The position numbers and the translations under genes are program-made. Source: SAR86 cluster bacterium (GTDB lineage Bacteria; Pseudomonadota; Gammaproteobacteria; Magnimaribacterales; D2472). From it: a DNA stretch of 59,802 nt. The notes below the pieces were generated by a model. The model searched no databases, was not told the origin of the DNA, and worked only from the letters and a program-made list of their open reading frames with translations. Every line of letters begins with the position of its first letter. Position 1 is the stretch's first letter. Shown here piece after piece: positions 1 through 59,802 of this stretch. The DNA is taken from the NCBI GenBank assembly GCA_004212975.1, contig SHBF01000003.1, forward strand, positions 1 to 59,802, written 5' to 3'.

Positions 1-140
1 CTCAATTGATATTGCTTGATGATTCTGTTCAGGCACTCAATAACTACAGAAATCAACTAAATCAGGTGATATTAGAGATTCAAACACAGATATCGAGTGT
101 TCAAAATTCTCTAAACACCGATAAAGTTGTTCAAAATTAA
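1..140 (+). CDS. 3' end of a CDS running in from outside the window (coiled-coil-like tail)
   Basis: Frame open from nt 3: QLILLDDSVQALNNYRNQLNQVILEIQTQISSVQNSLNTDKVVQN, TAA at 138-140. Confidence 0.55.
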   Translation, partial: QLILLDDSVQALNNYRNQLNQVILEIQTQISSVQNSLNTDKVVQN

Positions 141-161
141 CAATTTATTTAATATATATGT

Positions 162-374
162 GTGAATAGGTTTGTTTTACAGGTTTTTTTGTTCCTTGCA
201 TTTATCCCTTTAGCTATTTTAGTCGGTTATGGAATTCTTGTGATTGCGCCAATTTTTTGCTGTTTTCTTGCAATTAATTCCTATAAATTTAACAATTATA
301 GAGAAATGTACATATGGATGGCATTTGGAGGTCTTTCTTTCATGCTTGCTTTGTATATGTTGGGAGTTTTATGA
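162..374 (+). CDS. Small hypothetical membrane protein
   Basis: 70 aa, two to three hydrophobic segments, GTG start; stop overlaps the next ATG (ATGA). Confidence 0.6.
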   Translation: MNRFVLQVFLFLAFIPLAILVGYGILVIAPIFCCFLAINSYKFNNYREMYIWMAFGGLSFMLALYMLGVL

Positions 375-769
375 GCGTTATAATTAAAGGATATTTACTT
401 ATAATTGGTGTTACTTCAATAGTAATGGGTTTATGGGCAATGTTTGGACCAGAATTTGTGTCTTGGTATCCTGCCTTTGATGGTGTAGAAAGATATACTC
501 CTTTGGCAAATTTTATCAGAACAATGTCTGGAGTTTTTGTTGCATCTGGCTATATTCTTGTCCGGTTTATTTTTTCCTCATCAAAAGTTCAACTTGGCAC
601 AGTTTTAATATACATGTGTGCATTCATGCTTCTAGGTAAAGCTTGTGGATTATATTACGAGGGATATCATTTTCATGATGTCATTGCATCAATTTTAGGT
701 GTACTTACTCTTATCGGTCTGACAATAGTCCACAGACAAAGAAAAAATTTACTTAATTACGATCTTTAA
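371..769 (+). CDS. 4-TM membrane protein, DUF4345-like
   Basis: Start reassigned to ATG 371 (ATGA overlap with upstream gene); four hydrophobic helices. Confidence 0.6.
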   Translation: MSVIIKGYLLIIGVTSIVMGLWAMFGPEFVSWYPAFDGVERYTPLANFIRTMSGVFVASGYILVRFIFSSSKVQLGTVLIYMCAFMLLGKACGLYYEGYHFHDVIASILGVLTLIGLTIVHRQRKNLLNYDL

Positions 770-814
770 AAATTTTCCACTTAGACAATATAACTATATA
801 TAATGCATATGCCT

Positions 815-899
815 GGGGATGTGGTGGAACTGGTAGACACGCTTGGCTTAGAACCAAGTGCCGCAAGGCGTGGGGGTTCGACTCCCTCCATCCTTACCA
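815..899 (+). tRNA. tRNA-Leu(TAG)
   Basis: Cloverleaf GGGGATG...CATCCTT-A-CCA, anticodon arm CTTGG-CT-TAG-AA-CCAAG, long variable arm GCCGCAAGGC, T-loop GGTTCGACTCC. Confidence 0.97.
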
Positions 900-975
900 A
901 TTTTATATAAAAAATAGATACTTTTTTTATCAAATTACTAGTTAAATTGTATTTTACATATATACTCATTTAGGT

Positions 976-1020
976 ATGTTAATTGTTAACTTACATAAAG
1001 AGCGGGGAGCAGCAGCATAG
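976..1020 (+). CDS. Candidate leader peptide MLIVNLHKERGAAA (14 aa)
   Basis: ATG 976 to TAG 1018-1020; ends CGG GGA GCA GCA GCA TAG; TATACT -10-like box at 961-966; directly upstream of alternative hairpins. Confidence 0.45.
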   Translation: MLIVNLHKERGAAA

Positions 1021-1068
1021 CTGGGGTGCTTTTTATTATTTGACCCAGCCTTTGCTGGGTTTTTTTTT
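1005..1068 (+). promoter_or_regulatory. Candidate transcription attenuator (1:2, 2:3 and 3:4 hairpins) in the TBDR leader
   Basis: GGGAGCA-G-CAGC/ATA/GCTG-GGG-TGCTTTT (1005-1033); GCTGGG 1020-1025 complementary to CCCAGC 1044-1049; terminator follows. Confidence 0.55.
1043..1068 (+). terminator. Intrinsic terminator directly upstream of the TBDR ribosome-binding site
   Basis: ACCCAGC-CTTT-GCTGGGT stem-loop followed by 8 more T; SD GAGAGGA begins at 1069. Confidence 0.8.
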
Positions 1069-1083
1069 GAGAGGATATGAATT

Positions 1084-3447
1084 ATGAAAAACTTTAAAAC
1101 AATTTTGTGCACACTAATTTTGGCACCATTTATTTTGATTTCACAAGAAGTTGAAGAAGTCATAGTAACAGCAAACAAAAAAGCTGAGACTGTGCAAGAA
1201 ATACCTATGAATATATCTGTAATAACAGAATTAGCTATCGAGGAACGAGGTATAACTAACCCTGAAGACTACTTGAGATCTATTGCTGGTGTTTCAACTC
1301 CTGGTGGCTCAAATTACTATACTTTTAGGGGCTTAAACACATCTACCTCTCAAAGATCTTCAGGGACGTCATCTACATATATTGATGAAATTAATGGAAC
1401 TTTAATGGGATTATTTGATGTTGAAAGAATAGAGGTTCTTAGAGGGCCTCAAGGAACGCTTTACGGATCAAATGCAATCGGTGGAACTATAAGATACATA
1501 ACTAATAAACCAGATTCTAGCGCTGCATATGGGAAGATTAGACTGGGTTATGGTGACAAGGTTAAAGCAGGTGATCCTGAAACAAGCATTGAAATGATGT
1601 ACAACATGCCTTTAAGTGACAGCCTTGCTGTAAGAGCGGTATATTCTCAACTTGTATCACCTGGAATCTATAAAAATATACAAACTGGTAAAACAGTTGG
1701 TGAAGAGGATGATTCGCAACTTATGATCACTCTTGGTTTTAACGATGGAGGCAAACTTACAGGAAGTTTAAGGTACATTAATTTCAATAATAAAGCATTT
1801 GGTATTTTAGAGCCTGGTCAGAGCAAGCCTGGTAGTGCTGACGTATATGTTGAGGGATGTCCTCAAGCAACAGGCTGGTTTTATAATTTTGAAGGTGATC
1901 CAACTTGCTCACGTTTAGACGCAATATCCTCGTTTGCAGCTTCAGAGGGAGTAAGTGGAGTTCTTTCAAATTATGACCCTAAGTTTTCTCATGCCTTAGC
2001 TGCTGATGAATCTGAAGATATTACAAGAGAAATCATTGTAGCTAATCTAAAATATGATTTTGGCCTCTTTGATGCAAACCTAATTATTTCTGATAGAACG
2101 GTTACCGATGATTCGGTTACAGACTGGGCTAGAATTGACATGGATGATTACGTTCCAGCACCACTAATTGTAGATGGTGATGAATATTACGAAGAGACAA
2201 CAGAACTTAGATTAATCTCAAAGCCAGGAAAATTTGAGTGGACTATTGGATATTACAATTATAAGTTCAATGAAGAAGCTAACTCAATATCACAAACACA
2301 ATATGCAATGGATCAGGATTGGTTAGAGTATGTAATGCTTTATGCGGCTGGTTTGAGTCCTGGTGATTATGACGCAACAGCATATTGCCCTCCATTTTGT
2401 GAAGGTCATCTAGGTTATCCTTATTTTTATTATGGATCTTACACTGAATATAATGAACAAGAAGAAACATCTATGTATGGTCAATTTGACTATAACGTCA
2501 ATGATAAATTAACTCTAACATTAGGTATTAGAGATTATGAAATTGATGATGCATCTAAGTCTTACCAGTATGGCATATTTTTTATGGGTAGTACTGGGTG
2601 TGATGGTAATGATCCATCCGGTACTGACTGTTCGGAGTTATCAGGCTCAGAGTCTGACACTAGGATGAAATATGCAGCAAGTTATAGGGTTAATGAAGAT
2701 TTAACATTGTATGCAACTCAAGCAGCAGGTTACAGACCTGGAGGAAATCAGGCGCCACTTCCTCCATTCTGTAGTAGTGATGAAGCAGCTCAAGCTAATT
2801 TTTCAAGAAGATTTAATTCTGATGAAGCTGAAACTACTGAATTTGGTGTGAAAGCTAGAGGGGAAAATTATACTGCTAATGTTACTTATTTTGATGTTGA
2901 CTGGGATGGAATTATTATCCAAGTTACTCCTGGTTGTGGCTGGAGATATAATTTTAATGGCGGTAAAGCTGAAACCTCTGGTTGGGAATTTGATTTTACA
3001 TATGCAGTTAATGATTCTGTTTCTCTGGATTTTGCTGGAAGCTCAATGACTGCGGAAACATCAATTGATATTGTTTCACTTGGAGCATCTGCTGGTGACA
3101 GACTTCCAAATACAGTTGAAAAACAATGGAACCTTGGATTGGTATATGACACCTCAATAATGTCATATCCAACTTATGCAAGGCTTGATGTAAATTATTA
3201 TGGAGATAGTTTTAATACCTTTGCTGAAAATCCAAATTCAAGCTCTCCAGATTACACAAAGCTAAACTTTAATCTTGGATTAGATTTGAATGAAAATTCT
3301 AAATTACAACTATCTGTAGATAATCTTACAGACGAAAGAACTGAAGCATATGTCTATGCAGTGAATGACACATCCTGGAGACCAAGAAATTGGATGCAGT
3401 GGATACCTCCAAGAACTGTCAGCTTGAAATATTCTTTTAGTTTCTAA
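1084..3447 (+). CDS. TonB-dependent receptor
   Basis: Signal peptide, TonB box EEVIVTA, plug motif ERIEVLRGPQGTLYG, C-terminal ..DNLTDE..PRTVSLKYSFSF with terminal Phe. Confidence 0.95.
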   Translation: MKNFKTILCTLILAPFILISQEVEEVIVTANKKAETVQEIPMNISVITELAIEERGITNPEDYLRSIAGVSTPGGSNYYTFRGLNTSTSQRSSGTSSTYIDEINGTLMGLFDVERIEVLRGPQGTLYGSNAIGGTIRYITNKPDSSAAYGKIRLGYGDKVKAGDPETSIEMMYNMPLSDSLAVRAVYSQLVSPGIYKNIQTGKTVGEEDDSQLMITLGFNDGGKLTGSLRYINFNNKAFGILEPGQSKPGSADVYVEGCPQATGWFYNFEGDPTCSRLDAISSFAASEGVSGVLSNYDPKFSHALAADESEDITREIIVANLKYDFGLFDANLIISDRTVTDDSVTDWARIDMDDYVPAPLIVDGDEYYEETTELRLISKPGKFEWTIGYYNYKFNEEANSISQTQYAMDQDWLEYVMLYAAGLSPGDYDATAYCPPFCEGHLGYPYFYYGSYTEYNEQEETSMYGQFDYNVNDKLTLTLGIRDYEIDDASKSYQYGIFFMGSTGCDGNDPSGTDCSELSGSESDTRMKYAASYRVNEDLTLYATQAAGYRPGGNQAPLPPFCSSDEAAQANFSRRFNSDEAETTEFGVKARGENYTANVTYFDVDWDGIIIQVTPGCGWRYNFNGGKAETSGWEFDFTYAVNDSVSLDFAGSSMTAETSIDIVSLGASAGDRLPNTVEKQWNLGLVYDTSIMSYPTYARLDVNYYGDSFNTFAENPNSSSPDYTKLNFNLGLDLNENSKLQLSVDNLTDERTEAYVYAVNDTSWRPRNWMQWIPPRTVSLKYSFSF

Positions 3448-3454
3448 ATTTTAA

Positions 3455-3483
3455 TGGATGAAGAGATAATATCTCTTCATCCA
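3455..3483 (+). terminator. Perfect 13-bp stem-loop after the TBDR (terminator or mRNA stabiliser)
   Basis: TGGATGAAGAGAT-AAT-ATCTCTTCATCCA; weak U-tract. Confidence 0.6.
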
Positions 3484-3543
3484 ACTTTAATTAGCTATAA
3501 AAATACTAATCTTGTATAGTTTTTTAAAATTAGGTAAAACTAT

Positions 3544-4524
3544 ATGAGAATTATTTTTATATATATTCTTACACTTTCTATCATTGTTTGTTCTGATGAC
3601 GAAGATATTGTCGAAACAAATATTGTTAATCTAAAAGAATACACTGTCGATAAAAGCTCATATTGCAAAGAAAGAGCTGAACCAAAAAATTTAATATGGT
3701 TCCAGAATTTTGATGAAAATTATCTATCTCCAGATGTTTGGAATTATTCAACTTCAAATGGTTTTTACGATGGAAAAGAATTTATTAGTGGTTGGGGCAA
3801 TGGAGAACTACAGTACTATACAAAGCCCAGAAAATTAGAAAGTAATAACAATACGTCTAAAAACCTTTTTATTGAAAATGGGTATTTAAAAATACAACCT
3901 ATATATAGAAAAGATAAATCACGAATCAGCAGCGGTGAAGATGCATATAACTTTACTTCAGCAAGAATTAACACCAAAAACCTTAAATCTTTTTCCTATC
4001 CATCAAAAATTTCAATATGCTTTAAGGTTCCAAAAGGAATTGGATTTTGGCCTGCATTTTGGTTGATGCCAAGTGAAGATATTAGATGGCCAGTTGGAGG
4101 AGAAATTGATATTTTAGAAAATAGAGGCAGAATATCTAATATTTCAAGCTCTGCTCTTCATTTTGGCAAACAATGGAATAAAAAATCTACGCTTGTGGGT
4201 GAAGCTTTAATTCCAAGGCAGGTTCGCTTCCAAGATAAATTTCATTCTATATCTTTGGTATGGAAGGAAAATGTCATTGCTTTTTATCTTGATAATTCTT
4301 CGGATCCATATTTCACTATAAATTCTGATCATCCAGAATTTCAAAAATATAAGTACCCATTCAATAGAGATTATTACATGATTTTAAACGTAGCGGTTGG
4401 AGGTAAATATGATGATTATTGGGTTGATTTTGATGCATTTTGCAATGATGAAGAGTGTTCAAATAAAGAAGATCCTGATAGTCATAGATTTATAATTGAT
4501 TGGATTGAATATGAGAGACTTTAA
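3544..4524 (+). CDS. Glycoside hydrolase family 16 (laminarinase / beta-1,3-glucanase-like), probably exported
   Basis: GWGNGELQYY, FTSARINT, GFWPAFWLM, catalytic GEIDILE (ExDxxE), ILNVAVGG. Confidence 0.92.
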   Translation: MRIIFIYILTLSIIVCSDDEDIVETNIVNLKEYTVDKSSYCKERAEPKNLIWFQNFDENYLSPDVWNYSTSNGFYDGKEFISGWGNGELQYYTKPRKLESNNNTSKNLFIENGYLKIQPIYRKDKSRISSGEDAYNFTSARINTKNLKSFSYPSKISICFKVPKGIGFWPAFWLMPSEDIRWPVGGEIDILENRGRISNISSSALHFGKQWNKKSTLVGEALIPRQVRFQDKFHSISLVWKENVIAFYLDNSSDPYFTINSDHPEFQKYKYPFNRDYYMILNVAVGGKYDDYWVDFDAFCNDEECSNKEDPDSHRFIIDWIEYERL

Positions 4525-4547
4525 AAATTATCAATTATAATTAGTGA

Positions 4548-5906
4548 ATGTCTAGGGGATTTATATTATCAGATGAAATTCTTGATCATAAGATCAATTC
4601 TCCTGCTTTTGAAGAAAAGCATAACTTTGATGCATCAGGTAAATTAAATGATTTAGAGCTCTTCACTAAAGGGCAACCCTTCAGTCTATATAAAGAACTT
4701 AGAGAAAATGCACCAATATATTTTCATGATCCTATGCCTATGGATCCTGAGCCTGGTTATTGGGTATTAACCAAATATGAAGATATAAAGTATGTATCAA
4801 TGAATCCAAAAATTTTTTCGTCGCAATATGCTACTGGCAATATGCTAACGCTAGGATCAGAAAAAAATAGACACCCTAAATTATTTAAATCAACTATAGA
4901 CCATATGTTAAATTTGGATGGAGAAATGCATCTTAATCTAAGAAAAGAGCATATGCCATTTTTTAAGCCTGGATACGTAGATGAATTAAAACAAAAAGTT
5001 TCTTTGAAAGTTACTGAGTTACTGGATCAAATTGCTCCAATGGGTGAGTGCAATCTTGTTAAAGAAGTATCTCAACAATTACCTATTTACACTCTCTCAG
5101 AAATACTTGGAATTCCGGATGAAGACAGACAAAAATTAGTCTCTTGGATGGAATTTCTTGAATTAGCTCAATACTTTACTTATGAAATGATAAAAGAGCA
5201 AAATGAGGGCAAGACAGATTCAACCCCAGATTCAGCGCTGATACATATGTTTAATGCAATGGTTGATGAAATGTTTGATTACGGAAGATTCATTCTTAAA
5301 AACAAAAGAAAGAATCCATCAAATGATCTTTTGAGTGCTATTGCTAATGCAAAAATAGAAGGTGAAGAGCTTTCTGATGAATTTCTTGATGGATCTTGGC
5401 TGTTAATAATTTTTGCAGGTAACGACACTACTAGAAATACAATGAGCGGCGGCATTAAACTTCTTCATGAGAATCAGCATCAAAAAGAGTTATTAATTAA
5501 TAATTATGACTTACTTCCAGGTTTTATTAATGAGACTGTAAGATGTGTTTCACCAGTAATTCATATGAGAAGAACATCTCTCATTGAAACAGAAATAGGT
5601 GGCCAAAAGATTGGTCCTCATGAAAAGATAGCATTATGGTATGGAGCCGCAAATAGAGATCCAGAAATTTTTGATAAACCTGATGAATTTAATATTCAAA
5701 GAGAAAATGCAGAAAAACATCTTGCTTTTGGTATAGGCAGGCATACATGCCTTGGTAAACCAATTGCTTTGATGCAATTGAATGAATTTTATTCACAATT
5801 TCTTAAGAGATTTCCGGATTTTGAAATGGATGGTGAATGGAAGGTGGCCCCAAATAATTTTGTTCACGCTATTCAAGAAATGCCAATTAAATTTACTAAA
5901 GAATGA
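4548..5906 (+). CDS. Cytochrome P450
   Basis: I-helix AGNDTT, ExxR (ETVR), heme motif FGIGRHTCLG. Confidence 0.95.
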   Translation: MSRGFILSDEILDHKINSPAFEEKHNFDASGKLNDLELFTKGQPFSLYKELRENAPIYFHDPMPMDPEPGYWVLTKYEDIKYVSMNPKIFSSQYATGNMLTLGSEKNRHPKLFKSTIDHMLNLDGEMHLNLRKEHMPFFKPGYVDELKQKVSLKVTELLDQIAPMGECNLVKEVSQQLPIYTLSEILGIPDEDRQKLVSWMEFLELAQYFTYEMIKEQNEGKTDSTPDSALIHMFNAMVDEMFDYGRFILKNKRKNPSNDLLSAIANAKIEGEELSDEFLDGSWLLIIFAGNDTTRNTMSGGIKLLHENQHQKELLINNYDLLPGFINETVRCVSPVIHMRRTSLIETEIGGQKIGPHEKIALWYGAANRDPEIFDKPDEFNIQRENAEKHLAFGIGRHTCLGKPIALMQLNEFYSQFLKRFPDFEMDGEWKVAPNNFVHAIQEMPIKFTKE

Positions 5907-7177
5907 TAATACCTTATAGATTTAAAGTAGTTTTTTTATCATTCTTAGCTGTTTTTATTTGTTATATAGATAGAGTTAATATTTCTGTTGCAATCATTCC
6001 TATGCAAGAGCAGTTTGGATGGTCTGAATCGCAGGTTGGTATTATTTTGGGATCATTTTATTTCGGATATATGATCACAATGATTCTTGGTGGATATTTA
6101 GCTGATAAATATGGCGGTAAAAAGGTTCTTGGATTTGCACTACTAATTTGGTCATTATTTACAATCATTACTCCTTTTTTTGCTTACCAAGGATTGTGGT
6201 GGTTAATATTAATTAGAATTCTAATGGGTCTAGGAGAAGGGGTTACTTTTCCTTCATGGCATGCAATATATGCTAGATGGATACCATTTCAAGAAAGAAC
6301 AAGATCAATAGGTTTTACTAATAGTGGTATAGCTGCCGGGACACTATTTGGATTTGCAGTTGCAGCATTGATAATTGCAAATTACTCTTGGGAATGGGTC
6401 TTTTATTTATTTGGATTACTAGGATTTTTTTGGTATTTTTTCTGGAATAGAATAGTTACATCTTTTCCAGAGGATAATAAGCTTCTTTCAGATGAGGAAT
6501 TACATTATATAAAGACTCAAGCACCTTCTAAAGAATCTGCTCCAACAATTCCGCTTTTAAAACTTATAAGAAATGCTCCTTTTATGGCAATAGCAGTTGC
6601 AACATTTTGTAATAATTGGTCTTTATATACATTTCTTTCTTACTTACCAAAATATGTTAATGCTCCCGTTGCCCAAGGTGGAATGGGAATAGACTTAGGA
6701 TCAAATGTATTTATTTATTCAATACTTATACCAAGTTTTGTTGCAATTTTTTCTTTGATATTGGGAGGCTTTTTAGCTGATGGTTTAATCAAAAGGGGAT
6801 ATGGCTTACTCAACATAAGAAAAAGTGTAAATTCAATAGGTTTTTTTGGTTCGGCATTACTGTTATACCTAATATCGTTGGAGGATTCTCTTATAAATCT
6901 TGTCATATTATTGAGCCTAATTAATGTATGTTCTGGCATATGTGCAGGCGGTTTTGGAGTTAATCATGCTGATCTAGGCCCTAAATATACTGGTTCATTG
7001 GTAGGAATCGCAGGAAGTATTGGAATGCTTGCAGCAATTATGAGCCCAATAGCTGCAGGATATATTCTTGAAATAACTAACTCTTGGAATTCTATATTTT
7101 ATGTCTGTACATTTGTACTTATATTCGGCGGGACCTTTTATTTGCTTTTTGCAAGTGTTGAAAAACAATTCGATTAA
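5903..7177 (+). CDS. MFS transporter, anion:cation symporter (ACS/SLC17-like)
   Basis: YIDRVNISVA, GYLADKYGGKKV motif A, RILMGLGEG, ~12 TM. Confidence 0.9.
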   Translation: MIIPYRFKVVFLSFLAVFICYIDRVNISVAIIPMQEQFGWSESQVGIILGSFYFGYMITMILGGYLADKYGGKKVLGFALLIWSLFTIITPFFAYQGLWWLILIRILMGLGEGVTFPSWHAIYARWIPFQERTRSIGFTNSGIAAGTLFGFAVAALIIANYSWEWVFYLFGLLGFFWYFFWNRIVTSFPEDNKLLSDEELHYIKTQAPSKESAPTIPLLKLIRNAPFMAIAVATFCNNWSLYTFLSYLPKYVNAPVAQGGMGIDLGSNVFIYSILIPSFVAIFSLILGGFLADGLIKRGYGLLNIRKSVNSIGFFGSALLLYLISLEDSLINLVILLSLINVCSGICAGGFGVNHADLGPKYTGSLVGIAGSIGMLAAIMSPIAAGYILEITNSWNSIFYVCTFVLIFGGTFYLLFASVEKQFD

Positions 7178-7677
7178 TTTCTAACCATATTTTGGAAAAA
7201 ATCAAATATTTCCTGACTTGATCTATCTCTAGCAGTTCTCCATTCTGTAGTATTTGAGTTATTTATTACATTTTTGTTTTTATCAAAGACCAAAACTCTT
7301 GGAATCCCCTCAGCAGAAGCAATTCCAAATTCCTCCATTAAATTCATATTTATTTCATATCTAAGAACGTCTATATAAAGAACATTAAATTTTTCATTAA
7401 TATGTTTTTCAATTTTAGGAATATTCATTGTTCCAGAGAATATCCTACAATCCGGGCACCAATTTGCTCCAAAAATAAGTATTGGTTGTTTTCCGTCTTT
7501 AATTGATTTATCAATAAAGTTATCCAGGAATTCAACACTATAAATTTCTCCATTGTAGGGCAACGGAAGTGGTGTAGTTAATTTGTCATCTTCATCAAGC
7601 ATAATATTTCCATTAATATTAATACAAATTAAAAAAAAGTATGAAATATTAATATATTTGATTACACTCTTTAACAT
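7174..7677 (-). CDS. Thioredoxin-family protein
   Basis: FGANWCPDC motif, GIP cis-Pro loop. Confidence 0.85.
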   Translation of the reverse strand: MLKSVIKYINISYFFLICININGNIMLDEDDKLTTPLPLPYNGEIYSVEFLDNFIDKSIKDGKQPILIFGANWCPDCRIFSGTMNIPKIEKHINEKFNVLYIDVLRYEINMNLMEEFGIASAEGIPRVLVFDKNKNVINNSNTTEWRTARDRSSQEIFDFFQNMVRN

Positions 7678-7714
7678 ATTATTTATTTTATTTTAAAAAG
7701 ATGGAGAAAAAAAG

Positions 7715-8128
7715 TTGATCTGGATTATTAGATTGTACCTGTTATTCATGGCATTTATATATACCCTGATTGGAGCTTGGGCAATATTAGATCCCTTACT
7801 TGGCGCTCTAGAACTGGGCTATCCAAGTTTTTTAAATGCTGTAGGTCTCTCAATAACATCTCCATTAGGATATTCTGAAATAGCTGGATTATATGGTGGT
7901 TTAAACTTATGTTTGGGCATTATGTGTCTAGTGGGTATTTTTAAAAGAGACATAGGCATTTTCTCAATTAAATTTGTAACCTTTCTAGTTGGATCAATTG
8001 CATTTGGTAGAGTAATTTTTTCTATGCTTCCAACAACCCCTGGCTTCTATAATCCTTACTTTGTTTTTGAAGTCATCGCTTTTTTTGTTGGAATAACGCT
8101 GTTATATCTTCAAAAGAAATTAAATTAA
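7715..8128 (+). CDS. DUF4345-like membrane protein
   Basis: TTG start; SEIAGLYGG motif, FGR motif, four TM. Confidence 0.7.
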   Translation: MIWIIRLYLLFMAFIYTLIGAWAILDPLLGALELGYPSFLNAVGLSITSPLGYSEIAGLYGGLNLCLGIMCLVGIFKRDIGIFSIKFVTFLVGSIAFGRVIFSMLPTTPGFYNPYFVFEVIAFFVGITLLYLQKKLN

Positions 8129-9067
8129 ATTACTCAAACTTAATAAATATAAAACATAACTACTCACAAATAATATACCGACTAGGCGAATCGCATTTAC
8201 TGAAAATACTTTGTTTGAATAAAATAGTACTACCAACATAAAAACAATTGTTGCTGAGAACATTATTGTGAAGTCCCTGCTTAATAGAACTTGATCTAGC
8301 TGAACGCTTGAAAAAAAACCAATAATTGGAACAACTAATGTAATGTTTAACACATTTGATCCAATAACATTTCCAACTACCATGTCAGTTTTCTTTTTTA
8401 AAACCGCGCTTATTGTAGCTGCTAATTCTGGAAGGCTTGTTCCAATAGCAATGATAGTTAATCCAATAATCAATTCTGAAATATTTAACAAAATAGCAAT
8501 TTTTTCTGCATAAATGACTGCATATCTTGAACCAAAGATTAATGAAATTAATCCTATGGTCAAAAAAATTAAAGTAATTGAATTATTTTTATCTTGTTGT
8601 TCATCAATTAATGTTTGACTATCTCTATTTGTATTTATTACATACAAAAAATAACAAAAGCTTAATAACAAAAGGACTCCATCAAATTTTGAGACGTTTA
8701 AATCAATTAATACGTATCCAAGAATTAATGCTGAAACTAAAAAAGGCATTAGCTGAATTATTGGTGTTTTTTTTGGTAAAAAAGAAATACCTATACATGA
8801 AACACCAAATATTAGTGCAATGTTAGATATGTTTGATCCAACAACTGCGCCCATAGCAATGCTTTCACTTTTATTTAAAACAGAAGAAATTCCTACGAAT
8901 ATTTCAGGAGCGGAAGTGCCCAATGCAACTATAGTCAATCCTATTGTTAATTCACTAACTCCAATCTTCTTTGCAATTAAAGATGAGTTATCTACAAATT
9001 TGTCTGCACCCCAAATTAATACAGCCAATGAAGCAACTAAACCTAGGAAGTTGATTAGGAAATCCAT
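8120..9067 (-). CDS. Calcium/sodium antiporter (CaCA, YrbG-like)
   Basis: Two alpha repeats GTSAPE..GSNI and GTSLPE..GSNV. Confidence 0.92.
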   Translation of the reverse strand: MDFLINFLGLVASLAVLIWGADKFVDNSSLIAKKIGVSELTIGLTIVALGTSAPEIFVGISSVLNKSESIAMGAVVGSNISNIALIFGVSCIGISFLPKKTPIIQLMPFLVSALILGYVLIDLNVSKFDGVLLLLSFCYFLYVINTNRDSQTLIDEQQDKNNSITLIFLTIGLISLIFGSRYAVIYAEKIAILLNISELIIGLTIIAIGTSLPELAATISAVLKKKTDMVVGNVIGSNVLNITLVVPIIGFFSSVQLDQVLLSRDFTIMFSATIVFMLVVLFYSNKVFSVNAIRLVGILFVSSYVLYLLSLSNLI

Positions 9068-9155
9068 AATTTATTTTACCTTAGTTATTAATGGAGATTA
9101 TGTTTCGTTCCCAAAAATACAATATAATTTAGTTTCAAATTTATAGAGAATACAA

Positions 9156-9953
9156 ATGGAAATCACAAGTTTATTTAACATATCTGGAAAAGTTGCTGTT
9201 GTTACAGGCGGTTCAAGAGGAATTGGAGAAATGATAACTGCTGGCTTTTTGGCGAATGGGGTAAAAGTTTATATTTCAGCAAGAAAAGCTCCAGCTTTGA
9301 TTGAAAAGGCTAGAGAATTGTCTGAAAAATATAATCAAGAATGTATACCAGTTCCATGTGACTTAAGTTCAATGGATGGTATTGATGAGTTTGTTAATCA
9401 GATTACTGAAAAGGAAGATGCCATTGATTTTTTAGTTAATAATGCAGGAGCTGCATGGGGCGAACCTCTAGAAAGTTTCTCTGAAAAAGGCTGGGATAAG
9501 GTCATGGATCTAAATGTGAAGTCTATTTTTTTCTTAACACAGAAATTTAAAAACTTATTATCTAAAAATGCTAGTGATGATGATCCGTCAAGAGTAATTA
9601 ATATAGGCTCTATCGATGGATTAAATGTTCCATCAATGGAAACATATCCTTATGGAGCATCAAAGGCTGCAGTTCATCATTTGACAAGAGTTTTGGCTGC
9701 AAAATTAGTTCAAGAAAATATTTTGGTTAATGCTATTGCTCCTGGACCTTATCCAAGTGACATGCTCGGTCCTGCTGTAGGTTATGATTATTCTGAAATA
9801 GCAAAAAGAAATCCAAGAAAAAGAGTTGGAACTCCAGAAGACATGGCAGGATTGGCAATTTTCTTATGTTCTCGAGCTGGAGCATATACTGTTGGTGAGA
9901 CCATAACATCTGATGGCGGAATAGTTAAAACCGCCAATCATGATCTTAGCTAG
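9156..9953 (+). CDS. SDR family oxidoreductase
   Basis: TGGSRGIG, NNAG, YGASK catalytic motif. Confidence 0.93.
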   Translation: MEITSLFNISGKVAVVTGGSRGIGEMITAGFLANGVKVYISARKAPALIEKARELSEKYNQECIPVPCDLSSMDGIDEFVNQITEKEDAIDFLVNNAGAAWGEPLESFSEKGWDKVMDLNVKSIFFLTQKFKNLLSKNASDDDPSRVINIGSIDGLNVPSMETYPYGASKAAVHHLTRVLAAKLVQENILVNAIAPGPYPSDMLGPAVGYDYSEIAKRNPRKRVGTPEDMAGLAIFLCSRAGAYTVGETITSDGGIVKTANHDLS

Positions 9954-9954
9954 A

Positions 9955-10857
9955 TTATCTTTGAGCGTCTTTGAAAGCCCTTATAATAAGATCTTTCATC
10001 CAAATGTGACCACCATCACCTTCATCGCTTTTATGCCAAATTAAGAAATACTCCATTGAAGGTATTTCGATTGGAATTTCAAAGAAAGGAAGATTATTTC
10101 TTTTTGCAAAACTTCGTGTTCCCATTAATACTAAATCTGTTGATTGAATTATTGTAGGAGCGATTAAAAAGTGCTGACATCTCAGAGCTACCTTTCTTCT
10201 ATAACCAATTTTATCAAGCTCAACGTCAATTAAATGAAGACCTCTTTTTCTTCCAGAGACATGAAGATGTTTTTGTTCAAGTATATCGTTTACGCTTGGA
10301 CTTTTAATTTTTGATAAATCATGTCCTTCTCTATGCATAACAACAAAATCATCCTCAAAAACTTTCTCAGAATTGATTTCATCAGATCTTGGAATTATTG
10401 GATCTACAACAAAATCTAAATTATTTGTTGAAAGTGCATGAACCTGATCACTTCTTGGATACGCATAACTTCCAACAGAAATATTTGGAGCTTCCTTGTA
10501 AATTTCACTCATAATAAATGGAAGAACTCTTCCTTCAGAAACGTCACCTAGTGATAATTTAAAATTTCTTTTTGTTGAATTTGCATCAAAAGTATCGGGC
10601 TCATTGACACTTTGTTGTATTAAAGTCAAAGCACTTTGGACATCTTGAATCATGTTTTCAGTTTTCTGAGTAGGTACCATTCCAGAACCAGTTCTTACGA
10701 ATAGGTCGTCATTGAACTTTTCTCTCAGTCTTGATAAAGCATTACTAACAGCAGGCTGTGTAATTCCAACGACTTCAGCAGCCTTAGTGAGACTGCCTTC
10801 TGTATAGATAGCATTAAGGATTACAAAAAGGTTTAAATCAAAAGAACTTATTTTCAT
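9955..10857 (-). CDS. LysR-family regulator (NodD/LeuO-like subfamily)
   Basis: FDLNL..SLTKAA..ITQPAVSNALSRLR..DDLFVR HTH; divergent from acyl-CoA dehydrogenase. Confidence 0.93.
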   Translation of the reverse strand: MKISSFDLNLFVILNAIYTEGSLTKAAEVVGITQPAVSNALSRLREKFNDDLFVRTGSGMVPTQKTENMIQDVQSALTLIQQSVNEPDTFDANSTKRNFKLSLGDVSEGRVLPFIMSEIYKEAPNISVGSYAYPRSDQVHALSTNNLDFVVDPIIPRSDEINSEKVFEDDFVVMHREGHDLSKIKSPSVNDILEQKHLHVSGRKRGLHLIDVELDKIGYRRKVALRCQHFLIAPTIIQSTDLVLMGTRSFAKRNNLPFFEIPIEIPSMEYFLIWHKSDEGDGGHIWMKDLIIRAFKDAQR

Positions 10858-10910
10858 TTTATTGCCTTAAATAAATATTTAGATCATATAGATTTGTAAG
10901 TAACATAAAG

Positions 10911-10959
10911 CTATTATAAGTATGAATTACTCTAGTACTATTCATAGTATTTATAATAG
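10911..10959. promoter_or_regulatory. Long imperfect palindrome with two T-N11-A boxes, candidate LysR operator
   Basis: CTATTATAA-G-TATGAAT...ATTCATA-GTAT-TTATAATAG between the divergent lysR and acyl-CoA dehydrogenase genes. Confidence 0.55.
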
Positions 10960-10995
10960 TAACAAAATTTTTGATATAAAGGGAGATTTAACCTC

Positions 10996-12213
10996 ATGAT
11001 GCCTGAATTAAGACCTGAAGCAGTTGAATTAGTTGAAAAAGTAAAAGATTTTATTGACTCTGAGGTTAGACCAAAAGAGCACGTATTTCATGAGCAAATT
11101 AACGTTGGCAAAGATAGATGGAGCAGTTATCCATCAGTTATTGATGAGTTAAAGGAAAAAGCAAGAGCCAATGGTCTTTGGAACCTTTTTTTACCAGAGA
11201 GTGAATTTGGAGCAGGTCTATCCAATTATGAATATGCTCATCTTGCAGAAGAAATGGGAAAATCCCATATCGCTTCTGAGGCTATGAATTGTAGCGCACC
11301 CGATACAGGAAACATGGAAGTTATTGCAAGATATGGAAATGAGCAACATCAAGATCAGTGGCTTAAACCATTACTTGATGGTGAGATAAGATCTGCCTTT
11401 AGCATGACAGAGCCAGGAACAGCTTCATCTGATGCTACAAATATGCAAGCAACAGCAGTTTTGGATGGAGACGAATATGTAATAAATGGTGAGAAGTGGT
11501 GGACATCAGGAGCTGGGGATCCAAGATGTAAAATTCTCATATTTATGTGTGTAACTAATCCTGATAATCCAAAACATCAAAGACATTCAATGATACTTGT
11601 TCCAATGGAAACTGAGGGTGTAGAAATTATTAAAATGATGCATGTATTTGGCTATGACGATGCACCTCATGGGCATGCACATATGAAATTTACCAATGTG
11701 AGAGTACCTAAGGAAAATCTTTTACTTGGTGAAGGAAGAGGATTTGAGATAGCACAAGGACGTTTAGGGCCAGGACGTATTCATCATTGTATGAGAGCGA
11801 TTGGTGCAGGTGAGGTTGCAATAGAATTAATGTGTAAAAGGGGTATGGATCCAAATAAAGTAGCATTTGGTAAAAACTTAGCACAACTTGGAGCAAATTT
11901 TGATTACATAGCTGAGTCAAGAATTGAACTTAATGCTGCAAGATTCTTAACATTGGATGCCGCAGTTAAAATGGATACAGTTGGAAATAAAATTGCGGCA
12001 AGTGAGATTGCTCAAATTAAAGTATATGCACCCAACGTAGCGCTTAAGATTATTGATAGAGCAATTCAAATTCATGGCGGAGAAGGTGTTTCTCAATATA
12101 CTCCGCTCGCATCTATGTATGCTCATATGAGAACACTCAGACTCGCTGATGGTCCTGATGAAGTTCATAGAAGAGCGGTTGCAAGATATGAGCTCGGTAA
12201 ATATATGAGTTAA
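10996..12213 (+). CDS. Acyl-CoA dehydrogenase
   Basis: [41 protein letters not shown]; SD AGGGAG. Confidence 0.95.
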
Positions 12214-12217
12214 AGAA

Positions 12218-13615
12218 TTGTCTCGCAATTTAATATTTTACGATACTGAAACAACTGGAATTCATAAAGATTTTAGTCAAATAATACAATGTGGCTCAAT
12301 TTTTACTGATAACGCATTAAAAGTTATAGACGAACAGAATATTGGTAGCAAACCTTTGCCTTGGATTATCCCTCAACCTAAAGCAATGCTTACTAATAAA
12401 AAGATTAATTCCTTCTCATCCAATATTTCTCATTATCAAATGATGAAAGATATCCAACATCAATGGAAAGAGTGGTGTATAGATTTACCATCAATATTTG
12501 TAACATACAACGGGCATGCTTTTGATGAAGAGCTCATCAGAAGGCAGTTTTGGTGCAATCTATTAGAGCCATATATTACAAATACAAATCAAAATGGAAG
12601 ACTTGATTTAATGCTGATGATTCATAATGTAGCTGCATTTTTTTCAGATGAAATCTCAATTCCCTTATTTGAAGATGGGCCTGCTTTTAGTATTAAGTTG
12701 GAACATTTAGCAAATGAACATGGTATTGATGTCAGTGATGCTCATGATGCAATTTCAGACTGCAAATTTATGATTGGGTTATGCAAAGTTATTAAAGATA
12801 AGATACCTGAAGTTTTTGATTCATTTTTGAATATTTCAACAAAAGAGGGTATTAAAAATCTTTTATACTCTGATGAATTCCTTGCTCTTGGTGAGGTCTA
12901 CAGGCGCCATCCTTTCAAGTATCCTGTTGTAATTTGTGGTGCAGATAACTCTAGACCTAATGATATTTGTTTCTTTGATTTAAGTTTTGATCCAGATGAA
13001 ATTATTGATCTAGACTTCACAGAAATTAATAAGATGATTCAATCTGGAGGAAGAGACTTACCTTTAAAAAAATATAAAATTAACAAAACTATTCCAATAT
13101 GTTCAAGCAAACATCTTACAAAAAATAATCACTTTGATATAACTCATGAAGAGCTTCAAAGACGAGCGGATATAGTCAAGTCTAATCAAGATTTCTTCAC
13201 ACAAGTTTCTCAGGCTATGGAGGATAGAATTATGAATTTTCCAGAACCGGATTATGTTGAAGGAACAATATATTCTGGTGGTTTTCCTTCATATAGAGAT
13301 CAAGATCTGATGAAAGAATTTCACCATACTGATAACCTTGAACAACTTATTAAAATCTCAAGAAATTTCGAAGATGAGAGGTTCCGTCTTTTAGCCGAAA
13401 GAATTATATGTAATAAATATCAAGCAGGTATTCCTGATGATATTAAAACAAGATTTGATGATTTAATTCATGAAAGAGTTTATACAGATGGAAAATGGGG
13501 CTCTGTTGATAAGGCGCTCAATGACATTGAAAAACTTTTAGATGAAAGAAACAGTAAAGAAGATAAAGCCATTCTCCTTGCAACAAAAGAACAACTGCTA
13601 TCAATGCAAAAGTAA
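12218..13615 (+). CDS. sbcB: Exodeoxyribonuclease I
   Basis: DEDDh motifs FYDTETTG, YNGHAFDEE, AHDAISD; 465 aa; TTG start. Confidence 0.85.
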   Translation: MSRNLIFYDTETTGIHKDFSQIIQCGSIFTDNALKVIDEQNIGSKPLPWIIPQPKAMLTNKKINSFSSNISHYQMMKDIQHQWKEWCIDLPSIFVTYNGHAFDEELIRRQFWCNLLEPYITNTNQNGRLDLMLMIHNVAAFFSDEISIPLFEDGPAFSIKLEHLANEHGIDVSDAHDAISDCKFMIGLCKVIKDKIPEVFDSFLNISTKEGIKNLLYSDEFLALGEVYRRHPFKYPVVICGADNSRPNDICFFDLSFDPDEIIDLDFTEINKMIQSGGRDLPLKKYKINKTIPICSSKHLTKNNHFDITHEELQRRADIVKSNQDFFTQVSQAMEDRIMNFPEPDYVEGTIYSGGFPSYRDQDLMKEFHHTDNLEQLIKISRNFEDERFRLLAERIICNKYQAGIPDDIKTRFDDLIHERVYTDGKWGSVDKALNDIEKLLDERNSKEDKAILLATKEQLLSMQK

Positions 13616-13617
13616 AA

Positions 13618-14343
13618 ATGAAAATATATTTGTGGATCATATTAATAATTTCTTTTGATATAAAATCTGATATATCTATTAAAGAGCTTGATTTAAAAGA
13701 GGTATTTAAGAGCGGAAGAAGTTTGATTTCTCTTGATAATGGTTTGCACTATCTTGAGGAAGAATTAGACATACAAAACACACTTTTTATTGGTGTCCAT
13801 GGTAGCGATAGTGAGGGGTATGAATGGATATATCCATTAATAACATTAGACAGCAAGCAAAATTTAATGAGCTTCTTTCGTTACAACGATAATTTGTGCC
13901 CAAATAGAGCTTATGAAATTCTTTTTAGTGAAATTAATAGTTTATTAGATCAAAATAAAAACATTGATAAGGTAGTTTTAATGGGTCACAGTTATGGTGC
14001 AATGATCATAGCAATGTTTTCAGAGACATGGATTAATGAGGTACCATTGACCTTGCATGCAGTGGCAGGGCCTTTAACCGGGCCTATACCGTCTGAGTTT
14101 AGATTAGGTCTTTTTAACAAGATTTGTAATTATTCTGCACCTAAATTTACTAGAGATAATGTTAATCTCTTTCAGTGGAGAACAATTAAAGAATTGGATG
14201 GCGCATTTAATAATCTAGATTATGATCCTCAAATTATAGAAGTTGAAGGAAGCACAGTAACAAGATTACCTAAAACCTATAACGGAAGAAGACTTGGTCA
14301 TAACTGGTCGATAAGTTGGGTTGCGGATCAAATTAAAAAATAA
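13618..14343 (+). CDS. Secreted alpha/beta hydrolase
   Basis: VHG oxyanion motif, GHSYG nucleophile elbow, C-terminal His (LGHNWS), hydrophobic N-terminus. Confidence 0.75.
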   Translation: MKIYLWIILIISFDIKSDISIKELDLKEVFKSGRSLISLDNGLHYLEEELDIQNTLFIGVHGSDSEGYEWIYPLITLDSKQNLMSFFRYNDNLCPNRAYEILFSEINSLLDQNKNIDKVVLMGHSYGAMIIAMFSETWINEVPLTLHAVAGPLTGPIPSEFRLGLFNKICNYSAPKFTRDNVNLFQWRTIKELDGAFNNLDYDPQIIEVEGSTVTRLPKTYNGRRLGHNWSISWVADQIKK

Positions 14344-14349
14344 CTAAGT

Positions 14350-14426
14350 TGGTGGGCGAGGAGAGATTCGAACTCCCGACTTCCTGCGTGTCGAGCAGAC
14401 ACTCTAACCAACTGAGTTACTCGCCC
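14350..14426 (-). tRNA. tRNA-Val(GAC)
   Basis: Reverse complement GGGCGAGTAACTCAG...TCTGC-TC-GAC-AC-GCAGG...GTTCGAATC...CTCGCCC-A-CCA. Confidence 0.96.
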
Positions 14427-14468
14427 ATAAAGAGGAGTAATTTTACACAAAAAATTTATTAAATAATA

Positions 14469-14924
14469 TTAATTAATTTTTGCAAGATATTCATCAAGTC
14501 TTGTTTGATTCATTACAAATGTAGACTTAAATTGTACTGCAACATTTTTAGCAGTTTCTATATTTGAATTATCATCACCTACTTGTATTACACCAACCAT
14601 AGCCATCATTGCATGAGGCGTACATTGATATCCATAAACACCAGGAATTTCAAAGGTTACTGAAATATCTCTACTTAATTGTCCGTTCCAAGGTGAAGCA
14701 CCAGATGGAATCATACCAGGTATAGATGCAGAATTATGAGCAGCATCAGCAGACTCAAATGTAACGGTATCACCAACATTAATTTTTAAAAATGCAGGCT
14801 CAAAAACCATTACACCAGTAGCGCCTTGATTAAGCATCTTAACAGTATGAGTTTCTGAATATAGATCCAAACATGCAAAAGAAATTATTAAAGAAAGGAT
14901 TAAGTTTTTTGATATAATACTCAT
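14469..14924 (-). CDS. Pseudoazurin / plastocyanin-family blue copper protein
   Basis: Signal peptide; MVFEPAFLKINVGDTVTF; Cu ligands HN and CTPHxxxxM. Confidence 0.9.
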   Translation of the reverse strand: MSIISKNLILSLIISFACLDLYSETHTVKMLNQGATGVMVFEPAFLKINVGDTVTFESADAAHNSASIPGMIPSGASPWNGQLSRDISVTFEIPGVYGYQCTPHAMMAMVGVIQVGDDNSNIETAKNVAVQFKSTFVMNQTRLDEYLAKIN

Positions 14925-15043
14925 GACATTATTATATTTATTTATAATTAAATATCAATATAATTTATATTATTAATCATTTGCTTTAAATATAAAAATC
15001 ATTATATTAAATATATATTTTCTATATTTTTTAAACATTTACT

Positions 15044-16249
15044 ATGAAATTAATCAATCACATTAGGTCTTTTTTAGTATTAGTACTGTTATCTCCTTTT
15101 GCATTAAATGTATTAGCAGATTATTTTCCAAATAAAGAAAATTGGGATATTTCATCACCTGAAGCAGAGGGTGTAAATCCCAATAAAATTGATAAATTAA
15201 TGGATTTATCATTTTCAGATGATGCAACTCAAGCAGTTGTTGTTATTAAAAATGGCAAAATAATTTCAGAAAAATATGCTGATGGATATGATCTTGATTC
15301 TCATGGTACATCTTGGTCAATGGCTAAAAGCTATTATGCTGCGTTAATTGGAATTTCGCTTGATCGAGGTGAGATTAATAGTCTTGATGATAAAGTTTCA
15401 GATTATCTAGATTATTTTGATGACGAGAGGTCAGATATCACTTTAAGAGATCTTCTCGATATGTCTAGTGGTCTTGATTTTCCAACCCACGAGCATGAAA
15501 AAATGTTTTTTCAAGTAGACCATCTTCAATATGCAAAAAAAGTTGGTGTTGAAAAAGATGCTGGTGAAAAATTTGAATATAACAATGTCAATTCGATGCT
15601 ATTAGGTGATATTTTATTTCAAGCAACTGGTAAAAAAGCTGATGAACTTTTTGAAGAAAGAATCTTAGAACCTCTAGGTATAGGTGACTATAAGTTATGG
15701 AAAGACGAAAAAGGAAATGTGATGACATATTGTTGCGTGGATATGTCACCAAGAGATTATTCTAAGTTAGGTTTATTATTTGCTCGAGACGGTAAGTGGA
15801 ATGACGAACAAATTGTGTCCAAAGAATTTGTAGATGAAACTTTTCAGGTGGTATGGGAGACACCAAGCAGATTTACAGATTATAAACGTTACTACTCTCT
15901 GCACTGGTGGGTCTCAAAGTATGATGAGGAATCAAAAATATTTAATACCAGTGGAAAGTTCGGACAGTATACTTTTGTAGACAGAGAAAATGATATTGTT
16001 GTAACAAGAATCTCTAAATATGAAGAACAAGACAATGGTTCTACTCAGAAGTGGGGCATAATGAAATATCTTAGATGGGCAGGCATAGATAATGCTATTG
16101 CTATTGGCAGGATGTTGATAGCTTCAGGAACTATAGAGTCTGGATCAGATGTGATTACTCCTTTCACAGATGAGGAGGGAGAATCTTACGAATTCTATGT
16201 AAAATATCCTGAAATTATTGATTCAATTGCTGATTTAAGTCGTAACTAA
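15044..16249 (+). CDS. Serine hydrolase (beta-lactamase class C / esterase-like), exported
   Basis: SxxK (SMAK), YxN (YNN), LLDMSSG, signal peptide. Confidence 0.88.
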   Translation: MKLINHIRSFLVLVLLSPFALNVLADYFPNKENWDISSPEAEGVNPNKIDKLMDLSFSDDATQAVVVIKNGKIISEKYADGYDLDSHGTSWSMAKSYYAALIGISLDRGEINSLDDKVSDYLDYFDDERSDITLRDLLDMSSGLDFPTHEHEKMFFQVDHLQYAKKVGVEKDAGEKFEYNNVNSMLLGDILFQATGKKADELFEERILEPLGIGDYKLWKDEKGNVMTYCCVDMSPRDYSKLGLLFARDGKWNDEQIVSKEFVDETFQVVWETPSRFTDYKRYYSLHWWVSKYDEESKIFNTSGKFGQYTFVDRENDIVVTRISKYEEQDNGSTQKWGIMKYLRWAGIDNAIAIGRMLIASGTIESGSDVITPFTDEEGESYEFYVKYPEIIDSIADLSRN

Positions 16250-16430
16250 TATTTAATTCATCAGCTTTGTTTGTAAAACTATTAATGTCTTTTTTCCATT
16301 CTTCAAGATAATATCCATCATTACCTTGTTTATTTAGATACCTAAGAAAAATTCTTCCAGTTTCATCTTGATAGCCTGCTTGAAATGGATCTCCAGTTGC
16401 GCTATTTAATCTTTTATATCTATCATCCAT
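16215..16430 (-). CDS. Small hypothetical protein
   Basis: 71 aa, starts 3 nt after the SLC13 stop; overlaps the convergent hydrolase 3' end by 35 nt. Confidence 0.6.
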   Translation of the reverse strand: MDDRYKRLNSATGDPFQAGYQDETGRIFLRYLNKQGNDGYYLEEWKKDINSFTNKADELNISYDLNQQLNQ

Positions 16431-16433
16431 TTA

Positions 16434-18200
16434 TCAAGTCCATACAAACAATATCATTGGTATAGACGCCAATATTATTAAAATATCCATAGGTAAGCCC
16501 ATACGCCAGTAATCAGTAAATTTATAATTACCTGGACCCATTACAACAGTATTACATTGATGTCCTATTGGAGTTAAAAATGCACAACTTGCCCCAACTG
16601 CGACGACCATTAAAAAAGGCTCAATGGCATACCCCAATTCTAGTGCTATTCCAGTTGATATTGGAGCCATAATAACAGCTGTTGCTGCATTATTGATAAT
16701 ATCGGTTGTTACCATGGTAACAATTAAGATAATGAGGAGTATCCAAAATAAACTCAGGCTTGATGCATATGTGGATATTGAAGTTGCAATTAAGCTACTC
16801 ACTCCTGTTGTTTGAAGCGCAGTTCCGATTGGTATCATTGCTGCTAACATAACAATTATTGGCCAATCTATTTTTCTGTAAAAATCACTGTCAATAATTT
16901 TAATTCTTGCAAAAGCTAAAACACACAATAAAAATGCTGGTGCCGCACTTAAATAGTTGAATGAGACTAAAAAGATTGATAACAAAAAGAATAACAGCCC
17001 CTTAACAAGCCTACTTCTACTTGGTATTGTTTGAAGTTCTCTTTGTCTTAGGGGCATTAAACCTAAATGTTTAATTTTATTAGAGACATCTTCTTCAGCG
17101 AGATCTCTTACTCCTAGTAGCAATACATCACCAGCTCTAAATTGTTCTCTTGTAAGTCTGGTTCTATATTTTGAACCCTTTCTCCATAGTCCAAGAAGAT
17201 TTAACTCTTCAAAAGCGAGCTTTTGAAAAAAATCATACTTTCTTCCAATCAATCTAGAACTGGGAGTGATCATGACTTCAATTTCTTCAAGATCATCTTC
17301 GTCAAATGAATGAAGTTCTTTGGGAATGGAAAAATCAAAAATATCTAGAATATTTGCAAGATCATCGGGAGGGGTCTTAATGACCAATATTTGTCCTGCT
17401 TTAATTCTCATATTATTTTGAACTTTCTTGATTGATCCATTTTCAGATACTATTCCGAGGATTTCTGTATCCTCTCCAGCTTGTGTTTTAAATGAATATA
17501 AAGTCATACCAATTGAAGAGCTTTTTTCATTTACGAGCACCTCAAATAAGTACCCTTTAAGATCAATTAAATGTTGAGTTGAAGGCATCTCTTTTCTTAA
17601 AAAAATCAACCTATTCCCAATAAAAGCAATGAAAAGAACGCAAATAATTGTTACTACAAGACCAACATACGAAAAATCGAAGAAATTAAACCCAGAGCTT
17701 GATATAGATGCCTTGTATTCAGATATTATTATATTTGGGGGAGTTCCAATTGCGGTATTCATTCCACCTAAAATGCAAGCGAAGGCTAAGGGCATTAGGT
17801 ACTTAGAGGGATGCCATTCCATCTTTTGACATATATTAAGTGTTATGGGTAAGAGAATTGCTAAAGCACCTATATTATTTATAAATGATGACAAAACAGC
17901 TGCTATTAATAGGAGAGAAACCATAAATTGGATCTCTGTAAACTCCCTACCTCCAACAAGCTTACCTACAAGACCTGCTATACCTGAATTACTTAAACCT
18001 TGACTAATTATAAGAACAAGTGCGACGGTAATAACAGCAGGATGAGCAAATCCAGCAAAAGCCTCACTGGAAGGTATTATTTCAAGAACTACTAAAACAA
18101 ATAATGCACCAACCGCTAGCGCATCATATCTAATTTTTCCCCATATAAATAAACACAGAAGAGCTATCAAAGTTGAGGATAATATGATTTGATCGTTCAT
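16434..18200 (-). CDS. SLC13/DASS-family permease with TrkA-C domains
   Basis: FINN, IGTPPNII, FLTPIGHQCN..GPGNYKFTDY motifs, central soluble domains. Confidence 0.9.
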   Translation of the reverse strand: MNDQIILSSTLIALLCLFIWGKIRYDALAVGALFVLVVLEIIPSSEAFAGFAHPAVITVALVLIISQGLSNSGIAGLVGKLVGGREFTEIQFMVSLLLIAAVLSSFINNIGALAILLPITLNICQKMEWHPSKYLMPLAFACILGGMNTAIGTPPNIIISEYKASISSSGFNFFDFSYVGLVVTIICVLFIAFIGNRLIFLRKEMPSTQHLIDLKGYLFEVLVNEKSSSIGMTLYSFKTQAGEDTEILGIVSENGSIKKVQNNMRIKAGQILVIKTPPDDLANILDIFDFSIPKELHSFDEDDLEEIEVMITPSSRLIGRKYDFFQKLAFEELNLLGLWRKGSKYRTRLTREQFRAGDVLLLGVRDLAEEDVSNKIKHLGLMPLRQRELQTIPSRSRLVKGLLFFLLSIFLVSFNYLSAAPAFLLCVLAFARIKIIDSDFYRKIDWPIIVMLAAMIPIGTALQTTGVSSLIATSISTYASSLSLFWILLIILIVTMVTTDIINNAATAVIMAPISTGIALELGYAIEPFLMVVAVGASCAFLTPIGHQCNTVVMGPGNYKFTDYWRMGLPMDILIILASIPMILFVWT

Positions 18201-18212
18201 AATTCATCAATG

Positions 18213-19298
18213 TTATTTTGGCATGGATTCAACATACAGAGAAGTTGAAGGATAGGCAAATTCAGATTTGTTGCTCTTTACAATTTTCATTATATTGAAG
18301 ATCAGGTTTTCTTTTACTTCGTTAAATGCAGCAAATCCCATTGGATCAGCATAAGCCACAATCATTAAATCAATAGAACTACCACCCAATTCAACAATTC
18401 TTACAACAGGATCCAAATCGCCTTCTGAAGTAAAGTCATTACTCTTAGTTATGTAATCTTTTATTTCATTTCTTATCGATTCAAGTTGTTCAACACTTGT
18501 TGAGTAAATTAGATTAATTTTCCAATTGATTCTTCTATTAATCATTTCACCATGGTTAATTACTTTAACGTCAGATAAATCTTTATTAGGTATAACCATT
18601 GGCGCAGTATCAAAAGTTCTAATGACAGTTGATCTAAAGCCAATACTTTCTACAATTCCATGAAGCTGTCCACTTACCTCAATTCTGTCACCTGGCTGAA
18701 ATCTATGTTCACCAATTATTAATATTCCTGAGATTAGATTTTTGAAGAAATCTTGTGCGCCTAATGCTACTGCTACAGAAAATAATCCCAAACCAGCAAT
18801 CAGTGGACCAATTTGAATACCAAATATATCTAATATTATTGCTGCTCCAATTACCCAGACAATAAATTTTGAAGTTCTTTCAAGCCACATTTGCATTGAT
18901 GCTGTAAGCCATGAGCTTGTAGATAGGGCAGCGAAAATTGGTTTTACACTATTTGCTAGAGCGCTGAAAATAGTAAAAATGACAAAGGCCTTTACTATAT
19001 TTGTTGCTATGTCACCAATTAAACCTGACAGAGGTAATATTAAAGTGCAAATGTATAAAGCGATTGTGATAGGCACTAATCCAATTGGCCTTCTTAATGC
19101 ATTAAGGATTTCATCATCTATCTTTGATTTTGTTTTACTGGCTAGTCTTTCAAGAGAATTTAGAATTATTGAAATAATAAAACCCCTAAAAAGAAATGCA
19201 GTTAAGATAACTAACAAAGAAGAAATTATTGAGCCTAGATCAATACCTAAGAACCCTTTATTCCAGACTTCAGAGATAAGATTTATAAAATTTTCCAT
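18213..19298 (-). CDS. Mechanosensitive channel, MscS family
   Basis: AGLGLFSVAVALGAQD..NLISG, FQPGDRI, VESIGFRST, FAYPS. Confidence 0.92.
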   Translation of the reverse strand: MENFINLISEVWNKGFLGIDLGSIISSLLVILTAFLFRGFIISIILNSLERLASKTKSKIDDEILNALRRPIGLVPITIALYICTLILPLSGLIGDIATNIVKAFVIFTIFSALANSVKPIFAALSTSSWLTASMQMWLERTSKFIVWVIGAAIILDIFGIQIGPLIAGLGLFSVAVALGAQDFFKNLISGILIIGEHRFQPGDRIEVSGQLHGIVESIGFRSTVIRTFDTAPMVIPNKDLSDVKVINHGEMINRRINWKINLIYSTSVEQLESIRNEIKDYITKSNDFTSEGDLDPVVRIVELGGSSIDLMIVAYADPMGFAAFNEVKENLIFNIMKIVKSNKSEFAYPSTSLYVESMPK

Positions 19299-19343
19299 AT
19301 TGTTATTTTATTTTCATTTTATAAATTTAGGCAAAATTATTAG

Positions 19344-20045
19344 TCATCTTGCAGCTTTATCTTTTATAAAATAAGGTAAATATATTAAGTAAAAAACTGC
19401 AATTGCAAGTGGCGTTGTAACTAACAAATGCAATGGCGGTTCTGGAAATACATCCATTAGTGAAGCACCATCTGGTTTAGCCATCAAATACCAAAAATTT
19501 GCAGGATCACCTAACATCAAATTAATCACATAGACTATTGGCAATAATATAAAAGCAGTAATTGCTGACACTTTTAATATATCTTTTGCATAAGGTCTAT
19601 TTCCAAGAGAAACTGTTGCATACATTATTCCAACAATAATCATTCCATGACCAATCATAAAAAATATGTAATCTAAATCATGATGACTTACATCTGGAGT
19701 AAGAATTGCCATAGATGCTCCACCCAGGCCCCAAAAAAATGCACACAGATATAGAATCCTTGGCCCACCCAATAAAAACCAAATTAGAAATATTTCAGAA
19801 AGATCACACATATGTAGTGGAATTGTTTCTCTCCAATCATATGGATTTGCTAACAAATAAAGATCTTTATATGGTGAAATAATGACATGTGCAGCTATTA
19901 TTCCTGCGATTATTTTGCTCATAAGTGATTTATCACTTTCAGATTTATTTTTATAGACCTTTGGTAAAAATACTGAAACTATAATCACTGAAAATATAGT
20001 TATTAGGTGAACTGTGCCAAATATTTGAAAAGGTGTACCAAACAT
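19344..20045 (-). CDS. YwaF / TIGR02206-type membrane protein
   Basis: FGTVH, PLHMCD, TPD, ANFWYL motifs. Confidence 0.8.
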   Translation of the reverse strand: MFGTPFQIFGTVHLITIFSVIIVSVFLPKVYKNKSESDKSLMSKIIAGIIAAHVIISPYKDLYLLANPYDWRETIPLHMCDLSEIFLIWFLLGGPRILYLCAFFWGLGGASMAILTPDVSHHDLDYIFFMIGHGMIIVGIMYATVSLGNRPYAKDILKVSAITAFILLPIVYVINLMLGDPANFWYLMAKPDGASLMDVFPEPPLHLLVTTPLAIAVFYLIYLPYFIKDKAAR

Positions 20046-20087
20046 ATTATTCCCTATTAAATTTATAAATTCGAATTATATTATTAT

Positions 20088-22067
20088 TTAAGAGTTGTTG
20101 AAACTTTCTAGTAAAATTTGTTCTGTTAAAATTGCAGGTAAAATTTTCGACTCGCTCATTCCAGGTTTCCAAAAAATATACAACGGAACACCATTTCTAT
20201 TATAGGATTCAAGAGTTTTTAAAATTTCATCATTTTTGTTAGTCCAATCAGCAACAATGTATTGGATGTTATTTTCATAAATGTATTCTTTAACATTTGG
20301 TCTTGATAAGGCAATTTTGTCATTTGTTTGGCAAGTTATGCACCACGCAGCCGTAAAATTAATTAAATAAGCTTGATTTATGTCTTTATATTTATTTTCT
20401 ATATTTTTATTCCATTGAACATAATCGTAACTCTCAAGTTTTAAGGCATTTGTAGATTGTATTTCGTTTGAAGGAATATCCCTAAATTGAAAGAAAATTA
20501 CAAAAGCTGCAATAACAAAAATAACTAATTTATAGCTAGATTTCTTAAGTTTTGTAGCAATCCATATTAACAAGGAGATCATTAGAATCGTCATTAAAAG
20601 AAAAATCACTTCTTTTGAAGATGTTTGAACGCTAAATACCCATATTAACCATATTGACGTCGCAAACATGGGAAATGCAAAAAATTCTTTCAAAGCAACC
20701 GTCCAATTACCTGGTTTAGGTAGATAATTTATTAAACTTGGTAAGGCTGATAATACAAAATAAGGAAATGCAAAACCTAGACCTAGTGCAGAAAATACTG
20801 GTAATGTAATTCCAGAGGGTTGAATTAATGCATAACCAAGTGCTGCACCCATAAATGGTGCTGTGCATGGTGAGGCAACAATAACAGCTAAAATACCTGT
20901 AGAAAAGGAACCTAGTAAACTTCCGTTGGTTCCTATGCTACCAAGTCTAGTTAATGATGAGCCTATGTTTATATCGCTTAGAAGCACTAAACCAATTACA
21001 AACATTAATAAACTTAGTAATCCAACAATAAGTGGTGACTGTAATTGAAATCCCCAGCCTAAATATAAGCCAGCTTGTTTTAGCAAAATCATTGCAAATC
21101 CAATAAGAAGAAATGAAATCATCACTCCAGCACAAAATGATAAGGAATGAGCTCTAATTTTTGATGGAGATTGATTACTCATTGAAACAAAACTTAGAAC
21201 TTTTAATGAAATTATTGGAAAAACGCATGGCATTAAATTTAAAATTAGGCCACCTACAAATGCAAAAATTAAAGCTTGTAAAAACGAAATACTAAGAGAG
21301 TTTTCAGTAGTATTTTCAATTTCAGTATCAATTATATAACTCTCGTTATCATTAATAGTTAATACTCCAGATAAATACTCAAAAGATTTAAGATCATCTA
21401 ATTTTTTTATCTTAAGCAGATAAATATTTTCTTCTTTAATGAGCTTTTGATCTGAAGAATGTTCAATAATTTCTTGATTATCGATAAAAAATGTTGCGGA
21501 ACTAACATCGAAAGGCCAAGAAAACCTTATATTTATGAACTCACTATCTAGTGATGCCCTCACTGGAAGTATCTGAGATGGAACTTTTAAAAACCAATCA
21601 TACAGTTCAGCATCATTTTTAATTTCATTAAGATTTGTTTTAATTAATGCTTTTTCTGGAACACAAATGTCATCACATATTAAAAAATCTATATTTGCCT
21701 CAATAAATGAATTCTGATCGTTATAGTTATTAATCTCATAGGGAAAAATTACAAAATTCTTATACCCATATGTCATTAGTGGTTCATATGGAATTAAAAT
21801 TGGAGTTGGCCAATATAAATCGCTTATTGCAATATTTTCATCATGAGACCATTTAACTTTTATTGGGCCTCCTGAATCACCAGGATTTTTCCAATAAGTA
21901 TGCCAATTCTCTTGCATATCCATTCTAATACCAATAAGAGTTTGGCTTTTACCTTCTTTTACATTTTCAAACTTTACCAACGAGACATTTGCATGACCAG
22001 TATCAACGGTCACTGCATCTGTAGCTAAGCAAAAAAATAGTAGAAAGGATATTTTAAGAAATTTCAT
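20088..22067 (-). CDS. dsbD: Thiol:disulfide interchange protein DsbD
   Basis: WHTYWKNPGDSG, ICDDIC, TM cysteines MPCVFP and SPCTAP, C-terminal WCITC; start reassigned to ATG 22067. Confidence 0.9.
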   Translation of the reverse strand: MKFLKISFLLFFCLATDAVTVDTGHANVSLVKFENVKEGKSQTLIGIRMDMQENWHTYWKNPGDSGGPIKVKWSHDENIAISDLYWPTPILIPYEPLMTYGYKNFVIFPYEINNYNDQNSFIEANIDFLICDDICVPEKALIKTNLNEIKNDAELYDWFLKVPSQILPVRASLDSEFINIRFSWPFDVSSATFFIDNQEIIEHSSDQKLIKEENIYLLKIKKLDDLKSFEYLSGVLTINDNESYIIDTEIENTTENSLSISFLQALIFAFVGGLILNLMPCVFPIISLKVLSFVSMSNQSPSKIRAHSLSFCAGVMISFLLIGFAMILLKQAGLYLGWGFQLQSPLIVGLLSLLMFVIGLVLLSDINIGSSLTRLGSIGTNGSLLGSFSTGILAVIVASPCTAPFMGAALGYALIQPSGITLPVFSALGLGFAFPYFVLSALPSLINYLPKPGNWTVALKEFFAFPMFATSIWLIWVFSVQTSSKEVIFLLMTILMISLLIWIATKLKKSSYKLVIFVIAAFVIFFQFRDIPSNEIQSTNALKLESYDYVQWNKNIENKYKDINQAYLINFTAAWCITCQTNDKIALSRPNVKEYIYENNIQYIVADWTNKNDEILKTLESYNRNGVPLYIFWKPGMSESKILPAILTEQILLESFNNS

Positions 22068-22095
22068 AAAATGTAATTTTATCCTATTTAACATT

Positions 22096-22116
22096 TGGGG
22101 TGCATTATGCACCCCA
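22096..22116. terminator. Inverted repeat downstream of Hsp20
   Basis: TGGGGTGCAT-T-ATGCACCCCA; no strong U-tract on the minus strand. Confidence 0.55.
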
Positions 22117-22132
22117 TTTCACATTATATGAG

Positions 22133-22585
22133 TTATTTACTTGAGATTCTTTTTGGTGATTTAATCTCAATCATCCTAGGTTTCTTTTCATCAGGAATAA
22201 TTTTCTCAAGACTAATAGTTAATAAACCATTAACTAATTCTGCGCCTTTAACAACAACATCCTCAGAAAGGGTAAATTGCTGTTTAAATGCTCTCTGAGC
22301 AATTCCTTGATATACAACCTTATTCTCACCATTTACAACCTCAGTGGTTGGCCCATCGTAACTTACTGAAAGAACTCCTTCAGCAAGCTCTATTTGGATA
22401 TCATCTTTTGACAATCCAGCTACAGCAATCTCTATGGCAAAATAATTACCTTCCTTGCTAATGTTATATGGTGGATAGCTTGATGATCTATCATTAGACT
22501 CAGAGAGTCTTTGTAATCTATCAAACAAAGGTTCGAACCCTAGTACACGTGTTGTGAAAAATGGGTCTGTAAAGTTAAGTATCAT
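22133..22585 (-). CDS. ibpA: Small heat-shock protein Hsp20 (IbpA-like)
   Basis: SYPPYNI, IEIAVAG, YQGIAQRAF..F.L, NGLLTI, KPRMIEI; strong SD AAGGAGGA gives start 22585. Confidence 0.92.
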   Translation of the reverse strand: MILNFTDPFFTTRVLGFEPLFDRLQRLSESNDRSSSYPPYNISKEGNYFAIEIAVAGLSKDDIQIELAEGVLSVSYDGPTTEVVNGENKVVYQGIAQRAFKQQFTLSEDVVVKGAELVNGLLTISLEKIIPDEKKPRMIEIKSPKRISSK

Positions 22586-22671
22586 AATAGTCCTCCTTAA
22601 AAGCGACTTTATAAACGTGCATCTAATAAAAGCATACACATGTTAATGCGAAGATCCGTCATGGCATCTTC
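22583..22671 (-). promoter_or_regulatory. ROSE-like RNA thermometer in the Hsp20 5' UTR
   Basis: Three hairpins; the last is AGUC-G-CUUU-UAA-GGAG-GACU, with the UCGCU motif pairing the SD and a bulged G. Confidence 0.75.
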
Positions 22672-22681
22672 ATCATTTTAT

Positions 22682-22708
22682 ATTTATAGCCATTATTAGG
22701 TTTTTCAA
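22682..22708 (-). promoter_or_regulatory. Sigma32-like promoter of Hsp20
   Basis: Minus strand TTGAAA...GGCTATAAAT directly upstream of the hairpin leader. Confidence 0.6.
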
Positions 22709-22779
22709 CCTTTATTTTTTTTTAATTTTAAAATATCCTTATATCAGAACTTTTTTAAAAATCAAATGTCAAAATTATT

Positions 22780-23184
22780 ATGAAAACCAAATTTATTTTG
22801 CTTACACTTATATTTTCTTTTTCTGCAATTTTTAATGCAAAAGAAACATTACCGTCTATTGAACAAGGTCAAACATGGTATCTAGAATCAATAAGCAATA
22901 AACTGAATCCTTCAACAAGCAAGGTTTTGTATTACTTTTCTAGTGATGCATATAACACCTATCAGGCAAGAATATTTTCAGATTGGGATAGGTTTTCTAT
23001 TATAGATTCAAGAAACTTAGTTAGATTAAATAAAGGCGACAGAATTGAAATTTTAAATTCCAAACATTTTGAAAAAATATACGAAGTTAAGTTATTAGAC
23101 GGTTTTGAAAAAAATAGAAAATACTATGTTATAAAAGATGATCTTATAAGACACTATAAATTATCTAAAGGTGAAGATTCATGA
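22780..23184 (+). CDS. Hypothetical exported protein
   Basis: 134 aa with signal peptide; ATGA overlap with the next gene. Confidence 0.65.
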   Translation: MKTKFILLTLIFSFSAIFNAKETLPSIEQGQTWYLESISNKLNPSTSKVLYYFSSDAYNTYQARIFSDWDRFSIIDSRNLVRLNKGDRIEILNSKHFEKIYEVKLLDGFEKNRKYYVIKDDLIRHYKLSKGEDS

Positions 23185-23636
23185 AAAATTTTTCATTAAT
23201 AGCGCTTATTTTCGTCATATCATCATGTGTAAATAATTCATTGCAGCCAGACATTGTTTCAAGATCAGATGCCCAAAAACAACAATATGTTGTTTTTGGT
23301 ACAGTTAGAGATATTTCAATGGTAACAATTGAAGGTGATAGAGAAGTTGGTGCTGCTGCAGGAGCAGCTATTGGAGCAACTGTTGGCAAAAATACAACAG
23401 ATTCAGAACCAGAATCTGATATTGCTGCAGTTGTAGGAGGCTTGGTAGGTTCAGCTATTGGATCTGAGATTGGTTCAGCAGTAACAAAGAAAGATGGAGT
23501 TGAATTATTGATAGAGACCGAATCTGGTACCTTTGTTTCCATTATTCAAGAGGTTGGTAATTTTTCATATAATACTGGTCAAAAAGTAAGAATCATAAAA
23601 AGAAATGGAAAATCAAGAGTTGTTCCTTTTGAATAA
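23181..23636 (+). CDS. Outer-membrane lipoprotein, SlyB/Pcp (glycine zipper) family
   Basis: Lipobox ISSC, GAAAGAAIG / GGLVGSAIG zipper, GQKVRII..GKSRV C-terminus. Confidence 0.85.
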   Translation: MKNFSLIALIFVISSCVNNSLQPDIVSRSDAQKQQYVVFGTVRDISMVTIEGDREVGAAAGAAIGATVGKNTTDSEPESDIAAVVGGLVGSAIGSEIGSAVTKKDGVELLIETESGTFVSIIQEVGNFSYNTGQKVRIIKRNGKSRVVPFE

Positions 23637-24088
23637 TGTCAGATGATCTATTCAATACCATATATAACAAATCTCTAGATTTATTATCGAGAAGAGAACA
23701 CTCATTCAAAGAAATTAAAGAAAAGCTATCTGCGCGTTTTGAAAATAAAGAAATAATAGAATCTGTTATTGAAAAACTTAGTGATAATAACTTAGTAAAT
23801 AATACACGATATGCCGAAGCCTATGTATCGGCTAGAAAAAGAAAAGGATTTGGGCCTAAAAAGATTGCTTTTGAATTGTCATCAAAAGGTGTTGATGAAT
23901 CAGTAACAAATAGCGTAATTATTGAAGAGGGCGATTGGGAATCGGCTGCTAAATTAGCTTTTTCAAAAAAATTCAAAGATGGTCCAAGTCCTGATATCAA
24001 AGAAAAATTAAAACAAAAAAGTTTTTTACAAAATAGAGGTTTTAGATTTAAAGAAATCGAATCAGTTTTTGGTAATGACATGTTATGA
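23636..24088 (+). CDS. recX: Regulatory protein RecX
   Basis: LLSRREHS..E..KL, GFGPKKI..EL..KGV, FLQNRGF. Confidence 0.92.
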   Translation: MSDDLFNTIYNKSLDLLSRREHSFKEIKEKLSARFENKEIIESVIEKLSDNNLVNNTRYAEAYVSARKRKGFGPKKIAFELSSKGVDESVTNSVIIEEGDWESAAKLAFSKKFKDGPSPDIKEKLKQKSFLQNRGFRFKEIESVFGNDML

Positions 24089-24097
24089 TTCAATGCT

Positions 24098-25678
24098 ATG
24101 TCTTATGAGGTTTTAGCTAGAAAATATAGACCATCATGCTTTGAAGAAGTTATTGGTCAAGAGCATGTCGTGAAGGCTTTGATAAACAGTATTGAGTCTG
24201 AAAAAATTCACCAAGCATTTATATTTTCAGGTACAAGGGGAGTTGGTAAGACTACTATTGCGAGAATTTTAGCAAAATGTTTAAACTGTGAGAGTAGCAC
24301 CAAACCAACATCAGTACCGTGTAATAAATGTTCTAATACTATTGAAATAACTGCCGGTAGAAGCGTTGACTTTCTAGAAATTGATGCTGCATCTAACACT
24401 CAAGTTGAGAAAATAAGGGACTTAATAGAAACAGTTGAATATAAACCCGCTAAAGGTAGGTATAAGATTTTTCTCATCGATGAAGTTCATATGCTTTCAA
24501 CTGCCAGTTTCAATGCGCTTTTAAAGACCTTAGAAGAACCACCGCCTCATGTTGTATTTATTTTTGCAACTACCAATCCAGAAAAAATTCCAAAGACAGT
24601 TCAATCAAGGTGTTTGCAGCTAAATCTTAAAACAGTTAATGAAGAAATGCTGAACAACCACATAAATCAGATATTAAAAAAAGAAGAAATCAAACATGAT
24701 GATAAGAGTACTGAATTAATATCAAAATCTGCAAATGGATCCGTAAGAGATGCTTTGACAATTCTTGATCAAGCAATAGCGCATGGTAATGGCGAGCTTA
24801 ATAGCAATGAAGTAAAAAAACTGTTGGGAACAATTGATGATTCACTTATATTTGAGCTCCTAGAGGGTGTAGTCGATGGAGATGGTAAGAAAGTTTTTGA
24901 TAAGCTTGCTGAAATTGAACAGTTATTACCAGAATATGATGTTATTCTTCGAGATTTGATAAGCATTCTTCATCAAGTTTCACTTGAACAGGTTCTAAAT
25001 AATTCAGAAAGTGAAAATATAAAACGCATATCAAAGAAAATTGATAAAGAGTTTTGTCAACTTTTATACGAAATTGGCATGAATTCTTTTACTAGATTTT
25101 CTGTACATCCAAGTCCAAAAGAATGCCTTGAAATTTGTTTATTAAGAATGCTTACATTTAATCCTCTTCAGAAACTTTCAGAAAATAACCAGAACTCTAA
25201 TCCAGGTAATGCAGAAAAAAAAAGTCTCAAAAAAGTTGATGAAGAAATAAAAAGAGATAACAGTCCTTCGTCTGCAGAATCAAGCAAAAAAAAGTTCCTT
25301 AACAATAATGAAGATTGGGTGAAATTATTTAACTCTCTAGAATTAAGCCCCTTTGCAAGAAATTATTTTGGAAATATGTCGTTACTTTTGCACAACGATG
25401 AAGGCATGATTTTAAAAGCAGATATAAATTTAGGTGAAGTCCCAGAGAATATTATGTCGGAATTTAAAATTACCGTGGAAAGTATATTTTTAAATAAAAT
25501 TAATATTAAAATTGAGAAAGGAGATGTAATTAATTCTCCAATACAATTAAATGAAAGTAAAATAGAAGAAGAAGAAAACTTGGCAAAAGATCAAATTAGC
25601 AAAGACAAAGAAATACAAGATTTCGTTGAAAAATTTAATGGAAAGATAAAACCAGAAACCATTAAACCCTCAAAGTAG
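24098..25678 (+). CDS. dnaX: DNA polymerase III subunits gamma/tau
   Basis: LARKYRP, GTRGVGKTT, EIDAAS, DEVHMLS, SRC. Confidence 0.97.
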   Translation: MSYEVLARKYRPSCFEEVIGQEHVVKALINSIESEKIHQAFIFSGTRGVGKTTIARILAKCLNCESSTKPTSVPCNKCSNTIEITAGRSVDFLEIDAASNTQVEKIRDLIETVEYKPAKGRYKIFLIDEVHMLSTASFNALLKTLEEPPPHVVFIFATTNPEKIPKTVQSRCLQLNLKTVNEEMLNNHINQILKKEEIKHDDKSTELISKSANGSVRDALTILDQAIAHGNGELNSNEVKKLLGTIDDSLIFELLEGVVDGDGKKVFDKLAEIEQLLPEYDVILRDLISILHQVSLEQVLNNSESENIKRISKKIDKEFCQLLYEIGMNSFTRFSVHPSPKECLEICLLRMLTFNPLQKLSENNQNSNPGNAEKKSLKKVDEEIKRDNSPSSAESSKKKFLNNNEDWVKLFNSLELSPFARNYFGNMSLLLHNDEGMILKADINLGEVPENIMSEFKITVESIFLNKINIKIEKGDVINSPIQLNESKIEEEENLAKDQISKDKEIQDFVEKFNGKIKPETIKPSK

Positions 25679-25681
25679 AAA

Positions 25682-26278
25682 ATGAACCAAGATCTATTAA
25701 ATGAACTCATAAATGCATTGACAATCCTACCTGGAGTTGGCAAAAAATCTGCTCAAAGAATGTCATTATATTTACTTGATAGGAATAAAGATGGCGCTAG
25801 TATATTAGCAAATACTCTATCTGATGCCATCGAAAGTATCCAAAGATGCTCAAATTGCAGAATGCTTACATCTAATAATTTATGTGGAGTTTGCTCCGAC
25901 TCAACAAGAGACAAAAACAGCATTTGTGTTGTTGAGAGCCCATCTGATGTATTAGCTATTGAATCAACTGGTGGCTTCAGAGGCAGATATTTTGTTTTAT
26001 TAGGAAGGCTTTCGCCAATTGATGGTATTGGACCTGAAGATTTGGGTATTGATGACCTCTTAAACATTACTAATAATGATGAAGTAAAAGAAGTAATCCT
26101 TGCAACTAGTAGCACTGTAGAAGGTGATGCAACAGCAATATTTATAAAAGATCATATTAAAAATGCTAAGGTTTCAAGAATTTCTTATGGTATTCCAATT
26201 GGAGGAGAGCTAGAGTATGTTGATGGAACTACAATTGCTCGGGCAATAGAGGGAAGGATACAAATAGATGTCGATTAA
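25682..26278 (+). CDS. recR: Recombination protein RecR
   Basis: [11 protein letters not shown] HhH, C4 zinc finger, TOPRIM VVE..EGDATA. Confidence 0.96.
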
Positions 26279-26837
26279 ATCAGATAAATGGATTCAAAAA
26301 ATGTCACAAGAGCACAATATGATTGATCCATTTTCAAAAAATCAAGTAAGGCTTGATAGTAATGGCAATAAACTAATTTCTTACGGTGTGTCTAGTTATG
26401 GATATGACGTCAGATGCTCAAATGAATTTAAAGTTTTTACAAACATTCATTCTGCTATAGTCGATCCCAAGTCATTTGATGAAAAAAGTTTTGTTGACAT
26501 TAATTCAGATGTTTGTGTTATACCTCCAAACTCTTTTGCATTAGCCAGAACCGTTGAGTATTTTAAAATTCCCAGGAATATTCTCACTGTATGTTTAGGA
26601 AAATCAACATATGCAAGATGTGGAATTATTGTAAACGTAACTCCACTTGAACCTGAATGGGAGGGTCATGTTACTCTTGAGTTCTCAAATACAACCAATC
26701 TTCCTGCAAAAATTTATGCCGGAGAGGGAGTTGCTCAAATGCTGTTTTTTGAATCAGATGAAGAGTGTGAGATAAGTTACAAAGATCGTGATGGAAAATA
26801 TCAAGGACAAACTGGGGTTACTTTACCCAAGACTTAA
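26268..26837 (+). CDS. dcd: dCTP deaminase
   Basis: [34 protein letters not shown]. Confidence 0.97.
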
Positions 26838-27509
26838 AACCTCTAGAAGCTTTAATGTATTTGTCCTTTCAGGACTAGTATCAATTATTTTAATGAACAT
26901 GTATTCGAGCTCTTCAGCAAGATAATAAGTTACCTTTCTATCGCTATTTAATCTTGATCTTTCAAGTATTACGCATTTTATTGTTTCTTCATTGAAGATA
27001 CATTCCTCAAGTCCAACAACATTAAATTCGTAAGATTTCGATCCTCCTTCTTCCATGTCAACAATATTAATTTTGAAATTTTTTAGACCATGTTTTACGT
27101 TTGTTCTTATCATAATTTGAACATTCAAAGGATCATATACTAAATCATTTTTCAAAGATGCAACCCACTTGTTTATGCCTTCAGAGCGAACCTCCATAGT
27201 CTCATAATCAAAATTTAAGTACTGATCTCTATCTAGAAATTTTGGTCTGATTTTTATTTCATACGAATCTGAAATAACTTCGCTATTTTTAATTTCAAAC
27301 TTAGACAAAAAAAATAAACTTGCAAAAAGATTTGATGCTTTGAATCTCATTTCAAAGCCATTTTCAGTTTTATAGAATTCTCTTATTCCAGAGATTGATA
27401 TTTCTTCTGATTCAAAATTATATTTTGCAGAATAGGGAGGTATTTCAGACGAAACCACATTGATTGATAAAAAAATTATCAACAAAAAATTTATAACTTT
27501 ATATTTCAT
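26823..27509 (-). CDS. DUF3108-like exported protein
   Basis: Signal peptide, beta-rich; typical position downstream of purN. Confidence 0.6.
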
Positions 27510-28155
27510 AACATCTTTTAATTAGCTTGTGGTTGTGTAAATTAATATTACGATATTTAACTTCGTTATTATCTAGATAAATATTTTCATTGCAAATCTC
27601 ATTGATAATTTCTGGTAGCAATAAGTGTTCAATCCTATGAATACGTTTAATTATATTTTCCAAAGTTTCACCTTTACTTATATCTATAAACCCTTGAGCA
27701 ATTAATGGACCAGCATCTAATTCAGCTGAAACATAATGTATTGAAATACCATGATGAGTATCTTTATTTTCAAGAACTTTTTCATGAGTATGTAATCCTG
27801 GATACATAGGAAGAAGAGAAGGGTGAAGATTGATCATTTTATTGGAAAATTTAGATGTAATTTTAGTACCAAGTATTCTCATGAAACCTGCCAAAACAAT
27901 TAAATCTGGACTTAGCGTATCTAAGCAATCTTCTAATGAATTTTCAAAATCAATTCTTGATGAAAACTTTTTATGATCAATAATCGTTGATGGAATATTA
28001 AACTTTGATGCCCTGGTTAGCCCATAAGCATCAGGATTATTAGAAATTACCTGAATAACTCTCCCATTAATCTTTTTGGCAGCGCATGATTCTATGATTG
28101 CTTCTAAGTTAGAACCACTGCCTGATATAAAGACTACGATTTTTTTCATTTTCAT
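27499..28155 (-). CDS. purN: Phosphoribosylglycinamide formyltransferase
   Basis: SGSGSNLEAI, LAGFMRIL, NLHPSLLP, LDAGP. Confidence 0.96.
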   Translation of the reverse strand: MKMKKIVVFISGSGSNLEAIIESCAAKKINGRVIQVISNNPDAYGLTRASKFNIPSTIIDHKKFSSRIDFENSLEDCLDTLSPDLIVLAGFMRILGTKITSKFSNKMINLHPSLLPMYPGLHTHEKVLENKDTHHGISIHYVSAELDAGPLIAQGFIDISKGETLENIIKRIHRIEHLLLPEIINEICNENIYLDNNEVKYRNINLHNHKLIKRCYEI

Positions 28156-28158
28156 TAT

Positions 28159-29190
28159 TTAGACAAATATTACAGAAGATTCTTCCTTTTTATTTTTGAC
28201 TCTTCCAATGACGAAACTATTCATTTTTAATGCTTTTATTCTCGAAGAAATATTTAACTCTTCGTCTTCATCAACAAAAAGCACCATGCCTATTCCACAA
28301 TTAAATATTCTATACATATCATCATCAGAAATATTTCCATTTTCTTGTAACCATTTAAAAATATTTGGCATTTCCCACGAGTCAGTGTCTATTTCTACGC
28401 AGAGATTATCTGATATGGATCTTGGTAGATTTTCTGTGAGCCCACCTCCCGTAATATGTGAAAGAGAATTAATCTTATAATTTGAAATTAAATCCATAAT
28501 CAATTTGGGATAAAGCAAGGTTGGCTCAAGACATCTTTTAGCTATTATATTTTTTTCTTCTTCATTTACCTTAGATTCTTTAATGATCTTTCTTATTAAA
28601 GAAAATCCATTTGAATGTGGGCCACTTGATTCTATTCCTATTAAGACATTACCGCACATGACATTATCATTTTTAAGTATCTTATCTTTGCTAACGCATC
28701 CAACTGAGAATCCAGCAAGATCGAAATTATTATCAATATAATGACCAGGCATCTCAGCAGTTTCACCGCCTAAAAGAGCACAGTCAGATTTGATGCATGC
28801 ATCTGCAATACTTTTTACAATGGTAGTAGCTTCATTAACATCTAGCTTTGAAGATGCATAATAATCCAAAAAAAATAGAGGCTTTGCACCGCACACAATT
28901 AAATCATTAACACACATGGCTACAAGATCTTGACCAATGCCTGATAAATCATTGTACTGCTGAGCAAGCGAAACTTTTGTTCCAACTCCATCTGTACATG
29001 CAACTAAAACTGGATTCTTAATATCTTTATCTAGCTCGTACATTCCTGCAAAGCCTCCAATATTATCTAAGACATTCTTATTATGAGAGGCGGCAACACT
29101 CTTTTTAATTTTATCAACTAAGCTGTTACCAGCATCAATATCAACTCCAGCTAATTTGTATGGATCATTTTCTATAATTTCTTTTGTCAT
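28159..29190 (-). CDS. purM: AIR synthetase
   Basis: YKLAGVDI, TDGVGTK, GGETAEMPG, HSNGFSL, HITGGG. Confidence 0.97.
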   Translation of the reverse strand: MTKEIIENDPYKLAGVDIDAGNSLVDKIKKSVAASHNKNVLDNIGGFAGMYELDKDIKNPVLVACTDGVGTKVSLAQQYNDLSGIGQDLVAMCVNDLIVCGAKPLFFLDYYASSKLDVNEATTIVKSIADACIKSDCALLGGETAEMPGHYIDNNFDLAGFSVGCVSKDKILKNDNVMCGNVLIGIESSGPHSNGFSLIRKIIKESKVNEEEKNIIAKRCLEPTLLYPKLIMDLISNYKINSLSHITGGGLTENLPRSISDNLCVEIDTDSWEMPNIFKWLQENGNISDDDMYRIFNCGIGMVLFVDEDEELNISSRIKALKMNSFVIGRVKNKKEESSVIFV

Positions 29191-29217
29191 TTAAAATACC
29201 TTCATATACTAAAAAAT

Positions 29218-30237
29218 ATGAGATTTTTAAAACATACTTTATTAAGCCTTATTATCTTTTCTAATACATGCTTTGGAAAGGAGTTTGACAAACTTTTTGT
29301 AGTTTTAGAACCAATTGATACCGTATCGCAAATTGAGAAATCAATTAATAATTCATTTAATACTATGATTTATAGATTAAGCGGCAGTGATTCTCCTTCA
29401 AATATATGGAAAATCATTAATGCAGGTAATGCACGAAAAAATTTTATAAAAAGTTATTCTTTAAAGAATATTAATAACAAAAGTTATCTAGAAGTAAATT
29501 TTGAGAAAGATTTGTTGATTGAAGTTTTTAATAGGCTTTCTATTCCAATTTTAAGCAATTCTAGGCCTATTGTATTATTTCTTATTGAAATCGATTCTGG
29601 GACAGAAGAACCTTATTATTTAACAAATTCTCAAAACAATTCTTTTTTAGATGAGTCTTTAAAAGACTATTTAAAATATGAATCAACTTCAAGAGGAATT
29701 TTTCTTGAACTCCCCGAGCCAGATTTGATTGATTTCAATCAATTAAGAAACTATGAAAGACTAATTAATTATGAGGATATTATTAACGATAAATATATTT
29801 TTGATGAATTAATTAAAATCAATGTATCTAAAACGGGTATTGATGAATGGTCAATCAGCGGTGATATAAATATGACCGTGGGTGATAAAGATTTTATTAG
29901 TCTTTTTATAGAAAAATTTAAAGAACATACTAATTCTATAATTAATAAAATACTCAAGAAAAATCTTATAAATACTTCAAAAAAAGGAGTGATTAATATT
30001 TCTGTTTCAAATATTAATTCTTTTCAAGATTATGAAAAATCTCGGAAGGTTCTAGAGAATCTAGTGGGATTAAGAGACATAGACATCAGTAGATTTCATA
30101 TAGATACTATTTTTTATAGATTGGATATATTTGGGGACTTTGATTCAATTGTAAAAGAAATATCTGAAAATAATTTTCTTGAGATTATTAGTCAATATAA
30201 AGATAAATCTGAGATAAATATGAATTTCGTTAAATGA
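29218..30237 (+). CDS. DUF2066-like exported protein
   Basis: Signal peptide; divergent from purM and upstream of hda, as in other gammaproteobacteria. Confidence 0.6.
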   Translation: MRFLKHTLLSLIIFSNTCFGKEFDKLFVVLEPIDTVSQIEKSINNSFNTMIYRLSGSDSPSNIWKIINAGNARKNFIKSYSLKNINNKSYLEVNFEKDLLIEVFNRLSIPILSNSRPIVLFLIEIDSGTEEPYYLTNSQNNSFLDESLKDYLKYESTSRGIFLELPEPDLIDFNQLRNYERLINYEDIINDKYIFDELIKINVSKTGIDEWSISGDINMTVGDKDFISLFIEKFKEHTNSIINKILKKNLINTSKKGVINISVSNINSFQDYEKSRKVLENLVGLRDIDISRFHIDTIFYRLDIFGDFDSIVKEISENNFLEIISQYKDKSEINMNFVK

Positions 30238-30785
30238 AAAAGTATTTTATATTCATTCCCAACTTACTTACTCTTGTAAGAATAGCTTTAGTTTATCCAA
30301 TCTTAAATAATATTTATTTAGGAAATTTTGAAATTAGTATTATATATTTTGTTGTTGCCTCAATTACAGATGGTTTAGATGGTTTCATTGCTAGAAAAAT
30401 GAATTGGCAAACTGAGCTTGGTACTCTTTTAGATCCGGTCGCAGATAAAATTCTTCTGTCGGGGTGTATTTTTATTCTCTGGCTTAATCAATATATTCCT
30501 TTCTATATCTTTGTAATTTTTTTTAGCAGAGATGTTGCTATCCTTTTGGGAGCTGCTATAAGAATGACAATTATTGAATCTGATACACCAACACCAAATT
30601 TTCTAGGGAAGTTAACAACTACTTTACAAATAATCTATATTGCAATTATTTTCCTTAAAGAAATTATTGAGTTACATTTTAAATTGCTTCCTCTTGATGT
30701 GTTTATAATTCTTATAACTATCCTGAGTTTAGTTGTATACACTTATAATTGGGTTCGAGATCTAAGTACCTATCATAATGAATAA
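30234..30785 (+). CDS. CDP-alcohol phosphatidyltransferase
   Basis: PNLLT..R, DGLDGFIAR..G..LDPVADK signature. Confidence 0.92.
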   Translation: MKKYFIFIPNLLTLVRIALVYPILNNIYLGNFEISIIYFVVASITDGLDGFIARKMNWQTELGTLLDPVADKILLSGCIFILWLNQYIPFYIFVIFFSRDVAILLGAAIRMTIIESDTPTPNFLGKLTTTLQIIYIAIIFLKEIIELHFKLLPLDVFIILITILSLVVYTYNWVRDLSTYHNE

Positions 30786-31455
30786 GCCACAGCAATTAAC
30801 ATTTCCTTGGAGCAAACATAATAAATTCACATTTAATGACTTTTTCTTTGATTCACCCAATGAAGAGATAAAATTAGCTTTGAAAAATAATGAGGATCTT
30901 TTTTTGTATGGAGCTAAAGATTCAGGCAAATCATTTTTACTTCAATCCACATGTAATTATTATGCATCAAATAATAAATCTTCTGTTTATATACCAATTT
31001 CTGAAGCAATTAAGCATGGAACAGGTTTCATAGATTCATTGGAGGGATTGGACCTTATATGTCTTGACGATATTGATTTAATTGCATCAAATCAAGAGTG
31101 GGAGTTTGGAATATTTAATCTCATAAATAATTGTCTTACATTGGATTGTCGACTAATTTTTTCTTCTAGCATTAACCCATCATCAATAAAATTTGATTTA
31201 GATGACTTGATATCAAGAATAAGAAAAATCGATCATATTGAACTTTATTCTATTAATGATTCAAGCTTGCCTGAAGCTATAAAATTTGTATCTAAGCTAA
31301 GGTCAATTAATCTGGGAGATAAAGAAATTAATTATCTTGTTACATATACTAAAAGAAATATGTCAGATCTAGTAGAAATTATCAACAAACTAGATCAGCT
31401 TTCTATGGAGTTAAAAAGAAAAATAACAATACCATTAATTAAAGAAATTATTTAG
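30778..31455 (+). CDS. hda: DnaA regulatory inactivator Hda
   Basis: N-terminal clamp motif QLTF, GKSFLL, LDDID, DLISR, ITIPLIKE. Confidence 0.88.
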   Translation: MNKPQQLTFPWSKHNKFTFNDFFFDSPNEEIKLALKNNEDLFLYGAKDSGKSFLLQSTCNYYASNNKSSVYIPISEAIKHGTGFIDSLEGLDLICLDDIDLIASNQEWEFGIFNLINNCLTLDCRLIFSSSINPSSIKFDLDDLISRIRKIDHIELYSINDSSLPEAIKFVSKLRSINLGDKEINYLVTYTKRNMSDLVEIINKLDQLSMELKRKITIPLIKEII

Positions 31456-33286
31456 TATTAAAATATTCACACTCAAAGCAAAAAGATATCATATCAACAT
31501 CTTTGTCTTCGTTTATAAAATCGTATTGGTTGTTCAATAAATCTAAAACTTGTTTTGATTTAGTGCCTAAGTTAAATTCAATATCGAGATTATCAAGAAA
31601 TACATTAATAAAAACTTCAAATGTATCTAATTCTTTTAAATATCTCACAACTTTGTAGTTATCAATATCGGCCATTGCTGATGCAGATTCTATTGCATCA
31701 TCTAAGTCTCCAATTTTATCAATTAAGCCTAATTGTAAGGCTTTTTTACCAGACCATATTCTTCCCTTAGCAATAGCATGAACCTCTTCATATCGCATAT
31801 TTCTATTTGCAGAGACTTTATTTACAAATTTATCGTATATATCATCAACTGAAGCTTGTATTCCAAGTGTAACGTTTTCAGGCATTTTAAATCTTGGATC
31901 CCAATTGGCAGCATCTGTTGAACTAACTCCATCAACTTGAATTCCTACCCAGTCATATAAGTTTTCAATAGTTGTAAGTACACCATAAACTCCAATTGAG
32001 CCAGTCAAAGTTTCCTCTTTAGCCCATATTTCATCAGATAGTGTTGTTACCCATACTCCACCTGATGCAGCAATATCTCCCATTGAGCTCACTATTGGTC
32101 TGTTAGTATCTTTAAATTCATTTAGTGCATTTGTAATTAATTCGCTTGGATAAACTCCGCCACCAGGACTATTTACTTGAAGAACAAGAGCTTTAACATT
32201 ATCATCCTTTATTGCTTTTCTGATATTTTTAACAATTGTATCTGAGCCTGCAATACCGTAAATAGATTCACCAGTAGATATAGCACCTTCAATGTTAATA
32301 ACTGCAATTTTATTATTGGAATCATTTTCTTCAGATTCAATAGTAGATAAATAGTCATATATTGATATTGAGTCAGGCAATTTATTTACGTCATTATCTT
32401 TATTTGGATATTCATCAAAGAACCAATGTCTTAATTCCTCAACTGTAAAAACCTTATCAACTAATCCTTTATTAAGAGCAATTTGGGAAACTTCTGGCTC
32501 TTCTAGTGCCAATTCCCAAAAAGAGTCACCATAATTTTGAATTGTTCCAGTATCAAGATTTCTTCCACTTTCCATTAAATCTGTCATTTTTTTCCAAAGA
32601 GGGCTAGCAAACTCATTCCATTGAGTTTTATCTTCCTCAGACATAGTGTTTCTTGTGAAATTCTCTGGACCAGTTTTCCATTCTCCAGCGATAAATACAT
32701 GTTGGTTTAGTTTAATATTTTTATAAAGATCTTTTACGTACTCTCTTTTTCTTGAAAAACCAAAGGAAGATACTTGACCATATTTATTCAATATAATTTC
32801 ATTTGCTTGTGAACTTATTAAAAAAGCATTGTTTCCAAAATTTTGACCATAAGCTATTACTCTTTTGCCTTTGTCTTTAATATTTTTAACCGCATTGGCA
32901 ATTTCAAATGCTGATGCATAATACATTCCAAGCTCAGATACGTTAATGTAAATTGCAGCAAGGTTTTTATCATCAGCTGCATTTTCTAAAACTTTAATGA
33001 GATCTTCTAATTCATGCTGTTGTATATCTGTTGAACCTAAAAGAAGAGTATCAAGAGATGTGGATGAATTTGAAGAACTATCTACTACTACTCCAACAGG
33101 TTTAAACCATAATATTTTATCTTGTGTTGAAATGCTCTCTTCTTCAGAAAAAAACGAACCGATTCCGCCTATCAGTGAAAACGTAATCAGTATTAGCACA
33201 ACTATGGTAAATAAATTAACAATAATCTTTCTTGATAATGTTAAAAATTTATCTGCTGTTGACCATACTGATTGAACTTTACTCAT
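31448..33286 (-). CDS. sppA: Signal peptide peptidase SppA (long form)
   Basis: VNSPGG, SMGDIAASGG, TLTGSIGV, GRIWSG; 612 aa two-domain protein. Confidence 0.93.
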   Translation of the reverse strand: MSKVQSVWSTADKFLTLSRKIIVNLFTIVVLILITFSLIGGIGSFFSEEESISTQDKILWFKPVGVVVDSSSNSSTSLDTLLLGSTDIQQHELEDLIKVLENAADDKNLAAIYINVSELGMYYASAFEIANAVKNIKDKGKRVIAYGQNFGNNAFLISSQANEIILNKYGQVSSFGFSRKREYVKDLYKNIKLNQHVFIAGEWKTGPENFTRNTMSEEDKTQWNEFASPLWKKMTDLMESGRNLDTGTIQNYGDSFWELALEEPEVSQIALNKGLVDKVFTVEELRHWFFDEYPNKDNDVNKLPDSISIYDYLSTIESEENDSNNKIAVINIEGAISTGESIYGIAGSDTIVKNIRKAIKDDNVKALVLQVNSPGGGVYPSELITNALNEFKDTNRPIVSSMGDIAASGGVWVTTLSDEIWAKEETLTGSIGVYGVLTTIENLYDWVGIQVDGVSSTDAANWDPRFKMPENVTLGIQASVDDIYDKFVNKVSANRNMRYEEVHAIAKGRIWSGKKALQLGLIDKIGDLDDAIESASAMADIDNYKVVRYLKELDTFEVFINVFLDNLDIEFNLGTKSKQVLDLLNNQYDFINEDKDVDMISFCFECEYFNTK

Positions 33287-33345
33287 TCATTACTCCAAAA
33301 AAAGACTATGATGATATGACATATATAGGACTAAGTAAACGCATT

Positions 33346-33678
33346 TTAGTTCATATTATTAATGATTCTTGGTCCATACATGATACTAATAAATAATGAG
33401 GATATAAAAAATAATTCAAGAATGTCTAACCAGTATGCCGATGTTCCAAAAACTCTCAATGAGCTCAATAGAAAGTATATGATCAACAAAAAACAAAACC
33501 ATTGATAGGCTTTAATTACTAATTTATTTATAAACATGTAAAAAATAAATATAGGTAGCGCCCAAAAGATATACATAAATATATCTATTCTTTCTTGAAT
33601 AACATTGATAAATTTTGAAATAAATAAACACATAAATAGTAAATTTGTGAGAAGTTTGTAATTGGCGATACTAATCAT
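33346..33678 (-). CDS. DUF2069-like membrane protein
   Basis: AYQWFCF..YF motif; follows wrbA. Confidence 0.65.
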   Translation of the reverse strand: MISIANYKLLTNLLFMCLFISKFINVIQERIDIFMYIFWALPIFIFYMFINKLVIKAYQWFCFLLIIYFLLSSLRVFGTSAYWLDILELFFISSLFISIMYGPRIINNMN

Positions 33679-34267
33679 TAAATTTCATTACTAATTTGCC
33701 AAGCCTCGATCCAGTTTTTTTTGCAATCTCATATTCATCTTTGGTTAAATCACTTGAGGAATTAAAACTTTCAACATGAGAGGGGCCGTAAGGTGTTCCT
33801 CCTGACTTTGTTTTATTTAGTTCGCCAATAGAATAGGGCGTTCCAGCTACGACCATTCCATGATGTAACATGAAAGTAATTAAACTAAAAAGAGTCGTTT
33901 CTTGACCACCGTGCATAGAACTTGTAGATGTAAATACTATGCCTGGTTTATTTTCTAAAGCATTTGTTGCCCACAAATCACCTGTAGAGTCTAAAAAATA
34001 TTTTAACGGAGATGAAATTGAACCAAACCTTGTTGGAGAACCTAAAGCAAGACCGCTGCAATTAATTAAATCATCCTTAGTACAGTAAATTTCACCAGAT
34101 TCTGGAATATCGCTTTCAAATTTTTCAACATTTGATGATATTTTGGGAACTGTTCTTAGGCGAACATCTAAACCAATATCCTCAACACCATCAGCAATAG
34201 CATGCGCTAAATTTTTAACTGATCCAGATGCAGAATAAAATAATACTAATAAAAAATTCTTTTCCAT
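33671..34267 (-). CDS. wrbA: NAD(P)H:quinone oxidoreductase WrbA
   Basis: GSPTRFG, STSSMHGGQETT, GGTPYG; start reassigned to 34267. Confidence 0.93.
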   Translation of the reverse strand: MEKNFLLVLFYSASGSVKNLAHAIADGVEDIGLDVRLRTVPKISSNVEKFESDIPESGEIYCTKDDLINCSGLALGSPTRFGSISSPLKYFLDSTGDLWATNALENKPGIVFTSTSSMHGGQETTLFSLITFMLHHGMVVAGTPYSIGELNKTKSGGTPYGPSHVESFNSSSDLTKDEYEIAKKTGSRLGKLVMKFND

Positions 34268-34303
34268 GTTTACATTTAAAGTTTTAATTATATTATGTAC
34301 GCG

Positions 34304-34756
34304 ATGAAGTCTAAAATTATACAACTTTTCTGTTTGTTACTACTTTTTGCTTGTCAAAAGAATGACATTGAAGTATTTAACGGATCAAATATTAATCTTA
34401 CCAAGCTAGAGGGTAGCTGGGTTGTAATAAATTATTGGGCTGACTGGTGTGCACCTTGCATAAAAGAAATACCAGAACTTAATAAGTTTGCGCATGAAAA
34501 TAAAGATATATTTGTATTCACTTTTAACTTTGATCAACTCGATCAAGAAGATCTAGCACCAATTGCAAAAAAATTTAATATAGAAGTTCCCTCGTTGGTG
34601 ACTCACCCTCGAGATATATGGGGTATTCAAACCCCCCCAGCAGTTCCAGCTACTTTTTTCATAAATCCTAATGGCGAATTATCACTTTCATTATTTAGAC
34701 CACAAACAAAAGATGCGCTCAACGACATCTTGTTGGAATTAAAGCAGGCTTTCTAA
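34304..34756 (+). CDS. TlpA-family disulfide reductase lipoprotein
   Basis: Lipobox LFAC, INYWADWCAPCIKEIPEL, PATFFINPNG. Confidence 0.9.
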   Translation: MKSKIIQLFCLLLLFACQKNDIEVFNGSNINLTKLEGSWVVINYWADWCAPCIKEIPELNKFAHENKDIFVFTFNFDQLDQEDLAPIAKKFNIEVPSLVTHPRDIWGIQTPPAVPATFFINPNGELSLSLFRPQTKDALNDILLELKQAF

Positions 34757-35524
34757 AAAGTTATCCTGAATAATTGATTCTGGATTGATCCTTTCTTTAT
34801 TTAAATACACTGTCCAATGTAAATGGGGTCCTGTAACTCTTCCAGTTGATCCAACTTCTCCAATTTTTTGTCCCTTTTCAATTAATTCATTTTCATCAAC
34901 AAGTACTGACGATAAATGACTGTATGAACTTATTAGACCAAATCCATGGTCTATTATTATGTAATTTCCCGCATAAAAGAAATCACCAACTAAAATTACT
35001 TTACCTCTTGAAGGAGATACAATTTTTGTTCCCTCAGCTGCAGCAATATCCAAAGACAGGTGAGGAGATCTAGGTTCATCATTGATGTATCTCTTTTTAC
35101 CATATCTGCTTGAGATAATACCCTCAACAGGATTCATAAAATTTAAATCAGGCACTAAAAATTTTGAATAGTTATTGAGTGCTTTTTGGATAATTTTAGA
35201 TTCTTTGTAAGTCCTATCAGAATCTTCTTTACTTAGATTGACCATAGAATTGTTTTCAATAGTAATTCTAGATTCACCAAAATCTTTTTGATTAATATTT
35301 ATTTTTTCACCATCTACATATATTGAATCATTTTGTTTTTCAAATGGCAGTGGTATCAATTTATAAAGAGTTTCATTAATTTCGACTGTTAAATATTTAT
35401 CAAGATCATTACTTGAAGCTTTTATAGCAATTATTTCGCCAGGATCACCAAATCTCTCCGCATTAATGAAAAAAGAAATTAAACATATGTAGCAAAGAGA
35501 AGAATTTTTAATCTTATTTCTCAT
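34739..35524 (-). CDS. M23 family metallopeptidase
   Basis: HLSLD (HxxxD), YSHL, GRVTGPHLH. Confidence 0.9.
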   Translation of the reverse strand: MRNKIKNSSLCYICLISFFINAERFGDPGEIIAIKASSNDLDKYLTVEINETLYKLIPLPFEKQNDSIYVDGEKININQKDFGESRITIENNSMVNLSKEDSDRTYKESKIIQKALNNYSKFLVPDLNFMNPVEGIISSRYGKKRYINDEPRSPHLSLDIAAAEGTKIVSPSRGKVILVGDFFYAGNYIIIDHGFGLISSYSHLSSVLVDENELIEKGQKIGEVGSTGRVTGPHLHWTVYLNKERINPESIIQDNFLESLL

Positions 35525-36878
35525 TTTTTATTACTTCAACATCAAGTGAGCCTCTATTTAATCTAGTTTTTAAAATCTCTCCTTTGGTGACATCTGAAAA
35601 AGACTTTATTGCTTCACCTTTCTTATTAGTAACGATCGCATATCCTCTATCTAATATTGATAGTGGACTGAGTATTTCTATATTTTTAAGCAATTTATCA
35701 ATTAAATTTTTATTTAGCATTATCTTTTCATTGATATTTCTGTGTAGTCTCTCATTAGCTTGAATTAATTTATTTTTAATAAGATCTAATTTTCTAATTG
35801 GATTGTTAAAACTAATCTGAGAATCAATATTTTGAATTTGATTCTTTTTATCATTAATGATTGATTTTTGTTGTTTTTGTATTCTTAAATCCAGATTGTC
35901 TAAATATTGATTTTTTTCTCTTAATAAGGACAAAGGATCTTTTAATTTTGATCGATTAAAATCAAGATTTCGTCTTAAGTCTTCGATAAAAGTTTTTATA
36001 TTTTTATTTATTCTTAATTTAAATTCATCTAATTTATCTGAAACTTTAAAATTAAATTCAGTGACAAGCTCTGCAGATGCTGTCGGAGTAGGAACTCGTA
36101 TATCGCAAACAAAGTCACAAATAGTAAAATCAATCTCATGGCCAACTCCAGATATGGTTGGAATTGGATATGAAAAAATTTCTCTAGCTAAATCTTCATT
36201 ATTAAAGCACCAAAGATCTTCTATTGAACCTCCGCCTCTTGCAAGAATGACAACATCAATTTTGTTATTAGGATTTTTCTCGTTGTGCAAAATTATTCTA
36301 TTAAGTGCATTGATGATACTGACGTGGGCATTGTCGCCCTGAACAACGGCATCACTTAATGAAATTTTAGAGTTTGGTGCTCTTCTTTTAACAGTTGAAA
36401 TAATATCTTGAAATGCAGCAGTCGATGATGAGGTTACAATCCCAATGTGATTAGGTGATTGAGGTATATCTACTTTATTATTCAAACTAAATAATCCCTC
36501 GTTTTCTAATTTATTCTTAAGCTTTTCAAATTGTTGCATTAGATTTCCTGCACCCGCAGGCTCTATAGTTTTTACTATTAACTGATAGTCACCTCGCGGA
36601 GCATAAATACTTACTTGACCCTTGAGCACACACTGGTCTCCATTTTCAGGTGAAAAATTTAATTTCATATTTTGATTTTTGAACATTGCACATCTTATTG
36701 CTCCTTCCTCATCCTTTAGTGTGAAGTAGATATGTCCTGAACTAGGTCTTGAAAGATTTGATATTTCACCAACAACAGATACATTGTTGAAGTTATTTTC
36801 TAATAGATATTTTGCAGATTTATTTAGTTCGCCTACTGAGATAATTTCATCATTCTGCACTACAATGTTACTAGTCAT
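35514..36878 (-). CDS. xseA: Exodeoxyribonuclease VII large subunit
   Basis: GEISN..SGHIYFTLKD, RGGGSIEDLW, GVGHEID, PTPTAS. Confidence 0.97.
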   Translation of the reverse strand: MTSNIVVQNDEIISVGELNKSAKYLLENNFNNVSVVGEISNLSRPSSGHIYFTLKDEEGAIRCAMFKNQNMKLNFSPENGDQCVLKGQVSIYAPRGDYQLIVKTIEPAGAGNLMQQFEKLKNKLENEGLFSLNNKVDIPQSPNHIGIVTSSSTAAFQDIISTVKRRAPNSKISLSDAVVQGDNAHVSIINALNRIILHNEKNPNNKIDVVILARGGGSIEDLWCFNNEDLAREIFSYPIPTISGVGHEIDFTICDFVCDIRVPTPTASAELVTEFNFKVSDKLDEFKLRINKNIKTFIEDLRRNLDFNRSKLKDPLSLLREKNQYLDNLDLRIQKQQKSIINDKKNQIQNIDSQISFNNPIRKLDLIKNKLIQANERLHRNINEKIMLNKNLIDKLLKNIEILSPLSILDRGYAIVTNKKGEAIKSFSDVTKGEILKTRLNRGSLDVEVIKNEK

Positions 36879-36895
36879 ATTGAAAGTATAACTTT

Positions 36896-37792
36896 ATGAA
36901 AACTAATTTTCAGCGAACAAATCACTTTCTTATCCTCACACTTGGAGCTGTACTAATTGGCTTTGCACCAATTTTTGTTAAGTGGAGCATGTTGTCTTCA
37001 TCAGCAATTAGCTTTTATAGAATGTTGCTTGCTATACCTTTTTTATTCTTATTAAACTTAAGATTAAATAAAAAATTTAAGTTCACTGTAAATGATAGTA
37101 AAACAATTTTTTTTGCTGCATTAGCATCTTTAGCATTTACAACTGACTTAACTCTTTGGCATTACAGCATGAATATAACATCTGTATCCAATGCAACTAT
37201 TATAGTTAATTCTTCTCCTGTCTTTGTGGCCATACTTGGTTATATATTTTTTAGGGAAAAATTATCAAGGAGTTTTGTTGTATCTTTCCTGATTACTTAT
37301 ATTGGAATACTGGGGTTAATTTATTTTTCAAATAATTATGCTACTGGGAGAGTTGTTGGTGACATACTCTGTTTAATTGCGGCTTTTTTTTATGGAGTGT
37401 ATTTATTAATAATTGCAAAATTAGGTAAAGAAAATTCCCTAAATATAATTTTTTACACAACATTATTTTGTTGTTTATTTTCAATAATCCCAATGCTTAT
37501 TCAAGGTGGAAATATAATACCGTCGACTTCATTTGAATGGATAAACTTATTATTACTTGCAGTTTTATGTCAATTTGGAGGTCAATACTTAATTACTCAT
37601 GGAATTGGAAAAATATCTGCCTCTGAAGGATCTGTAGGACTTTTAATGCAACCCATTACAGCAACTATTTTAGCTGCATTTATATTTGGAGAAATTCTAA
37701 ATATTACACAAATAATATTTATACTTGTAGCACTTTTTGGCATCTATTTAGCAAGAATCAATCTAACTGGAAATCAACAAAAACAAACCTAA
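36896..37792 (+). CDS. DMT/EamA family transporter
   Basis: 10 TM, two EamA repeats (..FFREK.. and ..FGE..). Confidence 0.88.
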   Translation: MKTNFQRTNHFLILTLGAVLIGFAPIFVKWSMLSSSAISFYRMLLAIPFLFLLNLRLNKKFKFTVNDSKTIFFAALASLAFTTDLTLWHYSMNITSVSNATIIVNSSPVFVAILGYIFFREKLSRSFVVSFLITYIGILGLIYFSNNYATGRVVGDILCLIAAFFYGVYLLIIAKLGKENSLNIIFYTTLFCCLFSIIPMLIQGGNIIPSTSFEWINLLLLAVLCQFGGQYLITHGIGKISASEGSVGLLMQPITATILAAFIFGEILNITQIIFILVALFGIYLARINLTGNQQKQT

Positions 37793-37859
37793 CAAATAAT
37801 GTTATTTTTTTTCTAATAATAGTATTATTAGCACCCTTAATTGTTAATTAAGAAGGTTA

Positions 37860-37936
37860 GGGTGATTAGCTCAGTTTGGTAGAGCATCTCGTTTACACCG
37901 AGAGGGTCGGCAGTTCGAACCTGTCATCACCCACCA
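37860..37936 (+). tRNA. tRNA-Val(TAC)
   Basis: GGGTGAT...TCTCG-TT-TAC-AC-CGAGA...ATCACCC-A-CCA. Confidence 0.97.
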
Positions 37937-37938
37937 TT

Positions 37939-37978
37939 AAGGTTGAACTTTTATTAATAACATATAAGATGCAACCTT
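37939..37978. repeat. Inverted repeat in the Val-Asp tRNA spacer
   Basis: AAGGTTG ... CAACCTT arms. Confidence 0.4.
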
Positions 37979-37983
37979 TATGT

Positions 37984-38058
37984 GGTCCGGTAGTTAAACG
38001 GTTATAATTCCGCCCTGTCACGGCGGCGTTCGGGGTTCGATTCCCCGTCGGACCGCCA
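37984..38058 (+). tRNA. tRNA-Asp(GTC)
   Basis: GGTCCGG...CCGCC-CT-GTC-AC-GGCGG...GGTTCGATTCC...TCGGACC-G-CCA. Confidence 0.95.
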
Positions 38059-38069
38059 ATGAATTTATT

Positions 38070-38477
38070 ATGGATACTTTAATCATAAGTCTTTTAATAC
38101 TTTGCTACTCCCTAGTACTTGGAATCATTTTTGCACAAGTACTTCTTACAGCTCCAGTGGTATTTAAGGTACTGGATGACCAAAATGCATCTAAATTCTT
38201 GAGAAAAATTTTTCCTCGCTACTACTTACTACTTTTATTAATTACCTTACTTGCTTTATTAATATCCTATTTATTTTTTGAAATATTTGATGTTTATATA
38301 GCAATTGTGGCTGTATTTTTCTCTTTTTTTGGATACATAATTATTCCACTCACAAATAGTGCTAGAGATAGAGGCTGGAATAACCTTTTTAAATGGTTAC
38401 ATAATCTAAGTGTATTTAATACAGTGGTAATAATGGCTATAGCCATAGTGCAAATATTTAGAGCAACTACTCTATAA
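38070..38477 (+). CDS. DUF4149-like membrane protein
   Basis: APVVFKVL..ASKFLRKIFPRYY, P..N.ARD, FKWLH..SV motifs. Confidence 0.75.
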   Translation: MDTLIISLLILCYSLVLGIIFAQVLLTAPVVFKVLDDQNASKFLRKIFPRYYLLLLLITLLALLISYLFFEIFDVYIAIVAVFFSFFGYIIIPLTNSARDRGWNNLFKWLHNLSVFNTVVIMAIAIVQIFRATTL

Positions 38478-38480
38478 GTC

Positions 38481-39491
38481 ATGGAAAATTCCAAAAGTGT
38501 TGCAGTTCTCGGAGGAGGAAGTTTTGGGACGGTTCTAGCAAATTTAGCAGCATCAAATGGATACAACGTTTCATTGTGGGTAAGGGACTCTGAACAAGCT
38601 TTAAGAATAAATTCGGAGGGAGCTAACACCACATATCATCCTGAATTAAAATTATCTAAAAATATAATTGCATCTGATAACTTAAAAGAGGTTTTAAATA
38701 ACATATCTATAATTTTTATTGCGACACCAAGTATTGTGTTCGAGCAAATTGTAATGAGAGTTTCTGATCATATAGATGAAAAACCATATTTAGTTTCATG
38801 TACAAAAGGTATCCTTGATGATCCATTTAGACCATTATCAGATATTATTTCATCAAAACTCAATAATACTATTGGTGTTTTGAGTGGCCCAAACCTAGCA
38901 AAAGAAATAGCGGATGAAAAAATAGCAGGTACAGTCATAGCAAGTCCAGATGAAAGTTTAATAAATATAGTTAAATCAGTTTTGTCTTCTGAAACTTTTA
39001 AAATATATTCAAGTAAAGATATGCAAGGAGTTGAAATGGCTGGCGCATTAAAAAACATTTATGCAGTAATATGCGGAATGGCTGAATCACTAAAAGTTGG
39101 CGAAAATGCTATTGGACTAATACTAACTCGTAGCATGGCTGAGATGAGTCGCTTTGCTGTTGCAAAAGGTGCAAATCCGATAACATTTTTAGGATTATCG
39201 GGAATGGGTGATTTAGTTGCAACATGCATGTCAACTTTATCAAGGAATTATCAACTTGGTTTTAATATTGGATCTGGCATGTCTTTATCAAAGGCAAAGG
39301 AAAGCGTTGGTCAAGTTGCTGAGGGAGTAAGAACTCTTGAAGTTGTTTTAAAAGAATCATCAAAATTGAATATTAAAATGCCACTAGTCGAATCTATGTA
39401 TAATATAATTTACAATAATGCTTCACCAAACACACTAATTGATGATTTAATTAATAATCCGAATGAGGTTGATGTAGAATTTAATTACTGA
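38481..39491 (+). CDS. gpsA: NAD(P)H-dependent glycerol-3-phosphate dehydrogenase
   Basis: GGGSFGT, SGPNLAKE, GALKNIYA, GMGDLVATC..LSRN. Confidence 0.96.
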   Translation: MENSKSVAVLGGGSFGTVLANLAASNGYNVSLWVRDSEQALRINSEGANTTYHPELKLSKNIIASDNLKEVLNNISIIFIATPSIVFEQIVMRVSDHIDEKPYLVSCTKGILDDPFRPLSDIISSKLNNTIGVLSGPNLAKEIADEKIAGTVIASPDESLINIVKSVLSSETFKIYSSKDMQGVEMAGALKNIYAVICGMAESLKVGENAIGLILTRSMAEMSRFAVAKGANPITFLGLSGMGDLVATCMSTLSRNYQLGFNIGSGMSLSKAKESVGQVAEGVRTLEVVLKESSKLNIKMPLVESMYNIIYNNASPNTLIDDLINNPNEVDVEFNY

Positions 39492-39493
39492 GT

Positions 39494-39826
39494 ATGGAAA
39501 ATATTAACAAAGACGAAATTTTAAAATCAAGTAAGTGGATTAGATTCATTTTTATGGTTCTATATGCGTTTGCATTAAATTTTGTTTTACCAATATGTAT
39601 TGGGCTTGCATTTATTCAGTTTTTATTTGTTCTTTTTACATCAAAAGTAAATCTATCAATAGCTAAGGTAAATTCTTATGTTATTGAGTTTTTTGAAGAT
39701 TCTTTATCATTCTTATTGTTTCAAACTGAAGAAAAACCTTTTCCTTTTAAAAACAATTCAGCAGAAGAGGTTGTAATTGAAGCGGAAGAAATAGAGGACT
39801 CGTCCTCAAAACAAGAAACTGATTAA
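39494..39826 (+). CDS. DUF4389-like membrane protein
   Basis: [24 protein letters not shown]. Confidence 0.75.
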
Positions 39827-40665
39827 TTAGACGCTGTTCTCTCAGCTGATTGAAGCGTTTGAAGAATCAACGTATTAATTGTCATTGGTCCTACTCCTCC
39901 AGGCACTGGTGTATATGCGCTTGCAATTTTTTCAATATTATCAAGATCAATATCTCCGCATTTTTCTGGATGGTAACCAGCATCGATAACAATCGCATCT
40001 TTTTTAATCCAATCAGATTTTATAAATTTAGGTATTCCAACAGCCCCAACTATTAAATCTGCATTTTTAATTATTAAATCTAGATTTCTAGTTCTTGAAT
40101 GACATATTGTCACTGTAGCATTCATATTTAAAAGCATCATTGCCATTGGCTTGCCCAAAATTGGACTCCTACCAACAACGACAGCATTTAAGCCTTCTAT
40201 TTTAATATTATGATGATTAATTAATCTCATAATTCCAGCAGGTGTACATGAGCCATAAGCATCAAGCCCCATTGACATGTTTCCAAAGCCCAGGCAGGTA
40301 ACTCCATCTACATCTTTATTAATATCTATTTCATCAAAACACAATCTTTCATCAATTTGAGATGGAACTGGATGTTGAAGCAAAATGCCATGAACATTCA
40401 CATCATTATTTAAACTTCTAATTTTTTCTAAAAGTTCTTCAGTAGTTGTATCTTCAGATAATTCAACAGCTATAGATTTTATACCTACTCTCGCACAGGT
40501 ATTTCTTTTCATTTTCACATAGGTTTCAGAAGCCGGATCATTACCAACAAGAATAGTTGCTAAAGTTGGCTTTATATTTTTTGATGACAATTCTTGAACC
40601 TTCTTCTTTATAGATTCTTCAGAAATTCTTGATAGCTCTTTACCGTCTAATATTATTGCAGACAT
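39823..40665 (-). CDS. folD: Methylenetetrahydrofolate dehydrogenase/cyclohydrolase
   Basis: [34 protein letters not shown]. Confidence 0.97.
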
Positions 40666-40706
40666 AATGTTATTATCTCATTAATTGATATTTATGCCCA
40701 TGAAGA

Positions 40707-40735
40707 TTGCTTATTTATTATATTAACTTTAATAT
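40707..40735 (+). promoter_or_regulatory. Sigma70-like promoter of the tRNA-Pro/Arg unit
   Basis: TTGCTT-17 bp-TAATAT, ending 9 nt before tRNA-Pro. Confidence 0.5.
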
Positions 40736-40744
40736 TTGCATCCT

Positions 40745-40821
40745 CGGGGTATAGCGCAGTCTGGTAGCGCACTCGCTTTGGGAGCGAGTGGTCGTAAGTT
40801 CGAATCTTACTACCCCGACCA
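40745..40821 (+). tRNA. tRNA-Pro(TGG)
   Basis: CGGGGTA...CTCGC-TT-TGG-GA-GCGAG...TACCCCG-A-CCA. Confidence 0.97.
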
Positions 40822-40822
40822 A

Positions 40823-40899
<77 letters not shown>

Positions 40900-40909
40900 T
40901 TTTTTTGAT

Positions 40910-41842
40910 ATGTATAAAATTGCTACTTTATATAAATTTTCGAGGATTCAAAATCCACTAAAAACTCATAAAGACATCTGTTCAAATTTAAAAGAACTTA
41001 ACATTAAAGGAACAATTCTTGTTGGTGAGGAGGGTCTCAATGGAACGATTTGTGCGACTAGTGAAAAAAAATTAAGTAAAGCAATTAAGTATTTACAAAG
41101 TATAGATGGCTTTGATGCTTTGGATGTAAAGTATTCTTCATCAGAAAAAAATCCCTTTGTAAGAATGAAAGTTAAATTAAAAAAAGAAATTGTAACAATT
41201 GGAGATAATTCAATAGATCCAACAGAAGAGGTTGGTGAATATGTTGACCCAAATAACTGGAACAAATTAATTGATGATAAAAACACAATTTTAATTGATA
41301 CAAGAAATAACTATGAATATTCAATAGGGACTTTTAAAAACTCTATAAATCCTCATACAAATAAATTTAGAGAATTTCCAAAATGGATAAAAAAACAAAA
41401 GTTTTCCAATAAGGACAAAGAATCAAAAAATATAGCTATGTTTTGCACTGGTGGAATTAGATGTGAAAAAGCTTCTTCGTTGATGAAAAATCAAGGGTTT
41501 AAGAATGTTTACCATCTCAAAGGGGGAATATTGAAATATTTTGAATTAGTCCCTGAAGAGCAAAGCAAATGGCAGGGAGAGTGTTTTGTATTTGATGATA
41601 GAGTTTCTGTAAAACATGACTTATCTGAGGGAACATATGATATGTGTCATGGATGCAGAATGCCAATTACTGAAAAAGATAAAACTTCTAAAAAATATAT
41701 CAAAGGTGTATCTTGTTTAAAGTGTTTTGATAAAACAACTGAAGAACAAAAATCGAGATACATGAGCAGACAAAAACAAGTAGACTTGGCAAAAAAAAGA
41801 AATCAGCGACATATTGGACCTAAAGAGGAGGTATTTAATTAA
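40910..41842 (+). CDS. trhO: tRNA U34 hydroxylase TrhO (rhodanese-related, YceA family)
   Basis: LYKF, EGLNGT, IDTRNNYE..IGTF, MFCTGGIRCEKA, GECFVFDDRV; start reassigned to 40910 after the tRNA. Confidence 0.9.
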   Translation: MYKIATLYKFSRIQNPLKTHKDICSNLKELNIKGTILVGEEGLNGTICATSEKKLSKAIKYLQSIDGFDALDVKYSSSEKNPFVRMKVKLKKEIVTIGDNSIDPTEEVGEYVDPNNWNKLIDDKNTILIDTRNNYEYSIGTFKNSINPHTNKFREFPKWIKKQKFSNKDKESKNIAMFCTGGIRCEKASSLMKNQGFKNVYHLKGGILKYFELVPEEQSKWQGECFVFDDRVSVKHDLSEGTYDMCHGCRMPITEKDKTSKKYIKGVSCLKCFDKTTEEQKSRYMSRQKQVDLAKKRNQRHIGPKEEVFN

Positions 41843-41847
41843 TTATT

Positions 41848-42489
41848 ATGGAATATCCAATTTTATATTCATTTATTAGATGTCCATATGCAATGAGAGC
41901 AAGAATGGCATTAAAACTGACTAATACAAAATGCGAAATAAGAGAAGTGAGGCTAAACAATAAGCCTAAGCAAATGATAGACAAATCTCCCAAAGGAACC
42001 GTCCCAGTGTTAGTCCTTCAGAAAGAAGTAATTGATGAGAGTAATGACATAATTGAATGGGCTCTCAGCTCAAACAATATATTTGATGGAAATATAGATC
42101 ATGATCAAATAGATTTAACAAACAATTTAATTGAACTTTTTGATTCTAAATTTAAATATAATCTTGACAGATATAAGTACGCGACTAGATATAAAAATAT
42201 TGATAAAGACAAACACAAGATAGAGTGTTTAGATATTTTAATTAATTTAGAAAATGTAATCTCAAACGACGGATGGATTCTTGGGAGCAAAATTAATAAA
42301 TTAGACATATCAATCCTGCCTTTTATTCGACAGTTTAGAATTGCAGACATTGAATGGTTTGATAAGCAAAATAAAATTAAAGGAATCCAAAAAATTTTAT
42401 TTAATTTCCTTGATTCAAACCTATTCAAAGAAGTAATGTACAAATATGATGTATGGGAAGAAAATGCTGAACCACAATTTTTTCCTTAA
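41848..42489 (+). CDS. Glutathione S-transferase family protein
   Basis: LYSFIRCPYAMRAR, SPKGTVPVL, ES motif, PFIRQF. Confidence 0.9.
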   Translation: MEYPILYSFIRCPYAMRARMALKLTNTKCEIREVRLNNKPKQMIDKSPKGTVPVLVLQKEVIDESNDIIEWALSSNNIFDGNIDHDQIDLTNNLIELFDSKFKYNLDRYKYATRYKNIDKDKHKIECLDILINLENVISNDGWILGSKINKLDISILPFIRQFRIADIEWFDKQNKIKGIQKILFNFLDSNLFKEVMYKYDVWEENAEPQFFP

Positions 42490-42543
42490 AAGAAATCAAA
42501 AAATAGATAATAATTTTATTTAAACTATAATACCGAATCTTGT

Positions 42544-42621
42544 GGCGGGCGTAGCTCAGTTGGTTAGAGCGCTGGATTGTGGCTCCGGAGGCCGTGGGTT
42601 CGAACCCCATCGCTCGCCCCA
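42544..42621 (+). tRNA. tRNA-His(GTG)
   Basis: Encoded G-1 and C73; CTGGA-TT-GTG-GC-TCCGG anticodon arm; CCA. Confidence 0.97.
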
Positions 42622-42638
42622 GTTTTGAGAGAAAAATA

Positions 42639-43934
42639 ATGAAAGTAAGTATTAAAAAATTAAAAGATCTTGAAAGGAAGATTTTAGTTACAATTCCAGT
42701 TAATGAATATGAATTAAAATTTTCTACAAAATTAAAAAACATTAGAACTAAAGCTAAAGTTGATGGATTTAGGAAGGGCAATGTGCCAAATGAAGTTTTA
42801 GAACAGAAGTATGGAGCTTCTATGCATAATGAAGTTATTAACGAACTTATTCAAGAGACATATCCAAAAGCAATATCAGAAAATAACATAAGACCTGCAT
42901 CATCACCTCAGATTTCAATTGATTCTGAAGATCCAAAAAAACCTTTATCTTATAGTGCAATTATAGAAGTATTTCCTGAAATTAAACCCAAGCTATCAAG
43001 GTGGACAAATTATGAAGAGTTTGAAATCGAGGTTGAGGAGAATGACATAAATCTTGCAATAGATGATATCAAAAAGAGATATGGAGATTGGAATGATGTG
43101 CAAAGAGAGGCAAGATTAGATGATCAGGTTGTAATTGATTTCATAGGAAAAATTGATGGTAAAGAATTTGAAGGTAATACTGCAAATGACTTTAAGTTAG
43201 TATTAGGAAGCAAATCAATGATTCCAGGATTTGAAGATAGCATTATTGGGAAAAAACCATCTAAGTTTTCAATAGAATGTACCTTTCCTGAAGACTATTT
43301 CAAAAAAGATTTAGCAGGCGTTAAGGCTGAATTTGAAATTAATCTTAAAGATGTTCAAGAAATGAAAGAGGCAAATATTGATAAAGATCTTTTTGATAAA
43401 CTTCAAATGGAAATTAAAGACAAATCAGAATTCAAGAATGAAATCACATCTCGAATGAAAAATGAGGTTGCAACTCAAGAGAAAGAACTTACTAAAGAGT
43501 CAATGTATGAAACACTGTTAAAAACAAATAACTTTAAAATTCCTAATGCTACAGTTAATCAACAAGCAGATTTGATGCGCAAAGATGCGTTGATGAGAAT
43601 TGGACATAGCGAAGATAATGCTGGCGATGATCTTTTTCCTATTGAGAGCTTTATGGAAAAAGCTGAAAAAAGAGTAAAACTTGACTTACTATTTGCTGAG
43701 TTAGTTAATCACTTTGATATTAAAGTAGAAAAACAGAATATTGATGATTTTATAGATAAGGAGTCAAAAAGATATAAGGATCCTGAACAATATAAAAAAT
43801 GGATAACTGGTCAACCGCAGCAATTAGAGCAATTTAAAATGATTGTGTTAGAAAAACAATTAGTTGAAAAATTAGAAAATGTTCTTAAATCAAAGAAGAA
43901 AGTGATAAAATTTTCAGAATTAGCAAATAGATAA
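42639..43934 (+). CDS. tig: Trigger factor
   Basis: GFRKGNVP signature, FKBP domain MIPGFED; start reassigned to 42639 after the tRNA. Confidence 0.95.
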   Translation: MKVSIKKLKDLERKILVTIPVNEYELKFSTKLKNIRTKAKVDGFRKGNVPNEVLEQKYGASMHNEVINELIQETYPKAISENNIRPASSPQISIDSEDPKKPLSYSAIIEVFPEIKPKLSRWTNYEEFEIEVEENDINLAIDDIKKRYGDWNDVQREARLDDQVVIDFIGKIDGKEFEGNTANDFKLVLGSKSMIPGFEDSIIGKKPSKFSIECTFPEDYFKKDLAGVKAEFEINLKDVQEMKEANIDKDLFDKLQMEIKDKSEFKNEITSRMKNEVATQEKELTKESMYETLLKTNNFKIPNATVNQQADLMRKDALMRIGHSEDNAGDDLFPIESFMEKAEKRVKLDLLFAELVNHFDIKVEKQNIDDFIDKESKRYKDPEQYKKWITGQPQQLEQFKMIVLEKQLVEKLENVLKSKKKVIKFSELANR

Positions 43935-43940
43935 TTTTAT

Positions 43941-44540
43941 ATGGAAGATATTAAATCAGCGCTTATACCAATGGTAATTGAACAGACTCCTAGAGGTGAG
44001 AGGTCGTTTGATATTTATTCACGTCTTTTAAAAGAAAGAGTTATATTTCTATCTGGGCCTATTGATGACTACATCTCTAATTTGGTTGTTGCTCAATTAT
44101 TATTTTTGGAGTCAGAGAATCCAGAAAAAGATATATCCATATACATTAATTCACCCGGTGGAAGTATCTCTGCAGGACTTGCAATATATGACACCATGCA
44201 ATTTGTTTCTCCATCAATCTCTACGATGTGCATTGGACAGGCTGCAAGCATGGGAGCATTGTTGCTAGCAGGAGGCGACAATAAAAAGAGGTTTGCTTTA
44301 CCTAATTCAAGAATAATGATTCACCAACCTTTGGGCGGATTTCAAGGTCAAGCATCTGACTTTGAAATTCATGCAAAGGAAATTTTGCATATGAAAAAAA
44401 TAGTTAATGAAATATTAGCAAAACATACTGGTCAAACTATAAAGAAAATTGAAAAAGATACTGACAGAGATAATTTCCTAGATGCAAATTCTGCAAAAGC
44501 ATATGGTATTGTTGATAAAATATTAGAGGAAAGAAAATAA
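43941..44540 (+). CDS. clpP: ATP-dependent Clp protease proteolytic subunit
   Basis: [26 protein letters not shown]. Confidence 0.98.
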
Positions 44541-44544
44541 TACA

Positions 44545-45801
44545 ATGAGTAACGAAGCACAAACTGATAAATTGAATTGCTCTTTCTGTGGAAAGGTTCA
44601 AGATGAGGTAAAAAAATTAATTGCTGGACCTAGTGTTTATATTTGTAATGAATGTGTAGATCTTTGTAATGACATCATTGAAGAAGAGATTAAAAATGAT
44701 GAAGAGTCACCATATGATCAATCTTTATCACCTCTTGAAATATACAATCAACTTGATGAGTACGTTATTGGTCAAGAAAAAGCAAAAAAGGTTTTATCAG
44801 TAGCTGTTTATAATCATTATAAGAGGCTTAGAAAAGGAAAATCTAAAGACAATGTTGAGCTTCAAAAAAGTAATGTCCTACTTCTAGGGCCAACAGGAAG
44901 TGGAAAAACATTATTAGCTCAAACTTTAGCAAAAATACTTAATGTTCCGTTCACTATTGCAGATGCTACTACATTGACTGAAGCTGGTTATGTTGGCGAG
45001 GACGTTGAAAATATTATTCAAAAACTACTTCAAAAAGCTGACTACGATCCTGAAAAAGCTGAGTTAGGAATTGTTTACATAGATGAGATAGATAAAATTG
45101 CACGAAAATCCGATAATCCATCTATTACAAGAGATGTTTCAGGGGAAGGTGTTCAGCAAGCTCTTCTTAAGTTAATAGAAGGAACTGTGGCATCAATTCC
45201 TCCCCAAGGTGGAAGAAAACATCCACAGCAAGAGTTTATTCAAATCAACACATCTAATATTCTATTTATTTGTGGTGGAGCTTTTTCTGGACTAAACAAA
45301 GTTATAGAGCAAAGAACAAATAAAACAGGTATTGGTTTTAGTGCTGATGTAGACACTCAATCAAATGTAAGCAAGATAGGAAAAAACATTGATGATCTTG
45401 AGCCAGCGGATCTTGTTAAATATGGCCTAATTCCAGAATTTGTTGGAAGGTTGCCAGTAATATCTAATCTTCATGAACTTGATGAAGATGCTCTTGTAAG
45501 AATTCTTAAAGAGCCTAAAAATGCTTTGGTTAATCAGTATAGCCATTTATTTGAAATTGATGATGTTGAATTATCATTCCGAGATGAAGCACTTAAAGAA
45601 ATTGCAAAACAAGCTATTAAAAGAAAAACAGGTGCAAGAGGACTTCGGTCAATTATGGAAGATATATTAATGGATACTATGTTTGATCTTCCTAATGTTG
45701 ACTTGGAGAAAGTTATTATTGACGAAAAAGCAGTTATTAATAGATCTGAACCTATAAAATTATTAAAAACTAAATCAAAAAAAACCTCATCAGGTAATTG
45801 A
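44545..45801 (+). CDS. clpX: Clp protease ATP-binding subunit ClpX
   Basis: C4 zinc finger [20 protein letters not shown] loop. Confidence 0.98.
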
Positions 45802-45824
45802 TATTTACCTAATTATCCCTATAT
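45798..45824 (+). promoter_or_regulatory. Sigma32-like promoter of lon (implies leaderless mRNA)
   Basis: TTGATA-13 nt-CCCTATAT, ending 7 nt before the lon ATG; no SD. Confidence 0.6.
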
Positions 45825-45831
45825 TTAATCT

Positions 45832-48228
45832 ATGAGTAAGATTAAATCCGATTTGCCTTTAATACCCCTTAGAGATGTTGTAGTTTTTCCTGGAATAGTG
45901 ACAACACTTTTTGTTGGAAGGGCAAAGTCTGTAGAAGCTTTAAATATTGCTATGAATTCCAACAAGAAATTGGTATTAGTAAGTCAAAAAGATGCAGGCA
46001 ATGAAGACCCTAAAGTTGAAGATATTTATCAGTATGCTTCCATAAGTAACTTATTACAGCTAATCAAACTACCTGATGGCACTATGAAAGTTTTAGTAGA
46101 AGGCTTTAAAAGGTGTTCTATTGATAAGATTATTGAAAAAGATTCATATACTATTGCAAGAGTTACTGAAGAGGATGATCTTCCTTTAAAAGAAAATGAT
46201 TCTAAGAATTTAGTTAGATTAATTAAAGCAAAATTCGAAGACTACATTAGTGTTACAAAAAGAATTCCTCCTGAAATAGTTTCAACAGTAGATTCATTAG
46301 ATGAGTTATCAAGATTAATGGATACAATTACTGGACACCTTCCAATTGAAACCTCAAAGAAACAAGAAATTCTAGAAACAGTTGATCTTAAAGAAAGAGC
46401 TGAAAAAGTTTTAACTTTTATAGAATCACAGCTAGATGTAGTAGATGTTGAAAAAAAGGTTCGAGATAGAGTCAAAAAGCAAATGGAAAAATCACAAAGA
46501 GAATACTATCTCAATGAGCAAATTAAAGCTGCACAAAAAGAGCTCGGTGAAATAGGTGAAGAGGGTGATGAACTAGAGAATCTTGAGAAAAAAATTTACG
46601 AAGTAGGTATGACAAAAGAAGCCTTAAAAAAAGCAAAGAGTGAACTCGCAAAATTTAAACATATGGCACCTTCTTCAGCTGAGGCTTCAGTTGTAAGAAC
46701 TTATCTCGATTGTCTTGTGGATGTACCATGGAAAAAGAAGTCTAAGGTTAAAACTGATATAAAAGCTTCGATGGAAATTCTTGAAGAAGACCACTATGGT
46801 CTTGAAGAGGTAAAAGAAAGGATCGTAGAGTATTTAGCTGTTCAAAAAAGAGTTAAGTCAATGAAAGCTCCTGTATTATGTCTTGTTGGCCCTCCAGGCG
46901 TAGGTAAAACATCTTTAGGTGAGTCTATTGCTAGGGCTACTAATAGAAAGTTTGTAAGAATGTCACTTGGTGGTGTAAGAGATGAGTCTGAGATTAGGGG
47001 GCATAGAAGAACTTATATAGGTTCAATGCCTGGAAAAATTATTCAAAAACTTTCAAAAATAGGTGTAAAAAATCCATTATTTCTTTTAGATGAAATTGAT
47101 AAAATTGGCATGGATCATAGAGGGGACCCTGCATCTGCATTGTTGGAAGTTCTTGATCCTGAACAAAATAATACTTTTAGTGATCACTATCTTGAGGTTG
47201 ACTATGACTTGTCAGAAGTTATGTTTGTTTGTACGGCCAATAGCTTGAACATTCCAACACCTCTTTTAGATAGAATGGAAATTATCAGAATTCCTGGTTA
47301 CATAGAAGATGAAAAAATCAATATTGCAGAAAAGTATTTATTGCCTAAGCAAATGAAACGAAACGGATTGAAAGATGAAGAAATTAAATTAAACAAAAAT
47401 GTGATTCTTTCATTGATTAGATACTATACTCGGGAGGCTGGTGTTAGAGGTCTTGAAAGACAAATAGCAAGAATTTTGAGAAAGATCGTTAAGGAAAGAT
47501 TGGTAGATAGTTCGACTAAACAAAAACCTACGTCTATTTCATCTAAAAATCTTGAAAAATACTCTGGGGTTAAGAAATTCAAATATGGAGTTGCAGAAAA
47601 AGATAATGCTGTGGGACAAGTAACTGGTCTAGCTTGGACTGAAGTAGGGGGCGAACTTTTAACGATTGAAGCCTCAAATATTGATGGTAAAGGAAGAGTT
47701 ATTAAAACTGGTTCTTTGGGTGATGTAATGCAGGAATCAATACAAGCAGCACTTACAGTAGTTCGTTCAAGAGCAGAATCTCTTGGAATTCAACCAAATT
47801 TTTATGAGAAATATGATGTGCACATTCATGTGCCGGAGGGAGCAACTCCAAAAGATGGTCCAAGTGCTGGTGGTGCAATGGCCATCTCTTTAATTTCAAT
47901 CTTTACAGGTATTCCGGTTAGAGCAGATACTGCAATGACAGGAGAAATAACATTAAGAGGCCAAATATTAAAAATTGGTGGATTAAAAGAAAAATTACTT
48001 GCTGCTAAAAGAGGTGGAATTAAAAATGTAATTATACCTAAGGAGAATGAACCTGATCTTCAAGAAATTCCTAAACAAATTACCAAATCACTTAACATCA
48101 TTCCAGTAGAATGGATTGATGAAGTTATTTCAGCAGCTTTAGTTGAGGAGCCAACTCCTAATAATAAAAAAATTAAGAGTCAAAAGTCTAAAACTTCTAG
48201 AAAATCTGAAAGTAAACAAGCTCACTAA
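45832..48228 (+). CDS. lon: Lon protease
   Basis: PLRDVVVFP, GPPGVGKTS, PKDGPSAG, KIGGLKEK. Confidence 0.98.
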   Translation: MSKIKSDLPLIPLRDVVVFPGIVTTLFVGRAKSVEALNIAMNSNKKLVLVSQKDAGNEDPKVEDIYQYASISNLLQLIKLPDGTMKVLVEGFKRCSIDKIIEKDSYTIARVTEEDDLPLKENDSKNLVRLIKAKFEDYISVTKRIPPEIVSTVDSLDELSRLMDTITGHLPIETSKKQEILETVDLKERAEKVLTFIESQLDVVDVEKKVRDRVKKQMEKSQREYYLNEQIKAAQKELGEIGEEGDELENLEKKIYEVGMTKEALKKAKSELAKFKHMAPSSAEASVVRTYLDCLVDVPWKKKSKVKTDIKASMEILEEDHYGLEEVKERIVEYLAVQKRVKSMKAPVLCLVGPPGVGKTSLGESIARATNRKFVRMSLGGVRDESEIRGHRRTYIGSMPGKIIQKLSKIGVKNPLFLLDEIDKIGMDHRGDPASALLEVLDPEQNNTFSDHYLEVDYDLSEVMFVCTANSLNIPTPLLDRMEIIRIPGYIEDEKINIAEKYLLPKQMKRNGLKDEEIKLNKNVILSLIRYYTREAGVRGLERQIARILRKIVKERLVDSSTKQKPTSISSKNLEKYSGVKKFKYGVAEKDNAVGQVTGLAWTEVGGELLTIEASNIDGKGRVIKTGSLGDVMQESIQAALTVVRSRAESLGIQPNFYEKYDVHIHVPEGATPKDGPSAGGAMAISLISIFTGIPVRADTAMTGEITLRGQILKIGGLKEKLLAAKRGGIKNVIIPKENEPDLQEIPKQITKSLNIIPVEWIDEVISAALVEEPTPNNKKIKSQKSKTSRKSESKQAH

Positions 48229-48316
48229 AACCCTTTATTTACTTGACTTTTAGCTGTAAAAAGCTTTTCATAGAGATGTATTTATTAAATAAATTTACAC
48301 AGAGGAGTACATAAAT

Positions 48317-48595
48317 ATGAATAAATCAGATTTAGTTGATGCAGTTGCAGGAAGTGCAGATATGTCAAAAGCTGAAGCAGGTCGAGCTGTTGATGCTGTT
48401 TTAGATGGAATATCAGGTGCTTTAGGCAAAGGGGATTCAGTGGCGCTTGTAGGTTTTGGAACATTTTCGGTAAGACATAGAGCTGCTAGAGAAGGAAGAA
48501 ATCCACAAACTGGTGCTGCAATGCACATTCCAGCATCTAAAGTCCCAGGCTTTAAAGCAGGTAAAGGTTTAAAAGATATGGTAAAAAATAGTTAA
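48317..48595 (+). CDS. hupB: DNA-binding protein HU
   Basis: [26 protein letters not shown]; SD AGAGGAG. Confidence 0.96.
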
Positions 48596-48610
48596 AAAAT
48601 TTTTTACTTT

Positions 48611-48638
48611 AAAAAGGGTGCTTATGCACCCTTTTTTT
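48611..48638 (+). terminator. Intrinsic terminator after hupB
   Basis: AAAAAGGGTGC-TTAT-GCACCCTTTTTTT. Confidence 0.88.
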
Positions 48639-48657
48639 ATTCTATAATATCGGCACT

Positions 48658-50532
48658 ATGATGGACTCACTAAGAAATTTTTTATCAGGACCAGGAGGCA
48701 TAGTTGTAATACTGTTACTTGGTCTTCCCTTTGTTTTTTTAGGAACAGGTTCCCTTGGATCAGGATTTTCAGGATCTTTTGGAAGTATTAATGGCGAAGA
48801 TGTTACTGAAACAGACGTTGCTTTGGCCTCTAGTTCCGCAGTTCAAAGGTTTCAAAGCATTTATGGTGAAGATTTTGACTTTAATATGTTGGATGAGGAT
48901 TTTAAAAATCAAAGTATTAAACAAGAACTAATACTACAAAAAGTTTTATTAGCAGAAGCGAGATCATTAGGATTTATTAATGATTCAACAAGAAACGAAA
49001 CTAAAAAGGCGATTATTCAAAGTCCCATTTTTCAAATCGATGGAATTTTTGACGAAGGGGTATATGAAGCTCAAGTTAACTCTAATGGCTTTACAAAAGA
49101 AGGTTATATAGATGTAATGACAGATTTTACTGCATCAGATCTATATAGAGGCTCTCTTAATACTGTGAGCTTCATAACACAAAAAGAGTTGCAAGATTTA
49201 GCAGAATTATTTGAAAAATCGTCTGATTTAAATTTTATAAAAATTGATTTCGCTGGTCTTGAAGACAAAATCACTAATACTTCATCAGAACTATTAGATT
49301 ATTATAATGAGAACGAAATACTTTTTTATTCTGATGAACAAAGAAGTTTTGAATATATTACATTATTACAATCTGATTATGCAGACTCAGTTCAAGTTCC
49401 CAATGATTACCTCACTAATTCATATAATCAATATTTAATAAATTTTGAAAATAGCGCACAAATTAGAATATCTCATATCATGATTGAAAAGGTTAATTAT
49501 GACTCAAGAGATGACGCTTTGGCTTCAATTGAAAATGTGCAAAATCTCTTAAATGAGGGCAATGAGTTTTCTAGCGTTGCTAAAAATTACAGTGAGGATA
49601 TTGTTACCAAAGATGTTGGTGGCGATTTGGAGTATTTTGAAAAAGATATTTTTCCACCTCAATTTGATGAAGCATTATCAAATCTGGAGTTAAATGAAAT
49701 TAGTGGCATAGTAGAACTCGATGAAACTTTTCATATCTTAAAAGTTACTGAAAAAACATTTCAAGAGCCAATGACAGAAGATGAGCTTAAAGAAAACCTC
49801 ATAAATGAACTAATTGAAACTGAATCTTTTGCATTAATGCAAGACGATTTAGATGAAACTGAAAATTTAATTATAGAAAACAGTTCGCTTAAAGATATTT
49901 CTGAAGTTCTTAATAAAAAAATTAATCGTACAAATCTTTATTCAACTCTTACTTATGAGTTTGATTTAACAGATCCTGAAATTAAAGATTATCTATTTTC
50001 TTCAGAAGCTAATATTGATAAACCTTATGCAATTGAGTTATCTGATAGAGTAATAATTATGTCAGTAAATATGATTAAAGAGCCTGAACTTCAGAATTAT
50101 GATTCTGTGGAAGTTGAAGTGAACAAAAAGCTCTCTAATCTCAAAGCAATAGAAAAAATTAGTCTATTAAGTGATGAATTAAATTTAATTGAAAATTTAG
50201 ACGATAAACAAAAATTTATTGACACATACACTTATGTTACGGAGGAATCTTTCGTAGGTGTTAAAAGAAATTCTTCACTAATGCCAAGAGAAGTTTTAAC
50301 AGAAGTATTTAATAATAAAAGTGGTTCTGAGATTACAGTCACTGCAAGCAACGGAGATAAATATATAATTGATATTAATAAATTTAATCTTCCAGATGAT
50401 TCAGAAATCGATGATATATTAAATGAATATACTTCCTTTAGTGAGAATGTATTAATTACAAAAATGTCTCAAATAATTAATGAAGATGTTTTTGATAAAG
50501 CAAGAGTAAATTTGAGCAATTTAGCTTTGTAA
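48658..50532 (+). CDS. ppiD: Peptidyl-prolyl isomerase D (SurA-N + rotamase)
   Basis: N-terminal TM, ISHIMI..FSSVAKNYSED..GGDLEYF..FHILKV; conserved position after hupB. Confidence 0.88.
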   Translation: MMDSLRNFLSGPGGIVVILLLGLPFVFLGTGSLGSGFSGSFGSINGEDVTETDVALASSSAVQRFQSIYGEDFDFNMLDEDFKNQSIKQELILQKVLLAEARSLGFINDSTRNETKKAIIQSPIFQIDGIFDEGVYEAQVNSNGFTKEGYIDVMTDFTASDLYRGSLNTVSFITQKELQDLAELFEKSSDLNFIKIDFAGLEDKITNTSSELLDYYNENEILFYSDEQRSFEYITLLQSDYADSVQVPNDYLTNSYNQYLINFENSAQIRISHIMIEKVNYDSRDDALASIENVQNLLNEGNEFSSVAKNYSEDIVTKDVGGDLEYFEKDIFPPQFDEALSNLELNEISGIVELDETFHILKVTEKTFQEPMTEDELKENLINELIETESFALMQDDLDETENLIIENSSLKDISEVLNKKINRTNLYSTLTYEFDLTDPEIKDYLFSSEANIDKPYAIELSDRVIIMSVNMIKEPELQNYDSVEVEVNKKLSNLKAIEKISLLSDELNLIENLDDKQKFIDTYTYVTEESFVGVKRNSSLMPREVLTEVFNNKSGSEITVTASNGDKYIIDINKFNLPDDSEIDDILNEYTSFSENVLITKMSQIINEDVFDKARVNLSNLAL

Positions 50533-50542
50533 GGATTTTATT

Positions 50543-52162
50543 ATGACTAAAAAAATAAACATACTGTCAATAACCTTAATATTTTTAATTGGGTGTTCAG
50601 AAAATATCTCACCAGTTGATTCAGGTCTAGAACAACAAATATATCATCATGGAAATGGTTCTGAGCCTCAAGGAATAGATCCGCACATTGTCACTGGTGT
50701 TCCTGAACATCATATCCTTATAAGCTTGTGCGAAGGCCTAACTATTCCAAATCCTAATCCTACAGGTTCTGACGGATATATTCCTGGAACTGCAGAATCA
50801 TGGACTGTCAGTGATGATGGAAAGGAATATATTTTTAAATTAAACAAAAATGCAAAATGGTCAAACGGTGATCCTGTTACCGCTGATGATTTTGTTTGGT
50901 CATGGAAAAGAATTCTAACTGCTAGTCTTGGCTCGCAATATCCTGACATGCTTTATTATTTAGTAGGTGCCTATGAGTATCATAATGGAGAAATAGATAA
51001 TTTTGACGAAGTAGGCGTAAAGGCGCTTGACTCACAAACACTAAAGGTTAATTTAAAAAATCCAACACCTTTCTTCATTGGTCTTTTAAGTCATTACAGT
51101 ACCTGGCCTGTTCACAAAGAAACTGTTTTAAAGCATGGCGATATTGATGATAGGAACGGAGAATGGACAAGACCAGGCAACTTTGTATGCAACGGCCCTT
51201 TTCAACTTAAAACATGGGAGCTTAATAATAGGATTGTTGTTGAAAAGAATCCTCATTACTATGACGCATCTATGGTACGTCTTAATGAAATTCACTATTA
51301 TCCGGTTTCAAATGTAATGACAGAAGACAGAATGTTTAGGGCTGGACAATTACATTTGACTTCAAGTATGCCAACTCAAAAATGCCCAATTTATATAGAA
51401 GAAAAAAATCCAAATTTAAAGATTGATCCATACATGGGAACATATTTTTATAGGATTAATACTGAAAATGAGACACTAAGTGATGTAAGAGTAAGAAAAG
51501 CATTAGCATATTCAATTGATAGACAACTTTTAGTTGATAAGGTAACACAGTGCGGTCAAATTCCTGCATATTCTTTTACGCCTCCAGGTTCAAATGGTTA
51601 TCAACCATCAACTGAAATACCATATGATCCTGTTCTAGCAAAACAATTATTAGCTGAGGCTGGATACTCTTCAGATAAGCCATTTCCTAAATTAGAAATT
51701 CTTTTTAACACTAATGAGGGTCACCGAAAGGTTGCCTTAGCAATTCAGCAAATGTGGCAAAATGAACTCGGTATTGAAGTGGAACTTGTTAATCAAGATT
51801 GGAAAGTCTATTTAAGTAGGGAAATGGTAGGAGATTTCCAAATATCAAGAGCTGGCTGGATAGGAGATTATGAAGATCCAAATACTTTCCTAGATTTAAT
51901 GAGGCCAAACAGGGGAAATAATAAAACTGGTTGGGAGAATATGGATTTTGATGCATTGGTTGAAGAGGCAAATACAATTAATAATCAAGACAAAAGATAT
52001 GAGTTGCTTAATGAAGCAGAGAAAATATTAATTGATAATATGCCAATAATTCCTCTCTATACGTATGTAAGGGTTTATCAATTATCTCCAGACGTTAAGG
52101 GATTTAATCCACATATTCTTGATCACCATCATCCTAAATTTATTTATTTAGAAAGAGATTAA
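50543..52162 (+). CDS. oppA: Peptide ABC transporter substrate-binding lipoprotein
   Basis: Lipobox LIGC, EPQGIDP, AKWSNGDPVTADDF, NGPFQL, RAGWIGDY. Confidence 0.88.
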   Translation: MTKKINILSITLIFLIGCSENISPVDSGLEQQIYHHGNGSEPQGIDPHIVTGVPEHHILISLCEGLTIPNPNPTGSDGYIPGTAESWTVSDDGKEYIFKLNKNAKWSNGDPVTADDFVWSWKRILTASLGSQYPDMLYYLVGAYEYHNGEIDNFDEVGVKALDSQTLKVNLKNPTPFFIGLLSHYSTWPVHKETVLKHGDIDDRNGEWTRPGNFVCNGPFQLKTWELNNRIVVEKNPHYYDASMVRLNEIHYYPVSNVMTEDRMFRAGQLHLTSSMPTQKCPIYIEEKNPNLKIDPYMGTYFYRINTENETLSDVRVRKALAYSIDRQLLVDKVTQCGQIPAYSFTPPGSNGYQPSTEIPYDPVLAKQLLAEAGYSSDKPFPKLEILFNTNEGHRKVALAIQQMWQNELGIEVELVNQDWKVYLSREMVGDFQISRAGWIGDYEDPNTFLDLMRPNRGNNKTGWENMDFDALVEEANTINNQDKRYELLNEAEKILIDNMPIIPLYTYVRVYQLSPDVKGFNPHILDHHHPKFIYLERD

Positions 52163-52168
52163 TTTCGC

Positions 52169-53092
52169 ATGATAGCGATTTTCTTTAGAAGAATTTTAGT
52201 TGCAATTCCTGTTTTGTTAGCAGTCGCTAGCATAACTTTTTTCTTAATAAAGATTGCCCCTGGTGGTCCATTTGATGCAGATAAGGCTGTCTCGCCTCAA
52301 GTACTTAAAAATTTAAATGAGGCATATAATTTAGATGCATCTAATTGGGAGCAGTATGTTGATTATATGTCTGGTTTACTGAGAGGCGATTTAGGACCAT
52401 CTTTTAGGTTTCCAGGACGTTCTGTATCTGAGATGATTGCAACTGGATTGCCGGTAACATTTGAGTTAGCTTTTTATGCAATTTTAATTGCTCTTGTTAT
52501 GGGTATATTTTCTGGAGTTTTAGCTGCCTTAAAAAGAAATACTTTTCTTGATTTTATTCCAATGGCAGTAGCAATGATTGGAATATGTGTCCCAACTTTT
52601 CTTATGGGGCCTTTATTAGTTCTTATATTTGGAATAAATCTTGAGATACTTCCAGTTTCAGGTTGGGGGCAATTACCTGGCGATAAAATTTTGCCATCGT
52701 TAACCTTGGGATTTGCCTATGCTGCATATATTGCCCGATTAAGCAGAGGCGGCATGCTAGAAGTTCTTAACCAAGATTTCATAAGAACTGCTAGAGCAAA
52801 AGGGCTAACTGAAAGAATGGTTGTTATTAAGCATGCAATGCAAGGTGGATTAATTCCTGTTGTTTCTTTTCTTGGACCAGCAATTGCAGGGCTACTTGCA
52901 GGATCATTTGTAGTTGAAACCATTTTTCAAATACCAGGACTTGGAAGATTTTATGTTGAAGCTGCTTTCAATAGAGATTACACAATGATTTTGGGGACAA
53001 CAATATTTTTCTCTGCAATGATTGTATTTTTTAACTTGATGTCTGACTTAGCGGCACTTTGGTTAAATCCTAGATCTAGAGATGTATCATGA
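52169..53092 (+). CDS. oppB: Peptide ABC transporter permease
   Basis: APGGPF, GDLGPS, FIRTARAKG, VETIFQIPGLG. Confidence 0.9.
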   Translation: MIAIFFRRILVAIPVLLAVASITFFLIKIAPGGPFDADKAVSPQVLKNLNEAYNLDASNWEQYVDYMSGLLRGDLGPSFRFPGRSVSEMIATGLPVTFELAFYAILIALVMGIFSGVLAALKRNTFLDFIPMAVAMIGICVPTFLMGPLLVLIFGINLEILPVSGWGQLPGDKILPSLTLGFAYAAYIARLSRGGMLEVLNQDFIRTARAKGLTERMVVIKHAMQGGLIPVVSFLGPAIAGLLAGSFVVETIFQIPGLGRFYVEAAFNRDYTMILGTTIFFSAMIVFFNLMSDLAALWLNPRSRDVS

Positions 53093-53937
53093 ATAATTCT
53101 TTATGGTCTGACGCTTTATATAGACTCTCTAGAAATAGAGCAGCAATGTTTGGTGGATTTATTTTAATTTTACTAATAATTTGTGCTGTTCTTGCACCAT
53201 GGATTGCTCCTTATTCTTATTCATATCAAAATCTAAGTTTGGGTGCTAGTCCGCCTTCAGCAGACCATTTACTAGGAACTGATGTTTTAGGTAGAGATCT
53301 GTTGAGTAGGATACTTTATGGAGCAAGAATTTCATTGTTGGTTGGTTTTGTTGCTACAGGAGTAGCTTTAATTATAGGAGTTTCATGGGGAATTATTGCA
53401 GGATATATTGGCGGAAGAGTTGATTCAATTATGATGAGGATCGTGGATATCTTATACGGACTCCCATTCATAATTTTTATAATTTTGTTAATGGTAATTT
53501 TTGGTAGAAATTTATGGTTGTTATTTGGTGCAATTGGAGCCGTAGAGTGGCTTACAATGGCAAGGATTGTTAGAGGACAAGTTATAGGATTAAAAAATCA
53601 AGAATTTGTAATGGCAGCAAAAGGTATGGGCGTGTCTAATATATCAATGTTTAGAAGACATTTACTTCCAAATATACTCGGACCAATAGCGGTTTATGCA
53701 ACATTAACAATCCCACAAGTAATGCTCTTGGAAGGTTTTTTGAGTTTTCTTGGATTAGGTATACAACCACCTATGAGTAGTTGGGGAACCTTAATCAAAG
53801 ATGGAGTTGAATCTATGGAAGAATTTAGTTGGCTGCTTATTTATCCAGGGATAACATTTACCATTACTTTATTTGCTTTAAATTTCTTTGGCGATGGCCT
53901 TAGAGACGCTCTCGATCCAAAAACATCTGATAACTAA
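53089..53937 (+). CDS. oppC: Peptide ABC transporter permease
   Basis: HLLGTDVLGRD, EFVMAAK, GDGLRDALDP. Confidence 0.9.
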   Translation: MNNSLWSDALYRLSRNRAAMFGGFILILLIICAVLAPWIAPYSYSYQNLSLGASPPSADHLLGTDVLGRDLLSRILYGARISLLVGFVATGVALIIGVSWGIIAGYIGGRVDSIMMRIVDILYGLPFIIFIILLMVIFGRNLWLLFGAIGAVEWLTMARIVRGQVIGLKNQEFVMAAKGMGVSNISMFRRHLLPNILGPIAVYATLTIPQVMLLEGFLSFLGLGIQPPMSSWGTLIKDGVESMEEFSWLLIYPGITFTITLFALNFFGDGLRDALDPKTSDN

Positions 53938-55406
53938 AAAGCTCGAATAGCAATCTTAATAATTTGACCTGGCATTAAAGTTGATTCATTCAAACTATTA
54001 ATCTCCTCTATACTTTTTATTGTGACATCAAATAATTCAGATATTTTGTATAGATTGTCACCTTGTTTCACTGAGTAAAGAATTGTTCTTTTTTTTGATT
54101 CAATATTCCTATGAATATTTTTATTTCCAATTGAAAGTTGTTGTCCTAGTTGAAGATATTCATCTTCATTGAGTGAATTCATTCTGGCAAGATCACGAAC
54201 ATCTAAATTATATTTTTTTGCTATTCCCCATAAAGTATCTCCCTCAGAAACAATATACATTTCATATGGTATGAAACTATTTGACTTGCTTTTTCCCAAT
54301 GGTATCAACAAAGTATCATTTATTGACAAAAGATTATTATCTAAATAATTTATCTCCTTAATAATTTTAACTTCGGTGTCGTATTTAACTGATAAGTCCC
54401 AAAGGTTGTCTCCTCTTTTAACTATATGAGAAATCCAATTGATATCATTAATTTTATTAAAGGGATTTGTTTCACTAGTAAATAAGAAGTACTTATCTTT
54501 AGGAATATAAAAAATACTTTCATCTTTTGGAGCGGATGCCCATTTGGTGTATCCAGCATTTAGTTTATACAAAAGCTCAGGTTTGATATCTAGAAATTCA
54601 CTAAGGGCTAATATTTCTACTTGACCAGAGATATTTACTTTTTCTACAACTGAATCATATGGTATGTTTGGCATCTTTACGCCATATTTTTCTGAATTAA
54701 GAATTAATTCTCTTAGAGCTATATATTTAGGAACATAATTTTTTGTTTGAGAGGGAAGATTGAGTGACCAAAAATCTATATCCTCTCCAAGTCTTTTGTT
54801 TTGATTAATTCTTCTATCAACTAGAGATGGACCAGCATTATATGAAGCAATTGTAAGATATATGTCTTTGTTAAATCTTTCATACAAATATTTCAAATAT
54901 CCAACAGCTGCTTCAGTTGATTTATATGGGTCATGTCTATCCTCATACCACCATGACTTATTGAGCTCATAAAGCCTTCCTGTTCTTGGCATAAATTGCC
55001 AAATACCAACAGCACCTGATGATGAGATTGAAAAAGGATCATAGTTACTTTCTATATATGGAAGAATCGCTAATTCTACTGGCAAATTATTTTTTTCTAA
55101 TTCATTTACAACAAAATATAAAAAGTAATATGAATCGTTCAAGTACTCTTCAAATTTATCAAGATCTTTTAAGTGCATATTCATATATGACAAGATCTGA
55201 TTATCAATTACTAAATTATCGTATGAGTTGTTATTATCTTGGATATAAGTCCAGATATTTTTATCTTCATCATTGTTATAAACAGAATTTTCAAAAGAAT
55301 CTAAATTTTTCTCTTTTGCAGTTGTTTCTAATTTATTAATTTCAACTTGCTGACATCCAACAAGAAAAAACAACAAAAAGAATGTCCTTAGAAATTGTCT
55401 TTCCAT
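53934..55406 (-). CDS. mltD: Membrane-bound lytic murein transglycosylase D with LysM repeats
   Basis: Lipobox LVGC, IES, GIWQFM, SYNAG, three LysM repeats (V..GD.L..I). Confidence 0.92.
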   Translation of the reverse strand: MERQFLRTFFLLFFLVGCQQVEINKLETTAKEKNLDSFENSVYNNDEDKNIWTYIQDNNNSYDNLVIDNQILSYMNMHLKDLDKFEEYLNDSYYFLYFVVNELEKNNLPVELAILPYIESNYDPFSISSSGAVGIWQFMPRTGRLYELNKSWWYEDRHDPYKSTEAAVGYLKYLYERFNKDIYLTIASYNAGPSLVDRRINQNKRLGEDIDFWSLNLPSQTKNYVPKYIALRELILNSEKYGVKMPNIPYDSVVEKVNISGQVEILALSEFLDIKPELLYKLNAGYTKWASAPKDESIFYIPKDKYFLFTSETNPFNKINDINWISHIVKRGDNLWDLSVKYDTEVKIIKEINYLDNNLLSINDTLLIPLGKSKSNSFIPYEMYIVSEGDTLWGIAKKYNLDVRDLARMNSLNEDEYLQLGQQLSIGNKNIHRNIESKKRTILYSVKQGDNLYKISELFDVTIKSIEEINSLNESTLMPGQIIKIAIRAF

Positions 55407-56149
55407 TTTCTCAAAGCAGTAAATATTTGTAATTCATCATCTATGATATCGAATTTCTCAATAACTTTATTTTTTATATCAATATCATGACATCTTAAAA
55501 ATGGATTTAATTTAAGTTCTTTATTTAAATTAGTTGGTAAAGAGGGAACATCTGAAGAAATTAACTTTTCAATATTATTATATTCATTTTCAAGATCTTT
55601 ATTATCTTTATCAACTTCCAGTGCAAATTTTAAATTTGAAAGAGTGTATTCATGACCACAAAAAACTTTTGTTTCTTTTGGATATTTTGAAATTTTCTTT
55701 AATGACATAAACATCTGTTCAAATGTACCTTCAAAAACACGACCGCAACCACCAGCAAACAAAGTATCTCCACAAAAAAGTATTGGATCTTCATTATTAG
55801 ATGAGTAAAAGGCAAGATGATCCAAGGTATGACCTGGAATCTCAATAACCTCAAAATTAATACCTATAAGCGAAAACTTATCAGATTCATTAACTATATT
55901 GTTGATTCCTTCAATTTTTTCAGGTCCATATACTTCAAGATTCATCTTATTGGTTAGATCAAGAAGCCCATTAGTATGATCGTAATGATGATGAGTTATT
56001 AAAACTCCTTTCAAATCAATCTCATTAGTATCAATAAGATTAAGAATTTCTGTTGATTCTCCTGGATCAACAACTATTGACCCTTCATTAGTTGATACTA
56101 ACCAAATATAATTATCTGTATATGCTTTTATCGGCTCTACACTTAACAT
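55388..56149 (-). CDS. gloB: Hydroxyacylglutathione hydrolase (glyoxalase II)
   Basis: DNYIW, THHHYDH, PGHTLDH, GDTLFAGGCGR, GHEYT. Confidence 0.95.
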   Translation of the reverse strand: MLSVEPIKAYTDNYIWLVSTNEGSIVVDPGESTEILNLIDTNEIDLKGVLITHHHYDHTNGLLDLTNKMNLEVYGPEKIEGINNIVNESDKFSLIGINFEVIEIPGHTLDHLAFYSSNNEDPILFCGDTLFAGGCGRVFEGTFEQMFMSLKKISKYPKETKVFCGHEYTLSNLKFALEVDKDNKDLENEYNNIEKLISSDVPSLPTNLNKELKLNPFLRCHDIDIKNKVIEKFDIIDDELQIFTALRKWKDNF

Positions 56150-56171
56150 ATGCAAATTCTAGTTTAAATTT

Positions 56172-56603
56172 ATGAAAACAGTAAATATTTATACAGATGG
56201 TGCGTGCAGAGGAAATCCTGGAGATGGGGGATGGGGAGTGCTTATTGAATATGAAAATATTTCAAAAGAATATTTTGGTGGTGAAAAAAATACAACTAAT
56301 AATAAAATGGAGTTAAAGGCTGCTATTCATGGTTTAAGTGTCTTAAAAGAATCTTGCGACGTAAATATTACTACTGATTCTAAATATGTAATGGATGGAA
56401 TTACTTCCTGGATAGAAAATTGGAAAAAAAATAACTGGAAAAATGCATCAAAAAAAGATGTTAAAAATAAAGATCTTTGGATTGAATTGGATAAATTAAC
56501 AACCAAACACAATGTAAAATGGAATTGGGTAAAAGGTCATTCTGGTCATGAAAAAAACGAAATAGCAGACGCACTTGCTAATAAAGGAATAGATAATTTA
56601 TAA
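56172..56603 (+). CDS. rnhA: Ribonuclease HI
   Basis: YTDGACRGNPG, TTNNKMEL, TDSKY, WVKGHSG..NE.AD. Confidence 0.97.
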   Translation: MKTVNIYTDGACRGNPGDGGWGVLIEYENISKEYFGGEKNTTNNKMELKAAIHGLSVLKESCDVNITTDSKYVMDGITSWIENWKKNNWKNASKKDVKNKDLWIELDKLTTKHNVKWNWVKGHSGHEKNEIADALANKGIDNL

Positions 56604-56605
56604 AG

Positions 56606-57325
56606 ATGGCAAAAAAATACATCGTTTTAGACACTGAAACTACTGGGCTTGAGGTACAGCAAGGCCATCGTGTTATTGAAATTGGAGCTGTTCTTTTAAA
56701 TGACCGAAAAAAATCAGAAGAACATTTTCACAGTTACTTAAATCCTTCAAGATTAATTGATGAAGAGGCATCAAAAGTCCATGGTATTACTAATTCTGAT
56801 CTAGAAGATAAACCTTTTTTTGATGAAATTGCTGAAGAGTTTATAAATTTTATTGAAGGCTCAACTCTCGTTATACACAATGCTCCTTTTGATCTTGGAT
56901 TTTTAAATAATGAATTACAGCTTGCCTCGTCTAATTATCCTTTCATTGAAGAAATATGCGATGTAGAAGACTCATTAATGATTGCAAGAGATAAATTCCC
57001 AGGACAAAGAAATTCACTAGATGCTTTAGCAGGCAGATATAACGTATCTGGTTATGATAGGACATTTCATGGTGCTTTACTTGATGCAAACATTTTGGCA
57101 GATGTTTATATGCAGCTAACTGGTGGACAAAGTAAATTTGAATTTATATCAAATGGAAACACTTTATCTGAGCAAAATAAAGGCTCCGAAAATCTTATTA
57201 TTAACAAAATTGATGACTTGCCTTCAATTAGTGCCTCAAAATCAGATCTCAAAGAGCATGAAAAAAGAATTAGTGAAATTGAAAAAAAATATTCTAATAA
57301 AACAATATGGAGAAGTTTTAAATGA
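56606..57325 (+). CDS. dnaQ: DNA polymerase III epsilon subunit
   Basis: LDTETTG, HNAPFD, HGALLDA, MQLTGGQ. Confidence 0.96.
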   Translation: MAKKYIVLDTETTGLEVQQGHRVIEIGAVLLNDRKKSEEHFHSYLNPSRLIDEEASKVHGITNSDLEDKPFFDEIAEEFINFIEGSTLVIHNAPFDLGFLNNELQLASSNYPFIEEICDVEDSLMIARDKFPGQRNSLDALAGRYNVSGYDRTFHGALLDANILADVYMQLTGGQSKFEFISNGNTLSEQNKGSENLIINKIDDLPSISASKSDLKEHEKRISEIEKKYSNKTIWRSFK

Positions 57326-58710
57326 AAGCTATCGTTACAAGATTTGCACCAAGCCCAACCGGCACTCTCCACATTGGAGGCGTAAGGACCGCATTATTTA
57401 ATTATGTGTATGCAAAACAAAATAATGGAAAATTTTTAATAAGGATTGAAGATACTGATACTGAAAGATCCACTAAAGAATATGAAAAAAATATACTTGA
57501 TAATCTCAGATCTATTGGACTTAAGCCTGATGAAGATCCAATCAATCAATCTGAAAGAAATGAGATATATTTGAAAGCTGCTGAAAAAATATTGCAGTCT
57601 GGCAACGCATATTGGTGTGATTGCTCTCATGAAGAACTTGAAGAAATGAGGAAGGCACAAATTGCAGCTGGGGAAAAACCAATGTATGACGGTAGAAGTA
57701 GAAATCTTAGATTAGAACGATCTAATAAGACTGTTTTAAGATTAGCAACTCCTGAAGACGGTGAGATTGTTGTAAATGATTTAATAAGAGGAAAAATTAA
57801 ATTTAACAACAATGAATTAGATGATCTAATATTGCTCAGAAGCGATGGCTCTCCAACATATCATTTATGCAATGTTGTTGATGATTACGAGCAAAAAGTC
57901 ACTACAGTTATAAGAGGAGAAGATCATATAAGTAACACTCCGAGACAAATTCATATTCAAAATGCATTAGGTTATCCAGAATTAGAGTATGCTCATTTAC
58001 CTCTGGTACTTGGAACTGATAAAAAAAGACTATCTAAAAGAAATGCTGCTACAAGTTTAGAAGAATATCGTGACAAAGGATATCTTGATTCAGCCATCTT
58101 GAATACTTTAGCCAGACTAGGATGGTCTCAGGGTGAAAATGATGTTTTTTATATGAATGATCTTATAAAAGAATTTAATATAAAAGATGTCCAGAAAGCA
58201 GGAGCAATTTTTGATATTACTAAGTTAGATTGGTTGAATTCACAACATCTTGCAAATTTGTCCATTGAAAGTTTTAAAGAACAATTACAACCATTCTTAC
58301 AACAATTGGATATTGATATTGAGGATCATGAAAATTCTAACAAACTAATTGAGGCTATGAGAACTTGTGATAATACATTTTCAGGAATAGCAAAATCATT
58401 GATACCTTACTATAAAGATATTATAGAATACGACGAAAAAGCAATTGAAAAGTTTATTAATGATAAAAACATACTAATTGAATTAAGAGATTTGCTAAAC
58501 AAAATAGATAATTGGAGTCAAGAGGTTATTGATAGCGTTTTAAAAGAGTATCAATTGAAAAATGAACTTAGTGTGCCTGCAGTAAATCAACCAATTAGAA
58601 TTTCATTAACAGGTTCAACAAAATCGCCCGGATTAGGGCTAACTTTGAGTATTTTTACAAAAAATAGAGCTATAGAGAGGATAAATAAGCTTTTAGATAA
58701 ACTTTCGTGA
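57322..58710 (+). CDS. gltX: Glutamate--tRNA ligase
   Basis: RFAPSPTG.LHIGG, RIEDTD, RGEDH, LSKR. Confidence 0.97.
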   Translation: MKAIVTRFAPSPTGTLHIGGVRTALFNYVYAKQNNGKFLIRIEDTDTERSTKEYEKNILDNLRSIGLKPDEDPINQSERNEIYLKAAEKILQSGNAYWCDCSHEELEEMRKAQIAAGEKPMYDGRSRNLRLERSNKTVLRLATPEDGEIVVNDLIRGKIKFNNNELDDLILLRSDGSPTYHLCNVVDDYEQKVTTVIRGEDHISNTPRQIHIQNALGYPELEYAHLPLVLGTDKKRLSKRNAATSLEEYRDKGYLDSAILNTLARLGWSQGENDVFYMNDLIKEFNIKDVQKAGAIFDITKLDWLNSQHLANLSIESFKEQLQPFLQQLDIDIEDHENSNKLIEAMRTCDNTFSGIAKSLIPYYKDIIEYDEKAIEKFINDKNILIELRDLLNKIDNWSQEVIDSVLKEYQLKNELSVPAVNQPIRISLTGSTKSPGLGLTLSIFTKNRAIERINKLLDKLS

Positions 58711-58753
58711 ATAAATATTAATTTTTTTTATATCTAAATAATATTAACTATAG

Positions 58754-58803
58754 TAGACAGATAAAGTAGCAAATGCCTATAATATTCTTTCAAAACGCGT
58801 TTT
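58754..58803 (+). promoter_or_regulatory. Sigma70-like promoter plus palindromic operator candidate for the second TBDR
   Basis: TAGACA-18-TATAAT (58754-58783); perfect palindrome AAAACGCGTTTT at 58792-58803; SD AAGGGGA follows. Confidence 0.5.
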
Positions 58804-58817
58804 TTAAAGGGGATACT

Positions 58818-59802
58818 ATGAAAAACTTAAAATATATTTTTTCTTTAGCATTACTTATACCTGTTGCAGTAATTGCACAGGATACATCTAATTCAGATGT
58901 AGAAGAGGTTGTAGTCGTTGGTTCTCAGATCAAAGGAGCTTCTATAACTGATGCGCTTCCTGTGACTGTGCTATCCGCAGATGACATCGAAGCTTTGGGC
59001 GTAAGTGATGGTGATGAGTTGGTTGAAAATCTAGTTGAGCAAGGCCTTAACTTTTTTAATGAGCAGGAGCAAGCCTCAGGTGGTGTTAATGCCAGTAGGG
59101 GTGACTCAGGTGCATACAACTTAAGAAATATGGGTGTTGGTAATACATTAACACTTCTAAATGGACGAAGAATGGTGAACAATGCTGGATATCAAACCGA
59201 GTTCATTGGTGGTGACTTTGTCCCAACAGTTACAGTTAACACAAATCTAATTCCAACAAATGGTTTAGATAGATTAGAAATTTTAAGAGATGGCGCTTCA
59301 GCTATTTATGGTGCTGATGCTGTTGCTGGTGTGGTAAATAATGTTCTTCAAACAGATTATGAGGGATCAAGTCTATCTGTAAGAGTAACTGGTTATGAAC
59401 ATTTTGATGCAACAAATACAGATTTAAGTTATAAATTCGGTACTTCTCTAAATGGCGGAGCAACAAATATTTCATTATTTGCTAGTTACAGAGATCGAGG
59501 TCGAATTAAAGCAAGTGAGGATGAGCGGTGGTATAGCCAAGATTACAGAAGATACCTTTCAGAGGACGATCCTTTTTATGTAAACGCATTAAGAAATACA
59601 AGTGCTTATGGCTGGTTCCAACTTGATTTACCAGGAAGAGGTGTTGGTCAAAGTTGGCATGCATCTAATGATGGTGAAACGGCCCTTGCTGATGCAACAG
59701 ATCCTAGGGGTGGGGCACTTTTATGTGCGCTTCCTGGAGCAGTCCTTACAGGATTTGGAACATGTATGTTTGACAACAGACTTGGATCTAATAGATCAAA
59801 TC
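58818..59802 (+). CDS. TonB-dependent receptor (5' part, runs off the window; absent from the ORF track)
   Basis: Hand translation MKNLKYIFSLALLIPVAVIAQD..VEEVVVVGSQIKG..LPVTV..RLEILRDGASAIYGADAVAGVVN. Confidence 0.92.
   Translation, partial: MKNLKYIFSLALLIPVAVIAQDTSNSDVEEVVVVGSQIKGASITDALPVTVLSADDIEALGVSDGDELVENLVEQGLNFFNEQEQASGGVNASRGDSGAYNLRNMGVGNTLTLLNGRRMVNNAGYQTEFIGGDFVPTVTVNTNLIPTNGLDRLEILRDGASAIYGADAVAGVVNNVLQTDYEGSSLSVRVTGYEHFDATNTDLSYKFGTSLNGGATNISLFASYRDRGRIKASEDERWYSQDYRRYLSEDDPFYVNALRNTSAYGWFQLDLPGRGVGQSWHASNDGETALADATDPRGGALLCALPGAVLTGFGTCMFDNRLGSNRSN

Follow-up and report, generated by a model that had tools for sequence, protein, structure and literature searches.

The stretch of DNA analysed here (hereafter the window; 59,802 nucleotides of contig SHBF01000003.1 from a SAR86 cluster bacterium) carries at positions 961-1068, in front of a gene for a TonB-dependent receptor (TBDR), what is probably a ribosome-coupled transcription attenuator of the trp type, in which the arginine codon CGG serves as the sensing codon. 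Judged by sequence comparison, this leader is homologous to the leader of an argF'-argG-argB-argC-argH operon found in sister genera and in three congeners. The arg-operon arrangement would be the ancestral one, the leader having been retained and placed before a TBDR/laminarinase-type locus, where it may still sense arginyl-tRNA or, more loosely, the speed of translation at CGG, and in this way may link uptake across the outer membrane to a shortage of arginine in a cell auxotrophic for it. To the proposal as a whole, namely that in arginine-auxotrophic, streamlined marine gammaproteobacteria an attenuator has outlived its operon and now acts as a transcription factor-free hunger sensor (arginyl-tRNA at a rare CGG) for a TBDR/laminarinase locus, and that the arg-operon leader represents an undescribed class of arginine attenuators, we give about an even chance. 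A published description of such a leader was found neither in the literature searched nor in Rfam 15.

These bacteria are abundant in the ocean and uncultured, and a role in shaping their ecology is ascribed to their auxotrophies and their numerous TonB receptors. If the proposal is true, carbon foraging would be linked to amino-acid status, and with such a sensor tying uptake genes to an auxotrophic need, the relation between auxotrophy and TonB receptors would become testable.

Anatomy of the Leader

The leader and its surroundings comprise the following elements:

815-899, + strand: tRNA-Leu (anticodon TAG), the upstream neighbour of the leader (ARAGORN; Rfam tRNA, 54.9 bits)
911-944, + strand: upstream promoter region in which a AAAATAGATACTTTTTTTAT.. 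block is conserved and TAGTTA (939-944) weakly resembles a -35, the spacer to the -10 being 16 nt (alignment, promoter tally)
961-966, + strand: -10 hexamer TATACT of the leader promoter (alignment, promoter tally)
976-1020, + strand: leader peptide ORF MLIVNLHKERGAAA*, 14 codons plus TAG, open in 66/66 leaders
1003-1005, + strand: CGG Arg codon, codon 10 and five before the stop, the proposed stall (sensing) codon (conservation, codon counts, tRNA inventory)
1010-1013, + strand: segment 1 (CAGC), partner of segment 2 (folds)
1020-1025, + strand: segment 2 (GCUGGG), predicted to pair with 1044-1049 as the antiterminator (folds, alignment)
1042-1068, + strand: intrinsic terminator, with segment 3 GACCCAGC (1042-1049), loop CUUU, segment 4 GCUGGGUU (1054-1061) and a U-run to 1068
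1069-1075, + strand: Shine-Dalgarno GAGAGGA of the TBDR gene (sequence, alignment)

An earlier note on this DNA had picked out the TATACT, an upstream ORF (uORF), the GCTGGG copy, the terminator and the Shine-Dalgarno, and each was recovered in its place, base for base. The codons of the uORF are ATG (976) TTA ATT GTT AAC TTA CAT AAA GAG CGG (1003-1005) GGA GCA GCA GCA TAG (1018-1020), and the terminator hairpin reads, as DNA, GACCCAGC (1042-1049)-CTTT-GCTGGGTT (1054-1061), followed by a T-run to 1068. Segment 2 has the sequence of the 3' arm of the terminator, and its first base is the G of the TAG stop. The pairing of segments 1 and 2 (1:2) is extended in the window by an outer helix between 995-1004 and 1027-1036 (folds). 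The uORF is near-leaderless: it is not preceded by a Shine-Dalgarno, and its predicted 5' UTR is ~0-3 nt.

According to the proposed mechanism, transcription would start ~7 nt after TATACT, which would put the 5' end of the RNA on the AUG of the leader ORF or immediately upstream of it. A ribosome reaching the UAG would mask segment 2 (1020-1025), which would allow the terminator (3:4) to form and transcription to stop at the U-run, with 15 nt left to the TBDR start. Decoding of CGG would depend entirely on wobble by a scarce tRNA-Arg, and a ribosome waiting at codon 10 would mask segment 1 and free segment 2, leading to 2:3 pairing and read-through into the TBDR gene. If the leader were not translated at all, the 1:2 pairing would form and termination would result. 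The ribosome footprint reaches ~+15 nt from the P site, and by this rule CGG is placed so that a stalled ribosome would cover segment 1 and not segment 2.

In the region 700-1300 a consensus scan finds a single terminator, as compared to an average of 0.3 in shuffled sequences; between tRNA-Leu and the leader, neither the sequence nor the scan yielded one. The fold of 961-1090 has a z of -2.2, and since 5/200 shuffles fold equally well, the fold by itself is weak evidence. The energies computed for the window are -14.1 kcal/mol for 1:2 (995-1040), -10.6 for 2:3 and -12.5 for 3:4, by which, at equilibrium, the terminator outcompetes the antiterminator; the switch would thus have to be kinetic, as it likewise is in the trp attenuator.

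Conservation of Frame, Codon and Pairing

The covariance model R1 was searched over 139 genomes of the window's family and gave one strong match (55-108 bits) per genome in 66/139 of them. Seven weaker matches (28-36 bits) were retrieved, all of which are ordinary 3' terminators with an ACCCAGC/GCTGGGT stem rather than leaders. The gene after the leader is a TBDR in 27/66 cases, argF' (N-acetylornithine carbamoyltransferase) in 38/66 and a truncated gene of the major facilitator superfamily (MFS) in 1/66, and the latter two groups are referred to below as the 39 non-TBDR leaders.

The frame of the uORF is open in 66/66 leaders, as against 11/66 and 12/66 for the two alternative frames. It is 14 codons long in 59/66, starts with ATG in 59/66 and with GTG in 7/66, and begins 6-10 nt after the -10 in 66/66. 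The CGG codon is likewise present in 66/66 leaders, in 63/66 of them five codons before the stop, and among the 17 leaders first examined the distance from CAT to CGG varies by 0, +3 or +6 nt. No sense codon in the window's genome G000 is rarer than CGG (26/163,103 codons, 0.5% of Arg codons), and no tRNA-Arg with a CCG anticodon is found among the 33 tRNAs of one 96%-complete congener, G019, which has UCU, UCG and ACG. The earlier note had proposed stalling either at CGG or at the Ala triplet behind it; these observations argue for the former, whereas the Ala triplet is not conserved among leaders and is no sensor. Pairing of CGGG with the CCC of segment 3 was considered as a cause of the conservation of CGG and is unlikely, as three leaders have CGGAGA, yet keep CGG.

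The terminator is present in all 66 rows of the alignment of family leaders, and among the eight of its pairs examined there is one compensatory change, C-G to U-A, in leaders L011 and L013. The antiterminator pairing GCUGG/CCAGC (2:3) can form 5 bp in 17/17 orthologous leaders, a sixth in 13 and a seventh in 10, and (T)AGCTGG is near-invariant in the family alignment (A4). No 2:3 pair has changed on both sides, and shuffles of the near-invariant segments return the observed value; with so little variation in segments 2, 3 and 4, covariation neither backs nor tests this helix. The 1:2 hairpin, which overlaps the end of the uORF, is clear in non-TBDR leaders (mean -5.8 kcal/mol, median 2/200 shuffles as good, with several different segment 1 sequences) and weaker in TBDR leaders (mean -3.1 kcal/mol, median 32/200), the leader of the window itself standing at 32/200. 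The conserved open frame, and the 2:3 pairing that orthologous leaders can still form, speak for the ribosome-coupled attenuator that the earlier note had proposed, in which the ribosome would do the regulating.

The two kinds of leader differ in several respects. At least two Arg codons (two or three, mostly AGA CGG at codons 9-10) occur in 37/39 non-TBDR leaders vs. 7/27 TBDR leaders, the other 20/27 having a single one. The -35 is TTTACA in 37/39 vs. 5/27, TBDR leaders having mostly TAGNNA, while the -10 is TATACT in 27/27 TBDR-type leaders and in 31/39 of the others (TATAAT, TATCAT or TATTAT in the remainder). A GTG start, which is poor for leaderless initiation, is found in 7/27 TBDR leaders vs. 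0/39 of the others, and in 5/27 TBDR leaders the stop has shifted by 3-4 nt. TBDR-type leaders thus look partly relaxed relative to the arg-type. Two further promoter-like elements were set aside, namely TTTACA (953-958) with TATGTT (975-980), which is not conserved beyond close relatives and was treated as incidental, and a -10-like TATTAT (1034-1039), from which a start inside the hairpin would bypass the terminator and which is not conserved in the alignment.

A Proposed Move from the Arginine Operon to a Receptor Gene

All 27 TBDR-type leaders belong to the window's genus. The argF'-type is found in three members of this genus and accounts for 35/36 of the leaders outside it; the identity of argF' is given by NF003384 in the genus members (520 bits vs. 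a cut-off of 288) and by tblastn outside the genus (66-81% identity). In the two genomes in which the operon order was read, G007 and G142, it is leader, argF', argG, argB, argC, argH and MFS, and both operons share the thioredoxin-like neighbour of the window. In G112, the leader stands before the truncated MFS gene. The device appears to be an attenuator of an arginine operon that was co-opted, rather than an invention made for the receptor. The open frame, the near-leaderless start, the placement of CGG and the Arg codons before argF' together point to an arginine-sensing attenuator of the trp type. In this class, the genes under control serve the synthesis or the charging of the amino acid that is sensed. 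This holds for 38/66 leaders (argF') but not in the window, where the target is a TBDR; the window copy would thus belong to the class through its descent and architecture rather than its target.

The association between leader and receptor is itself stable. The full arrangement was found in 17/17 orthologous TBDR leaders first examined and in 66/66 model matches, the leader lies 8-35 nt from the start codon of its specific gene, TBDR or argF', in every case, and the leader-TBDR junction is shared by both sides of the deepest division within the TBDR clade. At orthologous loci, the leader accompanies the TBDR whatever gene lies upstream, tRNA-Leu at some and protein genes at others, hence the hairpin is more than a terminator for tRNA-Leu; the reading raised in the earlier note that it only ends tRNA-Leu read-through does not agree with the recurrence of the TBDR leader where no tRNA precedes it. 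Eleven genomes of the window's genus have neither leader nor TBDR nor arg operon. The 'MKNF' start that ArgF' and the TBDR have in common was considered as a fusion junction and judged uninformative in an AT-rich genome.

Arginine biosynthesis is usually under the control of ArgR-type repressors. The ArgR domain (PF01316) was found over its cut-off in 0/139 genomes of the family vs. 8/14 control genomes. Within the window's genus, argF' occurs in 3/41 genomes and argH, over cut-off, in 2/41, and neither gene was found in any of the seven genomes of the genus that are at least 90% complete. In most species of the genus, argF' and argH are missing, but the leader is retained before the TBDR. Differences between SAR86 populations in the synthesis of Arg, located at a syntenic locus, have been reported (Dupont et al., 2012, PMC3358033). 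If the proposal holds, the family, in which the ArgR domain was not found (0/139), would have a compact, near-leaderless attenuator based on Arg codons, and the same ~100-nt switch before argF' (38) and TBDR (27), changing its place in coincidence with the loss of arg genes, would be a case of natural regulatory exaptation. The leader could moreover be used as a marker in metatranscriptomes, with terminated RNA measured relative to read-through RNA.

Contigs from RNA libraries (four runs from four studies) span the leader, the terminator and the 5' part of the TBDR gene, which is weak evidence, as they extend upstream to ~870, inside the tRNA gene, and DNA or tRNA read-through may contribute; for the same reason, they cannot place the transcription start. 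Being assembled contigs, they carry no information on RNA ends, strand or local depth. The contig ends at 870-878, lying inside a conserved tRNA gene, were taken as assembly break points and not as RNA ends. The earlier note had argued that, with no room for a promoter between terminator and TBDR, the receptor must be made by read-through. The layout is real, but the argument is weak, because 12 other such sites exist in the same genome (13 matches including this leader in the 0.85-Mb G000, by a strict definition); at these other 12 sites, no leader peptide was seen by eye.

Alternative Explanations

The leader could instead be an inherited relic, in which a promoter and a leaky constitutive terminator give a low, fixed level of TBDR mRNA and insulation from tRNA-Leu read-through, while the uORF senses nothing. 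We regard this as unlikely, although it has several observations in its favor: the TBDR leaders have lost the second Arg codon (20/27), taken up GTG (7/27), weakened the 1:2 hairpin and remodelled the -35 (22/27), no terminator separates tRNA-Leu from the leader, the RNA contigs continue from the tRNA gene to the TBDR, layouts of terminator and then gene are common in the window's genome, and one true relic is known, the leader before the truncated MFS gene in G112. However, a plain level-setter needs neither an open frame nor the rarest codon at a fixed place, and ORF, CGG, CGG-stop distance, segment 2 and terminator are all kept in 27/27 TBDR leaders, even though the same leaders vary elsewhere, with 23 distinct peptides, a TBDR identity down to 67-68% and upstream DNA that is unalignable between subgroups. 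An insulating function is also difficult to reconcile with TBDR leaders that have no tRNA upstream.

Two further readings concern the RNA itself. It is very unlikely that the ~95-nt terminated transcript acts mainly as a trans-acting sRNA (RyhB/PrrF-like or rnTrpL-like) with the TBDR expressed from incidental read-through. An AU-rich tract followed by a terminator resembles an Hfq-binding module, which counts for an sRNA, as do weak Rfam matches to RyhB (26.8 bits, 1005-1067) and PrrF (18.6 bits) and the precedent of a terminated trp attenuator RNA that is described as working in trans in Sinorhizobium. These matches, though, are far under the gathering scores of 55 (RyhB, RF00057) and 90 (PrrF, RF00444), and, like the other sub-threshold matches, to the rimP leader and AbsR28, are accounted for by the terminator together with the AU tract; moreover, the constant 8-35 nt to the start codon of TBDR or argF' and the Arg codons that precede arg genes indicate a role in cis, next to which a side role of the terminated leader in trans is possible. 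The least credible of the readings, to which we give hardly any weight, is a ligand-binding riboswitch or a protein-dependent antiterminator of the BglG/LicT type, with the ORF being coincidental. Sugar-responsive antitermination would fit a sugar-uptake locus, and there are conserved blocks outside the pairing segments, such as (T/C)ACA(T/C)AA and CGGG; against this, translation explains the open frame, the fixed start, the CAT-CGG spacings of 0/+3/+6 and the Arg codons, only ~45 nt lie upstream of segment 2, and a conserved multi-helix fold is lacking. The earlier note had listed the riboswitch and the antiterminator as options and neither gained support, as at gathering score only tRNA passes in Rfam 15 (window 700-1300 and five arg-type loci), no family matching the TBDR-type or the arg-type leader.

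Relation to Known Systems

The arginine-sensing attenuator that we favor most resembles the E. coli trpL class (also his, leu, thr, phe and ilv), with which it has in common a short ORF whose sensing codons lie a few codons before the stop, four segments with a 1:2 hairpin, a possible 2:3 antiterminator and a 3:4 terminator plus U-run, a stop that abuts segment 2, and a terminator that is stronger than the antiterminator, which calls for a kinetic switch. In trp, the leader peptide has 14 residues with Trp at positions 10-11, and here the ORF likewise has 14 codons, with CGG as codon 10. Unlike in trpL, the amino acid sensed would be arginine, the ORF lacks a Shine-Dalgarno and begins 6-10 nt after the -10, there are only one to three sensing codons, one of which is always the rarest of the genome, and the target in the window is an outer-membrane receptor and not a biosynthetic enzyme. 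For an arginine leader-peptide attenuator of a biosynthetic operon, no description was found in the literature searched.

Arg codons in a short upstream ORF are described as an arginine sensor also in Salmonella, where consecutive ones (AGG CGG) in orf34 (SpeFL) of speF-potE sense arginine via ribosome pausing (PMC6386406). The speF leader is, as far as that account goes, ~500 nt long and works by Rho-dependent termination, RNase G decay and masking of the ribosome binding site, its ORF being preceded by a Shine-Dalgarno and coding for an arrest peptide that senses ornithine (PMC6386406), in contrast to the ~95-nt leader with an intrinsic terminator found here. The cysteine-responsive attenuators of mycobacteria, which are reported as leaderless polycysteine short ORFs, share the leaderless 5' ORF and the codon-based sensing, but belong to another phylum, sense another amino acid and have many sensing codons (bioRxiv 10.1101/834739). 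In Sinorhizobium meliloti, the trpL leader is described as encoding a 14-aa leader peptide, with the terminated attenuator RNA (rnTrpL) being released, which is a precedent for a possible second role of a terminated leader in trans (PMC6614838, PMC7968998).

The Downstream Locus

The genes behind the leader are as follows:

1084-3447, + strand: TonB-dependent receptor, 787 aa, Plug and beta-barrel, the proposed direct target of the leader (Pfam PF07715, PF00593; orthologs found)
3455-3483, + strand: 13-bp perfect hairpin just 3' of the TBDR stop, with a poor T-tail (sequence)
3544-4524, + strand: GH16 beta-1,3-glucanase, laminarinase-type (Pfam PF00722)
4548-5906, + strand: cytochrome P450 (Pfam PF00067)
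5903-7177, + strand: MFS transporter, anion:cation symporter type (Pfam; synteny in G007 and G142)

The hairpin at 3455-3483 could either terminate in part or serve as a stabiliser, which leaves co-transcription of the GH16, P450 and MFS genes with the TBDR uncertain. There is no obvious physiological reason for a beta-glucan uptake locus to answer to arginine. The MFS gene of the window corresponds to the last gene of the arg operon in arg-type genomes, and the best solved relatives of the GH16 enzyme are 4dfs and 3azx (E ~1e-36).

Anatomy of the Leader

The elements assigned by the earlier note to the leader of the TonB-dependent receptor (TBDR) gene all agree in their coordinates with the window sequence on re-reading, and are listed here together with the alternative pairings between segments 1 to 4.

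Features and predicted pairings of the leader (forward-strand positions)
815-899: tRNA-Leu(TAG), upstream neighbour of the leader
961-966: TATACT, -10 of the leader
976 to 1018-1020: leader open reading frame (ORF), ATG to TAG, peptide MLIVNLHKERGAAA
1020-1025: GCTGGG, segment 2
1042-1061: terminator hairpin, GACCCAGC-CTTT-GCTGGGTT, then a T-run up to 1068
1069-1075: GAGAGGA, Shine-Dalgarno of the TBDR gene
1084: start of the TBDR, 787 aa, Plug and barrel domains
995-1040: 1:2 hairpin, -14.1 kcal/mol
G1020-G1025 with C1044-C1049: 2:3 antiterminator, -10.6 kcal/mol
1042-1069: 3:4 terminator, -12.5 kcal/mol

Trp-type attenuators are one of the nearest precedents of such a leader, and a ribosome's footprint reaches ~15 nt past the first base of the P-site. 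With the CGG codon in its A-site, a ribosome would thus cover the leader to ~1015, hiding segment 1 and leaving segment 2 free, while at the stop codon it would cover to ~1030 and hide segment 2. The predicted geometry is that of the trp logic, in which a stalled ribosome likewise frees segment 2 and a ribosome at the stop masks it. The hairpin at 1042-1061 is the sole terminator-like site in 700-1300, where shuffles average 0.3, and 961-1090 folds only modestly better than its shuffles (z = -2.2); this single-sequence evidence is weak, therefore the case leans on comparison across genomes.

Conservation With the Receptor

The window's assembly (G000; 0.85 Mb, 32% GC, 75% complete) was compared with 40 relatives from its genus (g1), in which genome size is about 1.0-1.3 Mb. 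Sixteen further genomes have a TBDR ortholog (67-98% identity), and the same leader is present at 17/17 TBDR loci, with an invariant TATACT, a start codon a few bases downstream, an ORF of 13-16 codons, an invariant CGG codon, an invariant (T)AGCTGG adjoining the stop codon, and the same terminator. Hence the proposed upstream ORF, its CGG and its junction with segment 2 are all kept in the orthologous leaders, and the spacing from CAT to CGG differs by 0, +3 or +6 nt, as expected of a translated frame. The gene upstream varies between loci, being tRNA-Leu at some and protein-coding at others, so the leader belongs to the receptor, which rules against the possibility that the hairpin merely ends tRNA-Leu read-through. 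A 2:3 pairing of 5 bp is possible in 17/17 leaders, a sixth pair in 13 and a seventh in 10. As to stem covariation, the terminator holds one compensatory pair, whereas changes within the 2:3 arms are wobble-compatible only and none of the 17 leaders has a compensatory one there, because the arms hardly vary.

The Same Leader Before Arginine-Biosynthesis Genes

A covariance model built from the 17 TBDR leaders (R1) gave one strong match (55-108 bits) per genome in 66/139 genomes of the family, by genus g1 30/41 (G000 included; exactly one match in each), g10 1/1, g12 7/7, g14 1/9, g15 5/9, g16 1/1 and g17 21/25, with none in g11 and g13. In g1, 27/30 matches stand before the TBDR, and the other three (G007, G043, G046) before a 335-aa N-acetylornithine carbamoyltransferase, ArgF' (NF003384, 520 bits, cut-off 288), with the leader peptide MNILNTQRRRDMVE and consecutive CGA AGA CGG codons. 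Outside g1, an ArgF' homolog (66-81% identity) follows 112-130 nt after 35/36 matches. Complete loci were read in two genomes, G007 (g1) and G142 (g17), and share the order leader, argF', argG, argB, argC, argH, MFS; TBDR-GH16-P450 fills this leader-to-MFS slot in the window. A thioredoxin-like gene lies near both loci on the opposite strand (window counterpart 7174-7677), and a Na/Ca antiporter is common to the G007 locus and the window (8120-9067).

The exception outside g1 is G112, where the leader precedes an MFS gene without its 5' end. At this locus (L121, G112:C2:271271-272225, minus strand), the leader peptide equals that of G141, the MFS protein follows directly without ~60 N-terminal residues, and no arg genes were found, so that it looks like a recent deletion leaving the leader as a true relic. 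Seven of the weaker R1 matches were inspected and rejected as leaders, being ordinary 3' terminators with the same stem. In several genomes (L180-L184; G051, G015, G010, G142 and G149), the stem ACCCAGC/GCTGGGT with its T-run is reused behind a conserved, unrelated gene as its 3' terminator.

Features were tallied from an alignment (A4) of all 66 leaders, divided into a TBDR class (27) and an other class (39: 38 before argF', one before MFS).

Features across 66 leaders (all; TBDR class; other class)
Leader ORF open: 66/66; 27; 39 (frames +1 and +2 open: 11/66 and 12/66)
14-codon ORF: 59/66; 21; 38
Start codon: ATG 59, GTG 7; ATG 20, GTG 7; ATG 39
Start 6-10 nt past the -10: 66/66; 27; 39
-10 is TATACT: 58/66; 27; 31
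-35 is TTTACA: 42/66; 5; 37
CGG in the ORF: 66/66; 27; 39
CGG five codons ahead of the stop: 63/66; 25; 38
At least two Arg codons: 44/66; 7; 37
TAG stop, its G opening segment 2: 59/66; 22; 37

A Shine-Dalgarno would not fit ahead of the start codon, therefore we infer that the transcript begins at most ~3 nt from it and that the ORF is near-leaderless. Arginine in the other class is mostly encoded as AGA CGG, at codons 9-10; a single CGG also occurs before argF', in two leaders (G117, G121), hence one codon can suffice in a biosynthetic context. In the other class, differing segment-1 sequences pair with a constant segment 2, and the 1:2 hairpin has a mean of -5.8 kcal/mol (median 2/200 shuffles equally good), while it is weaker in the TBDR class (-3.1 kcal/mol; median 32/200). 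One arg-type leader (L144, G148:C2:115146-116097) has lost the TAG, its ORF running one codon longer to a TGA within segment 2 (GCTGAG). TBDR-type leaders share a conserved block at 911-944, AAAATAGATACTTTTTTTAT(C/T)AAA..CTAGTTA, which may be an activator binding site or a second -10-like GATACT/TATACT; arg-type leaders have the consensus -35 TTTACA there.

CGG is the rarest sense codon of G000 (26/163,103 codons in 338 long ORFs; 0.5% of Arg codons). The 33 tRNA genes of G019 (L033-L074), a 96% complete genome of g1, include tRNA-Arg UCU, UCG and ACG, and tRNA-Arg(CCG) was not found among them, so that CGG would have to be read by wobble. A sensor that works by stalling needs such an Arg codon, invariant, read slowly and set at a constant distance from the stop. 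tRNA-Arg(CCU) was also not found among these 33 genes; G000 has one.

Arginine Metabolism and Direction of Change

The DNA-binding domain of ArgR (PF01316) is over cut-off in 0/139 family genomes, while the same search was positive in 8/14 control genomes. Within g1, argF' occurs in 3/41 genomes and argH is over cut-off in 2/41 (the contig of the third arg-type genome is truncated), and the seven genomes with at least 90% completeness yielded neither gene; on this gene content, most g1 species are probably arginine auxotrophs. An earlier SAR86 study reports the same polymorphism, with arginine synthesis missing in one genome and present at a syntenic locus in another, and concludes that large parts of natural populations are arginine auxotrophs (Dupont et al., 2012; PMC3358033). 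The window's lineage is itself probably SAR86-like, judging by its genome size, GC content, numerous TBDRs and origin from seawater.

By eye and by R1 with filters off, no leader was found in 11 upstream regions of TBDR orthologs outside g1 (g11, g14, g15, g17, g18), nor at two TBDR loci of a different family. In G139 (g17; L175/L176, G139:C3:58520-61700), tRNA-Leu is followed by the TBDR (77% identity) and then by leader and argF', therefore the receptor is an old neighbour of the leader/arg locus, and the interval from tRNA-Leu to MFS appears to be an exchange hot spot for TBDR, GH16, Rieske oxygenase and the arg operon. Leader and arg genes occur together in seven genera with shared synteny, as opposed to one genus for leader and TBDR, which suggests that the leader stood before arg genes ancestrally and that its place before the TBDR is derived. 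When 38 TBDRs were placed in a quick maximum-likelihood tree, those with a leader (27) made up one clade, with the two leaderless g17 genes nested inside it, which amounts to two changes of leader state. The TBDR arrangement would thus have one or two origins and have been kept across the deepest split of this clade.

Function of the Leader Before the Receptor

We consider it probable that the leader before the TBDR is a functional attenuator sensing Arg/CGG. Constraint appears looser in TBDR-type than in arg-type leaders, with fewer Arg codons, GTG starts, a weaker 1:2 hairpin, an altered -35 and displaced stops in 5/27, and it is not evident why a beta-glucan uptake locus should need an arginine signal, hence the leader could be a relic that now serves as promoter plus fixed leaky terminator. 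Yet the open frame, CGG, segment 2 and terminator are retained in 27/27 TBDR leaders, as is the CGG-to-stop spacing, although the peptides, the flanking DNA and the receptor proteins (identity falling to 67-68%) have diverged, which makes such a relic rather unlikely. A trans-acting sRNA as the main role is improbable, and a riboswitch or protein antiterminator, which the earlier note had kept as an alternative, even more so, Rfam 15 having given no family that matches the leader.

For an Arg/CGG-sensing attenuator, two reports provide near precedents, namely Arg-codon sensing in Salmonella orf34-speF (PMC6386406) and leaderless cysteine attenuators in mycobacteria (bioRxiv 10.1101/834739). 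Full-text searches, from which subscription journals were largely absent, found no arginine leader-peptide attenuator of an arg operon, no attenuator before a TonB-dependent receptor and no attenuator in SAR86. Mechanistically the leader belongs to a known type, and what is novel about this variant is the amino acid it would sense, a near-leaderless design built on a single rare codon, and co-option to an uptake receptor. The novelty that the earlier note saw in an attenuator for a TBDR has to be recast, as the same leader also stands before argF' in sister genera and co-option is the probable source.

Putatively Controlled Genes and RNA Libraries

The layout in itself speaks only for control of the TBDR; co-transcription of the downstream GH16, P450 and MFS genes is uncertain. 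Between the TBDR and GH16 genes, 8 nt past the TBDR stop, lies a perfect 13-bp hairpin (3455-3483, loop of 3 nt) with a poor T-tail, which may act as a partial terminator or contribute to RNA stability. The nearest solved relatives of the GH16 enzyme are laminarinases (E about 1e-36); the P450 follows, and then an MFS transporter overlapping the P450 stop.

Fourteen seawater runs recorded as RNA contain 87-95% of sampled words of 800-3500, and contigs of four of them, from four studies, were compared with the window. In three runs a single contig extends from 870-878 across leader and terminator to beyond 1700, and in the fourth from 999 to beyond 1700, at mean depths of 56-182 against 10-18 for neighbouring upstream contigs. 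All that this shows is that contigs of RNA libraries join leader, terminator and TBDR; starts, ends and local depth cannot be read from contigs, and some DNA may have been carried over. The contigs of three RNA runs have C rather than T at 969, a position between the -10 and the ORF start, probably through strain variation.

Twelve further strict intrinsic terminators of G000 (contigs C1, C3, C4, C8, C15, C23 (48614), C25, C27 and C38) have their ends 0-58 nt ahead of the ATG of the gene that follows on the same strand, therefore read-through or embedded promoters seem common in this compact genome. On the minus strand of C38, the same ~110-nt sequence with a terminator (stem AACAGAG../..CTCTGTT) occurs in three copies at ~64, 4065 and 8067, spaced by ~4 kb and in two cases followed by the same ORF start, as a result either of tandem repetition or of faulty assembly.
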